Positions 1 to 64,000 of a stretch of DNA of 64,000 bases are shown one piece after another (positions within the stretch are counted from its first letter, which is position 1; every line of letters begins with the position of its first letter). Origin of the DNA: Gemmatimonadales bacterium (GTDB lineage Bacteria > Gemmatimonadota > Gemmatimonadetes > Gemmatimonadales > GWC2-71-9); assembly GCA_038321865.1 (NCBI GenBank), contig JBBQFH010000010.1:35793-99792 (forward strand). Direction: 5' to 3'. Both the position numbers and the translations under genes were made by a program. The notes under the pieces were generated by a model. The model had not been told where the DNA came from. It saw only the letters and a list, made by a program, of their open reading frames with translations, and did no database searches.

Positions 1-936
1 AAACCGATCACCTTTCGGGGCCAGAATACGGTCAACCTCACCCTGTTCGCCGTGACCGTCGGGTGTTTCTGCTATCTGGTCGCGAGTCCTGGCCATCCGG
101 CGGTGTTCTTCGGCATGATCGGTCTGGCGCTGCTCAGCGGCGTCCTGATGGTGCTTCCCATCGGCGGGGCGGACATGCCGGTGGTGGTCTCGCTGCTCAA
201 CTCGTACGCGGGGCTCGCCGCATCGGCGACCGGATTCGCGATCGGCAACACCGTCCTGATCATTTGCGGGGCGCTGGACGGCGCCTCCGGATTCCTGCTG
301 TCCATCCTGATGAGCAAGGCGATGAACCGCTCGTTCCGGAACGTGATCTTCGGCGCATTCGGCGGCGACGCGACGGCAAAGGCCGGGAAGACGGCGGAAG
401 GGCTGGTCGCCCGGGAAATTTCGATCGAGGACGCGGCCCTGCAACTGGCCTACGCACGGAAAGTGGTCGTCGTGCCGGGCTACGGCATGGCCGTGGCCCA
501 GTCACAGCATCAGGTGCGCGAACTGGCCGAGCTGATCGAGCGGCGGGGCGGCGAGGTGAAGTACGCCATCCATCCCGTTGCCGGCCGCATGCCCGGGCAC
601 ATGAACGTCCTGCTCGCCGAGGCGAACGTGCCCTACGACCGCCTATACGACATGGATGAGATCAACGACCAGTTCGAGCAGACCGATGTCGCGCTGGTCA
701 TCGGCGCCAACGACGTGGTGAACCCCGCCGCCAGGACCGATCCGTCCAGTCCGATTTTCGGGATGCCGATTCTCAACGTGAATCAGGCGCGGGCCGTGAT
801 CGTGCTCAAGCGCAGCATGAACCCCGGATTTGCCGGCATCGAGAATGAGTTGTTCTTCGATCCGCGCACGTCCATGCTGTTCGGAGACGCCAAGGCCTCG
901 CTCACCCGGCTCATCACCGAAGTGAAGACGGTCTGA
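1..936 (+). CDS. pntB: NAD(P)+ transhydrogenase beta subunit (5' truncated by window)
   Basis: Frame is open from base 1. Motifs IGGADMPVVVSLLNSY, VPGYGMAVAQ, HPVAGRMPGHMNVLLAEA and GANDVVNPAA. Confidence 0.97.
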   Translation, partial: KPITFRGQNTVNLTLFAVTVGCFCYLVASPGHPAVFFGMIGLALLSGVLMVLPIGGADMPVVVSLLNSYAGLAASATGFAIGNTVLIICGALDGASGFLLSILMSKAMNRSFRNVIFGAFGGDATAKAGKTAEGLVAREISIEDAALQLAYARKVVVVPGYGMAVAQSQHQVRELAELIERRGGEVKYAIHPVAGRMPGHMNVLLAEANVPYDRLYDMDEINDQFEQTDVALVIGANDVVNPAARTDPSSPIFGMPILNVNQARAVIVLKRSMNPGFAGIENELFFDPRTSMLFGDAKASLTRLITEVKTV

Positions 937-1054
937 CACGGGGGCTCGTCCGGCGGGCCAACGTCCGGCCGCCGGCATGCGTACCACACGATAGCCTCTC
1001 CAAAGCGCCCGCCGCCGTGCGGACGCGCCGATCACCCGAAGCCGGAGTCTCACC

Positions 1055-1750
1055 ATGCATCGCGTCACCCTCCTTGGCAGCCTCCTGATCGCCGCCGGCC
1101 TGCCGCTGCAGGCACAGGATGTCTGTTCGCAATATCGCCCCACGCCCGTCCAGGGCAGCTGGGCCCAGTACAAGAGCAACCGGAACGGTCAGGACATCAT
1201 GACGCGCATGGCGGTGGTCGGCCATGAGAAGCGGGATGGCAAGGATGCCGTCTGGTTCGAGACGAGCACCGAGAGCCCGCGCGGGAAGATGATCAACGAG
1301 GTGCTCGTCCCGACCTACCCGTTCGAGCAGACTGAGGTCATGGAAGTCGTGATGAAGCGTGGCGATCAGCCCGCCACCAAGCTCTCCCCGGGCATGATGG
1401 CGATGATGCGCGGCGGGATGGGCGGTCAGGGCCAGGGCGGCCAGGGCAGCGCACCGGGCGCGGGCCGGGGAGCGGGCGGCGGCCGGGGCATGGGCATGAC
1501 CTGGGCGCAGCAGTGCAAGGGCCTCACGGTTGTGGGCGCCGAGTCGGTGACGGTGCCGGCCGGCACGTTCAAGGTGACGCACCTCCGGAATGTCGCTGAC
1601 AGCACCGACGTCTGGGTGAGCCGCGAGACGCCGTTCGGGCTGGTCAAGTCGACCGGACCCCGCGGCGCCATGGAACTGCAGTCGACCGGCAAGGATGCCA
1701 AGAAGTCGATCACCGAGACACCGCAGGAAGCACAGATGCCCGGCATGTAG
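1055..1750 (+). CDS. Secreted hypothetical protein with Gly/Met-rich linker
   Basis: GGAG RBS; signal peptide ending LQA-Q; ESVTVPAGTF motif; low-complexity GGMGGQGQGGQG segment. Confidence 0.75.
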   Translation: MHRVTLLGSLLIAAGLPLQAQDVCSQYRPTPVQGSWAQYKSNRNGQDIMTRMAVVGHEKRDGKDAVWFETSTESPRGKMINEVLVPTYPFEQTEVMEVVMKRGDQPATKLSPGMMAMMRGGMGGQGQGGQGSAPGAGRGAGGGRGMGMTWAQQCKGLTVVGAESVTVPAGTFKVTHLRNVADSTDVWVSRETPFGLVKSTGPRGAMELQSTGKDAKKSITETPQEAQMPGM

Positions 1751-2016
1751 TCCGGCCCTTCGGAGCGGGGCGGGCGACGGGTGGTCGCCCCCCGCTTGCG
1801 AACGGGTGGAACCGGGAGCGTGCAAGTGGTGTTAATACAAGCGTCTATGATGCGGAACGGCGCCCTCGAGCGCGGCTCGGGTCGGATCCGGCCGATCGCG
1901 CCTGCCGGGCAGAGCAATCGGCTGCACTATGCACCTAACCGATTTGGCGCTGATCGTCGTCTTTTTTCACGACGCATCGGCGCAACTCCCGCTCCCGCCG
2001 CGATTTAGCTAAACTG

Positions 2017-2045
2017 TTGATTTTATGTGTGTTAGGCCATATATT
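2017..2045 (+). promoter_or_regulatory. sigma70-type promoter of the sigma factor gene
   Basis: TTGATT-N17-TATATT in an AT-rich island; palindrome TTTAGCTAAA at 2004-2013 just upstream. Confidence 0.65.
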
Positions 2046-2120
2046 GTCGGACTGTACCCCGAGCCCCATCCCGTGGCCTGCAGCGTACAGGGGATGCGAA
2101 TCCCACAGGAGGCTGTGAGC

Positions 2121-3014
2121 GTGACAATTAAAGCACGTGCCAAGCGGCGCCCGGTTCGGCCGGCGCAGATCGCTCGCGCAGTGGACGAAGGTCGGGAGAG
2201 CCTCGACCTCTATCTGGATGAGATCAGTCGGGTTCCCCTGCTCAACCGCGAAGAGGAAATGGAGCTCGCCCGCAAGGCGTTCCGTGGCAGCGTGGTCGCC
2301 CAGGAAAAACTGGCGCGGCACAACGTGCGGTTCGTCGTGTCGGTCGCCAAGAAGTTCCAGAACCGCGGCGTGCCCCTCGTCGACCTGATCGGTGAGGGCA
2401 ACCTCGGGCTCATGACGGCGGCCCGGAAGTTCGATCCGGATCGCGGCGTGAAGTTCATCTCCTATGCGGTGTGGTGGATCCGCCAGGCGGTGCAGGCCGC
2501 GATCGCGCGTCACGGCCGCCCGGTGCGGGTCCCGCTCAATCGTACGGCCGACCTCAGCCGGCTCGGACGCACGACCACGCTCCTCAAGGATCGCCTCGGC
2601 CGCATGCCGACGACCGAAGAGCTGGCGCGCGCCACCGGCCTGACCGTCGAGGCCGTGCGCAGCCTGAGCGCGCTCAACTCGGAGGCGGTCCGCCTCGATC
2701 ACCCCACTCGTGACGGTGAAGGCAACGAGCGGATCGAGCGGTTCGCCAGCGGTGAGCAGGAAAGCACCGACATGTCCACCATGGCCAACAGCCAGACGCA
2801 GGACATCGAGGCGGCCCTCAGCGTCCTGCCGCCGAGGGACGCGAAAGTGCTTCGGCTGTATTTCGGTCTCGACGACGGCAACAGCCGCACGCTGGAGGAG
2901 ATCGGACGGATGATGGGAGTCACACGGGAGCGGATTCGGCAGCTGCGCGACCGGGCGCTGGTCCGGCTGCGCGAGGGCGAGACCGGCGACCGGCTGCGGG
3001 ATCTGGTCGCCTGA
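2121..3014 (+). CDS. RNA polymerase sigma factor, RpoD/RpoS family (no region 1.1)
   Basis: YLDEISRVPLL (region 1.2), DLIGEGNLGL, FDPDRGVKFISYAVWWIRQ, TLEEIG..VTRERIRQ. Start placed at GTG 2121 after AGGAGG. Confidence 0.93.
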   Translation: MTIKARAKRRPVRPAQIARAVDEGRESLDLYLDEISRVPLLNREEEMELARKAFRGSVVAQEKLARHNVRFVVSVAKKFQNRGVPLVDLIGEGNLGLMTAARKFDPDRGVKFISYAVWWIRQAVQAAIARHGRPVRVPLNRTADLSRLGRTTTLLKDRLGRMPTTEELARATGLTVEAVRSLSALNSEAVRLDHPTRDGEGNERIERFASGEQESTDMSTMANSQTQDIEAALSVLPPRDAKVLRLYFGLDDGNSRTLEEIGRMMGVTRERIRQLRDRALVRLREGETGDRLRDLVA

Positions 3015-3038
3015 TTTCGGCAGAGTGAACAACGATTG

Positions 3039-3066
3039 GGCCGCCGCGGGGTTCACCGCGGCGGCC
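3039..3066. terminator. Intrinsic terminator between convergent sigma gene and acnA
   Basis: GGCCGCCGCGG-N6-CCGCGGCGGCC followed by TTGTTCGTTT. Confidence 0.75.
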
Positions 3067-3082
3067 TTGTTCGTTTCCGATC

Positions 3083-5899
3083 TCAGGCGGTGACGGCGCC
3101 TTTGGCGAATTGCCGCAGGACGCGCTGCAGGATCCCGCCGTGGCGGTAGTAGTCGAGCTCGACCGGCGAGTTGAGCCGCACCACCGCATCGAACGTGATC
3201 GCCTTACCGCTCTCCTTCCGTGCCGTCACTGCCACCCGCCCGCCCGGCACCAGACCCTGCGCGATCCCCGTGAGCGTGAACGTCTCAGTGCCCGTGAGGC
3301 CAAGCGACCGGCGATCCACTCCCGGCTCGTAGCTCAAAGGCAGCACCCCCATCCCGACCAGGTTGCTCCGGTGGATTCGCTCGTAGCTGTCGGCGATGAC
3401 GGCCCGCACACCGAGCAGCGTAGTGCCCTTGGCGGCCCAGTCCCGGCTCGAGCCGGTGCCGTACTCCTTGCCGGCCAGGATGAGCAGTGGCGTGCCTTCC
3501 GCCGCGTAGCGCATGGCGGCGTCGTAGATCGATACCGTCTCGCCGGTGGGGAAGTGCACCGTCCAGTTCCCCTCCTTGCCGGGGACCAGCGCGTTGGAAA
3601 TCCGGACGTTGCCGAAGGTGCCTCGCATCATCACTTCGTGATTGCCGCGCCGGGAGCCGAAGGTGTTCCAGTCACGTTGCTGAACGCCGTGGTCCATGAG
3701 ATAGCGCGCTGCCGGGCCGTTCTTGGGAATGGCCCCCGCCGGGGAGATATGGTCGGTCGTCACCGAATCGCCGAGCACGGCCAGGACGCGCGCATCGATG
3801 ACGTCGGTCAGTGGCGCGGGCTCGGGCGGCAACGCCTGGAAGAATGGGGGTTCCTGGACGTAGGTCGACGCCGGGTCCCAGGCATATCGGCTGCCCCCGG
3901 GGACTTCGAGTGCCTGCCAGGTCGCGTCGCCGTCGAAGACAGTCGCATACTGCTCGCGAAACAATTCGGGCTTGAGCGACGCGGCCATCGTGTCGCGAAT
4001 CTCCTCCGGCGTCGGCCAGATTTCGCTGAGGTAGACGGGAGTCCCGTCGCTGCTGTTCGCGATCGCTTCGCGGGTCAGGTCGATGTTGACCCGGCCCGCG
4101 AGCGCAAAGGCGACCACGAGCATGGGAGACGCCAGATAGTTCGCCCGGACCAGCGGGTGAATGCGCGCCTCGAAGTTCCGGTTGCCGCTCAGGACCGCGG
4201 CCGTGACCAGCGAGTTCTCCTCGATCAGCTGGCTGACGATGTCGGGAAGCGGTCCCGAGTTCCCGATGCATGTGGTGCATCCGTAGCCGACCGTCTGAAA
4301 CTGCAGCCGCTCGAGATAGGGCATGACGCCCGCAGCCCGCAGGTATTCGGTGACGACGCGCGAGCCGGGGGCCAGGCTGGTCTTCACCCACGGCTTGGTG
4401 CTGAGGCCCCGCTCGATGGCCTTTTTGGCCAGCAGGCCGGCACCGATCATTACCGACGGGTTTGAGGTGTTCGTGCAGCTGGTGATCGCCGCAATCACGA
4501 TGGAGCCGTCGTGCAGCGAGATGTCGGCGCCATCGAGCACGCCCTGCACGACCGGGGGTGCATCGTCCGGCACCGCGGGAGCAGCGGCGGGGTCTGCGGT
4601 CGCGACGTTGGCGCCGCCTTCACCCATCCAGCGCGAATAGGCGTGCTGGGCCAGCTCCCGCCGGGCGGCCGGGGTTGTCGCGCTCATGAGTCCGGGCAGA
4701 TTCACGATGAAATCGCGCCGGAGCCCGCCGAGCGGAACCAGGTCCTGCGGCCGGCGCGGGCCCGCCAGGCTCGGTGTGATGCTCCCGAGGTCGAGCTCGA
4801 CGACCGCCGTGAACTCCGGGTCGGGCGTGTCGTCGGTGCGAAACAGCCGCTGGGCCCGGCAGTACGCCTCGACCGCCGCCACGTGAGCGGCCTCGCGTCC
4901 GGTCCGCTCGAGATACCGGAGCGCCTCGACATCCACCGGGAAGAATCCCATCGTGGCCCCATACTCCGGCGCCATGTTCGCGATCGTGGCGCGATCGGCG
5001 AGGCCCAGACTGGAGAGCCCCGTCCCGAAGAACTCGACGAACTTGTCCACCACCCCCTGTTTGCGGAGCATCTGGGTGACGCGGAGGACGAGATCCGTGG
5101 CGGTGGTGCCGACCGGCAGGGCGCCGTGCAGCTTCACGCCGATGACGTCGGGCACCAGCATGAAGTAGGGCTGGCCCAGCATCACCGCCTCCGCCTCGAT
5201 GCCGCCGACGCCCCAGCCGAGCACGCCGAGACCGTTGATCATCGTGGTGTGCGAGTCGGTGCCGACGACGGTGTCAGGATAGGCCGTGAGTTCGCCGAAC
5301 TGCTCGCGCAGCTGCACGACCGGGGCGAGATGCTCGAGGTTCACCTGGTGGACGATGCCCATGCCGGGCGGCACGACGCGGAAGTTCCGGAACGCACGCT
5401 GGGCGAACTTCAGCAGCTGGTACCGCTCGCGATTCCGCTCCATTTCCAGCTCGACATTCAGCCCGTACGCGCTCGCCGATCCGTAATGATCCACCTGTAC
5501 CGAATGGTCGATCACCAGGTCGCACGGCACGACCGGGTTGATCATGTCGGGGTCACCCTCCATGCGGGCCATCGCGTCGCGCATCGCGGCGAGGTCGACG
5601 ACGCAGGGGACGCCGGTGAAGTCCTGCAGCACCACGCGGGCCGGCATGAACGGGATTTCGCTGCGGGATGTGGCAACCGGGGCCCAGCCGGCGAGCTGAC
5701 GGACGTGGCTTTCCGTCACGACACCGCGGCCGGTATGCCGGAGCAGGTTTTCCAGAAGCACGCGAATGGAGAAGGGGAGTCGATCGATCCGGGCGATCTC
5801 TTGCCGGTCCAGCTCCGACAGGCGATAGATTACGGCATCGGCGCCGGCGAGGCGGACGGTGCTGCGGACCCCGAATGGATCTGTCGTCTGTGTCGTCAT
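3083..5899 (-). CDS. acnA: Aconitate hydratase A
   Basis: RVVLQDFTGVP, GTDSHTTM, AAITSCTNTSNP, GYGCTTCIGNSG, GSSRDWAAKG. Confidence 0.98.
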   Translation of the reverse strand: MTTQTTDPFGVRSTVRLAGADAVIYRLSELDRQEIARIDRLPFSIRVLLENLLRHTGRGVVTESHVRQLAGWAPVATSRSEIPFMPARVVLQDFTGVPCVVDLAAMRDAMARMEGDPDMINPVVPCDLVIDHSVQVDHYGSASAYGLNVELEMERNRERYQLLKFAQRAFRNFRVVPPGMGIVHQVNLEHLAPVVQLREQFGELTAYPDTVVGTDSHTTMINGLGVLGWGVGGIEAEAVMLGQPYFMLVPDVIGVKLHGALPVGTTATDLVLRVTQMLRKQGVVDKFVEFFGTGLSSLGLADRATIANMAPEYGATMGFFPVDVEALRYLERTGREAAHVAAVEAYCRAQRLFRTDDTPDPEFTAVVELDLGSITPSLAGPRRPQDLVPLGGLRRDFIVNLPGLMSATTPAARRELAQHAYSRWMGEGGANVATADPAAAPAVPDDAPPVVQGVLDGADISLHDGSIVIAAITSCTNTSNPSVMIGAGLLAKKAIERGLSTKPWVKTSLAPGSRVVTEYLRAAGVMPYLERLQFQTVGYGCTTCIGNSGPLPDIVSQLIEENSLVTAAVLSGNRNFEARIHPLVRANYLASPMLVVAFALAGRVNIDLTREAIANSSDGTPVYLSEIWPTPEEIRDTMAASLKPELFREQYATVFDGDATWQALEVPGGSRYAWDPASTYVQEPPFFQALPPEPAPLTDVIDARVLAVLGDSVTTDHISPAGAIPKNGPAARYLMDHGVQQRDWNTFGSRRGNHEVMMRGTFGNVRISNALVPGKEGNWTVHFPTGETVSIYDAAMRYAAEGTPLLILAGKEYGTGSSRDWAAKGTTLLGVRAVIADSYERIHRSNLVGMGVLPLSYEPGVDRRSLGLTGTETFTLTGIAQGLVPGGRVAVTARKESGKAITFDAVVRLNSPVELDYYRHGGILQRVLRQFAKGAVTA

Positions 5900-5960
5900 G
5901 TCTCGCGGAATCCCGTCGTATGGGTATCAAGCCGCGGGAATTATATAAGCAGGAGGCCGT

Positions 5961-6293
5961 TTGGGGACGCTGCCACCGGTACCATATGCCATCACGCGCC
6001 GGCCGGAGGGCCTGCTCGTCGAATGGGACGCGTCCGGGCACACCTGCACTTACCCTGCCCGTGAGCTCCGGCTGGCCTGCCGCTGCGCGGCGTGTGTCGA
6101 GGAGATGAGTGGCCGGCCGCTGCTCGATCCATCGGCGGTGCCGCTCGATGTGCGGCCGGACGCGGTCTCGCTGGTGGGCGCGTACGGCCTGCGGGTGCGC
6201 TGGAGCGACGGGCACGATACCGGGATCTACGGGTTCGATCGGCTCCTGGCGGACTGCCGCTGCGCGCGGTGCGCGGCGGCACGGACACGGTAG
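5961..6293 (+). CDS. DUF971 / GBBH-N-like metal-binding protein
   Basis: LRLACRCAAC, VGAYGLRVRWSDGHDTGIY; AGGAGG upstream of TTG. Confidence 0.85.
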   Translation: MGTLPPVPYAITRRPEGLLVEWDASGHTCTYPARELRLACRCAACVEEMSGRPLLDPSAVPLDVRPDAVSLVGAYGLRVRWSDGHDTGIYGFDRLLADCRCARCAAARTR

Positions 6294-6367
6294 CGCGAGG
6301 CTGGTGCAGCGCCGCATTCGGTGATAATCTCGACCGCTCGTGTCCCTGACTTGACGGGAGTCGCTGC

Positions 6368-6664
6368 ATGGTGGCTGGCCGGCGGATCTGGATCCTCATC
6401 TGGTACGGCATGCTGTTCATCGGCGTGCTCGGCCTCGGCGCCTCGGTCTACTGGGCGCGGCTCACGCACTGGCGCAATCTCGATGAGTTCCTCCGCGGCA
6501 TCGGCACCGTCCTCGTGTCGGCGGGGATGCTGGTGCTCCTGCACGGTGTGGGGGACGTCGTCGGTACGGCCCTCATGATCGGCGCGGTTGGCGCCTTCGT
6601 GGCGGCCTTCGTCGTGGGCCGGCGGATCGGGCCGCCGGAGGGGGACGAACCACCGGCCCCGTGA
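6368..6664 (+). CDS. Small membrane protein (3 TM)
   Basis: GGAG RBS and three hydrophobic segments. Confidence 0.75.
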   Translation: MVAGRRIWILIWYGMLFIGVLGLGASVYWARLTHWRNLDEFLRGIGTVLVSAGMLVLLHGVGDVVGTALMIGAVGAFVAAFVVGRRIGPPEGDEPPAP

Positions 6665-6764
6665 CGCAGACCACTGGCCAGCGGCGCCCGCCGGCCCAGA
6701 TTGCGGCGTTGCAGCCCCGACCCGCTTCCCGGTTGTACCAGGCCCCTTTATGCGGTGAGGCTCC

Positions 6765-7289
6765 ATGCCGTCGCAGCGTCACTCCGTCGTCCGTGAGGGG
6801 ATCGTCACCGGTGCCATCGGCGCCGCGGTGGTCGCGCTCTGGTATTTCGTGGTGGATCTCGCAGCCGGGCGTCCCCTCCACACGCCGACCATGATCGGCC
6901 AGCTGTTCCTCCACGGCGCCGGGGGCATGACGCAGGCCGTGTCCCCCGCCGCGGTGCTCGTGGCCACGCTGGTGCACGGGGCCGCCTTCGCCGTGGTTGG
7001 TCTCGCACTCACGGCGCTGGTGCACCTGGCCTCACGGGAAATCGCCTGGCGGATGGGTGTCCTGATCGGACTGGTCATCGCCCTCGGGTTTTCGGCGGGC
7101 ATGATGTTCGCCCTCGCGCCCGCCACGGGGGAACGGTTTCAGAGCTGGGTGGTGATCGGGGGCAGCATGCTGGCGGTGGCCGCCATGGCCGTGCATCTCT
7201 GGCGCCGGCACCCGGTGCTGGCCGGGTCGTTCCGCGACGTGCCGCTGGGCGACGAGACCGAATCCGCCCCGCACCCGCCGCACCGCTGA
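6765..7289 (+). CDS. Hypothetical membrane protein (4 TM)
   Basis: GAGG RBS, four hydrophobic helices, normal codon usage. Confidence 0.75.
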   Translation: MPSQRHSVVREGIVTGAIGAAVVALWYFVVDLAAGRPLHTPTMIGQLFLHGAGGMTQAVSPAAVLVATLVHGAAFAVVGLALTALVHLASREIAWRMGVLIGLVIALGFSAGMMFALAPATGERFQSWVVIGGSMLAVAAMAVHLWRRHPVLAGSFRDVPLGDETESAPHPPHR

Positions 7290-7359
7290 GGTCGCCCGCC
7301 GTTTACGCTGCTCACGGACCCGGCTAGCTTCCCCCATCCTCCTCAACCGGCCGGGGTCC

Positions 7360-9822
7360 GTGCACCTGCGCTCGCTCATCGTTGCGGTCCTGTCGTGCGC
7401 CGTCGTTCCGTCTCATTCCCTGCTGGCCCAGCTCCAACCGCCCTCCACTGGCGGCATCGTTGCATTGCACCAGGAGCTCCGGATGCTGGGGCACACCCAG
7501 CGCGTGCTCATGATCGGCGCGCATCCGGACGATGAGGACACCGAACTGCTGACGCTGCTGGTGCGCGGCGAAGGGGCGGAATCGGCCTATCTGTCCCTCA
7601 ACAGGGGCGAAGGCGGACAGAACCTTATCGGCGCCGAGCTGGGGGAGGCGCTGGGTCTCCTCCGGACCGAGGAGCTGCTGGCGGCACGGCGTCTCGACGG
7701 CGCCCAGCAGTTCTTCACCCGCGCGTACGATTTCGGATTCTCCAAGACGCTCGACGACACCTGGGCCCACTGGCCGCGCGACAGCATTCTCAAGGACGTC
7801 GTGCGCATCGTGCGTCGGTTCCGGCCGCAGGTCGTGGTCTCGATCTTCAGCGGCACCCCACGCGATGGGCACGGCCAGCATCAGGCCGCCGGCTGGGCCG
7901 CGCAGGAGGCATTTCGCGTAGCCGGTGACCCGGCGCGGTTCCCGGAACTCGAGCGCGAGGAGGGACTCGCGCCCTGGACGCCGCTGAGGCTGTACCGGAG
8001 CGCGCGCTTCGACACCGCGGCCACGACGCTGGCGGTGGATGGCGGCGCGATCGACCCGGCGGTCGGCAAGTCGTACCATCAGACCGCGATGCAGGGCAGG
8101 AGCCTGCACCGCTCGCAGGACATGGGCCAGCTGCAGCGCATCGGCCCGTCGCCGGTGCGGCTCGCACTGTGGCAGGACCGAACCGGCGGCGGGGCGGCCA
8201 GCCTCTTCGCGGGTCTCGACACGACGCTTGCGGCATCCGCGGCCGACACGGCGCGGTCGGCCGAGTGGCGGTCGATCGGCGGCGACCTGAGCCGCGCGGA
8301 CGCGCTGGGCGCACCGGCGCTTGTGAAGCTGCGGCAGCGCTTCGTGGCCGCAGCCGGCGGCACGAGCCGGCTGACGCCCGCCCAGCGCGACCAGCTGATG
8401 CATCTCGACGCCGCGCTGGAGAACCTCCGCGGCATCGTGTGCGACGCGGTGGCCGACGACGATCGCGTGGTGCCGGGCCAGATGCTCCGCATCACCACGA
8501 CCTGCAGCGGCTCGCCATCGGCGGCGCCGGAGCTGATCTATCGCGGTACGACGCTGGACGGCCGGTCGACCGATGCGTTCGCGGTGCCGGACACGGCCGT
8601 CCTGTCGCGTCCCTATTTCCTGGCTGATCCGAAGCACGGCGATCTCTACAGCTGGCGGGATGTCGCGCCTCAGTCGCGGGGGCTGCCTCGCGAGGCCCCG
8701 ACGCTCGCGCTGCGCTATGACGGTGTCGTCACGGAAGTCGCCTTTCGCTACAACGACCAGGCGGTCGGCGAGCGGAGGAAGCCGGTGACGATCGTGCCGC
8801 GCGTGGACGTCAAGATCGATCCCGACACCGCGCTCTGGAGCACCGCCTCTCGAGGGATTCGGCATTTCCGCGTTACCGTGACGCATGGCGCGCGGGATAC
8901 GACGTCCGGCCGGGTACGGCTGGAAGTGCCGGCGGGATGGGCCGCGCCCGCGCCGCAGGCCTTCCGGTTTGCCCACGAAGACGAGACGGCAGCATTCGAC
9001 TTCCAGCTGAGGACGCCCGACCCGTTGGCGGCGATGACCTATGAGGTCCGCGCGATCGCCGAGGACAGCCGCGGCCACCGGTACGATGGCGGCGTCTACA
9101 CGATCGACTACCCGCACATTCGGGCGCGCTCCTACACCGCCGCCGCCGCGGCCCGGATCGTGGCGGCGCCGCTGGCGCTGCCGAGTTTGTCTCGAGTGGG
9201 CTATGTGCGGGGCGCCGCCGACCGCGTTCCGGAGTCGCTCATCGGCGCCGGCGTCGCCGTGGAGCTGCTCGATCCGTCTGCGCTCGCGCGGGGAGACCTG
9301 TCGCGCTACGACGTCATCGTCGTCGGGCCCCGCGCCTACGAAACCGATACGGCGCTCATCGCGCATAACGGGCGGCTGCTGGATTATGCCCGCGCCGGAG
9401 GCATGGTTCTGGTGCAGTACCAGCAGTACCAGTTTATCCGGGGCGGGTTCGCGCCGCTCCCCATGACGATCGCGAGCCCGCACGACCGGGTCACCGACGA
9501 GAATGCACCGGTGCGAGCGCTCGATCCGAACAGCGCCGCGCTGCAACGGCCCAACGCGCTCAACGACAGCGACTGGCGCGGCTGGGTGCAGGAGCGCGCA
9601 CTCTACATGGCGCATACATGGGACCCGGCCTACCGGCCGGTCCTCGAGATGCACGACCCGGGCGAGGCCGCGCAGGACGGCGGACTGCTGGTGGCGTCGA
9701 TCGGGAAAGGCACCTACGTCTACACCGGGCTGGCCTTCTTCCGGGAGCTGCCGGCGGGCGTTCCCGGCGCGTACCGCCTGTTCGCCAACCTGCTCGCGCT
9801 GAGCCGGAGGCCGAGCCCCTGA
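7360..9822 (+). CDS. Secreted PIG-L family deacetylase (large multidomain form)
   Basis: Signal peptide; AHPDDED, RGEGGQN, FTRAYDFGFSK and HGQH motifs; C-terminal Ig-like and GATase-like regions. Confidence 0.9.
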   Translation: MHLRSLIVAVLSCAVVPSHSLLAQLQPPSTGGIVALHQELRMLGHTQRVLMIGAHPDDEDTELLTLLVRGEGAESAYLSLNRGEGGQNLIGAELGEALGLLRTEELLAARRLDGAQQFFTRAYDFGFSKTLDDTWAHWPRDSILKDVVRIVRRFRPQVVVSIFSGTPRDGHGQHQAAGWAAQEAFRVAGDPARFPELEREEGLAPWTPLRLYRSARFDTAATTLAVDGGAIDPAVGKSYHQTAMQGRSLHRSQDMGQLQRIGPSPVRLALWQDRTGGGAASLFAGLDTTLAASAADTARSAEWRSIGGDLSRADALGAPALVKLRQRFVAAAGGTSRLTPAQRDQLMHLDAALENLRGIVCDAVADDDRVVPGQMLRITTTCSGSPSAAPELIYRGTTLDGRSTDAFAVPDTAVLSRPYFLADPKHGDLYSWRDVAPQSRGLPREAPTLALRYDGVVTEVAFRYNDQAVGERRKPVTIVPRVDVKIDPDTALWSTASRGIRHFRVTVTHGARDTTSGRVRLEVPAGWAAPAPQAFRFAHEDETAAFDFQLRTPDPLAAMTYEVRAIAEDSRGHRYDGGVYTIDYPHIRARSYTAAAAARIVAAPLALPSLSRVGYVRGAADRVPESLIGAGVAVELLDPSALARGDLSRYDVIVVGPRAYETDTALIAHNGRLLDYARAGGMVLVQYQQYQFIRGGFAPLPMTIASPHDRVTDENAPVRALDPNSAALQRPNALNDSDWRGWVQERALYMAHTWDPAYRPVLEMHDPGEAAQDGGLLVASIGKGTYVYTGLAFFRELPAGVPGAYRLFANLLALSRRPSP

Positions 9823-10852
9823 TGGCGGGACGCCGCGCCGCGGCGCTGCTCGCCGTGATTCTGCCTGCCGCACTGGCCTGCCGGAGCGATGGACGGACGC
9901 CGGTGGTCGTCTACTCGCCGCACGGGCGGGATCAGCTGGTGCTGATGGAGCATGATTTCGAGCGGCTGCACCCCGACATCGACGTGCGCTGGCTCGACAT
10001 GGGAAGCCAGGAAATCCTGGACCGGATCCGCTTCGAGAAGGTCAATCCGCAAGCCGATGTCTGGTTCGGCGGGCCGACCACGATCTTCGACCGGGGCATC
10101 GCCGACTCGCTGCTCGCCCCGTACCGTCCCGACTGGGCTGCGCACGCCGGGTCGCGAGGCGTCGGCCCCCACGACCTGTATTTTCCGGTCTACCGTACAC
10201 CGGCAGTGATCGCCTACAACAGCCACGCCGTATCGGCCGATTCGGCGCCGCGCGACTGGGACGACGTGCTTGAGCCGCGCTGGCGCGACAAGCTCCTCAT
10301 TCGGGATCCGGTGGCGAGCGGCACGATGCGGGCGATCTGGGGACTGATCCTCGAGCGCAGCGTACGCGAGACCGGTGACACGGCCCGCGGCATGGCCTGG
10401 CTCCGGCGGCTCGACGGCCAGACGAAGACCTACACGCTCAATCCGGCGATCCTGGAGGAGAAGCTGGTGCGGGAGGAGGGGCTGGTCACGCTGTGGGACC
10501 TGCCCGACCTGCTCATCTGGCAGAGCAAGGGCATTCCGTTCAGCTACACCTTTCCCCGCAGCGGCACCGTGGTGATCGACGATGCGATCGCGCTGGTGCG
10601 CGGCGCCCCGCACGCCCGCGCGGCGAGGGCATTCATCGATTACGTCGGCGGCGAGCACGCCCAGCTGCTGGCGGCGCGGCGGGTGTTCCGCCTTCCGGTC
10701 CGGGATGATCTGCCGCTAGACTCCGTCCCCGCGTGGGTGGCCGACGTCGAACGCAACATGGTCGTCGCCGAGGTGGACTGGAGCATGCTCGCCCGCGAAG
10801 GATCCGCCTGGATGTCGTACTGGGATCGTCATGTCCGCAACACCGGGAAACG

Positions 10853-10856
<4 letters not shown>
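9822..10856 (+). CDS. ABC transporter substrate-binding lipoprotein (FbpA/AfuA-like)
   Basis: Lipobox ALAC; EKVNPQADVWFGG, APRDWDDVL, RDPVASGT. ATG overlaps the upstream stop. Confidence 0.88.
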
Positions 10857-11928
<1,072 letters not shown>

Positions 11929-11932
<4 letters not shown>

Positions 11933-13581
11933 GGCGACCGTCGAGCCCGGCGGGCTGGCTGCTGCTGGCGCTGCTGGCGTGGCTCATCGCCTATCCACTC
12001 GTGCTCGTGCTGCTGGACGCGGTGCGGAGTCCGGGCGGATGGACGCTGGAATACGTACGGGTATTCCTGTCGCGGCCCACCGAGTGGCGGGCGCTGTGGG
12101 ACAGTCTCTGGATTTCGGTTGCGAGCGTTGCGCTCTCGGCCGCGATCGGGATTCCGCTCGCGTTCCTCTTCGTCCGGTACGAGTTTCCCGGGCGCCGGCT
12201 GCTGGGGGCGGTCGTCGCGCTGCCGGCGGTGCTGCCGCCGCTCGTGGGTGTCCTGGCGTTTCTCTTCCTCTACGGGGAAAGCGGCTTCGTCGCCCACCTC
12301 GTCAAGCGGGTCTTCGGCCTGGACCAGGCACCGTGGACGCTGGAAGGCGCCACGGCGATCCTGCTGGTGCATGCCTACTCGATGTACGTCTACTTCTATC
12401 TTTTCGTCCGGGCGGGACTGTCGTCGCTGGATGCGTCGGTGTTCGAGGCCGCTGCCAGCCTGGGGGCCGGCAGGTGGCGCACGCTCAGGCGAGTGGTGCT
12501 GCCGCTGCTCCGGCCGTCGCTTACCGGCGCCGCCCTGCTCACGTTCATGACGTCGCTGGCTTCGTTCAGCGCGCCCTACATCTTCGGCGGCGGGTTTCGG
12601 GTGATGACGACGCAGATCATCGCCACCCGGCTCAACGGCGAGAATTCGCTGGCCATGGTGGAAACCGTATCGCTCACCATCCTGGCGCTCGCCGGGCTGC
12701 TGCTCTTCCGCCGGTCCGACGCCGACGAGCCTGCGGCGAGTGCCGGCAAGGGCGTCGCTCCGGAGCGGTCCCGGGTCACGAGCCGCCCCGCCCGCCTGGC
12801 ACTCGCGGCGCTGTCGTGGATCCTCGCTCTCGTGCTGCTCCTTCCGCACCTGACGCTGCTGGTCGTCTCGTTCGTGCCGCTTGGCACCTGGACCACGGAG
12901 GCCGTTCCGCCGGCGTACACGCTCGCCAACTACGCAACCCTGCTCGAGGACCCGGTGCGCGCGCGGCCACTGGTCAACAGCCTCTGGATGGCCACACTGG
13001 CGACGGTGGCCGCGGTGGGGATCGCCGTGGCGGCCGGTGTGCTGGCCGTCCGCCGACGAGTGCGCGGTGGCGGGGCCATCGAAGCGTTGCTGGCACTCCC
13101 CTGGGCGGTTCCGGGGACGGTGTTTGCCATCGCGCTGGCGACGGCGTTCAGCGTGCGCCAGCCACTCGCGGCGCGGTTCATCCTCGTCGGGACGCTCTGG
13201 ATCCTGCCGCTGGCCTATCTCGTCCGGAACCTTCCGATCACCGGCCGTGCGGTGCTGGCCGGGTTTCGCCGGCTCGATCCGTCGCTCGATGAGGCCGCCG
13301 CAACCCTGGGCGCCGGTCGCTGGCGCACGCTCGGGCGCATCACGCTGCCGCTGCTCCGTCCCGCCCTCGTCGCCGGAGCGACGCTCGCGTTCGTGACGGC
13401 CTTCGGCGACTTCGTGACTTCGATCATGCTCTACACCTACGACACACGGCCGATCTCGCTCGAGATCCTGTCGAGCCTCAGAAATTCAGACGTCGGCGTC
13501 GCGGCCGCCTACGGCGTGGTGCTCATGCTCGTCAGCGGCGCCGTGTTCGCGCTCGGCGCCGAGCGGCGGGCGGCCGGATGA
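11929..13581 (+). CDS. ABC transporter permease (FbpB-like, two EAA loops)
   Basis: FEAAASLGA and DEAAATLGA loops; GTGA overlap. Confidence 0.92.
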
Positions 13582-14825
13582 GCGGCAGCGTCGCGGCGGA
13601 GCAGGGTCAGTTTCGGCGCCTGGCCATCCTGATCACGACCAGCTTCGTGGACATGATCGGATTCTCGATCGTCTTTCCGCTGCTTCCGTTCTACGCGCTC
13701 AAACTGCACGGCAACGCCTTCCACGTCGGGCTGATCACCGCCGCGTTTTCCGCCGCGCAGATCCTGTCGGCGCCGATCTGGGGACGGGTATCCGATCGCT
13801 ACGGGCGGCGACCGGCGCTGCTGATCGGACTGCTCGCGTCCGCTGCCGCGTACGTGGTGTTCGGGCTGGCGGACTCGATCCTGCTGTTGTTCCTGTCGCG
13901 CCTCATTCAGGGGGCCGGTGGCGGCACCACCGGCGTGGCCCAGGCCTACGTCGCCGATACGGTCAAGCCGTCCGACCGGGCCCGCGCTCTCGGATGGCTC
14001 TCGGCGGCGACCTCAGCGGGCGTGATGCTCGGCCCGGTAATCGGCTCCTTCGCCGCGCGAATCAATCACGAGGCCCCCGGCTTCGCCGCGGCCGCGCTCT
14101 GCCTGATCAATGCCGGTTTTGCCTGGCGGTGGCTTCCGGAGTCCCGTGTCCGCGAGGCGGGCGGCGCGGTGCCGGTCCGAAAGCCGGTATGGCACGCAGC
14201 GTGGCAGGTGCTGAGCCATCCGGGCGGCCCGGTGACGCGGCTGATCTGGATCTACGCCGTCGGCATGCTCGCATTCTCGGCGCTCTCCTCCGTGCTCGCG
14301 CTCTACCTGGGTGCGGAGTTCGGGGTGACCGAACGGACGATCGCCCCGGTCTTCGTTTACGTGGCGACGGTAGGGCTGGTGATGCGCTCGGTCCTGCTCG
14401 GACCGATCGTCGACCGGATCGGCGAAACATGGACGATGCGAGCCGGGACCATCGTACTGGTGATCGGGCTGCTGCTCTACCCCCAGGCGCATTCGGTCGG
14501 CGCCCTCGCCGCGGTGATTCCCTTCGTGCCAATCGGCACGGCACTCCTGTTCCCGGCCACGACGGCGCTGATGTCCCGCAAGTCGGATCGCGAGGAACTC
14601 GGCACCATCATGGGCGTGGCGCAGACTTTCGGCGGGATCAGCAGGGTCATCGCTCCGCTCTTCGCCACGTTCGTGTTCGGTCACTTCGGGCACGTCGCGC
14701 CGTTCTACGTCGCGGGAGCGATCGTGGCGCTGGTCGGCATCCTCGCGTTCCGGGTGGAGCCGTACGCACCCGGACCTACTCCGGCGGGCGGCACGCCCGC
14801 GGCCGGCTCCGGCGCGGTCCGCTGA
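13578..14825 (+). CDS. MFS transporter (TetA/DHA1-like)
   Basis: GRVSDRYGRRP motif A; about 12 TM segments. Confidence 0.92.
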   Translation: MSGSVAAEQGQFRRLAILITTSFVDMIGFSIVFPLLPFYALKLHGNAFHVGLITAAFSAAQILSAPIWGRVSDRYGRRPALLIGLLASAAAYVVFGLADSILLLFLSRLIQGAGGGTTGVAQAYVADTVKPSDRARALGWLSAATSAGVMLGPVIGSFAARINHEAPGFAAAALCLINAGFAWRWLPESRVREAGGAVPVRKPVWHAAWQVLSHPGGPVTRLIWIYAVGMLAFSALSSVLALYLGAEFGVTERTIAPVFVYVATVGLVMRSVLLGPIVDRIGETWTMRAGTIVLVIGLLLYPQAHSVGALAAVIPFVPIGTALLFPATTALMSRKSDREELGTIMGVAQTFGGISRVIAPLFATFVFGHFGHVAPFYVAGAIVALVGILAFRVEPYAPGPTPAGGTPAAGSGAVR

Positions 14826-14838
14826 TCGGAGGGTACGG

Positions 14839-16749
14839 ATGAGCACTGACGACCGGCTGGACCGGCTCGAGCAGCGAGTGGCGACGCTGGAGACGCTCGT
14901 TCGCCAATTGGCCGCAGTGCCGAGGCCGGTCTCCCGCGTCCTGGTGCCACGGGTGGAGCGCCTCTCCGGACCCGAACCGGTGACGCCGGGAGCGGCGATC
15001 GGTGCGCCGCCGCCCGGCGCCGCGCGCACCGCAGCGCCCCCCCGGCGGAAGCTGCTCGATTCCGAGGAATGGGTCGGCGAGCGCGGCCTGCTCGCGCTCG
15101 GTGTGCTGGCGCTGATTCTTGCCGCCGGATACCTGCTGAAGCTGTCGTTCGATCGCGGCTGGGTCTCGCCGCTGGCCCGATGCATCGGCGGCGCGGTTGC
15201 CGGAGCCGCCGTCGGCGCGGTCGGCTGGCGCCTCGAAACACGCTACCGGACCTACGGAGCGGCGCTGATCGGATGCGGAGCCGCCATCATCTACCTGGCG
15301 GTCTGGGCCGCGGTGCGGCAATACCAGTTCCTCCCACCCACCTCCGGCATCGTGGCGCTGGCACTGGTATCGCTTGCCCTGGCGGCGATCGCCTACTCCC
15401 TCGACGTCGAAGCGCTCGGGGCCACCGCGGCCGCCGGTGCCTTCTTCGCGCCCATCTTTCTGAGCCCGGCGCACGGAAGCGCCGACGCGCTGCTCGTGTA
15501 TCTCGCCGCGATGGCCGCGGCGCTCGGTGCCGTTGCAGCTCAGCGGCGCTGGCGGCTGGCGGCGCTGATCGTCGCGGCCAGCTACTTCGGCATCGGGTGG
15601 ACCGTGGGGGCGAGCAGCTCGGGTCTCGCCGCGCCGATGCTGCTGCTCTGGTACGGCGTCGCCGGCGGCACCGCCGGACTCTTCCTCGGCCTGCGGGAAC
15701 GGTGGTGGGAGATTCGCTCCGTCTCGTTCTGGGGCGGGTGGGCGCTGATCGCGTCGGCCGCGGGCGAGCGGGCCGGCCCCTCGCTGCTGGTCGCCGCCGC
15801 CATCATGGCGGCTCCGCTGTGGTGGCATGGGTTCAGGTCGCCGCGGATCTGGCCGGAGCGGACCACGCCGCGCTACCGCGGCGCGGAGTGGTCGCTGGGT
15901 GAGGCACTCTACTTCTTCGTCACGCCCCTGTTCCTCGCCTGGGCAGTCCGGCTGCAGAATCCGGAATGGTTCGGGGCGCATCCTGGCCTGGCTGCAGCGC
16001 TGGTGGGCGTGCCGTATGTACTGGCAGGTTATGCCCGCCCGCGGCCGGCGTTCGCCCTGGTCGGCGCGGCCGCGCTGGGCACTGCCGCCTGGTTGCACTG
16101 GCCCGGGGTCGGCGCCGCGTGGTCGCTGCTCGGTCTTGCCGCGCTGTGGGCCGCGCTCGATCACGCCGTCAACCGGACCGATGGCCGCTGGTATGCCGCG
16201 GGCACGCTGCTCGGCGCGCTGACGCACCTGCTCACCCACGACCTTCCGGTGCGGGCGGCATCCGATCCCGCGTTCAGCGGCGCCTGGGCATCCGCCCTAT
16301 GGGCCGCGACGCTGGTGACCGCCGCGCTGGCCGCGGGCCTCTGGCGATCAGTGGGGCCGCCGGAGGACGTGCGCGCGGTGCGCACCGCCTTGTGGGTCGG
16401 GGCGGGGGGCATGACCCTGTTCGGGATCACCGCGGAGATCCGCCGGTATTTCGCGCTCCATGCCGCGGGCCGGGCGGCGGCGGATCTGGCAGGCGGCCTC
16501 GCAGTAAGCGCCTGGTGGCTGGTATTCGCGACCGGCCTCGTGCTGCTGGGCTTCCGCCGGGGTGTCCGCCCTGTCCGCCAGTTCGGCCTGGCGGTCGCGG
16601 CACTGGCGGGCGCGAAGGTTCTGTTCCGCGACCTGAGCTCGCTCGATGCGCTGTATCGGGTGGGCTCGGTCTTCATCCTCGGCCTCGCGTCCCTTGTGGT
16701 CGCGTATCTCTATCATCGGCACGCCCGCGTGGATTCGCCCGGGGCATGA
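14839..16749 (+). CDS. DUF2339-like polytopic membrane protein
   Basis: N-terminal coiled coil (RLDRLEQRV), EEWVGERGL..LG, C-terminal KVLFRDLSSLDALYRVGS. Confidence 0.8.
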   Translation: MSTDDRLDRLEQRVATLETLVRQLAAVPRPVSRVLVPRVERLSGPEPVTPGAAIGAPPPGAARTAAPPRRKLLDSEEWVGERGLLALGVLALILAAGYLLKLSFDRGWVSPLARCIGGAVAGAAVGAVGWRLETRYRTYGAALIGCGAAIIYLAVWAAVRQYQFLPPTSGIVALALVSLALAAIAYSLDVEALGATAAAGAFFAPIFLSPAHGSADALLVYLAAMAAALGAVAAQRRWRLAALIVAASYFGIGWTVGASSSGLAAPMLLLWYGVAGGTAGLFLGLRERWWEIRSVSFWGGWALIASAAGERAGPSLLVAAAIMAAPLWWHGFRSPRIWPERTTPRYRGAEWSLGEALYFFVTPLFLAWAVRLQNPEWFGAHPGLAAALVGVPYVLAGYARPRPAFALVGAAALGTAAWLHWPGVGAAWSLLGLAALWAALDHAVNRTDGRWYAAGTLLGALTHLLTHDLPVRAASDPAFSGAWASALWAATLVTAALAAGLWRSVGPPEDVRAVRTALWVGAGGMTLFGITAEIRRYFALHAAGRAAADLAGGLAVSAWWLVFATGLVLLGFRRGVRPVRQFGLAVAALAGAKVLFRDLSSLDALYRVGSVFILGLASLVVAYLYHRHARVDSPGA

Positions 16750-16816
16750 AGCGAACGGCGTAGGGGAACCGCATGCGCTCGGCTATCATTTCGCGAGTGC
16801 CCCACAAGGAGCTCGA

Positions 16817-18529
16817 ATGGTGCTGGACCTCCCTGATTCTCCAGGCGCGTTCGCGGACGCGTCGTGGACCGACATCGCGCCCTACTATGACGCGCTGGCC
16901 GCGGCGCCGCTGACCGACGCCGGTCTCGATGCCTGGCTCGCCGACTGGTCCACCCTCGAGGAACTGGTGTCCGAGGCTGCTTCGCTGGCGATGATCGCGT
17001 ACACGGTGGACACCGCCGACGCCGCCAAGGAGGCCGCGCACCTTCGTTTTTCGACTCAGGTGCTCCCTCAGCTGGACGAACACAGTGTGCAGCTGGCGCG
17101 GCGGCTCGTTGACTCCGGGCTGTCCCGGCCGGCGCTGGCGACGACCCTTGCGCGCTTCCGCACCCAGATCGGCCTCTTTCGTGAATCGAACATTCCCCTG
17201 TTTTCCGAGCTGGAAGAGTTGGGTAGTCGTTACCAGCGCATCACCGGCGGGATGACCGTACTGTGGGACGGCGAGGAGCGGCCGCTGCCCCAGCTGCAAC
17301 CGTTCCTCAAGAGCGCCGATCGGGCGACCCGTGAGCGCGCCTTTCGGGCGAGCACCGCTCCCTACCAGGCGCACCGTCACGAGATGAGCGCCCTCTTCGA
17401 CCGGATGTACGAGCTGCGGCAGCAGCTGGCCCAGAACGCCGGATTTGCCAACTTTCGCGACTATGTGTTTCCGGCCAAGTTCCGCTTCGACTACACGCCC
17501 GAGGACTGTGAGGCGTTTCATCGCGCGGTCGAGCGCGTCGTGGCGCCCGCCGCTGAACGGGTGCTCGAGCATCGCCGGGCGCGGCTCGGGCTTGCTACGC
17601 TGCGCCCCTGGGATCTGCAGGTCGATCCCTACCGGACCGGCATCCTCCGGCCGTTCGACACGGTCGCAGAATTCACCGACCGGGCGGCGCGCGTATTCGA
17701 CCGGCTGGACCCGGCGCTCGGCGGTGAGTTTCGCACCATGCTGGATGAACGACTGCTTGATCTCGACAGCCGCAAGGGCAAGGCGCCCGGCGGATACTGC
17801 GACACGCTGCACCATCGCGGCCGCCCTTTCATCTTCATGAATGCGGTCGGCGTCGTGGACGACGTCATGACGCTGCTGCACGAGGCCGGTCACGCGTTCC
17901 ATGCCTTCGCGTCGGATGTGCAGCCCCTGATCTGGCAGCGCCACCCCGGCTCGGAGGCCGCGGAGCTGGCGTCGATGTCGATGGAGCTCCTGGCGGGGGC
18001 GCACCTGTCGGATGAGGGCGGCTATTTCACCCCGGATGAATCACGCAGCGCCTGGCTCGAGCATCTCGAGGACATCCTGCTGAGCCTGTCCCACATCGCC
18101 TCGGTGGACGCCTTTCAGAGCTGGATCTACACCAGCGGCCGGGGTGGTGACGCGGCGGCGCGTGACGCCGAATGGCTGCGGATCCGCCAGCGGTTCGAGC
18201 GCGGCGTGGACTGGAGCGGGCTCGAGGGCGAGCGCGTGGCGCGGTGGTATCGGCAGCTGCACATCTTCCTGTATCCCTTCTACTACATCGAATACGGTAT
18301 CGCCCAGATCGGCGCGCTCCAGGTCTGGCGCAATAGCCTCAGCGATCCGGCGGATGCGATCGCGCGCTATCGCGCGGCGCTCGCCCTGGGCGCGACCCGG
18401 CCGCTTCCGGAACTGTACCGGGCGGCCGGGGCGCGGCTCACGTTCGACGTGGACGAGATCGCCGCGCTGGTCGCGCTGGTGGAGGAGCGGATCGCCGGGC
18501 TCAGAAGCGAGTTGCACCAGGCGGCGTAG
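16817..18529 (+). CDS. M3 family oligoendopeptidase F
   Basis: HEAGH zinc motif, [17 protein letters not shown]. Start at ATG 16817 after AGGAG. Confidence 0.93.
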
Positions 18530-18644
18530 CGTCACGCTGGTTGCCTTCCGCCGGTCGCGGGGCAACATTCCACGCTGCCTGGACCACCCGGCGCGGCCAT
18601 CTGGCCGCAGCCGGCCCGTTCCGGACCCCGAGGGAGCATACTGG

Positions 18645-18863
18645 ATGGCGAAAGAAGAAGGCATCGAGATGGAGGGCGTGGTGACCGAGGTGCTGCCCGA
18701 TCGCAATTATCGCGTCGAGCTCGACAACGGACACACCATCCTCGCGTACGCGGCAGGCAAGATGAGCAAGTTCAAGATCCGGGTGCTCGAGGGCGACCGG
18801 GTCAGCGTCATCCTCTCGCCGTACGACCTCACTCGCGGCCGGGTGATCTACCGCCACAAGTAG
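18645..18863 (+). CDS. infA: Translation initiation factor IF-1
   Basis: [18 protein letters not shown]...GKM...GDRV...[13 protein letters not shown], 72 aa. Confidence 0.98.
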
Positions 18864-18886
18864 GCGCGGTGCTCCGGTAGGGAAAC

Positions 18887-18919
18887 GACAGCGGGCCACT
18901 CATCGAGTGGCCCGCTGTC
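18887..18919. terminator. Hairpin terminator between convergent infA and csp
   Basis: Perfect 15-bp stem GACAGCGGGCCACTC-ATC-GAGTGGCCCGCTGTC. Confidence 0.8.
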
Positions 18920-18937
18920 TTGCGATCGGCCGATGCG

Positions 18938-19150
18938 CTACTTGAGCTTGGTCACGTTCTCGGCTGCGGGGCCCTTGGCACCCTGCACGATGTCGAACTC
19001 CACCCGCTCGCCCTCGGCGAGACTGCGGAACCCGTCCGACTTGATGGCGGTGTGGTGGACGAAGCAATCCTTCTCGCCATTCTCCGGAGTGATGAATCCA
19101 AACCCCTTCGCATCATTGAACCACTTCACCGTGCCGATGGTCCGAGCCAT
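18938..19150 (-). CDS. Cold-shock protein
   Basis: [34 protein letters not shown]. Confidence 0.97.
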
Positions 19151-19278
19151 GCTGACTACTCCGCGTTGATTGCCTGCGCCGGCAGCGCCGGACGGCACCT
19201 ACCGAGTTGTTGTGAGCGCAGGCCAGTTTCCCACCCTTCGCCGGTCACGGCCTGCCGCGCAGGCCGAATCGCGGGGTG

Positions 19279-19306
19279 AATATGCAACCGGCACTGGACT
19301 AGTCAA
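19279..19306 (-). promoter_or_regulatory. Probable csp promoter giving a ~120-nt 5' UTR
   Basis: TTGACT-N16-CATATT on the minus strand. Confidence 0.5.
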
Positions 19307-21056
19307 GGGGAGGGGGGAGCTTGAGCCAGCGCGCCGCCGCCCGCGCCCAGTCACCACCGCGAGGGCGCAGTGCCGCGCCGGTTGCGCGGTTGAGCGCCTG
19401 GAGGAATTCTGCGGCGGAGGGGTACCGCTGGTCCATTTCGCTGTTGAGCGCGCGGGCCAGCACTTCCTCGAGCTCGCCCGTTACGTCCTCCCGCAGCTCG
19501 CGGGGAGAGGGAAGCTGGTTGGTCGTCTGTTTCGCCAGCACCTGTTCCGGGGTCGCGCCCTGAAAGGGCGGGTGGCCCAGCAGCGCGAAGTAGGCGACGG
19601 CGGCGAGGCTGTACAGATCGGAGCGCTGGTCCACCCGCTCGCCCAGCAGCTGTTCCGGGCTCGCGAACTGCGGCGTGCCACTCTGGCTCGTGGCGCCCCC
19701 GAACTTCCCGAAGCGCAGCGCGAGCGCGAGGCCGAAATCGGTGATCCGCAGGCGGCCGTCGCCTTCGAGCAGCATGTTCTCCGGCTTGATGTCGCGGTGC
19801 ACCAGGCCGGAAGCGTGCGCGTTAGCCAGGGCGGACAGCGCCTCGCGGAGCAGCCGGAGCACGCGGTCGAGCGGCAGCGGGCCGTCGCGGTCGACGAGCT
19901 GGGCCAGGCTGGGGCCATTGACCAGCTCCATGGTGTACCAGATCAGCCCGGACCGGCCGCCGATGTCGTAGATGCTGACGATGTTGACGTGATTGAGCCG
20001 GGCGGCCAGCTGGGCCTCCCGGCGGAAGCGCTCGACCACCGCCGGATCCTGCGTCAGCTCCGGGTGCAGCACCTTGAGCGCGACTTCGCGCTCGAGGTGA
20101 AGGTCGCGCACACGGTAGACCCGCCCGAAGCCGCCGCTGCCCAGCAGGTCGAGCAGCTCGTAGTCGTCGCCCAGCGCCCGACGCAGGCGCTTTTCCCACC
20201 GCGCCCGGTCTTCGGTGTCGGTATGGCGCGCGGCGGTGCCGATGATGGCCGGCGTCTCGAAGGTCCCGGCGTCGGAGGCGAAGTCCTCGAGCATCTCCAC
20301 CGCAGTGAAGTAGCGGTCGGCCGGGTGCGGGCGGAGCGCCCGGAGCAGGATGCGCTCGATCGTGCGGGGGCAGGTCGGGCGGAGCTCGGACGGCTTGCGG
20401 ACCTCTCGCGGATCGAGCGGCGGCTCCTGTCCGGTGACGGCGAGGTAGAGGATCGTGCCGGCGGTGTAGACATCGCTTGCGGGGTCACCGGTGGCGCCGT
20501 CGCGCACCTCGGGCGCCATGAAGCACTGGCCGCTGGGAACCGTACCGGCCGGGATCGCCGGCAACGTCCAGCTGGAAAATCGGAGATCGGTGACGGTGCC
20601 ACGCCCCGAGGTGCTCAGCAGCAGCGACGCCGGCGCGATCCGCCGGACAATGATGCCGTTGGTATGCGCGTGCTCCAGGGCGCCGAGGAGGTCGCGCGCG
20701 AGGGTATGTACGGTGGGGATCAGCCGCGGGCCGCGCTGAATCGCCTCATGGAGGCCTTCGCCGTCGATCCAGTTGCCGACACGGTAGGCCAGGTCGCCAA
20801 TGATCCCGGCGTCGTAGACGTGCCGGATGGCGGGATGATCGAGGCGGCCGAGCGCTTCCGCTTCGCGGAGAAACCAGCCGCGCAGCGTGTCATCGGGATA
20901 GAAGTGGATGCGGAGCGCGACCCGGCGCCTGAGCGTCTGATCGTAGGCGAGGAACAGCACGCGCTCGCGCGACGCGGCCACCATGCTCTCCAGCCGATAC
21001 CGCTGGCCGAGCGCGGCATCGGCCCGAGCGAAGAACTGGGCGCCGTCCACCGTCAT
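19299..21056 (-). CDS. Cytoplasmic tandem pseudokinase-kinase (Hanks type)
   Basis: C-terminal domain is intact (GSGGFG, VALK, HRDIKPEN, DFG, SPE). N-terminal domain is degenerate (VALR, VRRIAPAS, DLR). Confidence 0.9.
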   Translation of the reverse strand: MTVDGAQFFARADAALGQRYRLESMVAASRERVLFLAYDQTLRRRVALRIHFYPDDTLRGWFLREAEALGRLDHPAIRHVYDAGIIGDLAYRVGNWIDGEGLHEAIQRGPRLIPTVHTLARDLLGALEHAHTNGIIVRRIAPASLLLSTSGRGTVTDLRFSSWTLPAIPAGTVPSGQCFMAPEVRDGATGDPASDVYTAGTILYLAVTGQEPPLDPREVRKPSELRPTCPRTIERILLRALRPHPADRYFTAVEMLEDFASDAGTFETPAIIGTAARHTDTEDRARWEKRLRRALGDDYELLDLLGSGGFGRVYRVRDLHLEREVALKVLHPELTQDPAVVERFRREAQLAARLNHVNIVSIYDIGGRSGLIWYTMELVNGPSLAQLVDRDGPLPLDRVLRLLREALSALANAHASGLVHRDIKPENMLLEGDGRLRITDFGLALALRFGKFGGATSQSGTPQFASPEQLLGERVDQRSDLYSLAAVAYFALLGHPPFQGATPEQVLAKQTTNQLPSPRELREDVTGELEEVLARALNSEMDQRYPSAAEFLQALNRATGAALRPRGGDWARAAARWLKLPPPLD

Positions 21057-21598
21057 CGGAGGAGTCCCCGCCGGCGCTCGGTCCACCCGTCGCGTCCGCA
21101 GGTTTCGCTGTTGCACCAGCGCCGCCCCTGATTGACGGAATCGTCTCCAAGGAAGTGGGAGCACGCGGCGGCCGCGCACTGGCGAACGAACACCAGCGGC
21201 TCCGCCAGCGTCGCCGCTGCCGAGCGGGCCACGGCGGCGAGAGCGGCCGGCGGCTCGGCCGCCGCGAAATCGATCCGCCACTCCCCGCCGATCCGCAACA
21301 GCTGCTGCGACCCCGACTCGGCGCGAAGCTCCTGGTTGATGAGCGACACGGCGGGGGCGGGAGGCCGCTGTCCCGCGTCGAGCGACTCGGCGAGGGCGGT
21401 CAGTGCGTCGCGCAGGCGGCGGACCTCCTCGAAGGGGCGTGTGTCGGCGTCGGAACGCAGCTTGAGGGCCTTGGTCCAGCGGTGGTAGGCGGCGGCGTCA
21501 GGCAGACGATCGGTTGCGGGGGCGGTGCTCCCGCGCGCGGTGTTGATGAAATCGAGCCAGATGGCGTCGCCCAGGAGGGTGAATTCGGGGTCGGACAT
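21053..21598 (-). CDS. ABATE / CGNR zinc-finger protein
   Basis: N-terminal LDFINT; C-terminal CxxxxC...RRWC...CG. Confidence 0.85.
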   Translation of the reverse strand: MSDPEFTLLGDAIWLDFINTARGSTAPATDRLPDAAAYHRWTKALKLRSDADTRPFEEVRRLRDALTALAESLDAGQRPPAPAVSLINQELRAESGSQQLLRIGGEWRIDFAAAEPPAALAAVARSAAATLAEPLVFVRQCAAAACSHFLGDDSVNQGRRWCNSETCGRDGWTERRRGLLR

Positions 21599-21603
21599 GC
21601 GGC

Positions 21604-22941
21604 TCAGCCGTCCGAGACCTCGACCGCGTTGCGCCCCCCGCGCTTCGCCTTGTACAGGGCGGCGTCCGCCGCGGCGAGCAGGCTGCTCACGGTGGTGCCG
21701 TGCCGCGGCGACTCGGCGATCCCCATGCTGATCGTACAGTGGCCGAATTCGGGGTGGGCCTGCTCCAGCTCGCGCAGGCCCTCGAGTACGCGGCTCACGT
21801 AGACCCGCGACTCTTCGGGCCGGGTCATGGGGAGAATGACGAGGAACTCGTCGCCGCCGAGCCGGCCGACCACGTCGAGCGCCCGGCACTGCTGCATCAG
21901 GATGCCGCCGATCTGGACCAGCAGGCGGTCGCCCGCGGCGTGGCCCATGGTGTCGTTGACGATCTTGAACCGGTCCAGGTCGATCAGGAGCACGCTGGTG
22001 TGGAGCTGGTGACGGAGACTGCGCGAGATCTCGGCGCCGAGGCGATCCTCGAGCGCGCGGCGGTTGTAGAGCCCCGTGAGCTCATCGGTGGTGGCCGCGC
22101 TGTGCAGCTGCTCCACCAGTTCCGCGTTCTTGAGCGCGATGGCGGCGGCGAACGAAAGCGTACCGGCGAGCTCCTGCTCGGCCCGCCCGTACGGCTTGTC
22201 GCTGATGCGCGGCCCGAGGACCAGCAGGGCCATCCGCTCCGCGCCGGCGTCGAGCGGTATGATGAGCTGCGCTTCGCGTCCGACCAGCGCCGCGACGGCG
22301 ATGTCGTCCGACCCGGTGGAAGCGCTGCCGGTCGGGAGCGCTTCGTCCAGCGCGGCGCGGTTGATGGACTGGCGCGGCGGCTCATCCTTCATCGAGCGGT
22401 AGATCTTCGGCGTGTAGGCGTCGCCATCCGGACGGAAGATGCAGGCCCACCACGCGAAAAACACCTCGGCCATGAAGTCGAGGATGAGTTGTTCGGTCTC
22501 TTCGGTCGAGTGCACCGATGACAGCAGCCGGGCGACCTGCCGGAGCGCCCGCAGCTGGAAGACGGCGTCGTCCAGCGCCGCCTGGCGCTCCAGCAGAATG
22601 CTGCGCAGCTCGAGCACGACCGTGAGGCCGAGGGCCAGCGGCATCGCCACGCTGCGCATCTCGCCGGCAACGGCGGGCTCGGCATGAATCACGATTTCGG
22701 TCTGGCCGCTCGACAGCCGCGCCACTTCCACCGCCGTATCGAACCCCTCAGGTGGCCCCACGCGCGGTGTGGGTTCATCCGACGTTGATATGACGGAAAA
22801 CCAGATCTGTTCGCTCCGGAACCGGCGCACCAAGGCCGCCCGGCACCGCTCAAACAGCTCGCCGTCGGTCCGGGAGAGCCGGCAGGCGGCGGCGAAGGCG
22901 CTGGGAAGACTGGCTAATGCGGCTGACGGGGACAGACCCAT
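21604..22941 (-). CDS. GAF-GGDEF diguanylate cyclase
   Basis: DELTGLYNRR, DLDRFKIVNDTMGH, intact GGDEF with RALD I-site. Confidence 0.93.
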   Translation of the reverse strand: MGLSPSAALASLPSAFAAACRLSRTDGELFERCRAALVRRFRSEQIWFSVISTSDEPTPRVGPPEGFDTAVEVARLSSGQTEIVIHAEPAVAGEMRSVAMPLALGLTVVLELRSILLERQAALDDAVFQLRALRQVARLLSSVHSTEETEQLILDFMAEVFFAWWACIFRPDGDAYTPKIYRSMKDEPPRQSINRAALDEALPTGSASTGSDDIAVAALVGREAQLIIPLDAGAERMALLVLGPRISDKPYGRAEQELAGTLSFAAAIALKNAELVEQLHSAATTDELTGLYNRRALEDRLGAEISRSLRHQLHTSVLLIDLDRFKIVNDTMGHAAGDRLLVQIGGILMQQCRALDVVGRLGGDEFLVILPMTRPEESRVYVSRVLEGLRELEQAHPEFGHCTISMGIAESPRHGTTVSSLLAAADAALYKAKRGGRNAVEVSDG

Positions 22942-22946
22942 GTCGA

Positions 22947-22952
22947 ATTATA
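22947..22952 (-). promoter_or_regulatory. -10 box (leaderless) of the GGDEF operon
   Basis: TATAAT lies 5 nt before the ATG; no SD sequence. Confidence 0.6.
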
Positions 22953-22989
22953 GCCCTGCCGCCCGCGAGGAGCGAGCACGTTGGGGGAC

Positions 22990-23018
22990 TTGCGCCAGAT
23001 ACGGGGGTGGGCTATTAT
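22990..23018 (+). promoter_or_regulatory. sigma70-type promoter with no downstream + strand CDS
   Basis: TTGCGC-N17-TATTAT. Confidence 0.6.
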
Positions 23019-23023
23019 TCCCG

Positions 23024-23135
23024 CTGATCGAGACATAGCCCTTCGGGGCCCCAGGGATTTCGGCTTTGCGGCCTGGGTGATGAAAACTGCTAAGGCTGCC
23101 TGGTCCCGGCTGAGTTCTTCTCTGCCGGGATTTGT
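23024..23135 (+). ncRNA. Putative novel small RNA
   Basis: Promoter upstream; GCCC-TTCG-GGGC and CCCAGG/CCTGGG stems; terminator TCCCGGC..GCCGGGA plus TTTGTGTATT oriented for the + strand. Confidence 0.5.
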
Positions 23136-23139
23136 GTAT

Positions 23140-24648
23140 TCAGGGCCTGGCCCTGACCGTGATTCGGCCCGGCGCGGGTGCGATCAGCTTCCCGCCAAGG
23201 GAATCGGCGACATGGCGGATCAGCAGGTCGGCCGCCCGCGGTGCCTGCTCCCAGCTGGCGCATGCGGCACGCGCCTCCGGCACCACGTACCCGTCACCGC
23301 CCTCACACGCCGGATATACGTCGAAGGCCACTCTGAGGGTTTCCGTCGCACCGACGATGCGGCCTCCGGTGCGCCGGATATCGCCGACGAGCCGGCTGCC
23401 TCCCGGCCTGGTCGAATCGAACGCGAACGAGATCCCCGAGACCTGCAGGAACGGACCGGCCCCGAGGCTGCCAGGAGCGACTCCATGCTCGAGCAGCTGG
23501 CGGAGCCGCGCACCGGTGAGGGAGAACGTCACGACGCGGGAGTCGTCGGCGAACAGGAAGATCGATTCCAGCAGGTAGTTGCTCACCGGCCCTGGCTTGA
23601 TGACGTCGTCGAGCCGAAGGGTGCCGGCGTTGAGCAGGGCGACATCGGAGCCGGTGCCGGTCCGCATCGCGTCGGTGATCAGGCTGCCAAGGGGAGACTC
23701 GCCGTGGCGGAGCGGGGTGTCGCGGGCGTCGATGGGCGCCGGGGCCGTCGCGACGATGCGTTCAGGCCCCAGCCGGCGCCGCAGGCTGTCCTGCCACGCG
23801 GCGACGATGCGCGCCGTGGTCGTGTCCAGGGGGAATTCGTCGGTGATCCGGATGAGCGTCGGCGCGACACGCCAGTTGCCCTTGGCCCCCCACACCGTGG
23901 TGAACTGCACCGATCGCGAGTTCGCGTCAGCCTTCAGCACGTGCCGCCCGTTGACCAGCTCGTCGTGCGCCTCGTGCTCATGCCCGCCCAGGATGAGATC
24001 GATCGAGGGCTCGCGGCCCAGCAGCGCCTGATCTGCGGCGAGTGTCTGGTGCGTGAGACCGACGATGAGCTGCGCGCCGAGCTTGCCCAGGGTATCGACG
24101 GCGAGATGCGCGGCACTGTCCGGATCGGTGCAGCGCACGTATTTGCGATAGTCGCCGCGGAGCGTGAGCGCGAACAGGCCGAGTTTCCGGCCCTGAATCG
24201 TCAGCGTATCCCACGCCCGCACACCCGGGAATGCTGCCCCGCTCGCCTCGGTGCAATTGCTCGAAATCCACTTGAATTTGGACGCGGCAATCCGGGCGAC
24301 GAGCGTGTCCCGCGGGATCTCGAATTCATGATTGCCGAAGGTCGCGTAATCGAGTCCGGCGGCGTTGAACTCCTCCACCATCTGCCGGCCGCCGTAGTAC
24401 TTGCTGAGGAGGCTCGGGGAGAGCTCGTCACCGGCGAGCACGAGGAGGGTCGGGCCGACCGTGGCCAGTCGACGGCGGAGCGTGGCGACGCGCGCCAGCC
24501 CGCCGCTACCGTCAGCGAGCGTATCGGCGACGTAGACGTCGTTGATGGACAGGAAGCGGATCGGGTTGGTCGGCGGCGGCGCCGGCGGAATTCCCAGGCA
24601 CCCCGACAGCGACACCAGCCCCAACGTCCAGATCAGCCTCCGCTTCAT
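23140..24648 (-). CDS. Lipoprotein 5'-nucleotidase / metallophosphoesterase
   Basis: Lipobox LSGC; SINDVY, AGDELSPS, GNHEFE, GLTH, LGGHEH, NAGTLR. Confidence 0.92.
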   Translation of the reverse strand: MKRRLIWTLGLVSLSGCLGIPPAPPPTNPIRFLSINDVYVADTLADGSGGLARVATLRRRLATVGPTLLVLAGDELSPSLLSKYYGGRQMVEEFNAAGLDYATFGNHEFEIPRDTLVARIAASKFKWISSNCTEASGAAFPGVRAWDTLTIQGRKLGLFALTLRGDYRKYVRCTDPDSAAHLAVDTLGKLGAQLIVGLTHQTLAADQALLGREPSIDLILGGHEHEAHDELVNGRHVLKADANSRSVQFTTVWGAKGNWRVAPTLIRITDEFPLDTTTARIVAAWQDSLRRRLGPERIVATAPAPIDARDTPLRHGESPLGSLITDAMRTGTGSDVALLNAGTLRLDDVIKPGPVSNYLLESIFLFADDSRVVTFSLTGARLRQLLEHGVAPGSLGAGPFLQVSGISFAFDSTRPGGSRLVGDIRRTGGRIVGATETLRVAFDVYPACEGGDGYVVPEARAACASWEQAPRAADLLIRHVADSLGGKLIAPAPGRITVRARP

Positions 24649-25265
24649 GCCCCCTCCTCGTTATTTCGCAAATCACGCATCAGCGCGGCGCTCATCGCCC
24701 GAAGCTCTTCCAGCATCTGGTGCCGCGGCCATTCATCCCGGGCCGCCAGCACCTCCTGCATCGAGCGGTACCACCAGAGGGTCTGCTCGATGGATGCCCG
24801 CGTGACGGTCCGCAGATACTCCGGTCCGAGGCGTCGGAGCGCGGTGCCGGTCCAGCCGCATCGCTGAATCTCGTCCGCCACGCAGATATCCAGTGCCCGG
24901 GGCTCAGCCTCGGCCAAGTGGACGAGGAACTCCTGCTTGCACGCACGCCACGGCCGCTCGCCGCCGCGGCCGTCGTAGCGGGGCTCCAGCGCGTCCATCA
25001 CGACCCCCAGGACAACCGGCCCGAACTTGTCGGAGATCTTCCGCCGGAGCTCCTCGCGCTCATGGTCCTGTCCGGCCTCCTCCAGCGAGAGGTGCAGGAT
25101 GCCGGCGACCACCGTAACCTCGTCCGCACCGTAACGGGAGAGGATGACCGCGACGTTCGACGGCTGCGCCAGATACGCCATGCCCGCGGACTTGGGGACG
25201 CGGGAGTTGTAGTACTTGGCGGAGAAGGCGAATGCATGGCAGATGCGATCGGAGTAGCCGATCAT
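24645..25265 (-). CDS. RelA/SpoT (HD_4, Mesh1-like) family protein with degenerate HD motif
   Basis: HAFAFSAKYY..R....AYLAQPSNVA..AGILHLSLEE..KFGPVV..ICVAD pattern. Confidence 0.75.
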   Translation of the reverse strand: MIGYSDRICHAFAFSAKYYNSRVPKSAGMAYLAQPSNVAVILSRYGADEVTVVAGILHLSLEEAGQDHEREELRRKISDKFGPVVLGVVMDALEPRYDGRGGERPWRACKQEFLVHLAEAEPRALDICVADEIQRCGWTGTALRRLGPEYLRTVTRASIEQTLWWYRSMQEVLAARDEWPRHQMLEELRAMSAALMRDLRNNEEGA

Positions 25266-25298
25266 GGGGCCGTCGGTTCGGGTGAAGGTCGGCGGTGA

Positions 25299-25931
25299 CT
25301 ACCGGATGCCCACAATCTTATGCGTCTGCAGGCTGAGTCTCCAGCGCGGGTGCTGCAGGCAGTAGCGCACGGCCGCCGCCGTATGCTCGTCGCGGTCGGG
25401 CCCGTCCATCGGCTGGAGGTAGAAGTGGCGAAAGGCCTGCCGCTCGAACCGCTCCGGCTCGGCGCCGGGTTGCGGATAGACCAGCTTGATCTCGTCGGCC
25501 GAGGTCACGAGCGTCGCCGCACCGGCCTTGGGACTCACGCAGACCCAGTCGAGGCCGGGCGGCACCGACAGGGTGCCGTTCGTCTCGACCGCCACCTCGA
25601 AACCAGCAGCGTGCAGCGCATCGATCAGCGGTGCGTCGAGCTGGAGCAGCGGCTCGCCGCCGGTGCACACGACCAGGGGGCGGCCTCCACCGCCGGGCCA
25701 CGCGCCCGCCACTGCGCCGGCCAGTGACGCCGCCGAATCGTATCGGCCGCCCAGGGTCCCGTCCATCCCGAAGAAATCGGTGTCGCAGAATCGGCAGACC
25801 GCGGCTGCCCGGTCTTCTTCCCGCCCGGTCCACAGGTTGCAGCCGCTGAACCGGCAAAACACCGCCGCGCGGCCGGCGTTGGCCCCCTCGCCCTGCAGCG
25901 TGTAGAAGATTTCCTTGACGGCGTAGCTCAT
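25299..25931 (-). CDS. queE: 7-carboxy-7-deazaguanine synthase
   Basis: [10 protein letters not shown], Cx14CxxCDT (short Burkholderia-type radical SAM motif), TGGEP, ETNG, SPK, LQTHK. Confidence 0.96.
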
Positions 25932-26617
25932 GCGCGGTATCGAGTCGGATCGGGAACGCCGCTCTCGCGGAAGCCCCGCGCCCGCAGCAGGCAGGCATCA
26001 CACGCCCCGCAGGCGGCGCCGTCCGGCGCCGCGTCGTAGCAGCTCACGGTCAGCGCGTAATCGACGCCGAGCGCCGCCCCTCGGCCGATGATCTGCGCCT
26101 TGCTCAGCTCCAGCAGCGGCGCCTGGATCCGGAACGCCGCGCCCTCGGCACCGGCGCGCGTCGCCAGCGCGGCGAGGCGCTCGAACGCGCGGAGATACTC
26201 CGGCCGGCAGTCCGGGTAGCCGCTGTAGTCGAGGGCATTGGCCCCGATGAAGATGTCGGTCGCGCCGAGTACTTCCGCCCAGCCGAGTGCGAAGGCGAGG
26301 AAGATGGTGTTGCGGGCCGGGACGTAGGTGGACGGGATGTCGCCGCCGATCACGCTGACGGCTCGATGCTTCGGTACGGGGATGTCGGCCGTCAGCGCCG
26401 AGCCGCCGATGGCCCGGAGATCCGCATCGAGGACCAGGTGGCGCGTGATGCCGAGCGCAGCGGCGACGCGGCACGCGGCATCGAGCTCCGCGGCGTGGCG
26501 CTGCCCGTACCGAAAGCTGAGCGCGGCCACGTCGAAGCCGTCCGCCAGGGCGATGGCGGCAACGGTGGCGGAGTCGAGCCCTCCGGACAGGAGCACGACG
26601 GCTGATGGGGGGCGCAT
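25928..26617 (-). CDS. queC: 7-cyano-7-deazaguanine synthase
   Basis: SGGLDS, YGQRH, TYVPARN, YPDCR, C-terminal Cys cluster. Confidence 0.97.
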
Positions 26618-26645
26618 GGCGCGAAAAGTAATCGCGCCCCGCGCC

Positions 26646-28019
26646 TCACCGGCCCAGTTCGAACCTGAGCGCGGACTCGATCGTCGGCTGCCGGAACTGA
26701 TAACCCGATCTCATCAGCGCCGCGGCGCTGAGCCGCTGGCTCGCCAGCAGCGCCGCATCGGCCAGTTCGCCGAACAGCAGCCGCAGCGCGAAGGCCGGAA
26801 CCGGCACCAGCGCCGGCCGCCGCAGCACGCGTCCCAGGATCCGCGTGAACTCGGCGTTCCGCACCGGCTCAGGGCATGCCACGTTGACCGGACCGCGGAG
26901 CGCCGGTGTGAACAGCGCATGATGCAGCGCGCCGATCGCGTCGTGAAGGGACACGCCACTCATCCATTGCCGCCCGGATCCGATCGGCCCGCCCACCCCG
27001 GCTCGGAACGCCGGCAGCTGCTTGGCCAGCGCGCCTCCCGCGGGAGAGAGGACGATGCCGAAACGCGGATGCACGACGCGGATTCCGGCGGCCGCAGCCG
27101 GCTCAGCGGCGGCTTCCCAGGCCTGGCAGACGGTCGCGAGGAAGTCACTCCCCAGGCGGGACGATTCATCCAGCAGCTCATCGCCACGGTCGCCGTAGAT
27201 ACCCATCGCGGAGGCGGACACGAGCACCGACGGCGGCCGGTCGAGGCCGGCCAGGGCCTCCGCGAGCAGTCGCGTTCCCTGCACGCGGCTGTCGAGAATG
27301 GCACGCTTGCGGTCGCCGCTCCACCGCCGGTCCGCGATCCCCTCGCCCGCGAGATGGACGACGGCATCGACGTCCCGCAGCGCTTCCCGGTCGATACGCG
27401 CCGCCGCGGGATCCCACTGGATTTCTTCCGGTGACCGGGACGAACGGCGCACCAGGCGGCTGATCCGGTGTCCGCCGGTGCTCAGGAAGGCCGAGAGCGC
27501 CGTACCGATCGTCCCGGTGGCGCCGCTGATGGCGATGTGTCGCGGCCGGGACGGGTGCCGCTGGTGCGCGAGCACATCGTCCACGATCACTGCGTGCCGG
27601 TAGGCGAGGAGGCGTTCGACGGAGTGCGTGAGGGCGCCGGTCGCGATGGCGCCCAATGCGCCGAACGGAGCGGTGAACGCGATCCGCTCATGGAGGTCGG
27701 CGGCGTCGGGCCCGGCCGGGATCATCTCGTGCAGGTGTGTCCACGATCCGAACGGGCCCTCGACCTGCTCGTCGGTGAAACCGCGCCCTGGCAGCACATC
27801 GCGATGGCGGGCCACCCAGCGCACCGGCACGGGGCCCACCTCCAGCTCGAGCACGACGGTCGATCCATTCTCCAGGCCGCCGGTGCGCGACACCACTCGC
27901 ACGCGCTCCCATGGCGGTGCCAGCCGTTCCAGCGCCCCGGGCCGCTGATGCCACGCATACAGCTCGGCCGCGGAGCAGGGGACGCGGGTCGTGCGTTCGA
28001 CGATGGTTTCGGCAGCCAT
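26646..28019 (-). CDS. TIGR01777 family oxidoreductase with N-terminal SRPBCC domain
   Basis: [43 protein letters not shown]. Start MAAET at 28019. Confidence 0.9.
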
Positions 28020-28100
28020 GATGCCTTCGCTCCTCGGGTGCGTCGATTGCGTGCGCGGCGTCGGACGGTAACTTGAGCCATCTCTCCTACGGAGCACGGC

Positions 28101-30044
28101 ATGATGCGGTTGCCCGGTCGCCTGACGCTCGCGCTCGTCTGTCTCGTTGCGCCCGCCGCGTACGCCCAGCGCGGCGCGGCGAGCGCGCCGCCTTCCGCCT
28201 TTCGACAGCTTGATCTGCCCGCGCCGAACTCCGTGCGCACCGGCGCGGGGCGTCCCGGCGCGGACTACTGGCAGCAGCGGGCGGACTATCGGATCGAGGC
28301 GACCCTCGATCCGGCGCAGAACGAGCTCCGCGGGCGCGAAACGATCACCTATACCAGCCATGCCCCTGAGCCGCTGCCGTATCTGTGGCTCTTCGTCGAG
28401 CAGAACATCTGCGCGCCCGGCAGCGTCACCAACCAGCTCAACCAGCCGCCACTCGTCTTCCTGAGCTCCAGCTTCGATTTCTCCTGCAAGGGATTCAGCG
28501 GCGGCGTCGAGCTTCGGACGCTCCGGATCGGGGGACGCGACGTCCGCTATCGCGTCTTCGGCACCACGCTTCGCATCGATCTCGAGCGGCCGCTGGCCGC
28601 GGGCGCGAGCGTCGAAATCGAGGTCGAGTGGCGCTTCAGCGTGCCCCCGTACGGCGCCGGCAGAATGGGCCACGACGGGCCGCTGTACGAGGTCGCCCAG
28701 TGGTATCCGCGCATGGCCGTGTACGACGACGTGCGCGGCTGGAATCACGACCCCTACATCGGCGCCGGCGAGTTCTACCTGGAATACGGCAGCTTCGACG
28801 TGGCGCTCACCGTGCCGGCAACGTACACCGTTGCCGCGACGGGCACGCTCAAGAACGCAGCCGAAGTGCTGACGGCCGACCAGCGGACGCGACTGGCGCT
28901 GGCCCTCCATTCCGATACGACGGTCGCGATCGTCACGGAAGCGGAGGCGGGTGATGCCTCGCGGAGCCGACCAGCCGGTACGGGGCAGCTCACCTGGCGC
29001 TTCTCTGCCGACAGCGTGCGGGACTTTGCCTTCGCCGCGGCACCGGGGATGCGATGGGACGCGAGCGGCTACGACGGCATCCTGATCGAGACGCTCTACC
29101 GCCCGTCGGCACGCCCCTGGCAGGAAGCCAACCGGATGGCGCGGACGGCGATCAAGTACTTCAGCGAGCAGTGGTACCGCTATCCGTACGCCCATGCCAC
29201 GACGGTCGAGGGACCGGTCGAAGGCATGGAATACCCGATGCTGACGTTCGTTCCCAACAGCCCCAACCGCGAAGAGCTGCAGTGGGTCGTGGCCCACGAA
29301 TTCGGCCACGAGTGGTTCCCCATGGTCGTGGGGTCCAACGAGCGGCTATACCCCTGGATGGACGAAGGGTTCAACACCTTCATCGATCTCGCCGGTTCGG
29401 CACTCTACTTCAAGGGGACGCCGTACGGAGATTCGATCGAGGCACACCCGCTGCATCTTTACAGGGATCATGCGGTGGCCGGACGCGAGCTGCCGCTCAT
29501 TGCCCGGCCGGTCGAGGTCGCGGACCTCTTCTGGGGCGGATACCAGAAGCCGGCGCTGATGATGCAGCTGCTCCGCTACGAAGTGCTGGGGAAGGAACGG
29601 TTCGACCCCGCCTTCCGCGAGTATATCCGCACCTGGGCGTTCAGGCATCCCACGCCCGCCGATTTCTTCCGGCTGATGCGGGATGAGTCCGGCATGGATC
29701 TCGACTGGTTCTGGCGGAGCTGGGTGTTCGGCACCGATCGGCTGGACCAGGCCGTCGTCTCCGTCACCAATCAGAAAGGTGGCAGTGCCGTCGTGCTCGC
29801 GAGTCTCGGCAGCATGGTGATGCCGCTGGAAATGGACGTCACCTTCGCCGACGGCACGGTGCAGCGGGTGCGGCTGCCGGTAGACATGTGGAATCTCGGG
29901 CCCCGTTTCACCTGGCGCGGCCCGGAAGGAAAGTCAATCCGGCGGGTTGAGGTGGATCCCCGCCACGTCCTTCCGGACACCGACCGGCGCAACAATCTCA
30001 GCCCGTCTCGCCCTGCGCCCGCCGGACGAGCAGCAGGTCGGTGA
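28101..30044 (+). CDS. Secreted M1 family metalloaminopeptidase
   Basis: Signal peptide; GMEYPM, HEFGHEWF..x..E (WMDEGF). Confidence 0.93.
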   Translation: MMRLPGRLTLALVCLVAPAAYAQRGAASAPPSAFRQLDLPAPNSVRTGAGRPGADYWQQRADYRIEATLDPAQNELRGRETITYTSHAPEPLPYLWLFVEQNICAPGSVTNQLNQPPLVFLSSSFDFSCKGFSGGVELRTLRIGGRDVRYRVFGTTLRIDLERPLAAGASVEIEVEWRFSVPPYGAGRMGHDGPLYEVAQWYPRMAVYDDVRGWNHDPYIGAGEFYLEYGSFDVALTVPATYTVAATGTLKNAAEVLTADQRTRLALALHSDTTVAIVTEAEAGDASRSRPAGTGQLTWRFSADSVRDFAFAAAPGMRWDASGYDGILIETLYRPSARPWQEANRMARTAIKYFSEQWYRYPYAHATTVEGPVEGMEYPMLTFVPNSPNREELQWVVAHEFGHEWFPMVVGSNERLYPWMDEGFNTFIDLAGSALYFKGTPYGDSIEAHPLHLYRDHAVAGRELPLIARPVEVADLFWGGYQKPALMMQLLRYEVLGKERFDPAFREYIRTWAFRHPTPADFFRLMRDESGMDLDWFWRSWVFGTDRLDQAVVSVTNQKGGSAVVLASLGSMVMPLEMDVTFADGTVQRVRLPVDMWNLGPRFTWRGPEGKSIRRVEVDPRHVLPDTDRRNNLSPSRPAPAGRAAGR

Positions 30045-31086
30045 TGTTGTCCATGGTGAGCATTCCGATGACCGTCCCGGACGCATCTACCACGGGGAGC
30101 GCCGGCTGGCGGCTGGCCCGGAGCACGGTCAGGGCGTCACCAAACGGGAGCTGAGGCGAGACGGTCGGGACCGCAGCCGCCATGGCCTGGCTCACCGGCG
30201 AGCCGGGGCCGCGCTCCGACAGTGCACGGATGAGGTGGTCGCGGGTCAGCATGCCCTCGACGTGGCCGAGGTTGTCCACGACGGGGAACTCGCGCTGCTC
30301 GCCGGCGAGGAGGAGCGCCACCGCGTCGGCGATGGTGGCGTACACCTTCAGCGTGCCGAAGTCGGTGACCATCATCTGCGCCACCGTGACGCCCCGGCCG
30401 GCCGCCCGGGTCTCCGCCGCGGCCGCCTCGGCGCCCGCCGCGAGGAACACGAACGCCGCGACGAGCAGGAACCAGGCATCCTGGTGCAGCAGTCCGTAGA
30501 CGCCGCCGATCAGCGCGAGCATCTGCCCAATCCGGGCCGCCGTCCGGGTGGCCCTGACGAACGGCATGCGCGTTGCGAGCAGAGCCCGGAGCACGCGGCC
30601 GCCATCCATGGGGAAGGCCGGAATCAGGTTGAAGGCGAGCAGCACGACGTTCGCGGTAATGAGCGACAGCACCAGCGGGCCGTCGAACAGGTCGGTTACG
30701 CCTGACCACCGGGCCTGGCCGCCGACCATCAGCACGGCGTAGAAGATCCCGGCGAGCACGGCGTTCACCGCCGGGCCTGCCAGGGCGATGACGATCTCCT
30801 GCTTCGGCTCCTCCGGGATGCGGGACAGCCGGGCGACACCGCCGATCGGCAGGAGGATCACGTCGGGCGTGAGCACGCCGTATCGCCTCGCGGCGAAGAT
30901 GTGACCGAACTCGTGAAGGAGTACGCACGCGAAGAGGGCGAGAATCCGCACGACGCTGCTCAGCGCTTCCGCCGTGCCCCCCTCCGCCCGGCCGCTCAGC
31001 GCGACCCAGCCGAGCAGCAGCAGGAAGGTCACGTGGAGCTTCACGTCGGTGCCGGCGATCCGTCCGATACGGAACGACCAGCTCAC
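29998..31086 (-). CDS. M50 site-2 protease with CBS pair
   Basis: HEFGH, AGPAVN, NLIPAFPMDGGR, two C-terminal CBS domains. Confidence 0.94.
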   Translation of the reverse strand: MSWSFRIGRIAGTDVKLHVTFLLLLGWVALSGRAEGGTAEALSSVVRILALFACVLLHEFGHIFAARRYGVLTPDVILLPIGGVARLSRIPEEPKQEIVIALAGPAVNAVLAGIFYAVLMVGGQARWSGVTDLFDGPLVLSLITANVVLLAFNLIPAFPMDGGRVLRALLATRMPFVRATRTAARIGQMLALIGGVYGLLHQDAWFLLVAAFVFLAAGAEAAAAETRAAGRGVTVAQMMVTDFGTLKVYATIADAVALLLAGEQREFPVVDNLGHVEGMLTRDHLIRALSERGPGSPVSQAMAAAVPTVSPQLPFGDALTVLRASRQPALPVVDASGTVIGMLTMDNITDLLLVRRAQGETG

Positions 31087-31140
31087 GGGACCAGCCGGGG
31101 GCGAGGAGGCATGTACAAAGATGTACCGGGCGGGCCGCGC

Positions 31141-31176
31141 AAAGAAACGCGGACCCGGAGGATCCCGGGTCCGCGT
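31141..31176 (-). terminator. Intrinsic terminator
   Basis: ACGCGGACCCGG-N6-CCGGGTCCGCGT followed by TTCTTT on the minus strand. Confidence 0.75.
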
Positions 31177-31200
31177 CGTGGTTCAGTCGCGAATGCGTCG

Positions 31201-31878
31201 TCAGCCGATGGCGCGCAGTCCGAATCCGGGGCGGGTCGATGGCCGCTTCGCGCGCACCGGCTCCGGGACGGGGTCCAGCGCCTGCGCCGCATCCTCCCGA
31301 GGTGCGACCAGGGGCTGGCGCTCGGCGATGCGGGCCAGCGCGCGCTGGAACACGAGCTGTGCGGGCACCGATGCCAGCTCGAAGGCCCGGATATAGTGCA
31401 TGAGGGCTTCGTCGACCGGGAGCACCGGCTGGAGGACTGCGGCCACCTCGAGTGCCATGGTGACGTGGTTGAGACTCACGGCCTCGTCGGACAGCGACGC
31501 CGCGAGGCGGCAGGCAAGGCTGGTCTCCTCGACGAACTGGGCGCGCCGGCGGAGCGCGTCGAGGAGACCGTGGCGGGCCCGGCTGGGGGCGGCCTCTACC
31601 GGATTTTCGCCCTGGTGGGCACGCTCGTCGGGAGTGAGCGTCAGCAGGGCTCTCGCCCGCACCGTCTCCTGCATCTGCATGGGAACCGCGACTTCACGGA
31701 AGTAGCGGTTCATTGCGTCTTCAGTACCCAGGTGCCCGCGGAGGTTCCGGACGAAGACCATCGCCTGCGCTTCGTGGGTGGCGGTCAGCGCTTCCCAGGC
31801 GCGGGCGTAAGCCACCTGGAGCTCGACCCTCATGGACTCGGGAAAGCGGCGCGTCGATATCGAACTGGGAGCGACCAT
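31201..31878 (-). CDS. Hypothetical all-helical protein with internal duplication
   Basis: GGGGG RBS; two ~65-aa similar halves; own terminator. Confidence 0.75.
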   Translation of the reverse strand: MVAPSSISTRRFPESMRVELQVAYARAWEALTATHEAQAMVFVRNLRGHLGTEDAMNRYFREVAVPMQMQETVRARALLTLTPDERAHQGENPVEAAPSRARHGLLDALRRRAQFVEETSLACRLAASLSDEAVSLNHVTMALEVAAVLQPVLPVDEALMHYIRAFELASVPAQLVFQRALARIAERQPLVAPREDAAQALDPVPEPVRAKRPSTRPGFGLRAIG

Positions 31879-31940
31879 CTGAACCCCCGTGCTGGTTGTG
31901 TGCGTCAAATCACAATGCGTTGGCGACCGGATATCCGGAT

Positions 31941-31956
31941 TGCGAGCTTCGTGCCC
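31941..31956 (-). promoter_or_regulatory. Putative sigma54 (-24/-12) promoter
   Basis: GGGCACG-AAGC-TCGCA versus consensus TGGCACG-N4-TTGCW. Confidence 0.5.
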
Positions 31957-32229
31957 GCAGTGTCGGGGTGTCATTGCCGCCCGCCCGGCGGCGCGTAAAG
32001 CTGCCCGGACACTCGGATTACCGGGCGCCACATCTCCCGATTCTGGGTGCTCGGCCGGGAGCCCCGGTAACCCTCTTCGTTCGCGGGGTTGTCGTAGTAG
32101 CGCGCGCGCCGCAGTCCTGGCGCCTCAGGTCTCGTCACACCGTCCCTGACCCGGGCGCCTCTCTTTCATCGGCCCGGCGCAGCCATTAGACTTTCCTGAC
32201 TGTCTCCACCCACGCGCAGGAGCTCCCAG

Positions 32230-34170
<1,941 letters not shown>

Positions 34171-34197
34171 TCGGCGCGCGCGGCACTCCTGGGTTGG

Positions 34198-34231
34198 AAA
34201 AAAGGCCGCCGCGAGCATTCGCGGCGGCCTT
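34198..34231. terminator. Terminator between speA and gltA
   Basis: 13-bp stem AAGGCCGCCGCGA-GCAT-TCGCGGCGGCCTT; A-run gives a U-tract on the minus strand. Confidence 0.8.
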
Positions 34232-34252
34232 CGTCATAGTCACCGGCCGATG

Positions 34253-35536
34253 TCAGCGCTTGTCGATCGCCACGTACGGTCGCTCGTCCTGGCCGGTATA
34301 GATCTGCCGCGGCCGGGCGATCTTCTGCTCCTTGTCCAGCAGCATCTCCTCCCACTGCGCCAGCCAGCCGGGCATGCGTCCCAGCGCAAAGAGCACCGTG
34401 AAGTATTCCGTCGGATAGCCCATCGCCTGATAGATCAGGCCGGAATAGAAGTCGACGTTGGGATACAGCTTCCGCTTGATGAAGTACTCGTCCTCCAGCG
34501 CGATGCGCTCCAGCTCGAGCGCGATGTCGAGTTTCGGGTTGAGTCCCGTCTCACGGAACACATCGTCGGCGACGCGCTTGATCAGCTTGGCGCGCGGGTC
34601 GTACGACTTGTACACCCGGTGGCCGAACCCCATCAGCCGGCCGTTGCCTGCCTTCACGCTCTCGATGAACGCGGGGATGTTCTTCTTGTCGCCGATCTCG
34701 TCGAGCATCTTCAGGACGGCTTCGTTGGCCCCGCCGTGCAGCGGACCGTACAGCGCCGCGATGCCGGCGGAGATCGCGCTGAACGGGTCGACGCCGGATG
34801 ACCCGACGGCGCGAACGGCGCTCGTCGAGCAGTTCTGTTCGTGATCGGCGTGCAGGATCAGGAGGATTTCGAGTGCCCGCTGCAGCACCGGATTCCCCTG
34901 GTGCTGGCCGCCGATGCTGAACGTCATGTTGACGAAGTTGCCGATGTAGCCCAGGTCGTTGCGCGGAAATTCGTATGGCAGCCCGCGGGAGTGCCGGAAC
35001 AGGAACGCGGCAATCGTCGGGATCTTGGCCATCAGCCGGACCCGCTGGAGGTAGCGGTTCGCGGGGTCGTGGATGTCCTTGGCGTCGGGATAGAACGTGG
35101 AAAGCGCGCCGACGACGCCGAGCAGCATGCCCATCGGGTGGGCGTCGTAGCGGAATCCTTCGAGAAACTTGATGATGTTGGTGTGGACGTAGGTGTGGTA
35201 CGTGATGTCCTTCTCCCACTTCTCGAGCTGCGCCTGGTTGGGCAACTCACCCTCGGACAGCAGGTACGCCACCTCGAGGAACGACGCCTTGTCGGCGATC
35301 TGCTCGATCGGATAGCCCCGGTAACGCAGGATCCCCTTGTCGCCGTCGATGAAGGTGATCGCGCTGCGGCACGCCGCTGTGTTCGTGAAGGCCGGATCGT
35401 AGGTCATCAGGCCGAAATCGTCGGCGCCGACCTTCACCTGACTGAGATCCATGGCCTTGATGGTGCCGTCGGTCACCGGTACCTCGTACGACTGACCGGT
35501 GCGATTGTCCATGATCGAGAGAGTATCTTTGGCCAC
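34253..35536 (-). CDS. gltA: Citrate synthase
   Basis: LHADHEQNCST, GPLHGGANE, GFGHRVYKSYDPRA, YPNVDFYSG. Confidence 0.98.
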   Translation of the reverse strand: MAKDTLSIMDNRTGQSYEVPVTDGTIKAMDLSQVKVGADDFGLMTYDPAFTNTAACRSAITFIDGDKGILRYRGYPIEQIADKASFLEVAYLLSEGELPNQAQLEKWEKDITYHTYVHTNIIKFLEGFRYDAHPMGMLLGVVGALSTFYPDAKDIHDPANRYLQRVRLMAKIPTIAAFLFRHSRGLPYEFPRNDLGYIGNFVNMTFSIGGQHQGNPVLQRALEILLILHADHEQNCSTSAVRAVGSSGVDPFSAISAGIAALYGPLHGGANEAVLKMLDEIGDKKNIPAFIESVKAGNGRLMGFGHRVYKSYDPRAKLIKRVADDVFRETGLNPKLDIALELERIALEDEYFIKRKLYPNVDFYSGLIYQAMGYPTEYFTVLFALGRMPGWLAQWEEMLLDKEQKIARPRQIYTGQDERPYVAIDKR

Positions 35537-35608
35537 GACGGATCCTTGTGCTCACGCGGGAAATACCGAACGCCGCTGCTGCGGCAAAAAGATAGTCGGG
35601 AGCCAATC

Positions 35609-36439
35609 GTGGTCAAACCGGTGCCGACGCCTGGCGCGCGCGCGGCCGGCGCGCTGATCGGACACGCAGCCGGAAACGCGATGGCGCAGCCCGGCGGCGC
35701 ATCCCCGGAGTCGCCGTGGCATGCGGAGGTCGTATTCTCGGTGATCCTCGGCGAGGAGCTGCTGGCCTCGCCGGTGGATCTGCGCCGCATCGCCGGCCGG
35801 TGGGCGGAATGGGCTCGTCGCGACGGACGCGGGCTGGGCGACTGGACGCGAGAGGCGCTGCGGGCGTTCGAGGCCCAGGGCGCACCGGTGGAACGCATCG
35901 GCACCATGGAGGGTGCGGGGGCCGTCACGTGGTGCCTGCCGATCGCGATTGCCGCGCTCGCGTCCCCGCGGAACCTGGTGAGCGGGACTTACCACATCGC
36001 GGCACTGACGCATCCCGATCCGGTCACCGCGTGGGCAGCGGTGGTGGTCAACGTCGCGGCGGCGCGCCTCCTCTCGGGCTACCGTGACTTCGTGCCGGAT
36101 GTGCTGGAAATGCTCCGCGCCAACGAGGGGCCCGCCGTGCTCGTCGAGGGGGTACGGCGGGTCCCGCTGATCCGTCGCGATGCTCTGCGCACGGCCGACG
36201 GACCGCTCGACGCCGTGGCCATCGCCGAGGTTGTGCTCTGGCTGGCGCATCACGAGCCCAGACTCGACCGGGCCCTCGACTGGCTCGAGACAGCCGGCCT
36301 GGGCGGCGCGGCCGCGTTGGCTGGCGGCCTGCTGGGTGCGCGGGATGGCGCGGCGGCGATTCCCGCCGCGCGATTGAGCGCCGTCCACGACGCCGCCGGA
36401 CTCCGGCATCTCGCCGGCCATCTGATCGGGGAGGCGTGA
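35609..36439 (+). CDS. ADP-ribosylglycohydrolase-fold protein, catalytically degenerate
   Basis: GALIGHAAGNA, GRGLGDWT, ALTHPDP, AALAGGLLGARDG..AIP framework, but the TDD and DxD motifs are absent. Confidence 0.7.
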   Translation: MVKPVPTPGARAAGALIGHAAGNAMAQPGGASPESPWHAEVVFSVILGEELLASPVDLRRIAGRWAEWARRDGRGLGDWTREALRAFEAQGAPVERIGTMEGAGAVTWCLPIAIAALASPRNLVSGTYHIAALTHPDPVTAWAAVVVNVAAARLLSGYRDFVPDVLEMLRANEGPAVLVEGVRRVPLIRRDALRTADGPLDAVAIAEVVLWLAHHEPRLDRALDWLETAGLGGAAALAGGLLGARDGAAAIPAARLSAVHDAAGLRHLAGHLIGEA

Positions 36440-36519
36440 CGACGGCACCCACGCATTGCGACCAGCGGCCCTGCACGGCAGATTCCGATGCCGTTCCCAT
36501 CCCAATCCGCGAGTGAGCC

Positions 36520-38031
36520 ATGTTCAAATCTGTCGTCTGCGCCGCCCTTTGCCTCGCCGCTCCGCTGGCCGCCCAGACCGGCGTGGACACCACCGGCACC
36601 GCTGCCGTCATCCGGCAGGCGACCGAGCACTCGGAGGTCATGAAGAACCTCGAGTACCTGGCCGACGTCATCGGACCACGCCTGACCGGTTCCGCCGCGA
36701 TGCGGCGGGCCAATGACTGGACGGCGGAACGTTTCAAGGTCTACGGCCTGACCGCCGCGATCGAGCCCTGGGATTTCGGCGTGACCTGGGAACGGGGCAC
36801 CGTTAGCGCGCGGCTGATCTCGCCCTTCCCGCGCGGCGTCACGGCGCAGAGCTGGGCCTGGACGGCGGGGAACGGCGGCAAGCCCTCGGCCGGCCCCGTG
36901 GTGCGGGTCAACGTCTCGTCGGCCGAGAGCCTTGCGGTGTATCGCGGCCGGATGAAGGGTGCGTGGCTGCTCACAGGGGCGCCTGGCACCATCTGGAATC
37001 CGGACGCGCCGCCGATGAGCGCCGCCGATTCCGCCGCGTTGCGGGCTCGCTTCCAGAATCCCAATCGGGCGCCGCAGGATACGTCGGCAGCAGCGGTGGC
37101 TCGCCGGAGGCAGTTCCAGACCGATCTGCCCTATCTGCTGAAGCAGGCCGGCGCGCTCGGCCGCCTCACCGACGGCGGCAAGGAACAGGGCCTGATGAAC
37201 ATGAGCGGGTCACCGTACGCGGTGTCCCCGCTGCCCAATCTGGTCATCGCGCACGAGGACTACGCCCAGCTCGCCCGGCTGATCGAGAACGGGGTCACGC
37301 CGCGCTTCAAAGCCGCCATCAGCAACGTCCTGGGCACGAAACCCGTTCAGCAGTACAACACCGTCGCCGAGATCCGGGGAAGCGAAAAGCCGGGCCAGGT
37401 CGTCATCCTGGGCGCGCATCTCGACAGCTGGGACCTTGGCACCGGTACGACCGACAACGGCACCGGTTCGATGGTCGTGCTCGAGGCCGCCCGGGCGATC
37501 GCGCAATCCGGCCTGAAGCCGAAGCGGACGATCCGTTTCATCCTGTTCAGCGGAGAAGAGGAAGGGCTGTTGGGTTCGGCGGCCTATGCCGCACAGCATG
37601 CCGCGAGCGCGGACAGCGTTCAGGCCGTCCTGGTGCTCGACAACGGGACCGGCATGATCACGGGGCAGGCGCTGCAGGGACGGAACGACGACGAACAGCT
37701 CTGGAAGGATCTGCTCGCGCCGGTCGCGTCACTTGGCGCGAAGAACGTGCGGCAGGGCAACAAGGGCGGGACCGACCATCTGTCCTTCATTCCCTACGGC
37801 GTGCCTGGCTGGAACTTCGACCAGGAATCCCGCGGTTACAACCACACGCACCATTCACAGGTTGATACCTACGATCATGCCGTCGCCAGCGACCTGGTCC
37901 AGGCCTCGGCGGTCATGGCTGCTACCGCCTTCGAGCTGGCGAACCACCCGTCGCTCCTGCCGCGCGGCGCGAAGACGCCCGTGACGCCGCGGACGATTAC
38001 GAAGCCGTCTGCGGGCCTGGCGTCGAAATAG
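36520..38031 (+). CDS. Secreted M28 family peptidase (carboxypeptidase Q-like)
   Basis: IGPRLTGS, GAHLDSWD, DNGTG, GEEEGL, TDH, HHSQVD. Confidence 0.92.
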   Translation: MFKSVVCAALCLAAPLAAQTGVDTTGTAAVIRQATEHSEVMKNLEYLADVIGPRLTGSAAMRRANDWTAERFKVYGLTAAIEPWDFGVTWERGTVSARLISPFPRGVTAQSWAWTAGNGGKPSAGPVVRVNVSSAESLAVYRGRMKGAWLLTGAPGTIWNPDAPPMSAADSAALRARFQNPNRAPQDTSAAAVARRRQFQTDLPYLLKQAGALGRLTDGGKEQGLMNMSGSPYAVSPLPNLVIAHEDYAQLARLIENGVTPRFKAAISNVLGTKPVQQYNTVAEIRGSEKPGQVVILGAHLDSWDLGTGTTDNGTGSMVVLEAARAIAQSGLKPKRTIRFILFSGEEEGLLGSAAYAAQHAASADSVQAVLVLDNGTGMITGQALQGRNDDEQLWKDLLAPVASLGAKNVRQGNKGGTDHLSFIPYGVPGWNFDQESRGYNHTHHSQVDTYDHAVASDLVQASAVMAATAFELANHPSLLPRGAKTPVTPRTITKPSAGLASK

Positions 38032-38416
38032 CCGCCGGGAGCGCCACGGTGCAGGTGGTGTCGAAGCCGCCGCGTATGTTGTACACCGTCGTCACCGCGA
38101 GCTGTGTCGGCTGGAGCACTTTCCACAGGTCTTCGGCAATGCGGGCCGTGGCGTGCTCCTGGAAGATGCCGACGTTCCGGTAGCTGGTGACGTAGTACTT
38201 GAGACTCTTCAGCTCGATGCACCGATCCGACGGCGTGTACTCGATCCGCAGCACCGCAAAATCGGGGAGGCCGCTGTAGGGGCAGACGGCGCTGAATTCC
38301 TTCGTCTCCGTCAGGATCCGCTGTTCGGGACCCTCGTATCCGAACGTCTCCAGCACCCCGACATCGATCTCTTCAGGGCCGCTGAACGATAGCATGCGGC
38401 CTTCGGCGATAGCCAT
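37997..38416 (-). CDS. queF: preQ0 reductase (unimodular QueF)
   Basis: EFSAVCPYSGLPDF, IELKSLKYY, QEH, RGG. Confidence 0.92.
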   Translation of the reverse strand: MAIAEGRMLSFSGPEEIDVGVLETFGYEGPEQRILTETKEFSAVCPYSGLPDFAVLRIEYTPSDRCIELKSLKYYVTSYRNVGIFQEHATARIAEDLWKVLQPTQLAVTTVYNIRGGFDTTCTVALPAAISTPGPQTAS

Positions 38417-38457
38417 ACAGTCTCTCCTGAAGCGGACAGGTCCAGCCCGTCTCAATA

Positions 38458-40317
38458 CTACAACCCCTCGACCATTCCGCGCTCCAGCCACGTATGCTCG
38501 TCGCGCAGCACCTGCTGTGCCACCTTGTAGGTTGCCACGTCGTCATTGTCGAACACCCGCGCGAACCGCTCCCGGATGCGGCGCTTGGCCTGGCGGCTGA
38601 ACACGTCGGCCAGGATCACAGGTCCGCGGTTCGACGGATCCTTCCGGACCATCGCCTGCGCGCGCGCGCAGGCGGCCGAGATGGCCAGCAGCTCCGCGCC
38701 GATCTCGACCAGCCGGCCGAGCACCGCCTGGCGCTTTTCGAGCTTGGGCCCGAAGCGGATCATGCAGTGGAACAGCGTCCGCGCCAGCTTCTTGGACGCC
38801 CGGTTAGCGAACCGGAGGTGCTTCGCGAGCGGCCCGAACTCGGAGTAGGTCGGCACAGCGCCCAATCCGAGCCACAGCTTCGGGTACCAGAATGCGTAGT
38901 AGGCGCCCGACTTCACCAGCGCGTGGATCTTCTTCCCGGTCGGCGCCTTCGGATCGATCAGGTCGCCTGCCAGCTTCAGGTGGGTGTCCACCGCCTCCCG
39001 GGCGATGAACAGGCGCATGATCTCGCTCGAGCCTTCGAAGATCAGGTTGATCCGCATGTCTCGCAGGATGCGCTCCACGGGATCCGGCACCTCGCCGCGG
39101 CTCCGAAGGCTGTCGGCAGTCTCGTACCCGCGTCCGCCCTTGATCTGCAGCGTGTCGTCGGCGATGCGCCATCCGGCCTCGGTGTTCCACATCTTCGCCA
39201 TCGCGGCCTCGAGGCGGATGTCATAGCCGCCGCGATCGGCCATGCCCGACGCCAGGTCGGAAACGGCCTCCATCGCGAACACCTCTGCGGCCATGCGGCC
39301 GAGCTTCTGCGCCACGGCGTCATGCTTGCCGATAGCGGCGCCCCACTGCACGCGCGTCGCGGCCCACTTGCGGCAGATCTCCAGGCACCGCTTGCCGGCA
39401 ACGGCGCAGGAGGCCGGCAGCGTCAGCCGCCCGGTATTGAGCGTGATCAGCGCCAGCTTGAGTCCCTTGCCTTCACCCCACAATACGTTCTCGGCCGGAA
39501 CCTTCACATTGGTGAAGCGCACGATCCCGTTTTCGAGCGCGCGAAGGCCCATGAAGTGAAGCCGCTGTACGATCTCGACTCCCGGCCAGTCGGCCTCGAC
39601 GATGAAGGCCGTGATCCGTTTCGGCCCGGTGCGCGCCATGACGACGATCAGCTCGGCGATGGTGCCGTTGGTGCACCAGAGCTTCTCGCCGTTGAGGATG
39701 TAGTGGGTGCCGTCGGCCGACAGTTCGGCGTGCGTGGACAGTCCCGCGGGATCCGAGCCGACGTTCTGCTCGGTGAGCGCGAACGCCGACACCGCGCCGC
39801 GTGCCAGCCGCGGGAAATACTTCTGCTTCTGCTCCGGGGTCCCGAACAGCTTGAGGGGCTGCGGCAGGCCGATCGACTGGCTGGCGGAAAGCAGCGCGGT
39901 GACGTTCCCGTCCTGGCTCGTTACCATCCCGATCGCGTGGGTATAACTGGTCTGGCTGAGGCCAAGCCCGCCGTATTCCTCCGGGATCTTGATGCCGAAC
40001 GCGCCGATCTCGCCGAGCCCCTTGACGACTTCAGGGGGGATCTTGCCCTCCCGGTCTATCCGGTCGCTGTCGACGTTCTCCCGCATGAACTTCCCGAGCC
40101 GCTCCATGAACGGTCGCGCCCGCTCGACTTCGGCCGGGTCGAGCTCGGGGAAGGGGTGCACCAGATCGAGCCGGAAACGCCCCTCGAACAGCTCCCGCAC
40201 GAAGCTCGGCGACTCCCAGGTCGTCTCGCGCGCCGCCTCGGCGACCTCGCGAGCCTCCTGCTCGGTCGCGAGCGGCTCGTGATGCCGGTGATCGGGTCGG
40301 GCGATGACGTCGGTCAT
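38458..40317 (-). CDS. Acyl-CoA dehydrogenase (long, VLCAD-like)
   Basis: AFALTEQNVGSD, NGEKLWCTNG, QIKGGRGY, RINLIFEGSSEI. Confidence 0.94.
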   Translation of the reverse strand: MTDVIARPDHRHHEPLATEQEAREVAEAARETTWESPSFVRELFEGRFRLDLVHPFPELDPAEVERARPFMERLGKFMRENVDSDRIDREGKIPPEVVKGLGEIGAFGIKIPEEYGGLGLSQTSYTHAIGMVTSQDGNVTALLSASQSIGLPQPLKLFGTPEQKQKYFPRLARGAVSAFALTEQNVGSDPAGLSTHAELSADGTHYILNGEKLWCTNGTIAELIVVMARTGPKRITAFIVEADWPGVEIVQRLHFMGLRALENGIVRFTNVKVPAENVLWGEGKGLKLALITLNTGRLTLPASCAVAGKRCLEICRKWAATRVQWGAAIGKHDAVAQKLGRMAAEVFAMEAVSDLASGMADRGGYDIRLEAAMAKMWNTEAGWRIADDTLQIKGGRGYETADSLRSRGEVPDPVERILRDMRINLIFEGSSEIMRLFIAREAVDTHLKLAGDLIDPKAPTGKKIHALVKSGAYYAFWYPKLWLGLGAVPTYSEFGPLAKHLRFANRASKKLARTLFHCMIRFGPKLEKRQAVLGRLVEIGAELLAISAACARAQAMVRKDPSNRGPVILADVFSRQAKRRIRERFARVFDNDDVATYKVAQQVLRDEHTWLERGMVEGL

Positions 40318-40338
40318 GACGAGGTCCGGTTGAAAGGA

Positions 40339-40986
40339 TCAGCGCTGCTCGGCATACAGGCCTCGCAGTCCGTGCATCACGAGCGAGATCACGTGCTGCT
40401 TGCGCAGCGCAAGCGCGCCCGACGATCCGAGGTCCACACCGACCGCGGGGGCCACCGTCGCCGCGTGGACCACCGGGAACCAGCAGAGCGAGATGATGCT
40501 GAGGAGCAGCTGGGCCGCGTCGCCTGACGGCGTGGGGTCGAGGCCGAGCTCGGCGGCAATCGCGCCGAGCGCTTCCTGCCCGGCGGACAACCGGGGCGCA
40601 CCGTCACGCTGGACCGCGCCGCCGCTCAGCGCTTCGCGCTCGATGAGGCGGACGAAATTGGGTCGGGCCGACAGAAAGTCGAAGTAGTCGGACACCGCGC
40701 CCTGCAGAATGGCTTCAGTCGTGTGCGAACCCGACTGCGCGCGCTCGCGCCCGCCGCGGACGGCGTCGCGCACGTCCTCGAAGCAGCGGTCGAGCACCGC
40801 CCGATACAGCTCCGACTTGGCGCCGAAGAAGTAACCAGGCGTGCCCCGCGATACGCCTGCGCGAAGGCCGACTTCCGCCAGACTGGTCGCCTCGTAGCCG
40901 TGTTCCGCGAACAGTTGCTCGGCGGCGTCGAGGATCGCGGCCCGGCTGCGTTCGGGGTGGCGTTCCCGTTCTCGACTGGCTGCCAT
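40339..40986 (-). CDS. TetR family regulator
   Basis: ILDAAEQLFAEHGYEATS..AGVS..YFFGAK; GGAGG RBS. Confidence 0.93.
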   Translation of the reverse strand: MAASRERERHPERSRAAILDAAEQLFAEHGYEATSLAEVGLRAGVSRGTPGYFFGAKSELYRAVLDRCFEDVRDAVRGGRERAQSGSHTTEAILQGAVSDYFDFLSARPNFVRLIEREALSGGAVQRDGAPRLSAGQEALGAIAAELGLDPTPSGDAAQLLLSIISLCWFPVVHAATVAPAVGVDLGSSGALALRKQHVISLVMHGLRGLYAEQR

Positions 40987-41010
40987 TGTCCGGACCTCCC
41001 TGTTGGCTTG

Positions 41011-41053
41011 CTTGCTGGATAGCAAGTATGTTGCACTGAATCGGTCCGGTCAA
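41011..41053 (-). promoter_or_regulatory. tetR promoter with overlapping palindromic operator
   Basis: TTGACC-N17-CATACT on the minus strand; CTTGCT-GGAT-AGCAAG at 41011-41026. Confidence 0.6.
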
Positions 41054-41147
41054 GGGCGGCCAGGTTCTACCCCGGCCTTGACCCTCGTGCCGGCAGGGTA
41101 AGTTTTCCAGGTCGCGGGGCGCGTCGTCCCGTGTGAGGAGATCGCGT

Positions 41148-43040
41148 TTGACCATGCTCGTGTGCTCGTCCTGTGACGCGGCGGTGTCCGCCGATGCAGG
41201 CTGCTGTCCCCATTGCGGCCCCGATGGCCCGCCGCTCCTGCTCCGGGACGAGCCGGCCGGATGGGCGCACACCGGCGATCCGGCCATGGCCGAGCGGCTC
41301 GGGCGCGCCCTGGGCCCGGACTATGATGTCCGCCGGTTCCTCGGCCGGGGCGGCTTCGCCGAGGTGTACGAGGTACAGGACCGCGACCTCCAGCGCCGGC
41401 TCGCCGTCAAGGTGCTTCGTCCGGACATGGTCTGGTCGGGCGGAGTGCTCGCGCGGTTCAAGCAGGAGGCGCGCGCCATCGCCCGCCTCAATCATCCCAA
41501 CACGGTGCCCATCCATTTTGTCGGGGAAGGCGAAGGGCTCGTGTTCTACGCGATGCCGTTCATCGAGGGACAGTCGCTCGGCGACCTGCTCCGCGTGGAA
41601 GGCGCGCTCGACGCGGAGCGCACCATCGCCATCGCGGTGCCCATCCTCGAGGCGCTCGACTACGCGCACCGGCAGGGACTGGTGCATCGCGATATCAAGC
41701 CGGACAACATTCTGGTCGAGTCCGGCACCGGCCGCGCGCTGCTGGTGGATTTCGGGATCGCCAAGAGCGTCGATGGCGGGAACATCCATGATACCCAGAG
41801 CGGGTTCGTCGTCGGCACGCCGCATTACATGGCACCCGAGCAGGCGCTGGGACACCCCAACGTGGACGCGCGCGCCGATCTCTACGCGATGGGGGCCGTT
41901 CTCTTCCAGATGCTCACCGGCGGGCCCCCGTTCGAGGGCGCCACGTCACAGGAGATCGTGAGCCGGCACCTGACCGAGCCGGTGCCGCCTCCGGTCGCCC
42001 GGAACGTGCGCATTCCGCCGTGGCTGTCGGACGTAATCGTGCGCTGCATGGCGAAGCGTCCCGCGGAGCGATACCAGTCAGCAGCTGAAGTCCTGACCGC
42101 GCTCCGGCAGTCGCCCGAGCCCGCGCAGCGCGACGCCATCACCGCTTCTCGCGTGGCCGCCGCGCTGGGGCGGGATGCGCCCACGATCGAGATGGACCCT
42201 GCCGACGCGCCGGCCGCGCCGAAACCGCGGGCCCGCCCGTGGGGATGGGCGGCGGCGATCGCGGCGACGGGGCTGCTGATTGCCGGCGGCGCCTGGGTGA
42301 CCCGCGAGCCGGCGACCCTCGTGATGCTCAACCGGCTGGTGGAGCCCGTGCTCGTAACGGTGGCCGGTGTCGATCGCCTGGTGCCACCGGGGGACAGCCT
42401 GCGGATGCCGTTGCGGCGCGGCGCGGCGCTGGACGCGGCCTGGCATGTTGTGCGGCCGCGCTCGGGTGCCGGAGCCGAACTGGGGCTGATGCTGCGCGGG
42501 ACGATTCGCGATGACGATCCGCACGGGGAGATTCGCCGGAGCGTTGACCTGTGGACACTGGGCCGGTCCTACGTCGCACCGGTCGTGATCAACGAAACCG
42601 GTGGGCCGCTCCGGGTCACCATCCGCGATGAACGCGGGGCGGGGCTCGACTGCGACTGCACCGTAGCGGCCGGCGCCACGATGGCGCTGGGGTATCATGA
42701 CCCGGCACGGATCGCCTCCATCGAGTTCACCGACCTCGGTGGGCGTTCTGCGCGGGTCTCGCCGCTGGCGTCGCGCGCGGACCGCACATCAGGCGCCGCG
42801 GACATTCGCCTGGCGGCGGTGGACTTCGCCACCGACCCGGTGATGGCGCTGCGTCGGCGGCGCGTGCTCCCGCTCATCGAGCTGCCGGCGCCGCGCGCCG
42901 AGCCGATTGCCGACTCACTGCTTCTGCTCGCGGCGGACAGCGGGCGTGCGGCGGCCCGTCCCGCCGCCGCGGTACCGGCACGCACCGCGCCTTCACCCGT
43001 TCGCTCCGACCCTCTGCGCGGGACCGTGACCAATCACTGA
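41148..43040 (+). CDS. Zinc-ribbon transmembrane Ser/Thr kinase (active)
   Basis: CxxC-x10-CxxC; GRGGFA, LAVK, HRDIKPDN, DFG, APE; one TM; extracellular domain. Start at TTG 41148 or ATG 41154. Confidence 0.92.
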   Translation: MTMLVCSSCDAAVSADAGCCPHCGPDGPPLLLRDEPAGWAHTGDPAMAERLGRALGPDYDVRRFLGRGGFAEVYEVQDRDLQRRLAVKVLRPDMVWSGGVLARFKQEARAIARLNHPNTVPIHFVGEGEGLVFYAMPFIEGQSLGDLLRVEGALDAERTIAIAVPILEALDYAHRQGLVHRDIKPDNILVESGTGRALLVDFGIAKSVDGGNIHDTQSGFVVGTPHYMAPEQALGHPNVDARADLYAMGAVLFQMLTGGPPFEGATSQEIVSRHLTEPVPPPVARNVRIPPWLSDVIVRCMAKRPAERYQSAAEVLTALRQSPEPAQRDAITASRVAAALGRDAPTIEMDPADAPAAPKPRARPWGWAAAIAATGLLIAGGAWVTREPATLVMLNRLVEPVLVTVAGVDRLVPPGDSLRMPLRRGAALDAAWHVVRPRSGAGAELGLMLRGTIRDDDPHGEIRRSVDLWTLGRSYVAPVVINETGGPLRVTIRDERGAGLDCDCTVAAGATMALGYHDPARIASIEFTDLGGRSARVSPLASRADRTSGAADIRLAAVDFATDPVMALRRRRVLPLIELPAPRAEPIADSLLLLAADSGRAAARPAAAVPARTAPSPVRSDPLRGTVTNH

Positions 43041-44793
43041 CCCCACTCGCGGCATCTGCGCCTCCTGCCAGGCTCCGCTGCCGTTCGACGCCGCCTTCTG
43101 TCCCCGCTGTGGCGCCGCCAGCCCCGCCGTGCGCGCGGCCCCGGCCGAGCGCGGCGTCCTCGACCCGGAGATTCGCGAGCGGCTCGCCCGCGCACTCGGG
43201 TCGCAGTTCGAGGTGCGCCGGCTGCTGTGCCGGGGTGACCGGGCCGATATCTACGAGGTCTGGGATGCCAGCCTGGGCCGCCGGCTCGCCGTCAAGGTGT
43301 TGCGCCCCGATGTCGAATGGACGGAGCCGATGATCGCGGCTTTCAAGAACGGCACGGCGGTCATCGCGCGCCTGAACCACCCGAACGTCCTTCCGATCCA
43401 TTTCGTGAGCGAAGCGGAGGGATTGGTCTACTACGCGCGTCCGTTCGTGGACGGCCAATCGCTCGATACCCTCGTGCGCACCCGCGGGCCACTGCCACTG
43501 GATGAAGCGCTGACGATCGCGTACCCGGTGCTCGCGGCCCTGGAGCACGCGCATCAGCAGGGGGTGGTTCACGCCGGCATCAAGCCGGCCAACGTCATGA
43601 TCGACGGGGCCACGGAGCGCCCGCTGCTGGCGGATTTCGGCATCGCCCGGTTGGCCGACTGCGCCCCGGCACGCGCTGCCGGCGGCGCGGCTGCCGGCTC
43701 CGAGTACGAGAGCCCGGAACAGCAGGCTGGGCGCGAGGGGGACGCGCGGTCCGATGTCTACGGCATGAGCGTGGTGCTGTTTCAGGCCACCACAGCGCGG
43801 CTGGCGGCATCGCGCAATCCCTTCGAGCCGCCGGTGCCGGACGGACTGGCGGCGGGCGCCGCGCCGGCACTCGACAAGCTGCCGGCGTGGCTGGTGGCGG
43901 TGCTCATGCGCGGGTTATCGCGCGATCCGCGGGAGCGCTATCCCAGCGCCGCGGCGCTGGCGGATGCGCTGCGGAAGGGCCGCGCTTCCGGCGATGCGTC
44001 GCCGGCCGGCGTGGATGGCGTGCTGGCGAGGATTCGCGGTTCCGAGCGGGTGGTACTCATGCCGGGCGCACCCGCCTTTGTGCCGCCGGCGCCTTCACCC
44101 GCTCCCGCGCCCGCGCCGAAGCCGCCAGTGGCCGAGCCGCCGTCGGCCCCGCTCGGCATGCGCCGACGCCGGGCGGTGCCGATCCTGCCCTGGGTGGCAC
44201 TGGTGGTGCTGCTCGCGGCGGCGGCCGCGGCCTGGCTGTTCTTCACGCGGCCGGCATTGACGGTGACGAACCGGCTCGTGCTGTCGGTTCAGCTGCACGT
44301 CGAGAACGCGGGTGACTGGACCCTCTCACCCGGCGAGCGGCGACGGCTGTCGGTCCCGCGTGGAACTCCCGTAACGGTTCGGTGGGAAGCGGTGAGACCG
44401 ATGGTGGGCCCGGCGCCGGTCGGCGAGCGGCTCGCCGGCGCGGCTACCGTGCCGCGTCCGGACCGGGGGAGTACATATGACATCGTCGCCGTCCGCGGCG
44501 ATACCGCCTATTTCGCCCCGCTCATCACCAACGCGAGCGGGGTGCCGCTGCAGATGGTGGTGAACGCCGGCCTGGCCGCCGCCCGCGACTGCGGCTGCAC
44601 CGTGCCGCCCGGCGCGCACCGGATGCCGATCGGGTACTACTACCTGTATGCCAACAGCACGGTGGCTGCGCGCACCGGCGATGGCCGTACCGCCGAGTTC
44701 GGCGGCCTGGGCCCCAGCGTGACGAGCGGTGGCGGAGCGGTGGGATTGCGGTTCAACGCGGCGGACCTGCAACCGGTGCCACCCCGCCGCTGA
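43033..44793 (+). CDS. Zinc-ribbon transmembrane pseudokinase, paralogue of the upstream gene (probable ATC start)
   Basis: In-frame CASC..CPRC ribbon upstream of GTG 43129; CRGDRA in place of the Gly-loop; HAG in place of HRD. Confidence 0.85.
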   Translation: MTDPTRGICASCQAPLPFDAAFCPRCGAASPAVRAAPAERGVLDPEIRERLARALGSQFEVRRLLCRGDRADIYEVWDASLGRRLAVKVLRPDVEWTEPMIAAFKNGTAVIARLNHPNVLPIHFVSEAEGLVYYARPFVDGQSLDTLVRTRGPLPLDEALTIAYPVLAALEHAHQQGVVHAGIKPANVMIDGATERPLLADFGIARLADCAPARAAGGAAAGSEYESPEQQAGREGDARSDVYGMSVVLFQATTARLAASRNPFEPPVPDGLAAGAAPALDKLPAWLVAVLMRGLSRDPRERYPSAAALADALRKGRASGDASPAGVDGVLARIRGSERVVLMPGAPAFVPPAPSPAPAPAPKPPVAEPPSAPLGMRRRRAVPILPWVALVVLLAAAAAAWLFFTRPALTVTNRLVLSVQLHVENAGDWTLSPGERRRLSVPRGTPVTVRWEAVRPMVGPAPVGERLAGAATVPRPDRGSTYDIVAVRGDTAYFAPLITNASGVPLQMVVNAGLAAARDCGCTVPPGAHRMPIGYYYLYANSTVAARTGDGRTAEFGGLGPSVTSGGGAVGLRFNAADLQPVPPRR

Positions 44794-45993
44794 TCAGGCC
44801 GGGCCCGGCCGCCGCCGGCGGAGGCCGGTGATGTTGCCGGCGGTGACCGCGTCGAACCCGAACTTGTCGCGCACCCGGTCGACGGCTTCGGTCAGGTGGC
44901 GCAGACGCGCCCGCTCGGCCGGCTCGAAGAGATCGCGGGAGCCCGCCGTGGTGAGATTGGTGGCCGACACGCCGATGAGCCGGACGCCGCGGTTGCGCTC
45001 GCGCACGTCGTCGAACGCCACGCGGAAGAGCGCCCGGGCGGCGCCGAAGATTTCGGCATCCAGGTCGGTGGCGAGCTCGAGCGTCCGGCGGCGCGTGATC
45101 GTGCGAAAGTCGTCGTGCCGCAGTTTCAGCGTCACGGTCCGGGCCAGCAGCCCTTCGTCCCGTAACTGGGCCGACACGCGCGCGGCCAGCAGCGCGAGAA
45201 TGCTTTCGAGGCGTGCCGGGTCACGCTCATCGCGGGACATCGTGGTTTCCCGGCTGACCGATCGCGCCAGCCGGTCGTTGCGGAGCGTCGTCCCGCCGTA
45301 GCCATGGGCGCGGAGCTTGAGCGCCTTGGCGTCGTCGCCCACCAGCCGCTCCAGCGCCTCCAGGTCCAGTCGTTGAATCTGGACGACGTCCGCCAGGCCA
45401 AGCTCGGCCCAGCGTGCCGCCGTCTTGGGCCCCACCCCCGGCAGTGCGGCGACCGGGAGCCCGGCGAGAAAGCCTTCCTCCCAGCCGGAGCGCACCTCCA
45501 TCAGTCCGCGGGGCTTGGCGAAGTCCGATGCCAGTTTGGCGATCATGCGGTTCGGTCCGATCCCGACACTGCAGTCGAGGCCGGCGGCGGCCTGCACCGT
45601 GTCCCGGAGTCGCGTCGCCACCGGCAGCAGCGAGACGGGATAGAGCTGGTCGGTGCCGCCGAAGTCGAGGTACGCCTCGTCGAGCGAGGCCATCACGACG
45701 GTGGGGGAAAATTCACGGAGCACCTGCGCGACCGTCTCCGACGCCTCGCGGTAGTGGGTGAACTCGCCCTTGAAGAAGGTGGCGGCCGGGGAGAGCCGGA
45801 CTGCCTCGCCGATCGGCATGCCGGCCCGCACCCCGTATTTCCGGGCCCCGTATGATGCCGACTGCACCACGCCCCGCTGCTCCCGCCGCCCGCCCACGAC
45901 CAGCAGCTCGACGTCCCGCAGCTCCGGGTGGCGCTGGCGGCAGACCTCCACGAAGAAGGCGTCGAGATCGACGTGCATCAGGCGGGCGGACAT
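44794..45993 (-). CDS. dinB: DNA polymerase IV
   Basis: HVDLDAFF, SASYGAR, SLDEAY, AKLASDFAKPRG, LPGVG. Confidence 0.95.
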   Translation of the reverse strand: MSARLMHVDLDAFFVEVCRQRHPELRDVELLVVGGRREQRGVVQSASYGARKYGVRAGMPIGEAVRLSPAATFFKGEFTHYREASETVAQVLREFSPTVVMASLDEAYLDFGGTDQLYPVSLLPVATRLRDTVQAAAGLDCSVGIGPNRMIAKLASDFAKPRGLMEVRSGWEEGFLAGLPVAALPGVGPKTAARWAELGLADVVQIQRLDLEALERLVGDDAKALKLRAHGYGGTTLRNDRLARSVSRETTMSRDERDPARLESILALLAARVSAQLRDEGLLARTVTLKLRHDDFRTITRRRTLELATDLDAEIFGAARALFRVAFDDVRERNRGVRLIGVSATNLTTAGSRDLFEPAERARLRHLTEAVDRVRDKFGFDAVTAGNITGLRRRRPGPA

Positions 45994-46129
45994 GGGGGGA
46001 GGCTAGCGGCGCATCATCGCGGGCGCCAGCGCGCAATCGGTTGCACCCTCTGGCGCTCGGACGTCCCGCCTGATATCGTCTACGTGCCGCTGCATCCGGC
46101 GCGGTGCCCCCGAGTCGAGACCGATCTCT

Positions 46130-46924
46130 GTGCGCTTTTTGCCGTCACCTTGGATCGGCCTGCTGGCGCTGGCCGGGTGCAGCTCACCAAGTGCGACACC
46201 GGAACAACTCCGGTCCGCGCTGCTCAGTCATCCTGACATTCTTTACTCGGTCGTTCGGGCACATCCGGACTCGTTCATCGCGATCCTCACCGCGGCCGCG
46301 CGCGACCGTCAGCGGCGCGAGCAGGCCGTCTCCGTAATGGCAGATTCACTGCGGATCGAACACGAGCTCGCCCACCCGCGGCTGGTACCGACGGCCGGGC
46401 GGGCCGGCTTCGGCGATCCGTCCGCTCCGGTCACGATCGTCGAGTACACCGATTTTCAGTGTCCGTACTGCCGGCAGGAACGGGACGTGCTCGTCGAGGT
46501 GCTCAAGGCGTATCCCGGGCGCGTGCGACTCGTGGTGAAGCAGCTGCCGGTTGAGACCCACCAGCATGCCTACGCGGCGGCGGTGATGTTCGAGGCCGTG
46601 GCGCGGCAGGATCCCGCGGCGGCGTATCGGCTGTACGATTTGCTGTATACCAACCAGGAGCAGTTCAATACCCGCGGCGAGGCGTATCTCGCCGATGCCG
46701 TGAAACAGGCCGGCGCCGATCTGGCGCGGGCGCAGGGTGAGGCGGCGTCGGAGGCCGTGAAGGCGACCGTCGCGGCTGATGTGGCCGAGGCCACGAAGCT
46801 TGGGTTTACCGGTACGCCGGGGTTTCTGATCAATGGTGTATCGCTGCAGGGCGCGTACCCGCGGGGAGTCTTCGACCGCGTGATCAACCGGGAGTTGGCG
46901 GCCATCGGCCGGACCGCCCCATAA
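46130..46924 (+). CDS. DsbA/thioredoxin family lipoprotein
   Basis: Lipobox LAGC; EYTDFQCPYC; GTPGFLING. Confidence 0.9.
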   Translation: MRFLPSPWIGLLALAGCSSPSATPEQLRSALLSHPDILYSVVRAHPDSFIAILTAAARDRQRREQAVSVMADSLRIEHELAHPRLVPTAGRAGFGDPSAPVTIVEYTDFQCPYCRQERDVLVEVLKAYPGRVRLVVKQLPVETHQHAYAAAVMFEAVARQDPAAAYRLYDLLYTNQEQFNTRGEAYLADAVKQAGADLARAQGEAASEAVKATVAADVAEATKLGFTGTPGFLINGVSLQGAYPRGVFDRVINRELAAIGRTAP

Positions 46925-46982
46925 GCAGAGCCGGCGGCGGGACCGCCCCGCAGTCGAGATTCCATTTCGAGGGAGGTCGCTC

Positions 46983-47906
46983 GTGAAAAAGTTGCTACTC
47001 GTGGTCGGCGTAGGCGTCATGGCTGCCTGCTCGAACACGGATCAGTCCACGGCTCCGAGTGTCGGGGGCATCGATGCTGCGCGGGGTGACGGAAATGGTG
47101 TAACGCTTCACGGGGCGCCGGAGCATGTGTTTCTGGCGCGCGGGCAGGCGCGGCACGGTGGTGGTGGCTCGGTTAACATGACTTTGCATGGCGGGACCGT
47201 GCTGGTTGCCAACAAGACCATGGCCATTTTCTGGGGCTCCGAGTGGAACAGCGCCACGTTTGCGGGAGACAAGATCACGGGTCTTAACTCCTTCTTCTCC
47301 GGGTTTGGCGGCAGCGGATACGCGGCCGCAAGCACTGAGTATTCGGGAACCAACGGGAAAGTCACGAGCGCATCGACTTACCTGGGCTTTGTCATCGACG
47401 CGAGCGCTGCCCCGAGCCGCGCGCCGACCACGACCAGCGCGGTCGCCGAGGTGTGTAGGGTCACGAACAACACTCCGGATCCGAACGCGCTTTATCTGCT
47501 CTACACGTCGACCGGGGCCGGCCAAGTGAGTTACTGTGCCTGGCACAGCTGGGGAACCTGCTCGAACGGGGCGCCGGTACAGGTCGCGTACATGCCGAAT
47601 ATTGATGGGTTGGCAGGCTGCGATCCGGTCGACACCTACAATACGGGTCACTCCCAGGGCCTGACGGCTGTAGCCAATGTCACCGCGCACGAGCTGTCCG
47701 AGACGATCACCGACCCGCGTGGCGCCGGCTGGTTTGACTCCAGCGGCGCAGAGAACGGCGATAAGTGCGCGTGGGCATTTGCCGGCCCAGTGACGTTGAA
47801 TAACGGCAGCACCTGGAAGCTTCAGATGGAATGGTCCAATGTGGCTTACACCGCTGGCACCGGCTTCGCCAACCGCAGCGGTCAGAGGGGCTGCCTTCAG
47901 GGGTGA
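46983..47906 (+). CDS. Lipoprotein resembling the Phi-1/EXORDIUM family
   Basis: Lipobox MAAC; YCAWH, AHELSETITDP, GW.D..G.ENGDKCAW; GGAGG RBS. Confidence 0.7.
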   Translation: MKKLLLVVGVGVMAACSNTDQSTAPSVGGIDAARGDGNGVTLHGAPEHVFLARGQARHGGGGSVNMTLHGGTVLVANKTMAIFWGSEWNSATFAGDKITGLNSFFSGFGGSGYAAASTEYSGTNGKVTSASTYLGFVIDASAAPSRAPTTTSAVAEVCRVTNNTPDPNALYLLYTSTGAGQVSYCAWHSWGTCSNGAPVQVAYMPNIDGLAGCDPVDTYNTGHSQGLTAVANVTAHELSETITDPRGAGWFDSSGAENGDKCAWAFAGPVTLNNGSTWKLQMEWSNVAYTAGTGFANRSGQRGCLQG

Positions 47907-47922
47907 CACCATTGCTGCTATC

Positions 47923-47959
47923 ACAAGGCTCCGGGCAGTCGCCCGGAGCTTTGTCTTTT
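47923..47959 (+). terminator. Intrinsic terminator
   Basis: GCTCCGGGC-AGTC-GCCCGGAGC followed by TTTGTCTTTT. Confidence 0.85.
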
Positions 47960-48014
47960 CTGTCGCTCGGCTAGGTTTGGTTGGAACGCCTGATCACCCG
48001 ATACAGGATTCTTC

Positions 48015-48899
48015 ATGCGCCTCGCCTTCCTCGGTCTCGGCGCCATCGGCACTCCGATGGCCGCCCAACTCGCCAAATCCCACGACCTCACGGTCTGGAA
48101 CCGCACCGACGCACGCGCGCGCGCGTTCGTCGAGCACCACGGCGGGCAGATGGCGGCCAGCGCGCGCGACGCGGCGGCGGCCGACGTGGTGCTCACCTGT
48201 CTCCCGACGTCCGCCGAGGTGGAGCAGCTCCTCGACGGGCCTGACGGACTCCTCGCGGGGATGGCACCCAGGACGCTGCTGCTCGATTGCACCTCGGGCG
48301 ACCCCGCCTCCTCACGGCGCATCGCTGCGCGGCTGGCGGAGCAGGGCATCGCCTTTGCCGACGCCCCGGTGAGCGGCGGCACCAATGGCGCCGAGGCAGG
48401 CACGTTGACTGTGATGGTGGGAGGAGACGCCGCAACGTTCGAGCGCGCGCGTCCGATCCTCGCCGCGTTCGGCAAGCGGATCGTGCACATGGGGCCGGTG
48501 GGCACCGGTCACGCGATGAAGGCCGTCAACAACGCCCTCCTCGGCGTCAACATCCAGGCCGTCGGCGAGGCGCTGGCGACACTGGCGCGGGCCGGTGTGA
48601 ACCCCCGGCTCGCCGTCGAAACGCTCAACGCCTCGAGCGGGCGCTCGTTCGTGAGCGAGGCACTCGTGCCGGAGCGGGTCCTGACCGGGGCCTGGCCGCG
48701 CACGTTCCGCCTGGCACTCCTCGACAAGGACGTCGGCATCGCGCTCGACGTCGCGCACGAAGTGGAGGTCGAAACGCCGGTGATCGGGGCGGCCAGCACC
48801 GCGCTCCACGCCGCCCGCAACATCCTCGGTGCGGACGCCGACTACCTGGAGGCGATCCGCGTGATCGAAGCGCAGGCCGGGGTCGAGCTGCGGGGATGA
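48015..48899 (+). CDS. NAD(P)-dependent beta-hydroxyacid dehydrogenase (HIBADH family)
   Basis: FLGLGAIG..MA, DAPVSGG, KAVNN, KDVGIA. Confidence 0.92.
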   Translation: MRLAFLGLGAIGTPMAAQLAKSHDLTVWNRTDARARAFVEHHGGQMAASARDAAAADVVLTCLPTSAEVEQLLDGPDGLLAGMAPRTLLLDCTSGDPASSRRIAARLAEQGIAFADAPVSGGTNGAEAGTLTVMVGGDAATFERARPILAAFGKRIVHMGPVGTGHAMKAVNNALLGVNIQAVGEALATLARAGVNPRLAVETLNASSGRSFVSEALVPERVLTGAWPRTFRLALLDKDVGIALDVAHEVEVETPVIGAASTALHAARNILGADADYLEAIRVIEAQAGVELRG

Positions 48900-49378
48900 G
48901 CGATCCGCGCGTCCGCCGCGCCACCGCCGCCGATGCGCCGGCGCTCCTCGCCCTGATCGACGCACTCGCCGATTACGAGCACCTGCCGCGGCCGGATGCC
49001 GGCGCTCGCGAGCGGCTGGTGCACGACGGATTCGGGCCCAACCCGCGGTTCGACGTCCTGCTGGCCGAGACCGATGCCGGTGTTGCCGGCTATGCCCTCT
49101 TCTTCGAGACGTATTCGTCGTTCCTGGCGCGGCCGACGCTCTACCTCGAAGACCTGTTCGTCCTGCCGGAACTGCGGGGCGCGGGGCTCGGTAACGCCCT
49201 GTTTCGTAGCGTCGCGGCCGAGGCCGGCCGCCGAGGATGCGGGCGGATGGAGTGGGCGGTGCTCCTGTGGAACCGGCTCGCGATCGACTTCTACGAGCGG
49301 CTTGGCGCCGAGCCGCTCGGCGACTGGCGCACCTATCGCCTGAGCGGGGAAGCGCTCGTCGCCGTCGGGGAGCGGTGA
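48896..49378 (+). CDS. GNAT N-acetyltransferase (SSAT-like)
   Basis: LADYE, YLEDLFV, RGAGLG, WN..AIDFY; ATGA overlap. Confidence 0.9.
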   Translation: MSDPRVRRATAADAPALLALIDALADYEHLPRPDAGARERLVHDGFGPNPRFDVLLAETDAGVAGYALFFETYSSFLARPTLYLEDLFVLPELRGAGLGNALFRSVAAEAGRRGCGRMEWAVLLWNRLAIDFYERLGAEPLGDWRTYRLSGEALVAVGER

Positions 49379-49448
49379 GCCGCCGAGCTGCCACTTGCCC
49401 GGAGCCCCACTGACTCGGCACTTTGACAGATCATGACGAGCACATCAG

Positions 49449-49910
49449 ATGGGTGACTGGGCGGCCACCGAGCGCATCCCCGCCGAAGTGCTCCTCGCCG
49501 AAGGCGTGACCGTCTACGGCGACCTCCATGTGCAGGCCCGCGTCGCCTACCGGGACGGCGCCGAGACACCGCTGGAAATGCTGAACCGGCCGGAGCCGTT
49601 CTTCGTGTTGACCACGCCGGACGGCAGCATCGCGTTCCTGTCGAAGGAGCAGGTTGCCGTCATCTCGTGCGCTCCCGACGCCGTGGCCGACGATCCCGAG
49701 CGCGCGACGGCCGCGCGCCGCCTCGGCCTCGACGTGGTGCTCTGGGGCGGGGCCATGTATCGGGGCTGGGCGACGCATGAGCTGCCGCCCAATCGCGCCC
49801 GCACCCTCGACTACCTCAATGCCGCCGGCCGCTTCTTCGCCGTCTCCACCGACGCGAACACCCGCTATGTGAACCGCTCGCACGTCTCCATCGTGCGTCC
49901 CTCCGACTGA
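49449..49910 (+). CDS. Hypothetical protein with two tandem small beta-barrel-like repeats
   Basis: EMLNRPEPFF..FLSKEQV resembles DYLNAAGRFF..YVNRSHV. Confidence 0.75.
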   Translation: MGDWAATERIPAEVLLAEGVTVYGDLHVQARVAYRDGAETPLEMLNRPEPFFVLTTPDGSIAFLSKEQVAVISCAPDAVADDPERATAARRLGLDVVLWGGAMYRGWATHELPPNRARTLDYLNAAGRFFAVSTDANTRYVNRSHVSIVRPSD

Positions 49911-49917
49911 GTGTGCC

Positions 49918-51393
49918 GTGGCCCGTCTAGATCGCTTCATACAGGTGATGCACGAGCAGGGCGCGGAACGCCTCCAGCTCAATCCCGGCAAGCCGATCGC
50001 GCTGATCGTCAACGGCGTCACCCGGCCGGTGACGCGCGAGCCGCTGACCGATGCGCAGATTCTGGGCCTGGTGCGCGAAATCGCGCCCGCCGAGATGGCG
50101 GCGCTCGTCACACCGACGGCGCAGCTGAACTTCGCCTACACGGCCCCGACTGGGCCCATCAGCGTCGACGTCGCTCCAAGCGCGGACGGCGCCGGCGTGA
50201 TGCTCCGGCCCACGCTGGGCGCAGAGGTACCCGCCGCGCGGGTTGGCAACGGGCAGGGACCGACGCTGGCCGCGCGGGACAGCCGGGAAACCGGCGAGGC
50301 GCGCGCGGCGATGGAGACGCTGCTGCGGCTCCTGGTAGATAGCAAGGCGTCCGATCTCCATCTGCGTTCCGGCCAGCCGCCGATCTACCGGCGGCAGGGA
50401 GAGCTTGAGCGTCACCCGGCGCCCAGCCTCTCGGCCGAACGAGTGGCGGCGATGCTTGCCGCGATCATGCCGTCAGGTGATCAGGCGGAATTCCGCGAGC
50501 TGAGCGATACGGACTGGGCCTACGAGATCGAGGGTGTGGCGCGGTTCCGCTGCAACGCGGGGCAGGATCGCTACGGGCCCTTCTGCGTGGTACGGGTGAT
50601 CACCGCTCATATCCCGACCGCCGACGATCTGGGCCTCAGCCGCGAGGTCCAGAACCTCTGCAAGCTGAACAAGGGCCTTGTGCTCGTGACGGGTCCGACC
50701 GGCTCGGGCAAGTCCACGACGCTGGCCGCGATGGTGGATCTCGTCAATCGCACCCGCTCGGATCACATCCTCACGATCGAAGACCCGATCGAGTTCGTAC
50801 ACGAGAGCAAGCAGTGCATCGTCACGCAGCGGCAGGTCGGGCTGCATACGCGCGGATTCAAGCAGGCGCTCAGGGCGGCCCTGCGCGAGGATCCCGACGT
50901 CGTGCTCGTCGGCGAGATGCGCGATCTCGAGACGGTCTCGATCGCCATCGAGACCGCCGAAACGGGCCACCTGGTGTTCGGCACCCTGCACACCACGACG
51001 GCGGCCTCGACGATCGACCGCATCATCGATCAGTTCCCGGCCGACCGCCAGTCGCAGGTGCGCGTCATGCTCGCCGAATCACTGCGTGGCGTCATTGCCC
51101 AGATTCTCTGCCGGAAAGTCGGCGGCGGCCGGGTGGCGGCACGGGAGATCCTGCTGTCCATCCCCGCGATCTCGAACCTGATCCGCGAGGGCAAGACCTT
51201 CCAGATTCCGTCCATCATGCAGACCAACCGGCGGACCGGCATGGTCACGCTCAACGACGCGCTCATGGAGCTGGTGGACGCCAAGCTGATCGAGCCGAAG
51301 GAAGGGTACGTCAAATCGGTCGAGAAGAGCGGTTTTGCCGCCACGCTCAAGGCCAAGAAGTACGACACGTCGTTCCTGGACGTGGTGACCTGA
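49918..51393 (+). CDS. pilT: Type IV pilus retraction ATPase with extra N-terminal domain
   Basis: ASDLHL, GPTGSGKST, TIEDPIE, LREDPD, GHLVFGTLH, AISNLIRE. Confidence 0.92.
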   Translation: MARLDRFIQVMHEQGAERLQLNPGKPIALIVNGVTRPVTREPLTDAQILGLVREIAPAEMAALVTPTAQLNFAYTAPTGPISVDVAPSADGAGVMLRPTLGAEVPAARVGNGQGPTLAARDSRETGEARAAMETLLRLLVDSKASDLHLRSGQPPIYRRQGELERHPAPSLSAERVAAMLAAIMPSGDQAEFRELSDTDWAYEIEGVARFRCNAGQDRYGPFCVVRVITAHIPTADDLGLSREVQNLCKLNKGLVLVTGPTGSGKSTTLAAMVDLVNRTRSDHILTIEDPIEFVHESKQCIVTQRQVGLHTRGFKQALRAALREDPDVVLVGEMRDLETVSIAIETAETGHLVFGTLHTTTAASTIDRIIDQFPADRQSQVRVMLAESLRGVIAQILCRKVGGGRVAAREILLSIPAISNLIREGKTFQIPSIMQTNRRTGMVTLNDALMELVDAKLIEPKEGYVKSVEKSGFAATLKAKKYDTSFLDVVT

Positions 51394-52148
51394 ACCCGAT
51401 CCTGGTCCTGGTCGCGCCCCAGGACATCGTCAACATCGCGAGCGCATTCCGGATCGCCAAGAACTTCGGCATCCCCCAGGTGCGGCTGGTCAATCCCGAA
51501 GTGTTCGATCCCTACCGCATCGAAGGCATCGCGCACAACACCGCCGACCTCGTGGCCCGGGCCGAGATGTTCCCGAGTCTCGAGGCCGCACTGCACGACT
51601 GCGTCTTCGCGGCGGTGCTCACCGGCAGGGAACGCGCGGCCAAACGCCGGGTCGTCCGGCCCAGGGACGCGGCGGCCGAGCTGGTCGCGCGAGGCGCGGC
51701 GGGCCCGGTTGCGATCGTCGCCGGCCGGGAAGACAGCGGGCTCACCAACGAGGAGCTGGATCGTTGCCAGCTGCTGGTCACGATCTCCACCGATCCGGTC
51801 CACCCGTCGCTCAATCTGGCGCAGGCCGTCGCCGTGATGGCATACGAGCTCTGGGTGGCGCGGGGCGGGGACGCCGTGCCGTTCAAGCCGCCGCGCAACG
51901 AGGCCGACCCCGCGACCGCGGGCCAGCTCGAGGAGCTCTTTGCCGACTGGGAGCGATCGCTCTGGGCCATCGAGTTCTTCAAGACCCGTCGGAGCGAGTC
52001 CGTCATGCGCGCGTTTCGGGAGATCGTCTATCGGGGCGAGCTCGACGGCCGCGAGGCCTCACTCGTGCGCGCCATGGGGATCGAAGTGATCCGCTTTCTC
52101 GAGCGGAAGGGAATCGCCGTCCCGGCACCGACTTCCCAATCCGACTGA
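51390..52148 (+). CDS. TrmJ/LasT family SPOUT RNA methyltransferase (probable CTG start)
   Basis: ILVLVAPQ...NI...R..KNFG, GREDSGLTNEEL, SLNLAQAV. CTGA overlaps the pilT stop. Confidence 0.88.
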   Translation: MNPILVLVAPQDIVNIASAFRIAKNFGIPQVRLVNPEVFDPYRIEGIAHNTADLVARAEMFPSLEAALHDCVFAAVLTGRERAAKRRVVRPRDAAAELVARGAAGPVAIVAGREDSGLTNEELDRCQLLVTISTDPVHPSLNLAQAVAVMAYELWVARGGDAVPFKPPRNEADPATAGQLEELFADWERSLWAIEFFKTRRSESVMRAFREIVYRGELDGREASLVRAMGIEVIRFLERKGIAVPAPTSQSD

Positions 52149-52246
52149 CCCGGTCGGCACCGACTTCGCCGCCGGTTGTGGAATGTCTCGTCGTCACTAT
52201 AATTATCCGCGCGTTCTCCAGGGCGCGCCGGCACGTGCTCCGCAAC

Positions 52247-52264
52247 TCGTGAACGATTTCACAA
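52247..52264. promoter_or_regulatory. Rex-type operator upstream of the ACIII operon
   Basis: TCGTGAA-CGAT-TTCACAA (one mismatch to TTGTGAA-N4-TTCACAA), downstream of TATAAT at 52198-52203. Confidence 0.7.
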
Positions 52265-52288
52265 CAGCTCGGCTACTCCTCACGCGAG

Positions 52289-52891
52289 ATGATGACGAGA
52301 ATGCGCAAGCTAGGTCTGATCGTCGCAGGAGCCGCGCTGGCGAGCGTCGCGGCGATCATGGCGTTCGGGACGCCTTCCGGTGCGCAGCATAAGAGCACCG
52401 TCGCCGATTCGGTTCGCGCGACGGTGCTCGCCGCATCGGACACCAACGCGCTGCTGGGCCCTCGCCAGCCGATCTTTTTCCGCCACGATCTGCACGCCGG
52501 CCAGTACAAGATGGCCTGCCAGTACTGCCACTATTCGGTGGCCGTGTCGTCCGAGCCGGGGATCCCGTCGCTGCAGACCTGCATGGGATGTCACGCGGTC
52601 GTGGGCGGCAGCGACAGTGCCAACCGGGCGGAGATCAGCAAGCTCAAGAAGGCATTCGGCGATGCGCGGACTGTGGAGTGGGTGCGCATCCATTTTCTCG
52701 CGCGCCACGTGCACTTCCCCCATTCCCAGCACATCAAGGCCCTGGGGCCCAACGCCTGCGCCACCTGCCACGGCGACGTCACTCGCATGCCGCAGGTGTT
52801 CAAGGTGAACAACGTGAACAACATGGGCTGGTGCATCAGCTGCCACATCGAGCGGAAAGTCACGCGCGACTGCACGACGTGTCACTACTGA
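52289..52891 (+). CDS. actA: Alternative complex III pentaheme cytochrome c
   Basis: Five CxxCH motifs; N-terminal TM; PRQPIFFRHDLHAG. Confidence 0.92.
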   Translation: MMTRMRKLGLIVAGAALASVAAIMAFGTPSGAQHKSTVADSVRATVLAASDTNALLGPRQPIFFRHDLHAGQYKMACQYCHYSVAVSSEPGIPSLQTCMGCHAVVGGSDSANRAEISKLKKAFGDARTVEWVRIHFLARHVHFPHSQHIKALGPNACATCHGDVTRMPQVFKVNNVNNMGWCISCHIERKVTRDCTTCHY

Positions 52892-52918
52892 CGCCGTCGC
52901 TTCCCTTTCGGAGCTCCG

Positions 52919-55900
52919 ATGTCCGACGACATCAAGACCGTCGATAAGAACCTCGACCGCCGGAAGTTTCTCACCGTCCTCGGCGCCACGAGCGGCGGCG
53001 CGCTGGCGCTGTCCGGCTGCTCGACGAGCCGGGTCGAGAAGCTCATTCCGTACCTCGTACAGTCCGAGGATCAGGTCCCCGGCGTCCCCACGTACTACGC
53101 GGGCACCTGTACCGAGTGCGCGAGCGGCTGCGGCGTGCACATCAAGACGCGGGAAGGGCGGGCGATCAAGCTCGAGGGCAATCCGGAGCACCCCGTCAAT
53201 CGCGGCAAGCTGTGCGCCCGCGGCCACGCATCGCTTCAGGGGCTGTACAACCCCGGACGGGTGAAGGGTCCGATGCTGCGGACTGGCGGCGCGCTCAAGG
53301 CGATTTCCTGGGACGACGCCATCAGCCGCCTCGCCGCGGAGGTGGGCAAGGCCGGCGGCCGGATCGCGGCGATATCCGGCGCGGGGCGGGGCACCTTCTC
53401 CGATCTACTGGCCGACTGGGTGGGCGCCGCCGGCGGGCGTGTGACGCGCTACGAGCCATTCGATCACGAGCCGATGCGGCTGGCCAACCGTCAGGTGTTC
53501 GGCACCGACCAGTTGCCCGCGCATGATTTCGGCAAGGCGAAATACATCGTGTCGTTCGGCGCCGATTTCCTCGACACCTGGCTCTCGCCGATGGAGAATC
53601 AGCGGGGATTCGCCGCCTCCCATGGCTTCAGCGATGGTGCGATGACGAAGCACGTCTACTTCGGCCCCCGCATGAGCATGACCGGGCTGAACGCCGACGA
53701 ATGGCACCCGATCGCGCCCGGCAGCGAGGCGGCCCTGGCGCTTGCGATGGCGAGTGTGCTCCTGGGCATGCGCGGCGGCGCCGATGCCGCCGGCCTGCGC
53801 GGCGTGCTGGCGGCGCATACGCCCGAGACCGCCGCGCGCGAGACCGGCCTGTCGGCGGCGACGATTGAACGGCTGGCACGCGAGTTCGCCGCGGCCCAGC
53901 CGAGTCTCGCCGTCGCCGGCGGGATCGCCAGCCAGCACCGGAATGCGGTGGACGTCTGCGCGGCGGTCAACATCCTCAACTACGTCGCGGGCAACGTGGG
54001 CCAGACGGTGCTGTTCGGTGCCGATCTGCCGGCCGGAGACGGCTATCAGGGGCTGGGCGAGCTGATGGCGGCGATGGACGCCGGACAGGTCGGCATGCTG
54101 CTGGTGCATGACGCCAACCCGGTGTACTCGATTCCGAGGGCCGCCGGCTTCGCCGCACGCATGAAGAAGGTGCTCTTCAAGGTGTCGACTTCGCTGGTCT
54201 TCGACGAGACCGCGGCGCTCTGCGACCTGCTCATTCCCAACCTGCATGCGTTCGAGCGCTGGGATGACGCCCGGCCGTCAGCCGGTGTGTACGGTCTGAT
54301 GCAGCCGGTCATGGAGCCGGTGTTCCCCACCATGGGCGTGCAGCCGAAGGTGTCCCGCATGGGGATGCCCGGCACCTGGAGCGATGCGCCCGGTGCGACC
54401 GTCGGCGTCTCCACCGGGGACGTCCTCCTGCGCACCGCGCAGAAGGTCGGCGGCGCCTTCGCGAAGTTCGCCGCGCCGACCTTCGAGGCGCACCTCAAGA
54501 CCGCCTGGCAGGCGATCGCCGCGGCCGCGGGCGGCGCCACCGACTTCGACACCTTCTGGCGGGAAGCGCTCGCGCGCGGCGGAGTCTACGGTGAGCGGGC
54601 CGCAGCGGCGTCGCCTGCGCTCGCCCTCAACCTCGGTGGCTCGCCCTACGCGAAGCCCGCGCTTGACGGCGATGGCGAATTCGTCTTCATGCCGTATCCG
54701 CACTCGTTCCTGTACGACGGACGCGGCGCCAATCGGCCGTGGCTGCTGGAAAACCCCGACCCCGTCACCAAGATCACCTGGCACTCCTGGGTGGAGCTCA
54801 GTCCGGCCACCGCGGCGCGGCTGGACGTCCGCCGGGGGGAAATGATCCGCCTGGTGTCTCCGCATGGCTCGGTCGACGCCCCGGTCTGGATCTACGAGGG
54901 GCTGCGCGACGACGTGCTCGCGATGCCGACCGGCTTCGGACACACCGACTTCGGCGAATATGCCACCGGCCGGGGCGTCAACGCGCTCGACCTGCTCGGC
55001 GCACCGGGAAACTTGCCTTTCGTGCCCTATCTCTCGACTCGTGTCCGGGTCGAGAAGCTGAATACCTGGATGGACGTCGCCACGACCGAGGGCAATCCGC
55101 GACAGCTTGGCCGCGGCATCGCCGAAGCCATGCCGCTCGCCGCGGCGGTGAAGGGCCTCACCGTCAAGCAGGCCTACCTGGAGGCGGCCGGGCACGCGGA
55201 GGAAGCAGGCGAGCACACCGGGACCGAGCTGGCGGCGCTCAAGGGGTGGCGCGCCGAGCAGGTCGAGATGCGGAAGCTCGGCGATTACGCCGTGGCCCAG
55301 CCCAGCTGGGGTATGGCGATCGACCTGGCGAAGTGCACCGGCTGCTCGGCCTGCGTCACCGCCTGCTACGCCGAGAACAACATTCCGACGGTGGGCTACG
55401 CCGACGTCCTGCGCGGCCGCGAGATGAGCTGGATGCGGATCGAGCGCTACTGGGAAGGAGGCGGCGACACCAGCCAGCCGCTCCAGGCGCGCTTCGTCCC
55501 GATGCTCTGCCAGCACTGCGAGAACGCCCCCTGCGAGCCGGTCTGCCCGGTCTACGCGGCGTACCATACCGCCGACGGCCTCAACGGCCAGGTCTACAAC
55601 CGTTGCGTCGGCACCCGATACTGCGGCAACAACTGCCCCTACAAGGTGCGCTACTTCAACTGGTACAAGTACAACGAGCGGGCCTTCCCGGAGCCGCTCA
55701 ATCTGCAGCTCAATCCGGACGTCACGGTGCGGGCGCGCGGCGTGATGGAGAAGTGCACCATGTGTGTCCAGCGCATCCGCCGGGCCCAGCACGAGGCGCG
55801 GCTGGAAGACCGGCCGCTCCGCGACGGCGAGTTCACCACGGCGTGCGCCCAGAGCTGTCCGTCCGAGGCGATCGTCTTCGGCGACATGCGGCAGGCGGAC

Positions 55901-56014
55901 AGCCGGGTGGCGAAGATCCGCCAGGACCCGCGCGGGTACCACATCCTCGAAGACATCAACACGCGCCCGGCGATCACGTATCTCGCCAAGGTGCTGCACG
56001 GGGCGGAGGCGTAA
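52919..56014 (+). CDS. actB: Alternative complex III molybdopterin-oxidoreductase-like / Fe-S subunit
   Basis: Tat signal DRRKFL plus LSGC; IKLEGNPEHP; C-terminal CTGCSACVTAC, CQHCENAPCEPVCP, CVGTRYCGNNCP. Confidence 0.94.
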   Translation: MSDDIKTVDKNLDRRKFLTVLGATSGGALALSGCSTSRVEKLIPYLVQSEDQVPGVPTYYAGTCTECASGCGVHIKTREGRAIKLEGNPEHPVNRGKLCARGHASLQGLYNPGRVKGPMLRTGGALKAISWDDAISRLAAEVGKAGGRIAAISGAGRGTFSDLLADWVGAAGGRVTRYEPFDHEPMRLANRQVFGTDQLPAHDFGKAKYIVSFGADFLDTWLSPMENQRGFAASHGFSDGAMTKHVYFGPRMSMTGLNADEWHPIAPGSEAALALAMASVLLGMRGGADAAGLRGVLAAHTPETAARETGLSAATIERLAREFAAAQPSLAVAGGIASQHRNAVDVCAAVNILNYVAGNVGQTVLFGADLPAGDGYQGLGELMAAMDAGQVGMLLVHDANPVYSIPRAAGFAARMKKVLFKVSTSLVFDETAALCDLLIPNLHAFERWDDARPSAGVYGLMQPVMEPVFPTMGVQPKVSRMGMPGTWSDAPGATVGVSTGDVLLRTAQKVGGAFAKFAAPTFEAHLKTAWQAIAAAAGGATDFDTFWREALARGGVYGERAAAASPALALNLGGSPYAKPALDGDGEFVFMPYPHSFLYDGRGANRPWLLENPDPVTKITWHSWVELSPATAARLDVRRGEMIRLVSPHGSVDAPVWIYEGLRDDVLAMPTGFGHTDFGEYATGRGVNALDLLGAPGNLPFVPYLSTRVRVEKLNTWMDVATTEGNPRQLGRGIAEAMPLAAAVKGLTVKQAYLEAAGHAEEAGEHTGTELAALKGWRAEQVEMRKLGDYAVAQPSWGMAIDLAKCTGCSACVTACYAENNIPTVGYADVLRGREMSWMRIERYWEGGGDTSQPLQARFVPMLCQHCENAPCEPVCPVYAAYHTADGLNGQVYNRCVGTRYCGNNCPYKVRYFNWYKYNERAFPEPLNLQLNPDVTVRARGVMEKCTMCVQRIRRAQHEARLEDRPLRDGEFTTACAQSCPSEAIVFGDMRQADSRVAKIRQDPRGYHILEDINTRPAITYLAKVLHGAEA

Positions 56015-56017
56015 GGC

Positions 56018-57369
<1,352 letters not shown>

Positions 57370-57370
<1 letters not shown>

Positions 57371-57900
57371 TGAAACTTCCGCTTCCCAGGCGGCCCGTCG
57401 TGCCCGGCGTGCTGGCGTCGTTCGACCACATCGACGCGGCCACGGATGCCATCCGCACGCTGCGGAGCGGCGGCCACCGGGACCTCACGGTCTACACGGC
57501 CTCGCCCAATCACGAGGTGGAGGAGGCGCTCGGCCACACCAGCAGCCCGGTGCGGCTCTTCACCCTCATCGGCGGGCTGACCGGCTGCACCGCCGGATTT
57601 GCCATGACGATCTGGATGTCGCGGGACTGGCCCGTCCTGGTCGGCGGCAAGCCGATCGTCTCGATTCCGCCCTATGTCGTGATCGCATTCGAGCTGACGA
57701 TTCTCATCGGGGCCCTCAGCACCCTGTTGGGTGTCGCCCTCCTGTCGCTGCTCAAGGCCGGCCGGAAGATCGCGTACGACCCGCGCTACACCGACGACCG
57801 GATCGGCGTGTTCGTCGCCGCGCGCCCGGCCCAGGCCGCGGCCATCGAGCGGCTGTTCCGCGAAGCCGGCGCCGTGGAGGTCACGCATGCGGCTGCGTAG
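57370..57900 (+). CDS. actD: Alternative complex III subunit D (DUF3341)
   Basis: WPVLVGGKP, FELTIL, DPRYTDDR; position in the operon. Confidence 0.9.
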
Positions 57901-58567
57901 CATCCGGCTCGCGCTCATCGGCGTCGTCGGGCTCGGCTCAGGCGCGTGCGAGACCTACTACAACCGCGTGCCCTCGCCGGACGACCTGATGCACGTCATT
58001 CCGTGGTTCGACCACATGATTCGGCAGAAGTCGATCCATCCGTACCAGCGCGCCGACGTGCCGCGGTACACGCCCGCCGGGGCCGTTCCGGTCACCGGCG
58101 GCGAGGGAGACTGGAGCGCCGAGTTTGCCAGCGGCAAGACGACGGCGGCGGACAAGCTCGTCAATCCCTTCGCCGGCGGAGCCGTGGCCGGGCCGGACAG
58201 CGGGCGCATGCGGCCCGGCCCGGCGCTGCCGAATATTCCGGCCACCGTCGAGGCCCGCGGGGACACCCTCTTCCACACCTACTGCTCGGTGTGCCACGGG
58301 AGCGGAGGTGCCGGCGACGGCATCGTGCGGTATATGAACGCGCCGTCGCTGCTCACCGCCAAGGCGCGCGGCTATAGCGACGGCTACCTGTTCAGCATCA
58401 TCCGCTACGGCCGTGGCGTGATGCCCCGATACGGCGACAAGGTGGTGCGCCCCGATGATCGCTGGGCCGTCGTGAACTACGTGCGGAAGCTCCAGGGCGA
58501 CTCGCCGACACCCCCCGATTCGGTCGTGAGTCCTGGAACAGCCCGGCCGGGGGGCGCAACGCGATGA
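57887..58567 (+). CDS. actE: Alternative complex III monoheme cytochrome c lipoprotein
   Basis: Lipobox SGAC; CSVCH; GRGVMP; DRWAVVNYVRKLQ. Confidence 0.9.
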   Translation: MRLRSIRLALIGVVGLGSGACETYYNRVPSPDDLMHVIPWFDHMIRQKSIHPYQRADVPRYTPAGAVPVTGGEGDWSAEFASGKTTAADKLVNPFAGGAVAGPDSGRMRPGPALPNIPATVEARGDTLFHTYCSVCHGSGGAGDGIVRYMNAPSLLTAKARGYSDGYLFSIIRYGRGVMPRYGDKVVRPDDRWAVVNYVRKLQGDSPTPPDSVVSPGTARPGGATR

Positions 58568-59928
58568 GTGACCGCGACCTCCGCGCCCGGCTGATCGCCC
58601 GCTCCGTCAGCGGCCGCTACGACCTGTTTCTTGGGGTAGGTGCCGGTCTCGCCCTGCTGGGCGCGATCCTCCTGCTGTTCCGGCTTTCGCCGGGCGATCA
58701 CGAGCGCGCCTGGCAGATGGTGCAGGTCAACTGGCTGTTCTTCACCGGGCTGTCGCTCGGAAGCGTGGCCTTCGCGGCGGCGCAGAAGATCACCAACGCG
58801 AAGTGGTCCGGGATGCTGATCCGCTTCGCCGAGGCGTCCGTCGCGTTCCTCCCTGTGTCGATTCTTGCCGCGGTCTGCATCTTCACCGCCGGCTACGACG
58901 CGATCTACGGCCGCATGGCCGAGCAGCTGCCGGCGCTTTCCGCCGGCAAGGCCGCGTGGCTCTCCCATCCGATGATGTTCGCCCGGGTGTTCGTCTCGCT
59001 GGTCCTGATGGCATGGGTCGGGTGGAAGCTGGTGCGGGCCGACATGCTGCCGGACATGTTCGAGGCCCGCAGCGCCGTCAGCGGCGGGCGCCGCTCGGTC
59101 TACGAGCGCTGGACACGAGGCCTCGACGACGGCCCGCTGTCGGCCGCGGCGCACGACGTGCGCATCCATCGGCTCGCACCGGCGTACGTGGTGCTGTTCG
59201 TCCTCGGCGCGACGATCCTCGCCTTCGACGGCATCATGGCGCTGCAGCCGCACTGGTTCTCGAACCTGCTGGGCGGCTTCTATTTCATGGGCTCGTTCCT
59301 GGGCGCCCACATGCTGCTCGCGCTGATGATGATCTTCGGCGCGCGGCACCTCGGCGTCGCCGATCTCGTGTCGCCCAAGCAACGCCATGATCTGGGCAAG
59401 CTGTGCTTCGGCTTCACCGTGTTCTGGACCTACCTCATGTGGGCCCAGTTCCTGGTGATCTGGTATGGCAATCTGCCCGAGGAAACGGGGTTCGTGTTCG
59501 CCCGGCTCTGGGGCAACTGGTTCCCGGTGGGCAGGGCGGTGTTCCTCGGGATGTTCGTGGTGCCGTTCGTGGGCCTGCTGGGGGTGGCGCCGAAGAAGAC
59601 GCGGGTCACGCTGGGGTTTTTCGCCGCCGTCAGCCTCTCGGCGCTGTGGCTCGAGCGGTACCTGCTGGTCCTGCCATCGGTGACGACCGCGTCCGGCCCC
59701 ATCTTCGGCGTGCCGGAACTCGCTCCGACGCTGTTGTTCGCGGGATTGTTCCTCCTGTGTTATGCGCTCTTCGCGCGGCGCTTCCCGATGCTCTCACCGC
59801 GGCTCGCGATGATCACGATTGGCCGCGAGCTGGCGCATCATCACGCCGCGGATATCTACGATCACGAGGAAGCGCCCAAGGACTGGATTCAGGAGTCTGC
59901 CGTCGAACGCCGGGAGCACGGCCGCTAG
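58564..59928 (+). CDS. actF: Alternative complex III subunit F
   Basis: HDLGKLCFGFTVFWTYLMWAQFLVIWYGNLPEET. Confidence 0.92.
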   Translation: MSDRDLRARLIARSVSGRYDLFLGVGAGLALLGAILLLFRLSPGDHERAWQMVQVNWLFFTGLSLGSVAFAAAQKITNAKWSGMLIRFAEASVAFLPVSILAAVCIFTAGYDAIYGRMAEQLPALSAGKAAWLSHPMMFARVFVSLVLMAWVGWKLVRADMLPDMFEARSAVSGGRRSVYERWTRGLDDGPLSAAAHDVRIHRLAPAYVVLFVLGATILAFDGIMALQPHWFSNLLGGFYFMGSFLGAHMLLALMMIFGARHLGVADLVSPKQRHDLGKLCFGFTVFWTYLMWAQFLVIWYGNLPEETGFVFARLWGNWFPVGRAVFLGMFVVPFVGLLGVAPKKTRVTLGFFAAVSLSALWLERYLLVLPSVTTASGPIFGVPELAPTLLFAGLFLLCYALFARRFPMLSPRLAMITIGRELAHHHAADIYDHEEAPKDWIQESAVERREHGR

Positions 59929-59941
59929 CGGGCCGAGGCCG

Positions 59942-60916
59942 CTACTTCCCGCGCATCTCCGCATTCAGCCGACGCATCATGGCCCGCAGCGAGTCGTTGG
60001 GCAGCGGCGCCGTGATCGCGAGCATCCGGTCACCATGGCGCATGGCCATCGTGCCGTCTCCGCCGGCGATGCCCGGGCTGTCGAGCGTGGGCCAGGGGGA
60101 CGGATTGGACGCGCCGGGCCGGCTCGAGAGCAGCTGTGATACATCGGCTGCCGGGCCTTCGATGGTCCGGATCACGTCACCCGACGCCAGCTGCTGCGCC
60201 ACGACCATGATGGACTTGTTGCCCCCGACCTTGGCCTGCCCGACCTGCACCTCGACCACCGGCAGGCCATCGATGTGAGGCACCGAATCTCCACGCTCAT
60301 CCCGGGCTCCCGCCCACGAAAGGGTGCGCCAGATCCCGCCGAGGCTGGTCTCGAATTCTCCAGTCGGAAGCGTACCGGTCGACAGCTCCACGCGCGGCGC
60401 GGCAATGGTCGTCGGGCGTAGCGCAGCGGACTCAGTGCTCACGGCCATCGCACCTGCCGGACCACGGTCCGCAGCCGGCCGTCCCGCGTTTCGAGCGGCC
60501 GGCAGCATCGCGATCCGTGCGGCGGTGTCAGCGTGCCGTGCGGCGGGCGAGGGCGCAGTGACGGGTAGCCGGGATGCCACGGCGGAAGGCCGTGACACGT
60601 ACGTGTTGGCCCACCAGCCAAGCCCGAGTGCCACGACGAGGCTGGCGGCCCACGCCGCGGCACGGCGCCGCCGGTGCAGCCGGGCCGAACGGGCCGCGGC
60701 ACGCTCGCGCAGAAGGTCCACCGCCGGCATGAAGCCGCGCGGCGGGGCAAGCGCCGCCAGCAGCGCCGTCGTCCGATCCCGGAGCGCGGCAATACCGTCA
60801 CGGGTCAACCGGCAGCCTTCGCAGCCGGCGAGGTGGCTCTCGATTTCGACGCACTGCGTGCGACTGAGCGCCTGATCCAGGTAGGAATGCAGCTCGTCTT
60901 CAGGAATATGCCGCAT
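59942..60916 (-). CDS. ZAS-type transmembrane anti-sigma factor
   Basis: MRHIPEDEL..HLAGCEGC (HxxxCxxC); WAASLVVALGLGW TM helix. Confidence 0.88.
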   Translation of the reverse strand: MRHIPEDELHSYLDQALSRTQCVEIESHLAGCEGCRLTRDGIAALRDRTTALLAALAPPRGFMPAVDLLRERAAARSARLHRRRRAAAWAASLVVALGLGWWANTYVSRPSAVASRLPVTAPSPAARHADTAARIAMLPAARNAGRPAADRGPAGAMAVSTESAALRPTTIAAPRVELSTGTLPTGEFETSLGGIWRTLSWAGARDERGDSVPHIDGLPVVEVQVGQAKVGGNKSIMVVAQQLASGDVIRTIEGPAADVSQLLSSRPGASNPSPWPTLDSPGIAGGDGTMAMRHGDRMLAITAPLPNDSLRAMMRRLNAEMRGK

Positions 60917-61409
60917 GATCTCGCGAGTGTTGACGGTCGTAAGCCTCCACGAGGCGCTTTCGGGCGCGCGCCAGGGTCGTGCCGACGGCTCCAACTGCCA
61001 GCCCGGTCTGCTGGGCGATCTCCGGGTAACTGAGCCCCGCATCCCACAGGAGCAGTACTTCACGATCGCGTTCGGTGAGCGTGTCCAGCGCGTCGTGCAC
61101 CGCCGTCAGCCGCTCGTCGCGTTCCACCTGATCGTCCGCGGCCATCGTGGGCGAGGGGCCCTGGTCGGGATCGTTGGTCATCAGCACCAGGTGTCGCTTG
61201 CGTCGGATCGCCGCGCGCGCCTCGTCGCGGGCCAGGTTGGCCGCCACGGCGAATACCCAGGCGCGAGGCTTCTCGGGCCGATGGGCGAGTGCCCGGACGA
61301 ACACCTCCTGGGCCAGGTCCTCGGCGCGGTCGGCATCCCAGACCTTGCGGTAGAGAAACCGGACTACGGCCGCATATGTCGTCTGATATAGCTGCTCGAG
61401 GTCGTCCAC
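60900..61409 (-). CDS. ECF sigma factor
   Basis: AEDLAQEVF, WVFAVAANLARD, LSYPEIA..GAVGTTLARAR. Confidence 0.94.
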   Translation of the reverse strand: MDDLEQLYQTTYAAVVRFLYRKVWDADRAEDLAQEVFVRALAHRPEKPRAWVFAVAANLARDEARAAIRRKRHLVLMTNDPDQGPSPTMAADDQVERDERLTAVHDALDTLTERDREVLLLWDAGLSYPEIAQQTGLAVGAVGTTLARARKRLVEAYDRQHSRDHAAYS

Positions 61410-61490
61410 GGGCGCTCCGGGCTGACGGCGGGAGGCGTGCCTTCCGCTAAGAGACGCGCAGACTGGCCGTTACGTGCACAGGGGAATCCG

Positions 61491-62264
61491 TCAGCGGGCG
61501 GCCCGGCGCTTCGGGCGGGCGAAGACACAGCCCGGATGCAGCACCTTGTGCGTCCCGGGCCACTCGCTGCACAGATCGGGCTTGGCCGGGCGCCCGTCGG
61601 CGCGCGCGCGCCCATGAAGGGTACAGTTGACGCTGCCGGCCTCCAAGTAGGCGCAGGCCGAGATCAGCTCGGCCTCGATCGAAAAGTCGCCTTCGCGCGT
61701 GACCTTGCAGAGATACGGCGAGCGCCGCGAGCGCACCAGGGCCTCCAGGCGCTCCTGCTTGGGGGTGCACATGATCTCGACCTGCAGATCACGGCAGCAG
61801 GCCGCCCCACGCCGGTTGTCCGCCGTCCGGCACGCCGCCGTCGCGCACGGGTTGCCTGAATCAGCGGCGGGGAGAACGGGCAACTCGCGGGGAGCGGGTG
61901 GCGGCGCGGGAATGAACCGGGTCGTCAACCGGCGACGATCGACCACGTTGAACCGGTCGGAGCCGAGCTGCCGCGGCTGGACGGCGCGTCGCGGGCGCGG
62001 CACCGGGCCCCGGAATCCCCAGGCGCCGCAGCGGGCACTGCCGCCCGCCTGCTCCAGATACCGGCAGGGCACATGGAGCACCGCCTGCACGTAGAGCTCC
62101 CCCTCGTCCTCCCACAGCTCGTTGAACGTGATGTGCTGGGTGTGGCCGAGCAGCCAGGTCGACTCGTGATCGAGCGAGGCGTTGCCCTCCTCCAGCGAGC
62201 CGATGCGCAACGTGACGGGCAGCGACGTACATTGCCGGCCGATGGCCGTGCACGGGGGTGGCAT
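61491..62264 (-). CDS. Cys-rich protein, YkgJ/CxxCxxCC-like
   Basis: C-x4-C...GAACC, CAYL...CTLHG...KPDLCSEWP; a second, degenerate Cys module at the N-terminus. Confidence 0.7.
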   Translation of the reverse strand: MPPPCTAIGRQCTSLPVTLRIGSLEEGNASLDHESTWLLGHTQHITFNELWEDEGELYVQAVLHVPCRYLEQAGGSARCGAWGFRGPVPRPRRAVQPRQLGSDRFNVVDRRRLTTRFIPAPPPAPRELPVLPAADSGNPCATAACRTADNRRGAACCRDLQVEIMCTPKQERLEALVRSRRSPYLCKVTREGDFSIEAELISACAYLEAGSVNCTLHGRARADGRPAKPDLCSEWPGTHKVLHPGCVFARPKRRAAR

Positions 62265-62305
62265 GCTCACCCGAGAGTTCCCATTTTCACCACGGCAATA
62301 TATAC

Positions 62306-62323
62306 TTGTGAACTTGTTCACAA
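62306..62323. promoter_or_regulatory. Rex-type operator (perfect consensus)
   Basis: TTGTGAA-CTTG-TTCACAA abutting the TATACT/TATATT -10 boxes of the divergent genes. Confidence 0.78.
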
Positions 62324-62393
62324 GGTGCCGGATCGGCACCGGGTGGGACGAGCTCGGACGGACAACATTCATGTATGGGGAGGCAGAACAGCG

Positions 62394-62861
62394 ATGCGCG
62401 TTACTTCGGTGGTGGCGGGGCTTGCCCTCGTCCTCGCGGCCTGTGGCGGCGAGAAGAAGGCAGACAATGCGGCAGTGACCGACTCAGCGGCTGCGGCTCC
62501 GGCGATGTCAGCGCCGACCGCGACCGGTGCCACGCACGATGTCGACATGGTGATGGACGGAACGCAGCCGAAGTTCGTGCCGGCGACCCTCACGGTGAAG
62601 AGCGGCGACGTGATCCGCTTTCACAACAAGAGCGGTGGCCCGCACAGCGTGAATTTCTGGGCTGACAGCATCCCGGCGAACGCCAAGTCGGCGATCGCGG
62701 TCACCCCGGTCGGCAGCGGTGAGTCGCTCGACAGCGAGACCATCATGGAGCAGGACGCCATCGTGACGGTGACGCTGAACAATGCGCCGGTCGGCAGCTA
62801 CAAGTTCTACTGCATGCCGCACCTCGCGCTGGGCATGAAGGGCGAGATCACGGTCCAGTAA
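62394..62861 (+). CDS. Lipoprotein cupredoxin (plastocyanin/halocyanin/auracyanin-like)
   Basis: Lipobox LAAC; Ala-rich tether; GGPHSV and YKFYCMPHLALGM type-1 Cu ligands. Confidence 0.93.
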   Translation: MRVTSVVAGLALVLAACGGEKKADNAAVTDSAAAAPAMSAPTATGATHDVDMVMDGTQPKFVPATLTVKSGDVIRFHNKSGGPHSVNFWADSIPANAKSAIAVTPVGSGESLDSETIMEQDAIVTVTLNNAPVGSYKFYCMPHLALGMKGEITVQ

Positions 62862-62883
62862 GCGCCGTCGGTCCCCTTGCCCG

Positions 62884-62915
62884 AACGGCCCGCCGGACAA
62901 TCGGCGGGCCGTTTC
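62884..62915 (+). terminator. Intrinsic terminator
   Basis: AACGGCCCGCCG-N6-CGGCGGGCCGTT. Confidence 0.75.
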
Positions 62916-62926
62916 GTGTCCGCGTC

Positions 62927-63817
62927 CTACGCCTCCGTGCGAAGACGGGCCGCCGCCGCCGCCGCGAGCACCCCCACCAGCACACCGCCGATCGCGTCCA
63001 CCGCGTAGTGCATCTGGCAGTAGACGACCGAGACCGTCAGCAGGATGGTCGGCACCAGCAGCAGCAATCCCAGCCGGCGCGACCCGTGCCAGCCGGCGAT
63101 CGTTGCCGCCAGGGCCGCCGCCACGTGCGAGGAAGGGAACGCTGCCCCGTAGGAACTTCCCCGCGCCAGGGCGGCGTACACCATTCGGGCCATCGCATTG
63201 TCGACGAACGGGCCTGTGGGATGCGGATAGGTGTAGTAGGGACCCGCCACCGGATAGAACAGGAAGAACAGGTAGCAGCTCACGAACGCGATCATGACGC
63301 TGAGGATGAAGCGGCGCACCGCGGTGAGATCGCGGTGCAGCATGAGCCACACGGCCGGCACGGAAAGGATGAAGTAGTAGGAGAGATACGCGCCGTGCAT
63401 CAGGGTGGACCAGAAGCGGCTCGGCGCTCGCTGCCACCACTCGCGGCTTGGCTCGAACCCGAACAGCCAGAGCTCCCAGCGCTGCACGGCCGCGTCGTGG
63501 ACCGCCAGCGAACCCGACGCGTTCAGCACGTCGAGCTCGCTGTACAGCGCCAGGAGCAGGATGAGCGGGTAGATCTCGCGGGTGACCCGCCCGACCGGAC
63601 CCAGTCCGGGCCGGGTGACGAGCGCGATGAGGACGACTGCAAGCGCGTGGGAGAGGACCAGCCACCAGCACAGCGGATGGTCCGGTGCGCGCACCACCGC
63701 GAGCAGCGTCACGATCGCAAGGTAGGCGAGCAGCAGTCGTTCGACCGGACGCAGGCGTGCGGGAGTGGGCACGGCGATGGCGGCAAGCGCGGGACTGGCC
63801 ATGGTCGTCAGAGCCAT
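62927..63817 (-). CDS. PAP2 superfamily membrane phosphatase/phosphotransferase
   Basis: YPVAGP, AFPSSH, HYAVD motifs; multiple TM helices. Confidence 0.9.
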   Translation of the reverse strand: MALTTMASPALAAIAVPTPARLRPVERLLLAYLAIVTLLAVVRAPDHPLCWWLVLSHALAVVLIALVTRPGLGPVGRVTREIYPLILLLALYSELDVLNASGSLAVHDAAVQRWELWLFGFEPSREWWQRAPSRFWSTLMHGAYLSYYFILSVPAVWLMLHRDLTAVRRFILSVMIAFVSCYLFFLFYPVAGPYYTYPHPTGPFVDNAMARMVYAALARGSSYGAAFPSSHVAAALAATIAGWHGSRRLGLLLLVPTILLTVSVVYCQMHYAVDAIGGVLVGVLAAAAAARLRTEA

Positions 63818-63999
63818 CCAGCTCGTCGGTACCACGCGTACGTCTCGGCCAGGCCGGCGCGGAGATCATGCGTGGCCGTCCAGCCGGTTGCCTGTGTCAG
63901 CGGGCGGGGATCACCGGTCCAGGCGTCCTGAAAGAACTCGTTCGCCTTATCAGCATTGAGGATGGTCGAGCGGCCGAGCAGCGAGGCCGCGCCGCCGGT
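63808..63999 (-). CDS. C-terminus of a probable NAD-dependent epimerase/dehydratase (truncated by window)
   Basis: Hand translation ...ILNADKANEFFQDAWTGDP...GLAETYAWYRRAGWL*. Confidence 0.7.
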   Translation of the reverse strand, partial: TGGAASLLGRSTILNADKANEFFQDAWTGDPRPLTQATGWTATHDLRAGLAETYAWYRRAGWL

Positions 64000-64000
64000 G

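What the first reader, a model, noticed from the sequence alone, without database searches (positions are those of the whole stretch)
22990..23139. Orphan small RNA gene candidate divergent from the GGDEF/CGNR/pseudokinase-kinase operon
Seen: a sigma70-type promoter (TTGCGC-N17-TATTAT) fires on the + strand where no + strand CDS exists, since both neighbours are on the minus strand. The ~110 nt downstream fold into a C(UUCG)G tetraloop hairpin and a CCCAGG/CCTGGG stem, followed by an A-rich single strand (UGAUGAAAACUGCUAA). It ends in a hairpin whose U-rich tail is on the + strand only. I do not recognise it as tRNA, SRP, 6S or a known riboswitch. Inference: an undescribed sRNA sharing a back-to-back promoter with a c-di-GMP/kinase operon.
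Basis: partly seen in the sequence, partly recalled or inferred. Interest (0 to 1): 0.8.

Follow-up and report, generated by a model that had tools for sequence, protein, structure and literature searches.

The report
SAM riboswitch turned stand-alone small RNA
A group of uncultured environmental bacteria keeps a small RNA gene with its own promoter and stop signal that looks like a SAM-sensing gene switch detached from any gene it could switch, which suggests an old riboswitch has been reused for a new and still unknown job.

Summary
The RNA is real and uncatalogued.

Anatomy, + strand about 23026-23139: near-invariant CAUAG, a small hairpin, stem P1, pseudoknot P2 with a bulged U, then a terminator. 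Covariation supports the fold. The promoter pattern precedes 95 of 134 copies, against 1.9 expected.

It is confined to one subclade of a Gemmatimonadales family. It misses Rfam's SAM-II cut-off (13.4 bits against 36). Yet every SAM-contacting position is present, and these stay fixed in 58-69 of 69 orthologous copies while neighbouring pairs vary. True SAM-II riboswitches are the commonest identifiable next-best hits of its model.

No pocket-intact copy has a downstream gene on its strand (0 of 45; 0 of 23). Pocket-less relatives sit beside many unrelated genes.

Best reading: a SAM-II riboswitch reused as a stand-alone small RNA that still binds SAM in this lineage. Rivals: a ligand-free triplex RNA, or a SAM-controlled antisense switch on the facing queuosine/nucleotidase operon. 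SAM binding, expression and target are untested.

The parts
22990..23018 (+). sigma70-type promoter of the RNA (-35 at 22990-95, -10 at 23013-18); start inferred near 23026
   Evidence: pattern conserved in 95 of 134 copies, 42 of 42 pocket-type; below the scan tool's threshold
23033..23037 (+). near-invariant 5' CAUAG motif
   Evidence: 99-100 of 100 per column. Partly set by the search pattern, but genome-wide model searches gave only single-base variants
23037..23048 (+). hairpin P0 (3-4 bp, variable loop, UUCG here), directly abutting P1; not seen as a conserved feature of true SAM-II riboswitches
   Evidence: 100% of cells paired, 1 double change; comparison with 40 SAM-II leaders
23049..23076 (+). 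stem P1 (23049-54 with 23071-76). Its loop holds L1 G23055, A23056, U23057-59 (SAM-II G8, A9, U10-U12) and the 5' strand of P2 (23060-70, with U20, U21, G22, C23 at 23065-68)
   Evidence: A-U/G-C swap 62:38; Rfam SAM_alpha alignment; pocket counts
23077..23085 (+). A-rich linker UGAUGAAAA (loop 3 of the pseudoknot)
   Evidence: UGA 96-100 of 100
23086..23097 (+). 3' strand of pseudoknot P2 with bulged U23090 (SAM-II U44) and A23091-92 (A45, A46)
   Evidence: 6 of 8 proximal pairs with double changes; 4 of 4; U44 kept in 61 of 69
23103..23139 (+). intrinsic terminator hairpin 23103-29 and U/G tail 23130-39
   Evidence: fold; 7 of 7 pairs with double changes; YGUG in the tail of 53 of 100 copies against 8 of 86 generic tails
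22947..22952 (-). TATAAT 5 nt before the GGDEF start codon; suggests a leaderless mRNA and a divergent promoter
   Evidence: similar arrangement in 27 of 42 pocket-type copies
21604..22941 (-). divergent neighbour: GAF-GGDEF diguanylate cyclase gene
   Evidence: Pfam PF00990, and PF13492 just below its cut-off
23140..24648 (-). convergent neighbour: 5'-nucleotidase gene, last of a queC / radical-SAM (queE-like) / HD / nucleotidase run; its stop abuts the RNA's tail
   Evidence: Pfam. The queE label is my recall; the call gave only a weak Radical_SAM hit beside queC

Best explanation
A copy of the lineage's transcription-terminating SAM-II riboswitch became a stand-alone small RNA gene of about 113 nt. 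It gained a CAUAG-plus-hairpin module at its 5' end and lost any downstream gene. Shown by sequence: promoter, pseudoknot, terminator, position independence, and selection on the SAM pocket in this lineage. Inferred: SAM locks the pseudoknot and triple helix and so stabilises the RNA, as reported for SAM-II-derived sRNAs in S. meliloti. Inferred: the RNA acts in trans through the invariant CAUAG-P0-P1 module, more likely by binding a protein than by base-pairing. Other lineages kept that module and let the pocket decay.
For: (1) The residues named as SAM contacts in PMC3303485 all map onto the RNA. In 69 nucleotidase-adjacent cores: G8 69, A9 59, U10 58, U11 69, U12 66, U20-A46 66, U21-A45 66, G22-C43 67, C23-G42 65, U44 61. 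Pairs 24 and 19-47 swap freely. (2) Model R3, built from 100 copies most of which lack an intact pocket, hits 15 of 31 true SAM-II loci at 13-25 bits. Six of its 12 second-tier genome hits are SAM-II riboswitches. (3) A SAM-II-only model finds this RNA as its sole hit in 64 kb; 13 of 14 hits in 53 loci fall on family cores. (4) True SAM-II leaders share an AC(A/U)(A/U) lead in 39 of 40 and have similar terminators. (5) No co-oriented downstream gene for pocket-intact copies: 41 convergent and 4 unresolved of 45; 20 and 3 of 23. (6) Other copies sit beside many unrelated genes, up to three model hits per genome. 17 copies lie just behind a co-oriented gene with no promoter pattern, so position seems not to matter.
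Against: SAM-II model scores are weak: 13.4 bits against a cut-off of 36, and 7.2 bits, E 2.6. The P1/P2 junction differs from local SAM-II: L1 is one base shorter and an extra G-C pair replaces the closing U-G. On the midpoint-rooted GGDEF tree, intact pockets all lie in one clade (44 rows, 98/95) and the 7 adjacent copies outside it lack the pocket, so gain in that clade is not excluded. U-A-U triples could be kept for stability alone. No RNA target stood out among 3084 predicted gene starts, and no Hfq was found in a 90%-complete genome. RNA-run contigs came from relatives, at depth about 3, and ran past the element.
Confidence: 0.42

Rival explanations
1. A ligand-independent small RNA. 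The pseudoknot and U-A-U triples only stabilise the RNA or shape a protein-binding surface. The SAM-II likeness is a vestige, or convergence of small triplex pseudoknots.
For: 93 of 152 hits lack all three pocket motifs, 4 of them probable chance rows. 82 of 93 cores away from the GGDEF locus have a short loop with only a 4-bp pseudoknot. The invariant part is CAUAG-P0-P1-UGA, not the pocket. Pocket-less copies lie outside the intact clade on a midpoint-rooted tree.
Against: The bulged U44 and U10 have their role in ligand contact and are kept in 61 and 58 of 69. A ligand-free helix would be more stable without the bulge (inference).
Confidence: 0.28
2. A SAM-controlled antisense switch. At low SAM the polymerase reads through the terminator into the convergent nucleotidase-HD-queE-queC operon and damps it by transcriptional interference, as the S-box antisense RNA does for ubiG-mccBA in Clostridium acetobutylicum.
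For: Every resolved pocket-intact copy faces a convergent gene, nearly always the nucleotidase. U44 is kept in 61 of 69 nucleotidase-adjacent cores and 0 of 10 HD-adjacent ones. The operon includes a radical-SAM gene beside queC. Precedent: PMC2566862 (abstract).
Against: The pocket-nucleotidase link is one clade, so one event. No clear antiterminator: the full-length fold keeps the terminator, the candidate GGGA/UCCC pairing does not clearly covary, and the comparison with true SAM-II platforms did not discriminate. It does not explain the invariant 5' module or the copies elsewhere.
Confidence: 0.2
3. A family of cis-acting attenuators or variant riboswitches for other ligands, or a 3'-end stability element. 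The window's copy would be a stranded member.
For: 36 pocket-less hits precede a co-oriented gene, about 12 of them an M50-CBS peptidase, often within 10 nt. 17 lie in 3' UTRs, mostly of cold-shock genes. Variant riboswitches exist, such as the spermidine variant of a SAM aptamer (PMC10853860, search listing only).
Against: At least 48 pocket-less hits face convergent genes, and the co-oriented genes share no pathway. The window's lineage keeps the element under selection with no sense gene downstream.
Confidence: 0.1

Closest known systems
SAM-II riboswitch (Rfam RF00521 SAM_alpha; Corbino et al. 2005, PMC1273637)
   Same: Single stem plus H-type pseudoknot, nearby promoter, downstream terminator; all named pocket residues present; full-length model alignment.
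   Different: Below the gathering score; different P1 sequence; extra CAUAG-P0 module; no downstream Met/SAM gene. The genome has a separate true SAM-II (43.1 bits) before a MetH-like gene.
Riboswitch-derived trans-acting sRNAs: Listeria SreA/SreB (PMC8079631, passages), Desulfovibrio DseA (10.1101/803072, abstract), S. meliloti RZ/RA2 (PMC9373788, passages)
   Same: Terminated SAM-aptamer transcript that acts, or is suspected to act, in trans; RZ/RA2 are SAM-II RNAs stabilised at high SAM.
   Different: Those remain leaders of a downstream gene. This one is a dedicated gene family with none.
S-box antisense switch of C. acetobutylicum ubiG-mccBA (PMC2566862, abstract)
   Same: SAM aptamer with its own promoter, convergent on an operon.
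   Different: S-box (SAM-I) class with a sulfur-metabolism target. Here no antiterminator is shown and most family members are not placed this way.
SAM-V riboswitch (RF01826)
   Same: Related pseudoknot pocket, grouped as SAM-II/V in PMC10907184 (passages).
   Different: No match in the genome at E up to 10.

Membership tests
SAM-II riboswitch (RF00521) | Reaches the Rfam gathering score of 36 bits | tested here: not met
   13.4 bits, E 0.52, model positions 1-79; not among 4 genome hits at E up to 10
SAM-II riboswitch (RF00521) | P1 stem plus H-type pseudoknot P2 supported by covariation | tested here: met
SAM-II riboswitch (RF00521) | Pocket residues U10, U11, U12, U21, G22, unpaired U44, A45, A46 | tested here: met
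   all present in the window; 58-69 of 69 orthologous cores per position; not met in most other subfamilies
SAM-II riboswitch (RF00521) | Lies in the 5' leader of a methionine/SAM gene | tested here: not met
   0 of 45 and 0 of 23 pocket-intact copies have a co-oriented downstream gene
SAM-II riboswitch (RF00521) | Ligand-switchable expression platform | tested here: inconclusive
SAM-II riboswitch (RF00521) | Binds SAM and rejects SAH | not testable with these tools
   needs in-line probing or ITC
SAM-V riboswitch (RF01826) | Match to the covariance model | tested here: not met
Stand-alone trans-acting sRNA | Own promoter and terminator, independent of flanking genes | tested here: met
Stand-alone trans-acting sRNA | Discrete transcript detected | tested here: inconclusive
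   contigs only, from relatives, extending past the element
Stand-alone trans-acting sRNA | mRNA or protein target | tested here: inconclusive
   no outstanding duplex among 3084 predicted gene starts; protein partners not tested
SRP RNA / tmRNA / 6S RNA | Match to the housekeeping RNA models | tested here: not met
   SRP and tmRNA lie elsewhere in the genome; RF00013 finds nothing in it

The most novel reading that the evidence does not exclude
A SAM-II riboswitch was exapted into a dedicated small-RNA gene family that senses SAM and passes the signal in trans through a new 5' module, with the pocket kept in one clade and remodelled or lost in others. This would be a metabolite-binding sRNA that is no longer the leader of any gene.
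Probability: 0.4. Interest if true: 0.85.

Novelty: new variant of a known kind. Interest (0 to 1): 0.72.

Why it matters
The riboswitch-derived sRNAs I found in print are by-products of leaders that still control a gene. Here the aptamer appears to have become its own gene. The family holds a natural series from intact pocket, through U10/U44 variants, to a minimal 4-bp pseudoknot. That makes the riboswitch-to-sRNA transition, and possible changes of ligand, testable in vitro with short RNAs, with no need to culture the hosts. It also adds a conserved RNA to a phylum for which my searches returned no such description.

Tried and rejected
Rfam: C/D snoRNA, miRNA and other sub-threshold hits rest on UGAUGA or the terminator and are chance.

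Small ORF from the AUG at 23079: the AUG is not conserved, since position 23081 is G in only 37 of 100.

Hammerhead or pistol ribozyme (recalled consensus, judged by eye): the required cores and extra stems are not conserved.

Minus-strand 5' leader of the GGDEF gene: the G-U bias favours +, and the GGDEF gene has its own -10 next to the ATG.

Antiterminator search: no clear covariation; the energy comparison was noisy because hairpins were sometimes mis-picked.

Closing helix between CAUAG and the tail: pairing is better than with generic tails (-3.2 against -1.5 kcal/mol) but no better than with other members' tails; unproven.

Per-sequence pseudoknot test: p at most 0.05 in only 63 of 134, because short forms have just 4 bp.

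mRNA target scan: nothing outstanding.

Expression: 24 runs held at most 0.10 of the words. Four were laid; each had one low-depth contig of a relative over the element, not ending at its borders. No evidence either way.

Phage copies: one pattern match in viral contigs, not scored by the model at E up to 0.1.

Rows dropped as chance pattern matches: L127, L152, L178, L186.

Earlier scan notes: none on this sequence or its relatives; six unrelated pseudoknot notes were not used.

Full report
OBSERVATION. The element fills the 198 bases between a divergent GAF-GGDEF gene (21604-22941, minus) and a convergent 5'-nucleotidase gene (23140-24648, minus). Upstream of the latter lie an HD-domain gene, a radical-SAM gene and queC. 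Taken alone the window is unremarkable: the promoter scan finds nothing, fold z-scores are -0.9 to -1.7, and no Rfam family reaches its cut-off.

CONSERVATION AND RANGE. Blastn found the core in 13 of 36 same-family genomes and 0 of 24 from two sister families. Model R1 hit 31 of 61 family genomes. Six of those were weak: two SAM-II-type riboswitches and four noise on inspection. The broader model R3, built from 100 copies, gave a bimodal result. Hits of 47 bits or more occurred in 31 of 72 family genomes and 0 of 79 other genomes of the phylum, and in 18 of 36 in the relatives set. Four of the 120 rows (L127, L152, L178, L186) were dropped as chance. The RNA marks the same subclade as the GGDEF orthologue: 18 of 21 genomes with that gene have it, and 0 of 15 without. 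This may be shared ancestry only. Locus L020 comes from unpublished genome G105 and is one row in these counts; G249 enters only the tally. No claim depends on either.

ANATOMY. From the 100-copy alignment: CAUAG 23033-37; hairpin P0 23037-48; P1 23049-54 with 23071-76; loop 23055-70; linker 23077-85; second strand 23086-97 with a bulged U at 23090; terminator 23103-39. On 14 seed sequences, 96% of cells pair and 8 of 28 pairs change on both sides, 6 of them in the pseudoknot. On 100 copies, 93% pair and 15 of 21 pairs change on both sides, including all 4 proximal pseudoknot pairs, which were not part of the model; 0 of 500 shuffles reach this. Kin are not independent and the nested helices were fitted, so these are not probabilities. 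G-U pairs outnumber C-A 51 to 3, pointing to the + strand. A TTG..16-18..TAnnnT pattern precedes 95 of 134 copies against 1.9 expected, and 42 of 42 pocket-type copies. It is absent in all 17 copies that lie just behind a co-oriented gene, mostly cold-shock genes.

LINK TO SAM-II. The narrow Rfam search aligned SAM_alpha over its full length at 13.4 bits. PMC3303485 (passages) names U10, U11, U12, U21, G22, unpaired U44, A45 and A46 as the pocket, and all map onto the window. In 69 distinct cores with the nucleotidase downstream, these positions are kept in 58 to 69 cases, while pairs 24 and 19-47 swap among A-U, G-C, C-G and G-U. True SAM-II riboswitches exceed the cut-off in 91 of 101 family genomes. 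The genome's own precedes a MetH-like gene. R3 scores 15 of 31 such loci at 13-25 bits, and 6 of its 12 second-tier genome hits are SAM-II; the other 6 have no Rfam match at the cut-off. The reciprocal model R2 is weak but specific: one hit in the 64-kb window, the element, at 7.2 bits and E 2.6, and 13 of 14 hits in 53 loci on family cores. True SAM-II leaders carry AC(A/U)(A/U) before P1 in 39 of 40, which echoes the ACAU lead here, though this may only reflect start-site preference. I put common descent at about 0.8.

AGAINST. Most of the family lacks the pocket: 93 of 152 hits. On a GGDEF tree of 59 partial proteins (midpoint root; rows that were short or duplicated were left out), all 32 intact copies fall in one clade of 44 rows (98/95). 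That clade also holds 7 near-intact and 3 eroded copies. The 7 adjacent copies outside it are eroded; several keep the long P2 with a bulge, usually A. Retention with decay in long-branch lineages fits, but gain in one clade is not excluded.

CONTEXT. Pocket-intact copies never precede a gene on their own strand: 41 convergent and 4 unresolved of 45, and 20 and 3 of 23 in a separate metagenome scan of 111 distinct matches that included chance rows. Pocket-less copies sit beside arginine decarboxylase and M50 peptidase, cold-shock, DEAD-box helicase, lytic transglycosylase, ClpP and other genes: 48 convergent, 36 co-oriented, 9 unresolved. Gene calls came from a simple codon-score script, so some neighbours may be miscalled.

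MECHANISM. Shown: a promoter-driven, terminated, pseudoknotted RNA gene under selection. Inferred: SAM binds the pocket and stabilises the RNA, as SAM-II-derived RZ and RA2 RNAs are stabilised at high SAM in S. meliloti, where the authors leave a trans role open (PMC9373788, passages). Inferred: the output is the invariant CAUAG-P0-P1-UGA module, because it is what all lineages keep wherever the gene sits. A protein partner seems likelier than an mRNA target, since the free strand is short, no target stood out and Hfq was not found. A SAM sink is unlikely on stoichiometry, given 30-200 uM SAM in E. coli (PMC1273637, passages). The antisense alternative has a precedent (PMC2566862, abstract) and fits the convergent layout, but no antiterminator could be shown. 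Expression remains open.

NOVELTY. Nine literature searches listed no paper describing this RNA or an ncRNA motif of Gemmatimonadota. I read listings, plus the passages or abstracts cited above, passages of PMC10907184 and PMC8079631 and the abstract of 10.1101/803072. The one supplementary file held for PMC8632094 had no mention. The supplement of PMC11109978 could not be read and might list the motif; subscription papers are not covered. It is not filed as a SAM-II member, because two defining features fail. It most likely works with a SAM-II fold in a new role.

VERDICT. Real; new variant of a known kind; interest 0.72.

Noticed in passing
window 22941-22952 (minus): The GGDEF gene looks leaderless, with TATAAT 5 nt before the ATG; a similar arrangement occurs in 27 of 42 relatives.
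   Followed up: partly
G000:C4:18455-18528 (L015): True SAM-II riboswitch before a MetH-like gene, with a visible terminator/antiterminator platform. SAM-II exceeds the Rfam cut-off in 91 of 101 genomes of this Gemmatimonadota family.
   Followed up: yes
L060, L071, L073, L075, L079, L081, L093, L096, L112, L118, L122, L126: Pocket-less copies lie 12-41 nt after a cold-shock gene stop with no promoter pattern, so they may be released from its 3' UTR.
   Followed up: partly
L013, L040, L042, L047, L114: Short-loop copies sit between a divergent arginine decarboxylase gene and a co-oriented M50-CBS peptidase gene, several within 10 nt of its start; possible cis role.
   Followed up: partly
L012, L024, L030, L082, L156: Natural pocket variants (U10 to G and/or U44 to A) keep the long P2 and are candidates for altered ligand specificity.
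   Followed up: no
window 19299-21281 (minus): Two-domain Ser/Thr kinase gene downstream of the GGDEF and ABATE/CGNR genes, followed by a cold-shock-type gene at 18938-19198.
   Followed up: no
G000 genome: ARAGORN calls a selenocysteine tRNA. No 6S RNA or Hfq was found by family search in a 90%-complete genome.
   Followed up: no
L258:368-473 (G207, another family of the class): A 29.8-bit R3 hit with a hairpin, stem and terminator but no CAUAG and no Rfam match; distant relative or chance.
   Followed up: partly
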